Assembly: GCA_000004985.1 (NCBI GenBank)
Contig: GG738956.1
Origin: Naegleria gruberi
Taxonomy: Eukaryota
Direction: 5' to 3' (one strand)
Length of the DNA stretch: 13,852 nt
Below the pieces are notes generated by a model, which was not told the DNA's origin, searched no databases, and saw nothing but the letters and a program-made list of their open reading frames with translations. Shown here one piece after another: positions 1 through 13,852 of the stretch. A program made the position numbers and the translations under genes. Every line of letters begins with the position of its first letter. Positions within the stretch are counted from its first letter, which is position 1.

Positions 1-16
1 TATATTCAATACTTAC

Positions 17-103
17 ACATTTGTTCACATCAATATTAGGTTGTTCTAATAATAATTTAACAATTTCAATGTGACCATTTTGACAAGCAGTATACAAAGG
101 TGT
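17..103 (-). CDS. Ankyrin-repeat-encoding exon-like segment, copy 1. Minus-strand translation is TPLYTACQNGHIEIVKLLLEQPNIDVNKC. This is the most diverged copy.
   Basis: The reverse complement reads in frame for 29 codons with no stop, in DNA where TAA/TAG are frequent. It fits the ankyrin consensus (TPLH-A---GH-E-VK-LLE----DVN). On the minus strand it is bounded 5' by AAATAG (acceptor-like) and 3' by GTAAGTATT (donor-like). It differs from the consensus copy by I>T, E>Q and one synonymous Leu change. Confidence 0.4.
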
Positions 104-264
104 CTATTTCATTTAATATCATAATTATATTTAATACTTACTTCCTAATTAATTTAATATCATCAATATATTTAATACTTACTTCCTAATTAATTTAATA
201 TCATAAATATATTCAATACTTACTTCCTAATTAATTTAATATCACAAATATATTCAATACTTAC
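104..264. repeat. Minisatellite block 1: four 38-nt units separated by 3-nt spacers (ttc, ttc, ttc on the plus strand).
   Basis: 161 nt = 4*38 + 3*3. The first unit (104-141), adjacent to the exon-like segment, is a distinct variant: CTATTTCATTTAATATCATAATTATATTTAATACTTAC. Its reverse complement ends in AAATAG. Confidence 0.9.
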
Positions 265-351
265 ACATTTGTTCACATCAATGTTAGGTTGTTCTAATAA
301 TAATTTAACAATTTCAATGTAACCATTTTCACAAGCAATATATAAAGGTGT
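265..351 (-). CDS. Ankyrin-repeat-encoding exon-like segment, copy 2. Minus-strand translation is TPLYIACENGYIEIVKLLLEQPNIDVNKC.
   Basis: Same 87-nt unit. It has two substitutions versus consensus: His>Tyr at the conserved GH position, and a synonymous Asn change. The frame is intact, with the same flanking AG| and |GTAAGT motifs. Confidence 0.4.
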
Positions 352-594
352 CTATTTCATTTAATATCATAATTATATTTAATACTTACTTCCTAATTAA
401 TTTAATATCATCAATATATTCAATACTTACTTCCTAATTAATTTAATATCATAAATAAATTTAATACTTACTTCCTAATTAATTTAATATCATCAATATA
501 TTCAATACTTACTTCCTAATTAATTTAATATCATAAATATATTTAATACTTACTTCCTAATTAATTTAATATCATAAATATATTCAATACTTAC
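352..594. repeat. Minisatellite block 2: six 38-nt units with five 3-nt spacers.
   Basis: 243 nt = 6*38 + 5*3. The same variant unit sits immediately next to the 87-nt segment. The generic units alternate between a CATCAATATATT type and a CATAAATA[T/A]ATT type. Confidence 0.9.
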
Positions 595-681
595 ACATTT
601 GTTCACATCAATATTAGGTTGTTCTAATAACAATTTAACAATTTCAATGTGACCATTTTCACAAGCAATATATAAAGGTGT
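595..681 (-). CDS. Ankyrin-repeat-encoding exon-like segment, copy 3. Minus-strand translation is TPLYIACENGHIEIVKLLLEQPNIDVNKC.
   Basis: Same 87-nt unit with one synonymous change (tta>ttg Leu). Frame intact. Confidence 0.4.
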
Positions 682-1006
682 CTATTTCATTTAATATCAT
701 AATTATATTTAATACTTACTTCCTAATTAATTTAATATCATCAATATATTCAATACTTACCAACTAATTAATTTAATATCATAAATAAATTTAATACTTA
801 CTTTCTAATTAATTTAATATCATCAATATATTCAATACTTACAAACTAATTTATTTAATATCATAAATAAATTTAATACTTACAAACTAATTTATTTAAT
901 ATCATCAATATATTTAATACTTACTTCCTAATTAATTTAATATCATAAATATATTTAATACTTACTTTCTAATTAATTTAATATCATCAATATATTCAAT
1001 ACTTAC
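682..1006. repeat. Minisatellite block 3: eight 38-nt units with seven 3-nt spacers (ttc, caa, ttt, aaa, aaa, ttc, ttt).
   Basis: 325 nt = 8*38 + 7*3. It contains a second unit subfamily, AAACTAATTTATTT versus TTCCTAATTAATTT. Confidence 0.9.
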
Positions 1007-1093
1007 ACATTTGTTCACATCAATATTAGGTTGTTCTAATAATAATTTAACAATTTCAATGTGACCATTTTCACAAGCAATATATAAAGGTGT
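1007..1093 (-). CDS. Ankyrin-repeat-encoding exon-like segment, copy 4 (consensus sequence).
   Basis: Identical to copy 5. 29 in-frame codons on the minus strand, flanked by AAATAG| and |GTAAGTATT. Confidence 0.4.
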
Positions 1094-1377
1094 CTATTTC
1101 ATTTAATATCATAATTATATTTAATACTTACTTTCTAATTAATTTAATATCATCAATATATTCAATACTTACCAACTAATTAATTTAATATCATAAATAA
1201 ATTTAATACTTACAAACTAATTTATTTAATATCATCAATATATTTAATACTTACAAACTAATTTATTTAATATCATAAATATATTTAATACTTACAAACT
1301 AATTTATTTAATATCATAAATATATTTAATACTTACTTCCTAATTAATTTAATATCACAAATATATTCAATACTTAC
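1094..1377. repeat. Minisatellite block 4: seven 38-nt units with six 3-nt spacers.
   Basis: 284 nt = 7*38 + 6*3. Same variant proximal unit and the same two subfamilies as block 3. Confidence 0.9.
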
Positions 1378-1464
1378 ACATTTGTTCACATCAATATTAG
1401 GTTGTTCTAATAATAATTTAACAATTTCAATGTGACCATTTTCACAAGCAATATATAAAGGTGT
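1378..1464 (-). CDS. Ankyrin-repeat-encoding exon-like segment, copy 5 (consensus sequence).
   Basis: Identical to copy 4. It is followed on the plus strand by a variant 38-nt unit (1465-1502, ending ACCTAC, reverse complement GTAGGT) and then the N gap. Confidence 0.4.
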
Positions 1465-1502
1465 CTATTTCATTTAATATCATAAATATAGTTAATACCT
1501 AC

Positions 1503-4500
1503 NNNNNNNNNNNNNNNNNNNNNNNNNNNNNNNNNNNNNNNNNNNNNNNNNNNNNNNNNNNNNNNNNNNNNNNNNNNNNNNNNNNNNNNNNNNNNNNNNN
1601 NNNNNNNNNNNNNNNNNNNNNNNNNNNNNNNNNNNNNNNNNNNNNNNNNNNNNNNNNNNNNNNNNNNNNNNNNNNNNNNNNNNNNNNNNNNNNNNNNNNN
1701 NNNNNNNNNNNNNNNNNNNNNNNNNNNNNNNNNNNNNNNNNNNNNNNNNNNNNNNNNNNNNNNNNNNNNNNNNNNNNNNNNNNNNNNNNNNNNNNNNNNN
1801 NNNNNNNNNNNNNNNNNNNNNNNNNNNNNNNNNNNNNNNNNNNNNNNNNNNNNNNNNNNNNNNNNNNNNNNNNNNNNNNNNNNNNNNNNNNNNNNNNNNN
1901 NNNNNNNNNNNNNNNNNNNNNNNNNNNNNNNNNNNNNNNNNNNNNNNNNNNNNNNNNNNNNNNNNNNNNNNNNNNNNNNNNNNNNNNNNNNNNNNNNNNN
2001 NNNNNNNNNNNNNNNNNNNNNNNNNNNNNNNNNNNNNNNNNNNNNNNNNNNNNNNNNNNNNNNNNNNNNNNNNNNNNNNNNNNNNNNNNNNNNNNNNNNN
2101 NNNNNNNNNNNNNNNNNNNNNNNNNNNNNNNNNNNNNNNNNNNNNNNNNNNNNNNNNNNNNNNNNNNNNNNNNNNNNNNNNNNNNNNNNNNNNNNNNNNN
2201 NNNNNNNNNNNNNNNNNNNNNNNNNNNNNNNNNNNNNNNNNNNNNNNNNNNNNNNNNNNNNNNNNNNNNNNNNNNNNNNNNNNNNNNNNNNNNNNNNNNN
2301 NNNNNNNNNNNNNNNNNNNNNNNNNNNNNNNNNNNNNNNNNNNNNNNNNNNNNNNNNNNNNNNNNNNNNNNNNNNNNNNNNNNNNNNNNNNNNNNNNNNN
2401 NNNNNNNNNNNNNNNNNNNNNNNNNNNNNNNNNNNNNNNNNNNNNNNNNNNNNNNNNNNNNNNNNNNNNNNNNNNNNNNNNNNNNNNNNNNNNNNNNNNN
2501 NNNNNNNNNNNNNNNNNNNNNNNNNNNNNNNNNNNNNNNNNNNNNNNNNNNNNNNNNNNNNNNNNNNNNNNNNNNNNNNNNNNNNNNNNNNNNNNNNNNN
2601 NNNNNNNNNNNNNNNNNNNNNNNNNNNNNNNNNNNNNNNNNNNNNNNNNNNNNNNNNNNNNNNNNNNNNNNNNNNNNNNNNNNNNNNNNNNNNNNNNNNN
2701 NNNNNNNNNNNNNNNNNNNNNNNNNNNNNNNNNNNNNNNNNNNNNNNNNNNNNNNNNNNNNNNNNNNNNNNNNNNNNNNNNNNNNNNNNNNNNNNNNNNN
2801 NNNNNNNNNNNNNNNNNNNNNNNNNNNNNNNNNNNNNNNNNNNNNNNNNNNNNNNNNNNNNNNNNNNNNNNNNNNNNNNNNNNNNNNNNNNNNNNNNNNN
2901 NNNNNNNNNNNNNNNNNNNNNNNNNNNNNNNNNNNNNNNNNNNNNNNNNNNNNNNNNNNNNNNNNNNNNNNNNNNNNNNNNNNNNNNNNNNNNNNNNNNN
3001 NNNNNNNNNNNNNNNNNNNNNNNNNNNNNNNNNNNNNNNNNNNNNNNNNNNNNNNNNNNNNNNNNNNNNNNNNNNNNNNNNNNNNNNNNNNNNNNNNNNN
3101 NNNNNNNNNNNNNNNNNNNNNNNNNNNNNNNNNNNNNNNNNNNNNNNNNNNNNNNNNNNNNNNNNNNNNNNNNNNNNNNNNNNNNNNNNNNNNNNNNNNN
3201 NNNNNNNNNNNNNNNNNNNNNNNNNNNNNNNNNNNNNNNNNNNNNNNNNNNNNNNNNNNNNNNNNNNNNNNNNNNNNNNNNNNNNNNNNNNNNNNNNNNN
3301 NNNNNNNNNNNNNNNNNNNNNNNNNNNNNNNNNNNNNNNNNNNNNNNNNNNNNNNNNNNNNNNNNNNNNNNNNNNNNNNNNNNNNNNNNNNNNNNNNNNN
3401 NNNNNNNNNNNNNNNNNNNNNNNNNNNNNNNNNNNNNNNNNNNNNNNNNNNNNNNNNNNNNNNNNNNNNNNNNNNNNNNNNNNNNNNNNNNNNNNNNNNN
3501 NNNNNNNNNNNNNNNNNNNNNNNNNNNNNNNNNNNNNNNNNNNNNNNNNNNNNNNNNNNNNNNNNNNNNNNNNNNNNNNNNNNNNNNNNNNNNNNNNNNN
3601 NNNNNNNNNNNNNNNNNNNNNNNNNNNNNNNNNNNNNNNNNNNNNNNNNNNNNNNNNNNNNNNNNNNNNNNNNNNNNNNNNNNNNNNNNNNNNNNNNNNN
3701 NNNNNNNNNNNNNNNNNNNNNNNNNNNNNNNNNNNNNNNNNNNNNNNNNNNNNNNNNNNNNNNNNNNNNNNNNNNNNNNNNNNNNNNNNNNNNNNNNNNN
3801 NNNNNNNNNNNNNNNNNNNNNNNNNNNNNNNNNNNNNNNNNNNNNNNNNNNNNNNNNNNNNNNNNNNNNNNNNNNNNNNNNNNNNNNNNNNNNNNNNNNN
3901 NNNNNNNNNNNNNNNNNNNNNNNNNNNNNNNNNNNNNNNNNNNNNNNNNNNNNNNNNNNNNNNNNNNNNNNNNNNNNNNNNNNNNNNNNNNNNNNNNNNN
4001 NNNNNNNNNNNNNNNNNNNNNNNNNNNNNNNNNNNNNNNNNNNNNNNNNNNNNNNNNNNNNNNNNNNNNNNNNNNNNNNNNNNNNNNNNNNNNNNNNNNN
4101 NNNNNNNNNNNNNNNNNNNNNNNNNNNNNNNNNNNNNNNNNNNNNNNNNNNNNNNNNNNNNNNNNNNNNNNNNNNNNNNNNNNNNNNNNNNNNNNNNNNN
4201 NNNNNNNNNNNNNNNNNNNNNNNNNNNNNNNNNNNNNNNNNNNNNNNNNNNNNNNNNNNNNNNNNNNNNNNNNNNNNNNNNNNNNNNNNNNNNNNNNNNN
4301 NNNNNNNNNNNNNNNNNNNNNNNNNNNNNNNNNNNNNNNNNNNNNNNNNNNNNNNNNNNNNNNNNNNNNNNNNNNNNNNNNNNNNNNNNNNNNNNNNNNN
4401 NNNNNNNNNNNNNNNNNNNNNNNNNNNNNNNNNNNNNNNNNNNNNNNNNNNNNNNNNNNNNNNNNNNNNNNNNNNNNNNNNNNNNNNNNNNNNNNNNNNN

Positions 4501-6147
4501 NNNNNNNNNNNNNNNNNNNNNNNNNNNNNNNNNNNNNNNNNNNNNNNNNNNNNNNNNNNNNNNNNNNNNNNNNNNNNNNNNNNNNNNNNNNNNNNNNNNN
4601 NNNNNNNNNNNNNNNNNNNNNNNNNNNNNNNNNNNNNNNNNNNNNNNNNNNNNNNNNNNNNNNNNNNNNNNNNNNNNNNNNNNNNNNNNNNNNNNNNNNN
4701 NNNNNNNNNNNNNNNNNNNNNNNNNNNNNNNNNNNNNNNNNNNNNNNNNNNNNNNNNNNNNNNNNNNNNNNNNNNNNNNNNNNNNNNNNNNNNNNNNNNN
4801 NNNNNNNNNNNNNNNNNNNNNNNNNNNNNNNNNNNNNNNNNNNNNNNNNNNNNNNNNNNNNNNNNNNNNNNNNNNNNNNNNNNNNNNNNNNNNNNNNNNN
4901 NNNNNNNNNNNNNNNNNNNNNNNNNNNNNNNNNNNNNNNNNNNNNNNNNNNNNNNNNNNNNNNNNNNNNNNNNNNNNNNNNNNNNNNNNNNNNNNNNNNN
5001 NNNNNNNNNNNNNNNNNNNNNNNNNNNNNNNNNNNNNNNNNNNNNNNNNNNNNNNNNNNNNNNNNNNNNNNNNNNNNNNNNNNNNNNNNNNNNNNNNNNN
5101 NNNNNNNNNNNNNNNNNNNNNNNNNNNNNNNNNNNNNNNNNNNNNNNNNNNNNNNNNNNNNNNNNNNNNNNNNNNNNNNNNNNNNNNNNNNNNNNNNNNN
5201 NNNNNNNNNNNNNNNNNNNNNNNNNNNNNNNNNNNNNNNNNNNNNNNNNNNNNNNNNNNNNNNNNNNNNNNNNNNNNNNNNNNNNNNNNNNNNNNNNNNN
5301 NNNNNNNNNNNNNNNNNNNNNNNNNNNNNNNNNNNNNNNNNNNNNNNNNNNNNNNNNNNNNNNNNNNNNNNNNNNNNNNNNNNNNNNNNNNNNNNNNNNN
5401 NNNNNNNNNNNNNNNNNNNNNNNNNNNNNNNNNNNNNNNNNNNNNNNNNNNNNNNNNNNNNNNNNNNNNNNNNNNNNNNNNNNNNNNNNNNNNNNNNNNN
5501 NNNNNNNNNNNNNNNNNNNNNNNNNNNNNNNNNNNNNNNNNNNNNNNNNNNNNNNNNNNNNNNNNNNNNNNNNNNNNNNNNNNNNNNNNNNNNNNNNNNN
5601 NNNNNNNNNNNNNNNNNNNNNNNNNNNNNNNNNNNNNNNNNNNNNNNNNNNNNNNNNNNNNNNNNNNNNNNNNNNNNNNNNNNNNNNNNNNNNNNNNNNN
5701 NNNNNNNNNNNNNNNNNNNNNNNNNNNNNNNNNNNNNNNNNNNNNNNNNNNNNNNNNNNNNNNNNNNNNNNNNNNNNNNNNNNNNNNNNNNNNNNNNNNN
5801 NNNNNNNNNNNNNNNNNNNNNNNNNNNNNNNNNNNNNNNNNNNNNNNNNNNNNNNNNNNNNNNNNNNNNNNNNNNNNNNNNNNNNNNNNNNNNNNNNNNN
5901 NNNNNNNNNNNNNNNNNNNNNNNNNNNNNNNNNNNNNNNNNNNNNNNNNNNNNNNNNNNNNNNNNNNNNNNNNNNNNNNNNNNNNNNNNNNNNNNNNNNN
6001 NNNNNNNNNNNNNNNNNNNNNNNNNNNNNNNNNNNNNNNNNNNNNNNNNNNNNNNNNNNNNNNNNNNNNNNNNNNNNNNNNNNNNNNNNNNNNNNNNNNN
6101 NNNNNNNNNNNNNNNNNNNNNNNNNNNNNNNNNNNNNNNNNNNNNNN
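1503..6147. other. Run of 4645 N: assembly gap or masked sequence with no information.
   Basis: Contiguous n characters. The ORF-track entries 1461..6155(+) and 1470..6164(-), and the X portion of 1492..6660(-), are artefacts of translating N. Confidence 0.99.
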
Positions 6148-6660
6148 TTCTTTAACACTTTCATTCTTGGTGTTTGTATTATTCAAAGATTCAAACAACT
6201 TTCTCTTCTTTTCATTTTCCTCAAAATTTAATTTTAATTGATAATATCTCTTCCAGAATAATATAAATGATATTTGTGAAGGGACAATGTTAGTATGAAT
6301 TTCCTTTAATTTTGGATCATTTTCCAACAATTTACTAATTTCATCAGTTTTAGAATCAATATCAATTTGAATAGTATTCAAATCATTTTCATCACTTAAA
6401 TAAATTGGTGTTTTGTATGATTGTTCATTGTACAGAATATTTTCAATACTAATATTTGATGATGATTGATCCGAATCTCCCAATTCTGAAGCCAATTCAT
6501 TAATCTTTACAATACCAACAGAAACGGCATCAGCAAATTCATCAATATCCTTCTTGTACAACTCGATCAGTTGGTTGCCATTTTGTGTAACCGTTTGTGA
6601 AACTTGCTCAGCCAGCGATGAAAAGTAATCAAACATTTTTTTTAGAAAATTTTTTCTCAT
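6148..6660 (-). CDS. BSD domain-containing protein, BSDC1-like, N-terminal 171 codons. Partial: it continues into the N gap.
   Basis: The minus-strand ORF starts at ATG 6660 (a second in-frame ATG is at 6636) and runs 513 nt with no stop. The translation contains the BSD-domain signature region ISKLLENDPKLKEIHTNIVPSQISFILFWKRYYQLK, with the conserved FW-RY core at residues 135-139. The F/W codons were verified at 6253-6258. The N-terminal segment LIELYKKDIDEFADAV parallels the vertebrate BSDC1 motif EALEFMKRDLTEFTQVV as I recall it. Codon usage is AT-rich at the third position. Confidence 0.8.
6181..6348 (-). other. BSD domain coding region within the BSDC1-like CDS, approximately residues 105-160.
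   Basis: The conserved FW pair and surrounding helix-forming residues (EISKLLEN ... FWKRYYQLKLNFEE) map here. Domain boundaries are approximate. Confidence 0.6.
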
Positions 6661-6820
6661 AAATTATCTCTTTAAGGTTTTTTTAAAATCTGATTGCAAA
6701 ATTTCCATTTATTGGAAATGCTAGTCTTGTAAATTGTGTTATTCATTTCCTAGTCTAGTAATGAATTCCAGTTTGTGTTCAACATAAAAACTATTGAATT
6801 TGGAATGTCTGTAGCAGACT

Positions 6821-6831
6821 TGGCCGAGTGG
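6821..6831 (+). promoter_or_regulatory. Pol III internal promoter A box (TGGCCGAGTGG).
   Basis: Matches the TRGCNNAGTGG consensus at tRNA positions 8-18. Confidence 0.8.
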
Positions 6832-6872
6832 TTAAGGCGACAGACTTGAAATCTGTTGGGGAAACCTTCGTA

Positions 6873-6883
6873 GGTTCGAATCC
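6873..6883 (+). promoter_or_regulatory. Pol III internal promoter B box (GGTTCGAATCC).
   Basis: Exact match to the GGTTCGANTCC consensus in the T arm. Confidence 0.85.
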
Positions 6884-6901
6884 TGCAGTCTGCGAGTGAA
6901 C

Positions 6902-6905
6902 TTTT
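6902..6905 (+). terminator. Pol III terminator T-run (TTTT), 8 nt downstream of the tRNA 3' end.
   Basis: A run of four T on the coding strand immediately after the tRNA. This is typical eukaryotic pol III termination and supports a nuclear eukaryotic origin. Confidence 0.7.
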
Positions 6906-8608
6906 AAATATTACAGCTTTTGGGATCCATTTTTAGGGATGGAACTTTGGATTTATCTACAATTTACGGTTAGGGATTTTGGATATACTCTCGCTCCAAT
7001 CAAAGAATGGTTGATAAGAATTATTTTACAACTCAAACAAAAAACCTGTTACCGTTTTGGTGATAAATTAAAATTTCACTCTAAATTGTTCGGTGATTCA
7101 AACATGTTACAAACAATGGGATTATTTATTATGTTTTTGTAATAATATATACACAATTTATTTTCCTTCAGTCTGGTAGAAATGTAATTAGTTTAGAACA
7201 AAATAACCTGCAATTTGAATCTGTATGCAGTGGAATTAAGTTAGATTCTTTGGAGACAAGGCAAATATTGAACCATTAATTATTACTACTTCAGTTAAAG
7301 AGAAGCAGAAAAAGGAGAAAACTAAAGCCATCAAAAGAAAGAATAAGGAAACTCCTTAAAAACAGACTTGGTTGTTTTTTTCTTTCAAGGAGTTTTTGAA
7401 ATTTTTGAAATTTCAACCAAACGATCCCAACATCTATGAGCTGCAAATTAATACACGGGAAAATTTTGTGTGAAATTAATGGATTCAACTAATTCTTCCG
7501 TTCCATTAATAATACTATTTATCAATAAATTATATTTAAAGGAATCAATTTGATTTTCTTGATGAAATAAAATGTGCATTTTTTTTATTTAAAATAAAAG
7601 TTTTTTAATACATTATTTTTGATGTTACAGTTTATTCATTATATGATTTGAGGTTGAAATAATCATATTGGACCTCAAGACACCTTGGAGATGTGATTCT
7701 TTGAAACTATTTTCATTTTATCAAGAATATCCAATTTAACCTTTTGAGCTTGTTAGAATATTTTCCAAAAAGAGGCATTTGATAAATTATTGCCGTATTG
7801 TGTTCAAATCAAGAAGGTGGATTGGTTTATTTTTAAATGAAAACATGAATACCAAAAATTTATTTGTTTTTCTTGGTCACTGTATATAGAAATATGAAAA
7901 GAGAGAATTTAAAGACTTCATTAATAAATCGTCTTCTGAGAGTGAGTAGGGATTATTTATAGGAGGAATTTAATAAGAGTAATTCATTCTCCTTTTTCTC
8001 CCAAAACAAATTCTCCTTTTTCTGGTACTTATATTCTGGATTTGGTATTCTTTTTGAAAAAATACGTTCCCCAAAGTGTTACTGAATTTACATACGAACA
8101 CATGGTAGAACCAATTGATCAATTTTTGATTTGGTAATAAATTATGCGTGAACAATAATTTTCAAAGGCTTGTTAAAAAATTTGAAATAATTTGATGAAG
8201 TTGTGTATTTGATTGGATTCTTTGATCTTACATTCTTGAGGTGATGAAGTATTGATGGAAAAATCAAATGCTGAAGGGAAGTTTTTGTGGCGGCTACAGA
8301 TTGTATTTTTTCAAGTATTGGTGTTCATCAGAGTGTGTGTGGACTTGTTGTAATTTATAATTTTATCAAATCACAAATCCCTTTCCAAATCAAATCATTC
8401 GATTCTATTTTGGAAGTGAGAGAATTTCTGAATCAATGAGTTTGTATGGTGAAAAATAAACTGATGTTGAAGAAACAAGGTTTGTTAAAAAAATATTTTG
8501 AATTGAATTTTGAACATGAGTATTGCGTTTTGGTCTCATTAGATTCCTTAATTAATTTCCGATGGAGTGGTTATCTTACATTGTTGTGGTGATGAAATAT
8601 CGGTATTA

Positions 8609-11600
8609 NNNNNNNNNNNNNNNNNNNNNNNNNNNNNNNNNNNNNNNNNNNNNNNNNNNNNNNNNNNNNNNNNNNNNNNNNNNNNNNNNNNNNNNNNNNN
8701 NNNNNNNNNNNNNNNNNNNNNNNNNNNNNNNNNNNNNNNNNNNNNNNNNNNNNNNNNNNNNNNNNNNNNNNNNNNNNNNNNNNNNNNNNNNNNNNNNNNN
8801 NNNNNNNNNNNNNNNNNNNNNNNNNNNNNNNNNNNNNNNNNNNNNNNNNNNNNNNNNNNNNNNNNNNNNNNNNNNNNNNNNNNNNNNNNNNNNNNNNNNN
8901 NNNNNNNNNNNNNNNNNNNNNNNNNNNNNNNNNNNNNNNNNNNNNNNNNNNNNNNNNNNNNNNNNNNNNNNNNNNNNNNNNNNNNNNNNNNNNNNNNNNN
9001 NNNNNNNNNNNNNNNNNNNNNNNNNNNNNNNNNNNNNNNNNNNNNNNNNNNNNNNNNNNNNNNNNNNNNNNNNNNNNNNNNNNNNNNNNNNNNNNNNNNN
9101 NNNNNNNNNNNNNNNNNNNNNNNNNNNNNNNNNNNNNNNNNNNNNNNNNNNNNNNNNNNNNNNNNNNNNNNNNNNNNNNNNNNNNNNNNNNNNNNNNNNN
9201 NNNNNNNNNNNNNNNNNNNNNNNNNNNNNNNNNNNNNNNNNNNNNNNNNNNNNNNNNNNNNNNNNNNNNNNNNNNNNNNNNNNNNNNNNNNNNNNNNNNN
9301 NNNNNNNNNNNNNNNNNNNNNNNNNNNNNNNNNNNNNNNNNNNNNNNNNNNNNNNNNNNNNNNNNNNNNNNNNNNNNNNNNNNNNNNNNNNNNNNNNNNN
9401 NNNNNNNNNNNNNNNNNNNNNNNNNNNNNNNNNNNNNNNNNNNNNNNNNNNNNNNNNNNNNNNNNNNNNNNNNNNNNNNNNNNNNNNNNNNNNNNNNNNN
9501 NNNNNNNNNNNNNNNNNNNNNNNNNNNNNNNNNNNNNNNNNNNNNNNNNNNNNNNNNNNNNNNNNNNNNNNNNNNNNNNNNNNNNNNNNNNNNNNNNNNN
9601 NNNNNNNNNNNNNNNNNNNNNNNNNNNNNNNNNNNNNNNNNNNNNNNNNNNNNNNNNNNNNNNNNNNNNNNNNNNNNNNNNNNNNNNNNNNNNNNNNNNN
9701 NNNNNNNNNNNNNNNNNNNNNNNNNNNNNNNNNNNNNNNNNNNNNNNNNNNNNNNNNNNNNNNNNNNNNNNNNNNNNNNNNNNNNNNNNNNNNNNNNNNN
9801 NNNNNNNNNNNNNNNNNNNNNNNNNNNNNNNNNNNNNNNNNNNNNNNNNNNNNNNNNNNNNNNNNNNNNNNNNNNNNNNNNNNNNNNNNNNNNNNNNNNN
9901 NNNNNNNNNNNNNNNNNNNNNNNNNNNNNNNNNNNNNNNNNNNNNNNNNNNNNNNNNNNNNNNNNNNNNNNNNNNNNNNNNNNNNNNNNNNNNNNNNNNN
10001 NNNNNNNNNNNNNNNNNNNNNNNNNNNNNNNNNNNNNNNNNNNNNNNNNNNNNNNNNNNNNNNNNNNNNNNNNNNNNNNNNNNNNNNNNNNNNNNNNNNN
10101 NNNNNNNNNNNNNNNNNNNNNNNNNNNNNNNNNNNNNNNNNNNNNNNNNNNNNNNNNNNNNNNNNNNNNNNNNNNNNNNNNNNNNNNNNNNNNNNNNNNN
10201 NNNNNNNNNNNNNNNNNNNNNNNNNNNNNNNNNNNNNNNNNNNNNNNNNNNNNNNNNNNNNNNNNNNNNNNNNNNNNNNNNNNNNNNNNNNNNNNNNNNN
10301 NNNNNNNNNNNNNNNNNNNNNNNNNNNNNNNNNNNNNNNNNNNNNNNNNNNNNNNNNNNNNNNNNNNNNNNNNNNNNNNNNNNNNNNNNNNNNNNNNNNN
10401 NNNNNNNNNNNNNNNNNNNNNNNNNNNNNNNNNNNNNNNNNNNNNNNNNNNNNNNNNNNNNNNNNNNNNNNNNNNNNNNNNNNNNNNNNNNNNNNNNNNN
10501 NNNNNNNNNNNNNNNNNNNNNNNNNNNNNNNNNNNNNNNNNNNNNNNNNNNNNNNNNNNNNNNNNNNNNNNNNNNNNNNNNNNNNNNNNNNNNNNNNNNN
10601 NNNNNNNNNNNNNNNNNNNNNNNNNNNNNNNNNNNNNNNNNNNNNNNNNNNNNNNNNNNNNNNNNNNNNNNNNNNNNNNNNNNNNNNNNNNNNNNNNNNN
10701 NNNNNNNNNNNNNNNNNNNNNNNNNNNNNNNNNNNNNNNNNNNNNNNNNNNNNNNNNNNNNNNNNNNNNNNNNNNNNNNNNNNNNNNNNNNNNNNNNNNN
10801 NNNNNNNNNNNNNNNNNNNNNNNNNNNNNNNNNNNNNNNNNNNNNNNNNNNNNNNNNNNNNNNNNNNNNNNNNNNNNNNNNNNNNNNNNNNNNNNNNNNN
10901 NNNNNNNNNNNNNNNNNNNNNNNNNNNNNNNNNNNNNNNNNNNNNNNNNNNNNNNNNNNNNNNNNNNNNNNNNNNNNNNNNNNNNNNNNNNNNNNNNNNN
11001 NNNNNNNNNNNNNNNNNNNNNNNNNNNNNNNNNNNNNNNNNNNNNNNNNNNNNNNNNNNNNNNNNNNNNNNNNNNNNNNNNNNNNNNNNNNNNNNNNNNN
11101 NNNNNNNNNNNNNNNNNNNNNNNNNNNNNNNNNNNNNNNNNNNNNNNNNNNNNNNNNNNNNNNNNNNNNNNNNNNNNNNNNNNNNNNNNNNNNNNNNNNN
11201 NNNNNNNNNNNNNNNNNNNNNNNNNNNNNNNNNNNNNNNNNNNNNNNNNNNNNNNNNNNNNNNNNNNNNNNNNNNNNNNNNNNNNNNNNNNNNNNNNNNN
11301 NNNNNNNNNNNNNNNNNNNNNNNNNNNNNNNNNNNNNNNNNNNNNNNNNNNNNNNNNNNNNNNNNNNNNNNNNNNNNNNNNNNNNNNNNNNNNNNNNNNN
11401 NNNNNNNNNNNNNNNNNNNNNNNNNNNNNNNNNNNNNNNNNNNNNNNNNNNNNNNNNNNNNNNNNNNNNNNNNNNNNNNNNNNNNNNNNNNNNNNNNNNN
11501 NNNNNNNNNNNNNNNNNNNNNNNNNNNNNNNNNNNNNNNNNNNNNNNNNNNNNNNNNNNNNNNNNNNNNNNNNNNNNNNNNNNNNNNNNNNNNNNNNNNN

Positions 11601-13773
11601 NNNNNNNNNNNNNNNNNNNNNNNNNNNNNNNNNNNNNNNNNNNNNNNNNNNNNNNNNNNNNNNNNNNNNNNNNNNNNNNNNNNNNNNNNNNNNNNNNNNN
11701 NNNNNNNNNNNNNNNNNNNNNNNNNNNNNNNNNNNNNNNNNNNNNNNNNNNNNNNNNNNNNNNNNNNNNNNNNNNNNNNNNNNNNNNNNNNNNNNNNNNN
11801 NNNNNNNNNNNNNNNNNNNNNNNNNNNNNNNNNNNNNNNNNNNNNNNNNNNNNNNNNNNNNNNNNNNNNNNNNNNNNNNNNNNNNNNNNNNNNNNNNNNN
11901 NNNNNNNNNNNNNNNNNNNNNNNNNNNNNNNNNNNNNNNNNNNNNNNNNNNNNNNNNNNNNNNNNNNNNNNNNNNNNNNNNNNNNNNNNNNNNNNNNNNN
12001 NNNNNNNNNNNNNNNNNNNNNNNNNNNNNNNNNNNNNNNNNNNNNNNNNNNNNNNNNNNNNNNNNNNNNNNNNNNNNNNNNNNNNNNNNNNNNNNNNNNN
12101 NNNNNNNNNNNNNNNNNNNNNNNNNNNNNNNNNNNNNNNNNNNNNNNNNNNNNNNNNNNNNNNNNNNNNNNNNNNNNNNNNNNNNNNNNNNNNNNNNNNN
12201 NNNNNNNNNNNNNNNNNNNNNNNNNNNNNNNNNNNNNNNNNNNNNNNNNNNNNNNNNNNNNNNNNNNNNNNNNNNNNNNNNNNNNNNNNNNNNNNNNNNN
12301 NNNNNNNNNNNNNNNNNNNNNNNNNNNNNNNNNNNNNNNNNNNNNNNNNNNNNNNNNNNNNNNNNNNNNNNNNNNNNNNNNNNNNNNNNNNNNNNNNNNN
12401 NNNNNNNNNNNNNNNNNNNNNNNNNNNNNNNNNNNNNNNNNNNNNNNNNNNNNNNNNNNNNNNNNNNNNNNNNNNNNNNNNNNNNNNNNNNNNNNNNNNN
12501 NNNNNNNNNNNNNNNNNNNNNNNNNNNNNNNNNNNNNNNNNNNNNNNNNNNNNNNNNNNNNNNNNNNNNNNNNNNNNNNNNNNNNNNNNNNNNNNNNNNN
12601 NNNNNNNNNNNNNNNNNNNNNNNNNNNNNNNNNNNNNNNNNNNNNNNNNNNNNNNNNNNNNNNNNNNNNNNNNNNNNNNNNNNNNNNNNNNNNNNNNNNN
12701 NNNNNNNNNNNNNNNNNNNNNNNNNNNNNNNNNNNNNNNNNNNNNNNNNNNNNNNNNNNNNNNNNNNNNNNNNNNNNNNNNNNNNNNNNNNNNNNNNNNN
12801 NNNNNNNNNNNNNNNNNNNNNNNNNNNNNNNNNNNNNNNNNNNNNNNNNNNNNNNNNNNNNNNNNNNNNNNNNNNNNNNNNNNNNNNNNNNNNNNNNNNN
12901 NNNNNNNNNNNNNNNNNNNNNNNNNNNNNNNNNNNNNNNNNNNNNNNNNNNNNNNNNNNNNNNNNNNNNNNNNNNNNNNNNNNNNNNNNNNNNNNNNNNN
13001 NNNNNNNNNNNNNNNNNNNNNNNNNNNNNNNNNNNNNNNNNNNNNNNNNNNNNNNNNNNNNNNNNNNNNNNNNNNNNNNNNNNNNNNNNNNNNNNNNNNN
13101 NNNNNNNNNNNNNNNNNNNNNNNNNNNNNNNNNNNNNNNNNNNNNNNNNNNNNNNNNNNNNNNNNNNNNNNNNNNNNNNNNNNNNNNNNNNNNNNNNNNN
13201 NNNNNNNNNNNNNNNNNNNNNNNNNNNNNNNNNNNNNNNNNNNNNNNNNNNNNNNNNNNNNNNNNNNNNNNNNNNNNNNNNNNNNNNNNNNNNNNNNNNN
13301 NNNNNNNNNNNNNNNNNNNNNNNNNNNNNNNNNNNNNNNNNNNNNNNNNNNNNNNNNNNNNNNNNNNNNNNNNNNNNNNNNNNNNNNNNNNNNNNNNNNN
13401 NNNNNNNNNNNNNNNNNNNNNNNNNNNNNNNNNNNNNNNNNNNNNNNNNNNNNNNNNNNNNNNNNNNNNNNNNNNNNNNNNNNNNNNNNNNNNNNNNNNN
13501 NNNNNNNNNNNNNNNNNNNNNNNNNNNNNNNNNNNNNNNNNNNNNNNNNNNNNNNNNNNNNNNNNNNNNNNNNNNNNNNNNNNNNNNNNNNNNNNNNNNN
13601 NNNNNNNNNNNNNNNNNNNNNNNNNNNNNNNNNNNNNNNNNNNNNNNNNNNNNNNNNNNNNNNNNNNNNNNNNNNNNNNNNNNNNNNNNNNNNNNNNNNN
13701 NNNNNNNNNNNNNNNNNNNNNNNNNNNNNNNNNNNNNNNNNNNNNNNNNNNNNNNNNNNNNNNNNNNNNNNNN
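8609..13773. other. Run of 5165 N: assembly gap or masked sequence with no information.
   Basis: Contiguous n characters. The four ORF-track entries spanning 8548-13840 are artefacts. Confidence 0.99.
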
Positions 13774-13852
13774 CAACAATACACACATGATGATTGTAAA
13801 TCCACTGAATGTTATCTACACATGTGTTTTCACCTTCCAAATTACAACCTTA

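What the first reader, a model, noticed from the sequence alone, without database searches (positions are those of the whole stretch)
1..1502. Ankyrin-repeat coding units embedded in a higher-order satellite-like array
The minus strand of five near-identical 87-nt segments translates without stops as TPLYIACENGHIEIVKLLLEQPNIDVNKC. That is an ankyrin repeat missing its usual 4-aa beta-hairpin. Each segment is exactly 29 codons, so the phase is 0 on both sides. Each is bounded by AG| and |GTAAGTATT. Between segments lie 161-325-nt blocks of a 41-nt minisatellite. This looks like a gene with one repeat per exon that has been amplified together with its introns, or like a satellite built from an exon-plus-intron module. 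The copies are about 97-100 % identical, so the amplification is either very recent or the array is homogenised. Either way it is an unusual way to build an ankyrin-repeat protein.
Basis: partly seen in the sequence, partly recalled or inferred. Interest (0 to 1): 0.75.

Follow-up and report, generated by a model that had tools for sequence, protein, structure and literature searches.

The report
Ankyrin exon array with repeat-built introns
In the amoeba Naegleria gruberi, an unannotated stretch looks like part of an ankyrin-repeat gene with one short 29-residue repeat per exon, copied together with introns that are themselves arrays of a 41-base unit carrying full splice signals; this is a recognisable kind of repeat-gene growth with one unusual twist, and nothing yet shows it is expressed.

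Summary
On the minus strand of 1-1502 there are five 87-nt units, 94-100% identical. Each is an open 29-codon ankyrin repeat (Pfam Ank E=2e-8) bounded by ...ATAG| and |GTAAGTATT. The spacers are 161, 243, 284 and 325 nt.

The window is Naegleria gruberi, because the neighbouring BSD ORF is 100% identical to an N. gruberi protein.

New anatomy: every spacer is exactly 41n+38 nt. Each 41-mer is a 38-nt GTAAGTATT...AATTAG piece plus a 3-nt linker (GAA, TTT, AAA or TTG). The linker is ten times more variable than the rest.

Joining the exons directly gives a seamless 29-residue-period protein. It aligns without gaps, at 64% identity, to intronless metagenomic proteins with the same short period, and one of these models as an ankyrin solenoid. 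Spacer length and 5' splice site match Naegleria introns.

Best reading: a fragment of a recently amplified or homogenised one-repeat-per-exon gene whose introns are minisatellites. Spider silk genes and brown-alga LRR genes are built this way.

Not shown: transcription, splicing, copy number. The array runs into an assembly gap and off the window. No database protein contains two or more units. A silent satellite or young pseudogene remains possible, as does a 3-nt microexon reading.

The parts
1378..1464 (-). Exon-like unit 1: 87 nt, 29 codons, TPLYIACENGHIEIVKLLLEQPNIDVNKC
   Evidence: Pfam Ank E=2.2e-8.
1007..1093 (-). Exon-like unit 2, identical to unit 1
595..681 (-). Exon-like unit 3, with one synonymous change (TTA>TTG, codon 17)
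265..351 (-). Exon-like unit 4, with H11Y and one synonymous change
17..103 (-). Exon-like unit 5, with I5T, E8Q and one synonymous change
1094..1377 (-). Intron-like spacer of 284 nt = 6 x 41 + 38. Linkers are GAA TTT TTT TTT TTG AAA.
682..1006 (-). Intron-like spacer of 325 nt = 7 x 41 + 38. Linkers are AAA GAA TTT TTT AAA TTG GAA.
352..594 (-). Intron-like spacer of 243 nt = 5 x 41 + 38. All linkers are GAA.
104..264 (-). Intron-like spacer of 161 nt = 3 x 41 + 38. All linkers are GAA.
   Evidence: No RNA structure beyond shuffles (z=+1.0).
1465..1502 (-). Terminal-type 38-mer (GTAGGTATT...ATGAAATAG) abutting the N gap. It shows that the array continues upstream into the gap.
1..16 (-). First 16 nt of the next spacer (GTAAGTATTGAATATA). 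It shows that the array continues beyond the window start.
1503..6147 (.). Assembly gap (4645 N) that truncates the array. It also hides the 3' end of the BSD gene.

Best explanation
This is a fragment of an unannotated, lineage-specific Naegleria gruberi ankyrin-repeat gene, or a very young derivative of one, read on the minus strand.

Each 29-residue short-form ankyrin repeat is one symmetric phase-0 exon of 87 nt. Each intron (161-325 nt) is a minisatellite of 41-nt units ending in a distinct 38-nt unit that supplies the used 3' splice site.

The most likely splicing joins the exon-proximal GTAAGTATT to the last ...ATGAAATAG. This gives a seamless array of 29-residue repeats that stacks as an ankyrin solenoid with truncated hairpin loops.

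The exon-plus-intron module was multiplied, and is kept nearly identical, by unequal recombination between the identical introns. Slippage within the 41-mer array changes intron length in whole units.

Shown: the anatomy, the ankyrin identity, the phase, the splice-signal match, the existence of contiguous 29-residue-period homologues, and the organism.

Inferred: transcription, which splice sites are paired, and the amplification mechanism.
For: - Organism: the BSD ORF at 6148-6639(-) is 100% identical to an N. gruberi predicted protein.
- Ankyrin identity: a single unit scores Ank 34.4 bits, above the cut-off. The five-unit concatenate scores Ank_2 at E=4e-53.
- Exon-like frame: each unit is exactly 29 codons. 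TAG lies immediately upstream. Reading into the spacer meets a stop after 14 codons.
- Spacers: all are 41n+38 nt, and every unit starts with GTAAGTATT.
- Match to real introns: introns solved in N. fowleri and N. lovaniensis begin GTAAGTAC and GTAAGTAT, are 158 and 242 nt long, and are internally repetitive. The average N. gruberi intron is 203 bp (PMC8296547).
- Contiguous homologues: direct concatenation aligns without gaps to P0008 at 64% identity over all five repeats. P0008, P0021, P0023, P0077 and P0065 are contiguous ORFs with the same 29-residue period.
- Fold: the P0008 model has pLDDT 87 with helix pairs every 29 residues. It matches ankyrin and DARPin structures.
- Selection: among six exon substitutions, three are synonymous. 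pN/pS is 0.24 with p=0.09, a weak hint of constraint.
- Precedent: iterated, homogenised introns that delimit repeat units are documented (PMC9779670, PMC11378527).
Against: - No protein in the database, which includes the N. gruberi proteome and Logan-derived proteins, contains two or more of these units. The best identity is 66%.
- No start exon or terminal exon is visible.
- Exons and introns are equally homogeneous, so purifying selection on the coding part is not demonstrated.
- GC is 17%, well below the neighbouring gene (28%) and the genome (33%).
- The array borders an assembly gap, so copy number and unit order may be imperfect.
- Each of the 21 internal units carries the same GTAAGTATT donor-like start and an AATTAG acceptor-like end. 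These decoys would be expected to disturb simple first-GT-to-last-AG splicing.
Confidence: 0.55

Rival explanations
1. Silent satellite or young pseudogene. An exon-plus-intron module from a former ankyrin gene was amplified as non-coding tandem DNA. The intact frames and splice signals merely reflect its youth.
For: - GC is 17% and the array lies next to an assembly gap.
- No annotated or database protein contains the units.
- Exon and intron parts are equally similar between copies.
- With only six substitutions, the chance of no stop arising is 0.65, so the open frames say little.
- The array is absent from the orthologous neighbourhood in N. fowleri and N. lovaniensis.
Against: - Half of the exon substitutions are synonymous, against 19.5% expected (p=0.09).
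- All five units keep their frame, their phase and both splice junctions.
- The encoded 29-residue-period array has close contiguous homologues that model as folded proteins.
Confidence: 0.25
2. Mini-intron and microexon gene. Each 38-nt GTAAGTATT...AATTAG piece is removed as its own intron. The 3-nt linkers are then kept as codons (E, K, F, L), giving loops of variable length (0 to n residues) at the ankyrin hairpin position. Splice-site choice would vary the binding surface.
For: - Every spacer is 41n+38 nt, so any complete pairing of internal sites keeps the frame.
- Positions 1-9, 21-31 and 33-38 are invariant in all 21 internal units. The linker is ten times more variable per site: 0.535 against 0.051. 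P=0.017 for at least 3 of 8 mutational events falling in those 3 sites.
- No linker is a stop codon.
- Adding 3-7 residues would give 32-36-residue periods, close to the 32-34 of the N. gruberi paralogue P0014.
- 3-nt microexons do exist elsewhere (PMC8553928).
- Introns of about 30 bp are assumed possible in N. fowleri (PMC8296547).
Against: - Runs of 3-nt exons are, to my knowledge, unprecedented.
- 38 nt is far below the species' mean intron length of 203 bp.
- The loops this would encode (EFFFLK, KEFFKLE, EEEEE) do not resemble ankyrin hairpins.
- Contiguous homologues show that 29 residues suffice.
- The linker variants could stem from a few events spread by unequal exchange. They occur only in the two introns nearest the gap.
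- No database protein has such junctions.
Confidence: 0.1
3. Assembly artefact. The repeat is real, but the number of modules, their order and the spacer lengths result from mis-assembly of near-identical Sanger reads.
For: - The contig ends inside the array, at a 4645-N gap.
- The 38-mer at the contig edge has three unique differences, as expected for low-quality read ends.
- The modules are 248-412 nt long and 94-100% identical, which is below the resolving power of short reads.
Against: - Each module carries private substitutions and a distinct pattern of unit subtypes. This argues that the reads were placed by real differences.
- The 41n+38 rule holds in all four spacers.
Confidence: 0.1

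Closest known systems
Spider silk genes with iterated, homogenised introns (Argiope MaSp2; flagelliform spidroin)
   Same: [quoted passage not shown]
- The introns are nearly identical within a gene (mean 97.6% in MaSp2, PMC9779670).
- The introns are thought to promote unequal crossing-over and homogenisation.
   Different: - Different protein class and kingdom.
- The silk introns are not described as arrays of a short unit that itself carries complete splice signals.
- Silk transcripts are documented. Here none is.
Brown-alga LRR-ROCO and NB-TPR genes (one repeat per exon, exon shuffling)
   Same: - Each structural repeat (LRR of 72 bp) is a separate exon of fixed length and symmetric phase.
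- The exons are duplicated or shuffled, and can be skipped in frame to vary the repeat number (PMC11378527).
   Different: - Those exons are diversified and under positive selection, whereas these are almost identical.
- Phase is 2 there and 0 here.
- No minisatellite introns are reported there.
Canonical 33-residue ankyrin repeat (Pfam PF00023, clan Ank)
   Same: - TPLx...NGH...IVKLLL...DVN helix-turn-helix core.
- A significant HMM match.
   Different: - The period is 29 residues, not 33, and the beta-hairpin/loop residues (profile positions 1-3 and 31-33) are absent.
- The same short form occurs in a small family of intronless metagenomic ORFs (P0008, P0021, P0023, P0077, P0065). Of the three whose contigs were read, P0008 lies on short contigs with tightly spaced genes and P0065 on an AT-rich, gene-dense one.
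Recursive splice sites and microexons
   Same: An acceptor-like AG and a strong donor GTAAGT recur inside an intron. 3-nt microexons exist (bee elavl2, PMC8553928).
   Different: - Ratchet points juxtapose AG|GT with a zero-length exon and occur in very long introns (PMC8605326).
- Here AG and GT are 3 nt apart, recur every 41 nt, and lie in introns shorter than 330 nt.
Introner elements and intron gain by tandem duplication
   Same: Near-identical intron sequence is present in many copies. The duplicated segment carries both GT and AG.
   Different: - Introners are dispersed among unrelated genes (PMC3488318). These copies are tandem within one locus.
- No dispersal could be tested.

Membership tests
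Ankyrin repeat (Pfam PF00023 / Ank clan) | Sequence matches the family HMM above the gathering score | tested here: met
   A single 29-aa unit scores 34.4 bits against a cut-off of 21.1, E=2.2e-8. The five-unit concatenate scores Ank at E=8e-46 and Ank_2 at E=4e-53.
Ankyrin repeat (Pfam PF00023 / Ank clan) | 33-residue period including the beta-hairpin/loop | tested here: not met
   The period is 29 residues and only profile positions 4-30 of 33 are matched. The same 29-residue period is seen in homologues P0008 and P0021.
Ankyrin repeat (Pfam PF00023 / Ank clan) | Helix-turn-helix units stacking into a solenoid | tested here: inconclusive
   The concatenated exons could not be submitted for folding. 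The 64%-identical 29-residue-period homologue P0008 models at pLDDT 87 with helix pairs every 29 residues, and it matches ankyrin and DARPin structures.
Spliceosomal GT-AG (U2-type) intron | GT...AG boundaries with an extended 5' site like that of the genus | tested here: met
   All spacers begin GTAAGTATT and end ATAG. Solved N. fowleri and N. lovaniensis introns begin GTAAGTAC and GTAAGTAT (n=2).
Spliceosomal GT-AG (U2-type) intron | Length within the species' range, and removal restores one reading frame | tested here: met
   Spacers are 161-325 nt, against a mean of 203 bp in N. gruberi (PMC8296547). The exons are 87 nt and phase 0/0. The concatenate is open and matches Ank.
Spliceosomal GT-AG (U2-type) intron | Observed removal from RNA (cDNA or RNA-seq junctions) | not testable with these tools
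   No transcript data can be reached. No protein carrying the spliced junction is in the database.
One-repeat-per-exon amplified repeat-protein gene (silk MaSp2/Flag, ROCO-LRR type) | Each structural repeat is one exon of fixed length and symmetric phase, separated by homologous introns | tested here: met
   Five exons of 87 nt. The introns share first and last units and are made of the same 41-mer.
One-repeat-per-exon amplified repeat-protein gene (silk MaSp2/Flag, ROCO-LRR type) | A complete gene (start, stop, flanking non-repeat exons) that is expressed | not testable with these tools
   The array is cut by the N gap and by the window edge. The N. gruberi genome cannot be reached.
Satellite DNA | Head-to-tail tandem array, homogenised, with higher-order structure | tested here: met
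   TRF reports periods of 41, 248, 330, 371 and 412 nt at 81-96% matches. The higher-order period is not constant.
Satellite DNA | Non-coding, long arrays and/or many genomic loci | not testable with these tools
   The genome cannot be reached. Two metagenome scans for the junctions found nothing. The units retain open frames.
Recursive splice site (ratchet point) | Juxtaposed acceptor and donor (AG|GTAAGT) within a long intron | tested here: not met
   AG and GT are separated by 3 nt in all 21 units, and the introns are 325 nt or shorter.

The most novel reading that the evidence does not exclude
Each 38-nt piece is a functional mini-intron and the 3-nt linkers are tandem microexons. One Naegleria gene would then make ankyrin repeats whose hairpin-loop length and sequence (0 to 7 residues of E, K, F or L) are set by splice-site choice within a minisatellite. 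Every choice would stay in frame because each spacer is 41n+38 nt. This would be a new way of diversifying a repeat protein's binding surface, and a natural test bed for minimal intron and exon size.
Probability: 0.1. Interest if true: 0.8.

Novelty: new variant of a known kind. Interest (0 to 1): 0.45.

Why it matters
If the locus is expressed, it shows exon-plus-intron amplification building a repeat protein in a deep-branching protist. The copies are young enough to read the mechanism directly: identical introns serve as recombination substrates, and intron length changes in whole 41-nt units.

The introns are the interesting part. They consist of 3-7 internal units that repeat the flanking donor exactly and carry an acceptor-like AATTAG. 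The cell must therefore either ignore about 20 strong-looking decoy sites or use them. That makes the locus a compact natural experiment on splice-site choice, minimal intron size and microexon recognition.

If it is silent, it is an ordinary young satellite derived from a gene fragment.

Tried and rejected
- Reaching the N. gruberi genome or gene models: the look-up of encoding contigs has no record for either N. gruberi protein. The ORFs in 1-1502 are all shorter than 30 aa, so they cannot be looked up.
- Metagenome scans for the exon/intron junction and for the 41-mer junction: 0 hits each.
- Viral contigs: only generic ankyrins at 28-42% identity in giant-virus bins. The 29-residue-period family was not found there.
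A homologue was used as proxy instead.
- Is the 41-mer derived from the exon? Local alignment is no better than shuffles, p=0.27-0.41.
- RNA structure in the intron: z=+1.0, so none.
- Rfam: only the tRNA.
- Synteny: N. fowleri and N. lovaniensis share only the BSD gene. There is no ankyrin array within 10 kb.
- Coding search in 6640-8608, to find local introns for comparison: the longest open stretch is 80 codons and nothing was usable.
- A brute-force intron solver timed out. It was replaced by a direct one-intron solution.
- Plus-strand GTG ORFs of 29 aa in the array are by-products of the repeat.

Full report
**What the window is.** Only three islands of real sequence exist: 1-1502 (GC 17%), 6148-8608 (GC 29%) and 13774-13852. 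They are separated by N runs of 4645 and 5165 bases. The minus-strand ORF at 6148-6639 is 100% identical over 163 residues to a "predicted protein [Naegleria gruberi]" with a BSD domain. The N. fowleri and N. lovaniensis orthologues are 53-58% identical. The window is therefore a piece of the gapped N. gruberi draft assembly. A tRNA-Ser(UGA) lies at 6814-6894.

**Checking the observation.** On the minus strand of 1-1502 there are five 87-nt units, at 1464-1378, 1093-1007, 681-595, 351-265 and 103-17. They are 94.3-100% identical. Each is an open 29-codon frame preceded by AAATAG and followed by GTAAGTATTGAA. Three encode TPLYIACENGHIEIVKLLLEQPNIDVNKC, one has H11Y, and one has I5T plus E8Q. 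A single unit passes Pfam's Ank threshold (34.4 bits against 21.1, E=2.2e-8) on profile positions 4-30 of 33. The spacers are 284, 325, 243 and 161 nt, built from a 41-nt period.

**New anatomy.** Cutting the minus strand at every GTA[AG]GTAT shows that each spacer is exactly 41n+38 nt, with n = 6, 7, 5 and 3.
- Each internal 41-mer is a 38-nt piece, GTAAGTATT...AATTAG, followed by 3 nt: GAA in 11 units, TTT in 5, AAA in 3 and TTG in 2.
- The last piece before every exon is a distinct 38-mer ending ATGAAATAG. Four of the five copies are identical.
- Across the 21 internal units, positions 1-9, 21-31 and 33-38 never vary.
- Variation is confined to positions 10, 14, 19, 20 and 32 and to the three linker positions. 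The linker differs ten times more per site than the rest: 0.535 against 0.051. P=0.017 for at least 3 of 8 mutational events falling there.
- Because each spacer is 41n+38, any complete pairing of internal GT and AG sites leaves a multiple of 3 nt.
- Non-GAA linkers occur only in the two spacers nearest the gap.
- A terminal-type 38-mer abuts the gap at 1502-1465, and a first-type unit starts at 16-1. The array therefore continues on both sides.

**Do the spacers look like introns?** Reading from an exon into the spacer meets a stop after 14 codons, and TAG lies directly upstream of each exon.
- N. gruberi introns average 203 bp (table in PMC8296547).
- In the N. fowleri and N. lovaniensis loci fetched through the BSD orthologues, I solved one intron in each neighbouring large gene by restoring the annotated product length. 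They are 158 nt (GTAAGTAC...TTTAG) and 242 nt (GTAAGTAT...CCAG), and both are internally repetitive.
- So the 5' site, the length and even the repetitiveness of the spacers are typical for the genus. This rests on n=2 plus the published mean.
- The spacer RNA has no structure beyond shuffles.

**Is the spliced product plausible?** The five exons joined directly score Ank_2 at E=4e-53.
- A search of 5.8 billion proteins found no sequence more than 66% identical. The locus is therefore not represented by any annotated or assembled protein carrying two or more units, even though the N. gruberi proteome is in that database.
- The best relatives (P0008, P0021, P0023, P0077, P0065) are contiguous, intronless ORFs from metagenomes. 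They have the same 29-residue period and even the same ...DVNxC|TPLY junction.
- The concatenate aligns to P0008 without a single gap across all five repeats, at 64% identity.
- The concatenate itself could not be folded. P0008 models at pLDDT 87.3 and pTM 0.80, with helix pairs every 29 residues. Its best structural matches are ankyrin-repeat proteins and DARPins.
- A 29-residue ankyrin period is thus a real, foldable variant, and no extra residues are needed between the exons.
- Of the three relatives whose contigs were read (L001, L002, L011): P0008 sits on short contigs with tightly spaced genes, and P0065 sits on a 6.2-kb, 27% GC, gene-dense contig beside another ankyrin ORF. Their origin is not established.

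**Gene or satellite?**
- The six substitutions among the exon copies split 3 synonymous to 3 non-synonymous. pN/pS is 0.24, and P=0.09 against the 19.5% synonymous expectation. This is a hint of constraint, not proof.
- With so few changes, the absence of stops is uninformative: P=0.65.
- Exons and introns are equally homogeneous. This means either very recent amplification or concerted evolution.
- The array is absent within 10 kb of the BSD orthologue in N. fowleri and N. lovaniensis, where only the BSD gene is conserved. It is therefore lineage-specific, or synteny is broken.
- Two metagenome scans for the junction sequences found nothing.
- I cannot test expression or genome-wide copy number, because the N. 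gruberi assembly and reads are out of reach.

**Most likely mechanism.** I favour a fragment of a one-repeat-per-exon ankyrin gene, at 0.55.
- The exon-plus-intron module was multiplied by unequal recombination between identical introns.
- The 41-mer arrays grow and shrink by slippage.
- Splicing runs from the exon-proximal donor to the distinct terminal acceptor and yields seamless 29-residue repeats.
- Symmetric phase-0 exons would also allow in-frame exon skipping.
- This architecture is a known kind. Argiope MaSp2 and flagelliform silk genes have iterated introns about 97% identical that delimit repeat units and are proposed to drive homogenisation (PMC9779670). Brown-alga ROCO genes encode each LRR in its own 72-bp exon, with shuffling and alternative splicing (PMC11378527).

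**Rival explanations.**
- A silent satellite or young pseudogene: 0.25.
- The mini-intron/microexon reading: 0.10.
- A mis-assembled array: 0.10.

**What remains odd.** A neutral minisatellite does not predict that all three splice-signal-like blocks stay invariant in 21 units while the 3 nt between AG and GT take four forms. It also does not predict a unit length that preserves the frame under any site pairing. Single 3-nt microexons exist elsewhere (PMC8553928), and ratchet points juxtapose AG|GT (PMC8605326). A run of 3-nt exons separated by 38-nt introns would be new. The loops this would encode (EFFFLK, EEEEE) do not look like ankyrin hairpins. The linker variants may also trace to a few events spread by exchange between two adjacent introns. 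I therefore give this reading about 10%. A k-mer search of existing RNA-seq (PRJEB23822) would settle it.

**Verdict.** The finding is a new variant of a known kind, of moderate interest, with one cheap experiment that could raise or lower it sharply.

Noticed in passing
window 6148-6660 (-): The BSD-domain gene is 100% identical to an N. gruberi predicted protein of 244 aa. Its last 81 codons fall in the N gap. An in-frame ATG lies 8 codons upstream of the annotated start (MRKNFLKK-MFDY...).
   Followed up: partly
window 6814-6894 (+): A tRNA-Ser (anticodon UGA, Rfam 64 bits) lies about 175 nt upstream of the BSD gene start, on the opposite strand.
   Followed up: yes
window 6900-8608: About 1.7 kb has no open stretch longer than 80 codons on either strand, and no similarity to the N. 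fowleri or N. lovaniensis loci. That is long for a genome reported as 58% coding.
   Followed up: partly
window 8225-8252 and 8573-8600: A 28-nt direct repeat (89% identical, 348 nt apart) reads ...TTCATCACCxCAAxAATGTAAGAT on the minus strand, a donor-like GTAAGAT. The second copy abuts the second N gap. Beyond about 30 nt the flanks do not align.
   Followed up: partly
L009 11038-16922 (-) and L010 10913-16464 (-): The single introns of the large, Pfam-less gene next to BSD in N. fowleri (158 nt) and N. lovaniensis (242 nt) are built of short internal repeats (ATACATTCC..., CCATCCATACATA...). Repetitive introns may be common in the genus.
   Followed up: partly
L001 111-821; L011 2223-2852 and 2944-3687: A small family of intronless proteins has a 29-residue ankyrin period and a conserved N-terminal and C-terminal frame (MKxGLxQNNG...KEYKQKWIQKFN). 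P0008 is on a short contig with tightly spaced genes. P0065 is on an AT-rich (27% GC), gene-dense contig next to another ankyrin ORF. The origin is unknown, and the family was not found in IMG/VR.
   Followed up: partly
L009 and L010 versus window 6148-8608: Only the BSD gene is shared between the N. gruberi window and the N. fowleri and N. lovaniensis loci. The DUF1674 gene upstream and the large gene downstream in those species have no counterpart in the visible N. gruberi sequence.
   Followed up: partly
window 1465-1502: The 38-mer at the contig edge differs from the other four terminal units at three positions (GTAGGTATTAACTATATTT...). This could be true divergence or low-quality read ends next to the gap.
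   Followed up: no

What the first reader, a model, noticed from the sequence alone, without database searches (positions are those of the whole stretch)
104..1377. Intronic minisatellite in which every 41-nt unit carries a consensus 5' splice donor
On the minus strand each unit reads GTAAGTATTGAATATATTTATGATATTAAATTAATTAG + NNN. So every block presents 4-8 tandem copies of AG..GTAAGTAT spaced 41 nt apart, and 41 is not a multiple of 3. If the blocks are introns, only the first donor preserves the frame. Use of any downstream donor would add 41*k nt and shift the frame unless k is a multiple of 3. The result is either a built-in source of alternative or aberrant splicing, or evidence that the 5' end of the intron seeded the minisatellite.
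Basis: seen in the sequence. Interest (0 to 1): 0.6.

Follow-up and report, generated by a model that had tools for sequence, protein, structure and literature searches.

The report
Tandem mini-introns between ankyrin-repeat exons
In the amoeba Naegleria gruberi, the gaps between near-identical 87-base ankyrin-repeat exons are filled by 4-8 head-to-tail copies of a 38-base intron-like module plus one codon; this is probably a tolerated by-product of repeat instability, and existing RNA-seq data could show how it is spliced.

Summary
On the minus strand of 1-1502 there are 26 copies of GTAAGTAT, where 0.18 are expected by chance.

The interval 104-1377 is not one array. It holds four 41-nt arrays of 4, 6, 8 and 7 units, separated by 87-nt blocks. 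Each block is exactly 29 codons, TPLYIACENGHIEIVKLLLEQPNIDVNKC, a short-loop ankyrin repeat with phase-0 boundaries. The organism is Naegleria gruberi.

Each unit is a complete GT...AG module of 38 nt followed by a 3-nt spacer (GAA, AAA, TTT or TTG). The arrays fill the introns completely and measure 41k-3 nt.

In that case just 1 of 10-36 donor/acceptor pairs per block keeps the frame open. If every unit is removed in some intron, all 8-128 combinations per block stay in frame.

Intronless homologues have a 29-residue period. I therefore favour removal of each block as one intron (confidence 0.5). Unit-by-unit splicing with 3-nt microexons (0.2) and a dead, untranscribed array (0.2) remain open. 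No RNA evidence was reachable.

The closest precedent is the human F7 IVS7 minisatellite. I class this as a new variant of a known kind, of moderate interest.

The parts
1378..1464 (-). 87-nt exon, 29 codons TPLYIACENGHIEIVKLLLEQPNIDVNKC (short-loop ankyrin repeat), phase 0 at both ends
   Evidence: Ank profile positions 2-29 of 33
1094..1377 (-). Putative intron made only of 7 tandem units: six of 38 nt GT..AG plus a 3-nt spacer, and one terminal 38-nt unit. Spacers read GAA TTT TTT TTT TTG AAA.
1007..1093 (-). 87-nt ankyrin exon, identical to 1378-1464
682..1006 (-). Putative intron of 8 tandem units (325 nt). Spacers read AAA GAA TTT TTT AAA TTG GAA.
595..681 (-). 87-nt ankyrin exon with one synonymous difference from the consensus
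352..594 (-). Putative intron of 6 tandem units (243 nt). All five spacers are GAA.
265..351 (-). 87-nt ankyrin exon (H11Y plus one synonymous difference)
104..264 (-). Putative intron of 4 tandem units (161 nt). All three spacers are GAA.
17..103 (-). 87-nt ankyrin exon (I5T, E8Q, one synonymous difference)
1..16 (-). First 16 nt (GTAAGTATTGAATATA) of the next array. The gene runs off the window.
1465..1502 (-). Terminal-type 38-nt unit (GTAGGT...AAATGAAATAG) that differs at 3 of 38 positions. Everything 5' of it is masked by N.

Best explanation
The stretch 1-1502 (minus strand) is part of a Naegleria gruberi gene that appears in no predicted protein I could find. The gene is built from tandem modules. 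Each module has one 87-nt exon encoding one 29-residue ankyrin repeat that lacks the usual beta-hairpin loop, followed by a phase-0 intron.

Each intron consists only of 4-8 head-to-tail copies of a complete 38-nt GT...AG mini-intron, separated by 3-nt spacers.

Inferred origin: an ancestral intron of about 38 nt (the terminal variant ...AAATGAAATAG is kept at the 3' end of every block) was duplicated together with 3 nt by slippage or unequal exchange. Unit number then drifted independently in each module, while the exon-plus-intron modules were themselves amplified and homogenised.

Inferred splicing: each block is most likely removed as one intron, from the first GT to the last AG (161-325 nt). 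This joins the 29-residue repeats directly, as in the intronless homologues. The inner donors and acceptors are bystanders. The 3-nt AG-to-GT spacing means that piecewise removal would add only whole sense codons. That is probably why the arrays could expand without killing the gene. The minisatellite itself has no dedicated function.
For: Shown:
- Organism: the neighbouring BSD gene is 100% identical to an N. gruberi predicted protein.
- Exon and intron geometry, with GT and AG at every boundary.
- Ankyrin identity: Pfam Ank 8e-46 and Ank_2 4e-53; E=2e-53 to ankyrin proteins.
- The closest homologues P0005, P0018 and P0020 (55-66% identity) are uninterrupted ORFs with an exact 29-residue period.
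- P0005 is predicted to form helix pairs every 29 residues, mean pLDDT 84. The linker-free product is therefore a natural fold.
- Block lengths of 161-325 nt bracket the reported N. gruberi mean intron length of 203 bp (PMC8296547).
- Two annotated Naegleria introns begin GTAAGTAC and GTAAGTAT.
- The unit types form mosaics with shared sub-runs between blocks, as expected from unequal exchange.
- A human precedent exists in which reiterated identical donors stay silent and the most upstream one is used: the F7 IVS7 minisatellite (PMC1557585).
- All complete tilings are in frame.
Against: - No RNA evidence of any kind was reachable.
- No predicted protein reproduces these exons. The best identity is 66%. 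This comes from libraries of 5.8 billion proteins (only in the length windows 145-254 and 426-761 aa) and 1.84 billion representatives at any length.
- Inner donors are identical to the first donor in the 8 intronic bases. Their exonic context is no worse (GAA, AAA, TTT or TTG before GT, against TGT). Inner acceptors (TTAATTAG|G) are no weaker than the terminal one (GAAATAG|A). Sequence alone therefore does not favour the outer pair.
- 38 nt is within the range allowed for Naegleria gene models: a minimum of 30 bp was used for N. fowleri.
- The three spacer columns are all variable while GTAAGTAT and AG never vary. P=0.005 for the spacer columns, post hoc. This hints that the inner AG and GT matter.
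Confidence: 0.5

Rival explanations
1. Unit-wise splicing. Each 38-nt module is excised as its own mini-intron, alone or in pairs. The 3-nt spacers survive as microexons. The inter-repeat loops then become EEE, EEEEE, KEFFKLE and EFFFLK, or shorter subsets, which restores a repeat length of 32-36 residues. Alternative pairing could diversify the loops.
For: - The AG-to-GT spacing is exactly 3 nt in 21 of 21 internal units, and no spacer is a stop codon.
- All 8-128 tilings per block are open, giving up to 90 distinct linkers in one block.
- The spacer is the most variable part of the unit, while the splice signals are invariant.
- The arrays leave no unique intron sequence, so the unit looks like a self-sufficient intron.
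- A 30-bp minimum intron length was judged appropriate for Naegleria gene models.
- With linkers, the Pfam multi-repeat models Ank_4, Ank_5 and Ank_KRIT1 score slightly higher, while Ank_2 scores lower.
- From general knowledge of tandem-donor competition experiments: a donor close to the acceptor is often preferred.
Against: - The nearest homologues have no linker at all.
- The linkers lack the Gly and Asp typical of ankyrin hairpins.
- There are only four spacer alleles, so the absence of stop codons is weak evidence.
- A spacer length divisible by 3 has a prior chance of about 1 in 3.
- Spliceosomes on sites 41 nt apart would have to act one after another, and 3-nt exons are rare.
- The two real Naegleria introns I could recover are 158 and 242 nt.
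Confidence: 0.2
2. Dead array. This would be a recently amplified satellite derived from one ankyrin exon plus its intron. It would be neither transcribed nor under selection. The intact frames and splice signals would reflect only how young the copies are.
For: - The exons are 96.5-100% identical, so the open frames are not independent evidence.
- No predicted protein contains them.
- No ankyrin array lies next to the BSD gene in N. fowleri or N. lovaniensis.
- Exon GC is 25%, below the neighbouring BSD coding sequence at 28%.
- The synonymous to non-synonymous ratio of 3:3 does not differ significantly from neutral expectation (my calculation, P about 0.17).
Against: - The one diverged intron unit (1465-1502, 3 of 38 changes) adjoins an exon with 0 of 87 changes. 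This suggests the exons are better preserved than the introns.
- Array boundaries coincide to the base with the codon boundaries in all blocks.
- Half of the exon differences are synonymous.
Confidence: 0.2
3. Inner donors compete with the first donor while the last acceptor is used. The locus then regularly produces frameshifted transcripts with premature stop codons, either as noise or as a way to lower expression through nonsense-mediated decay.
For: - With a single excision, only 1 of 10-36 donor/acceptor pairs is open. Retained units bring a TAA after 14 codons.
- The inner donors are full-strength.
Against: - This reading ignores the inner acceptors, which can rescue the frame.
- There is no RNA evidence.
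Confidence: 0.07
4. Assembly artefact. The unit counts, or the whole nested structure, result from mis-assembly of a repetitive region.
For: - The modules are 248-412 nt long and 94-96% alike. That makes them hard to assemble.
- Large parts of the window cannot be read.
Against: - The N runs are masks, not gaps. The C-terminal 81 residues of the annotated BSD protein must be encoded inside one of them.
- The 41-nt period and the exon/array junctions recur with distinct unit mosaics in each block, which a collapse would not produce.
- Mis-assembly could change unit counts but not the architecture.
Confidence: 0.03

Closest known systems
Human F7 intron 7 (IVS7) 37-bp VNTR minisatellite with reiterated 5' pseudo-splice sites (Borensztajn et al. 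2006, PMC1557585)
   Same: An intronic minisatellite starts at the exon/intron boundary, so the authentic donor is followed by several identical donors. The unit length (37 nt there, 41 nt here) is not a multiple of 3.
   Different: - In F7 the repeat is only the 5' part of a longer intron, and its units are not described as carrying acceptors.
- Here the repeat is the entire intron, and every unit also ends in AG 3 nt before the next GT.
- Here the structure recurs in at least four consecutive introns of one gene.
- Use of the upstream site is shown by experiment for F7 and is only inferred here.
Intron gain by tandem genomic duplication of a segment containing AGGT (Hellsten et al. 2011, PMC3265369; potato RdRp, PMC4974935; Drosophila cases, PMC2891723)
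   Same: A tandem duplication creates extra donor/acceptor pairs. The result is viable if the duplicated material is spliced out.
   Different: In those cases exon sequence is duplicated and one new intron is born. Here an existing complete intron plus 3 nt was reiterated up to 8 times inside the same intron position.
Recursive-splicing ratchet points (AG|GTAAGT), as described in Drosophila long introns (from my own knowledge)
   Same: An acceptor is followed immediately by a strong donor inside an intron, which allows stepwise removal.
   Different: Ratchet points have zero spacing, so nothing is left behind. Here the spacing is 3 nt in all 21 cases, so stepwise removal would leave a codon. 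The introns here are short, not tens of kilobases.
EBV IR1 (BamHI-W) repeats encoding EBNA-LP (bioRxiv 10.1101/176099, listed)
   Same: A tandem array in which every repeat unit carries exons with their own donors and acceptors. The protein is built from one exon set per unit.
   Different: The EBV unit is about 3 kb and its introns are not themselves minisatellites. This resembles only the higher-order exon-plus-intron level seen here.
Short-loop (29-residue) ankyrin-repeat proteins from AT-rich, gene-dense metagenome contigs (P0005, P0018, P0020)
   Same: They share a 29-residue period, the junction ...DVN-x-C/T-PLY..., and 55-66% identity.
   Different: They are uninterrupted ORFs of about 210-236 aa with distinct N- and C-terminal regions. 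They have no introns, and their source organism is unknown.

Membership tests
U2-type GT-AG spliceosomal intron | GT at the 5' end with extended complementarity to the U1 5' end (GUAAGUAU) | tested here: met
   25 of 26 units start with GTAAGTAT and one starts with GTAGGTAT. The U1 pairing rule comes from general knowledge; N. gruberi U1 was not examined.
U2-type GT-AG spliceosomal intron | AG at the 3' end, directly followed by exon sequence | tested here: met
   All 26 units end in TAG. The terminal units abut the ACA (Thr) codon.
U2-type GT-AG spliceosomal intron | A usable branch point at a workable distance from both splice sites | tested here: inconclusive
   Only loose yUnAy-like candidates exist (TTGAT, TTTAT, TTAAAT) in AT-rich sequence. 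There is no Naegleria branch-point model. One N. fowleri intron ends CTAAATTTAG.
U2-type GT-AG spliceosomal intron | Removal restores an open frame that encodes a recognisable protein | tested here: met
   The joined exons give five ankyrin repeats, Pfam Ank 8e-46. The junctions are in frame.
U2-type GT-AG spliceosomal intron | Actually excised from RNA | not testable with these tools
   The N. gruberi genome and RNA-seq are not in the reachable collections. RNA-seq exists as PRJEB23822.
Ankyrin repeat (Pfam PF00023 / clan Ank) | Profile match above the curated cut-off | tested here: met
   Ank 151.8 bits against a cut-off of 21.1; Ank_2 178.3 against 27.3.
Ankyrin repeat (Pfam PF00023 / clan Ank) | Canonical 33-residue period including the beta-hairpin loop | tested here: not met
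   The period is 29 residues. Each exon covers profile positions 2-29 of 33. The same short period occurs in P0005, P0018 and P0020.
Ankyrin repeat (Pfam PF00023 / clan Ank) | Stacked helix-turn-helix pairs | tested here: inconclusive
   Shown only for the homologue P0005: AlphaFold2 mean pLDDT 84, helix pairs every 29 residues.
Minisatellite / VNTR | Head-to-tail copies of a 10-100 bp unit | tested here: met
   41-nt period, 21 full and 5 terminal units.
Minisatellite / VNTR | Variable copy number | tested here: inconclusive
   Copy number differs between paralogous blocks (4, 6, 8, 7), each with a mosaic of unit types. Variation between strains could not be tested.
F7-IVS7-type intronic minisatellite with reiterated donors | The first repeat element starts at the exon/intron boundary, so identical donors follow the authentic one | tested here: met
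   The arrays begin exactly at the first GT after codon 29. The definition is from PMC1557585.
F7-IVS7-type intronic minisatellite with reiterated donors | Only the most upstream donor is used | not testable with these tools
   This needs RNA data.
Recursive-splice ratchet point | AG immediately juxtaposed to GTAAGT (zero-length exon) | tested here: not met
   The spacing is 3 nt in 21 of 21 cases.
Introner-like mobile intron | Near-identical copies dispersed in unrelated genes | not tested
   Only local tandem copies were seen. An exact scan of metagenome contigs found 0 matches.

The most novel reading that the evidence does not exclude
Each 41-nt unit is a working mini-intron of 38 nt plus a 3-nt microexon. 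Naegleria would then splice chains of up to eight 38-nt introns. Alternative pairing of donors and acceptors would generate ankyrin proteins whose inter-repeat loops vary in length (0-7 residues) and sequence. There are up to 90 possible linkers for one block and thousands of combinations per gene. Under this reading, tandem duplication of 'intron + codon' would be a one-step way to gain introns and loop residues together.
Probability: 0.15. Interest if true: 0.8.

Novelty: new variant of a known kind. Interest (0 to 1): 0.45.

Why it matters
Reiterated, equally strong splice sites are natural experiments on how the spliceosome pairs donors with acceptors. The only well-studied case, F7 IVS7, is mammalian and repeats donors only.

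Here a deep-branching protist with short introns presents four consecutive introns made solely of complete donor-acceptor modules at 41-nt spacing. A single RNA-seq alignment would show whether Naegleria follows a rule of first donor, nearest partner or minimum length.

The locus also shows how an intron can multiply in place without breaking a gene, because the spacer is one codon. This bears on models of intron gain by tandem duplication. If the units prove inert, it is simply an unusual intronic minisatellite in a recently amplified ankyrin gene.

Tried and rejected
- Reaching the N. gruberi genome or transcripts. The contig index holds neither the BSD protein nor another N. gruberi protein. 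An exact scan of metagenome contigs for the acceptor-spacer-donor junction found nothing.
- Synteny. The BSD loci of N. fowleri and N. lovaniensis (L001, L002) contain no ankyrin array and no 41-nt unit. The region 6640-8608 shows no tblastx similarity to them.
- Looking for an annotated or transcript-derived protein that would show the real exon junctions. None was found; the best identity was 66%, or 64% among representatives. Caveat: the search for homologous proteins returned only proteins of about 1.0-1.75 times the query length, so lengths 255-425 aa and above 761 aa were covered only by the representative search.
- Structure prediction of the two candidate products. Only the homologue P0005 could be folded.
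- Separating the linker-free and linker-containing products with Pfam. Both score as ankyrin and the differences are small and mixed.
- A structured-RNA reading of the array. Rejected: the minimum free energy is no better than shuffled sequence, z=+1.49.
- Statistical tests of constraint. The invariance of the GT and AG signals is not significant (P=0.08). Spacer hypervariability gives P=0.005, but this is post hoc and rests on few independent events.
- Giant-virus origin of the ankyrin exons. Only generic 35-42% matches turned up in giant-virus MAG contigs, so I did not pursue this.
- Literature. I found no description of introns built from tandem 'intron + codon' units. The Fritz-Laylin 2010 genome paper is not held in the library.

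Full report
**What can be read.** Only 1-1502, 6148-8608 and 13774-13852 of the window are bases. The rest is N. The N runs are masks, not assembly gaps. The ORF at 6148-6639 (minus strand) is 100% identical to the first 163 residues of a 244-residue Naegleria gruberi predicted protein with a BSD domain. The remaining 81 residues, which are conserved in N. fowleri and N. lovaniensis, must be encoded inside the N run. The organism is therefore N. gruberi. A tRNA-Ser(UGA) lies at 6814-6894.

**The observation.**
- Tandem Repeats Finder reports a 41-nt period over 104-1377 with 30.9 copies but only 75% matches. Higher-order periods of 248, 330, 371 and 412 nt also appear.
- Parsing the minus strand explains both. 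Five 87-nt blocks (1378-1464, 1007-1093, 595-681, 265-351, 17-103) alternate with four arrays of 7, 8, 6 and 4 units (284, 325, 243 and 161 nt, that is 41k-3).
- An internal unit is 38 nt, GTAAGTATT[G/A]AAT[A/T]TATT[T/G][A/G]TGATATTAAAT[T/A]AATTAG, followed by a 3-nt spacer.
- The last unit of every block is a fixed 38-nt variant (...AATTATGATATTAAATGAAATAG) with no spacer.
- GTAAGTAT occurs 26 times, all on the minus strand, against 0.18 expected. AG-NNN-GTAAGTAT occurs 21 times against 0 expected.
The exception is that 104-1377 is four arrays plus three exons, not one array.

**What the 87-nt blocks are.**
- Each is exactly 29 codons with no stop: TPLYIACENGHIEIVKLLLEQPNIDVNKC.
- Joined together they match Pfam Ank (8e-46, five stretches covering profile positions 2-29 of 33) and Ank_2 (4e-53). 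They hit ankyrin proteins at E=2e-53.
- The blocks are thus ankyrin repeats lacking about four residues of the hairpin loop.
- GT follows codon 29 directly and AG precedes codon 1 directly, so the arrays occupy phase-0 intron positions.
- The five exons differ at six sites, three synonymous and three not.

- Every unit carries a full-strength donor. By general knowledge, GUAAGUAU is the perfect intronic complement of the U1 5' end.
- Every unit also carries an acceptor-like TAG that lies exactly 3 nt before the next donor, in 21 of 21 cases.
- The spacers are GAA (11), TTT (5), AAA (3) and TTG (2). None is a stop codon.
- I enumerated the outcomes. With a single excision, only the pair first donor/last acceptor, out of 10, 21, 36 and 28 pairs, gives an open in-frame junction. 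A retained unit brings a TAA after 14 codons.
- If every unit is removed in some intron, all 8, 32, 128 and 64 tilings are open and in frame. They add between 0 and k-1 codons. The full linkers would be EEE, EEEEE, KEFFKLE and EFFFLK.
- The arrays contain no unique sequence, so the repeat unit is the whole intron and not its 5' end.

**Which splicing pattern is more likely?**

*Evidence for whole-block removal:*
- The closest homologues P0005, P0018 and P0020 (55-66% identity) are uninterrupted ORFs. Their repeats follow each other at exactly 29 residues with junctions such as NLC|TPLY.
- AlphaFold2 gives P0005 helix pairs every 29 residues at mean pLDDT 84.
- The block lengths of 161-325 nt bracket the mean N. 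gruberi intron length of 203 bp (PMC8296547).
- The two annotated Naegleria introns I could reconstruct are 158 and 242 nt and begin GTAAGTAC and GTAAGTAT.
- In the only well-studied analogue, the human F7 IVS7 37-bp minisatellite, the reiterated donors are functional but silent and the most upstream one is used (PMC1557585).

*Evidence for unit-wise removal:*
- The inner sites are as good as the outer ones.
- A 30-bp minimum intron length was considered appropriate for Naegleria gene models.
- The spacer is exactly one codon.
- The eight variable columns of the unit include all three spacer columns (P=0.005, post hoc). None of the ten GTAAGTAT and AG positions varies (P=0.08).

*What did not help:* Pfam cannot separate the two products. 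I commit to whole-block removal at 0.5, with unit-wise splicing at 0.2.

**Is it a live gene?** This is not settled.
- No protein in the 5.8-billion library (length windows 145-254 and 426-761 aa) reproduces these exons. Nor does any among 1.84 billion representatives at any length. The best identities are 66% and 64%. The array is therefore unannotated, and no transcript-derived ORF was found.
- The syntenic BSD loci of N. fowleri and N. lovaniensis have no ankyrin array.
- The copies are so alike that their open frames are not independent evidence.
- One hint of exon constraint exists. The diverged unit at 1465-1502 has 3 of 38 changes, while the adjoining exon has 0 of 87.
- I give the dead-array rival 0.2.

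**Origin (inferred).** The terminal unit is identical in four blocks and is never followed by a spacer. Internal unit types form mosaics with sub-runs shared between blocks, for example ...TTG unit, then G-type unit, then terminal unit, in both 682-1006 and 1094-1377. This fits an ancestral intron of about 38 nt reiterated together with 3 nt by slippage or unequal exchange. That process would be nested within the amplification and homogenisation of exon-plus-intron modules. The array RNA has no more structure than shuffled sequence (z=+1.49).

**Comparison with known systems.**
- It works like the F7 IVS7 minisatellite: identical donors reiterated from the exon boundary.
- It relates to intron gain by tandem duplication (PMC3265369, PMC4974935, PMC2891723).
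- It differs from both. The unit is a complete intron plus one codon, the repeat is the entire intron, and the structure recurs in consecutive introns.
- It is not a recursive-splice ratchet point, because the spacing is 3 nt and not 0.
- Literature searches found no description of such an arrangement.

**Verdict.** This is a new variant of a known kind, the intronic minisatellite with reiterated splice sites. Interest is moderate (0.45), mainly because one alignment of existing RNA-seq data (PRJEB23822) would decide between an inert repeat and chains of 38-nt introns with 3-nt microexons.

Noticed in passing
window 1503-6147 and 8609-13773: The two long N runs are masks rather than assembly gaps. 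The annotated N. gruberi BSD protein (244 aa) matches 6148-6639 at 100% over residues 1-163. Its conserved C-terminal 81 residues must lie inside the first N run. The 5' part of the ankyrin gene is therefore hidden, not missing.
   Followed up: partly
window 6148-6639 (-) and 6814-6894 (+): There is a BSD-domain gene (Pfam PF03909, 1e-12) and a tRNA-Ser(UGA) gene (Rfam 64 bits). In N. fowleri and N. lovaniensis the BSD gene is followed by a 1,769-1,908-aa gene on the opposite strand, not by an ankyrin array. Local synteny is not kept.
   Followed up: partly
window 6895-8608: This stretch of about 1.7 kb has 28% GC, no ORF longer than 67 aa, no Rfam family and no tblastx similarity to the N. 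fowleri or N. lovaniensis BSD loci. That is unusually empty for a genome reported as 58% coding.
   Followed up: partly
L003 1-1256, L004 1-1088 (metagenome contigs): The nearest relatives of the ankyrin exons (P0005 family, 29-residue period) are encoded as back-to-back paralogues only 27 nt apart, on contigs of 24% GC. This gene-dense layout is more like a giant virus or a compact genome than a Naegleria-type gene. A scan of viral contigs gave only generic 35-42% ankyrin matches in giant-virus MAGs.
   Followed up: partly
L001 11038-16922 (-), L002 10913-16464 (-): The single intron of the orthologous large gene next to BSD is 158 nt in N. fowleri and 242 nt in N. lovaniensis. In both it is full of short internal repeats (AATACATTCC...; CATCCATCCATACATA..., CACACACA). 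Repeat growth inside introns may be common in Naegleria.
   Followed up: no
window 1465-1502 (-): The terminal-type unit next to the mask has a weakened donor (GTAGGT) and three changes in 38 nt. The exon it precedes is identical to the consensus. This may mark the edge of the homogenised part of the array.
   Followed up: no
window 352-594 (-) and the other arrays: Units with G at position 10 (usually also G at position 19) tend to alternate with units that have A at position 10. The alternation is perfect in the 6-unit block, which suggests a partial 82-nt super-period. The variant TAAATTAG co-occurs with spacer TTT in 5 of 5 cases.
   Followed up: no
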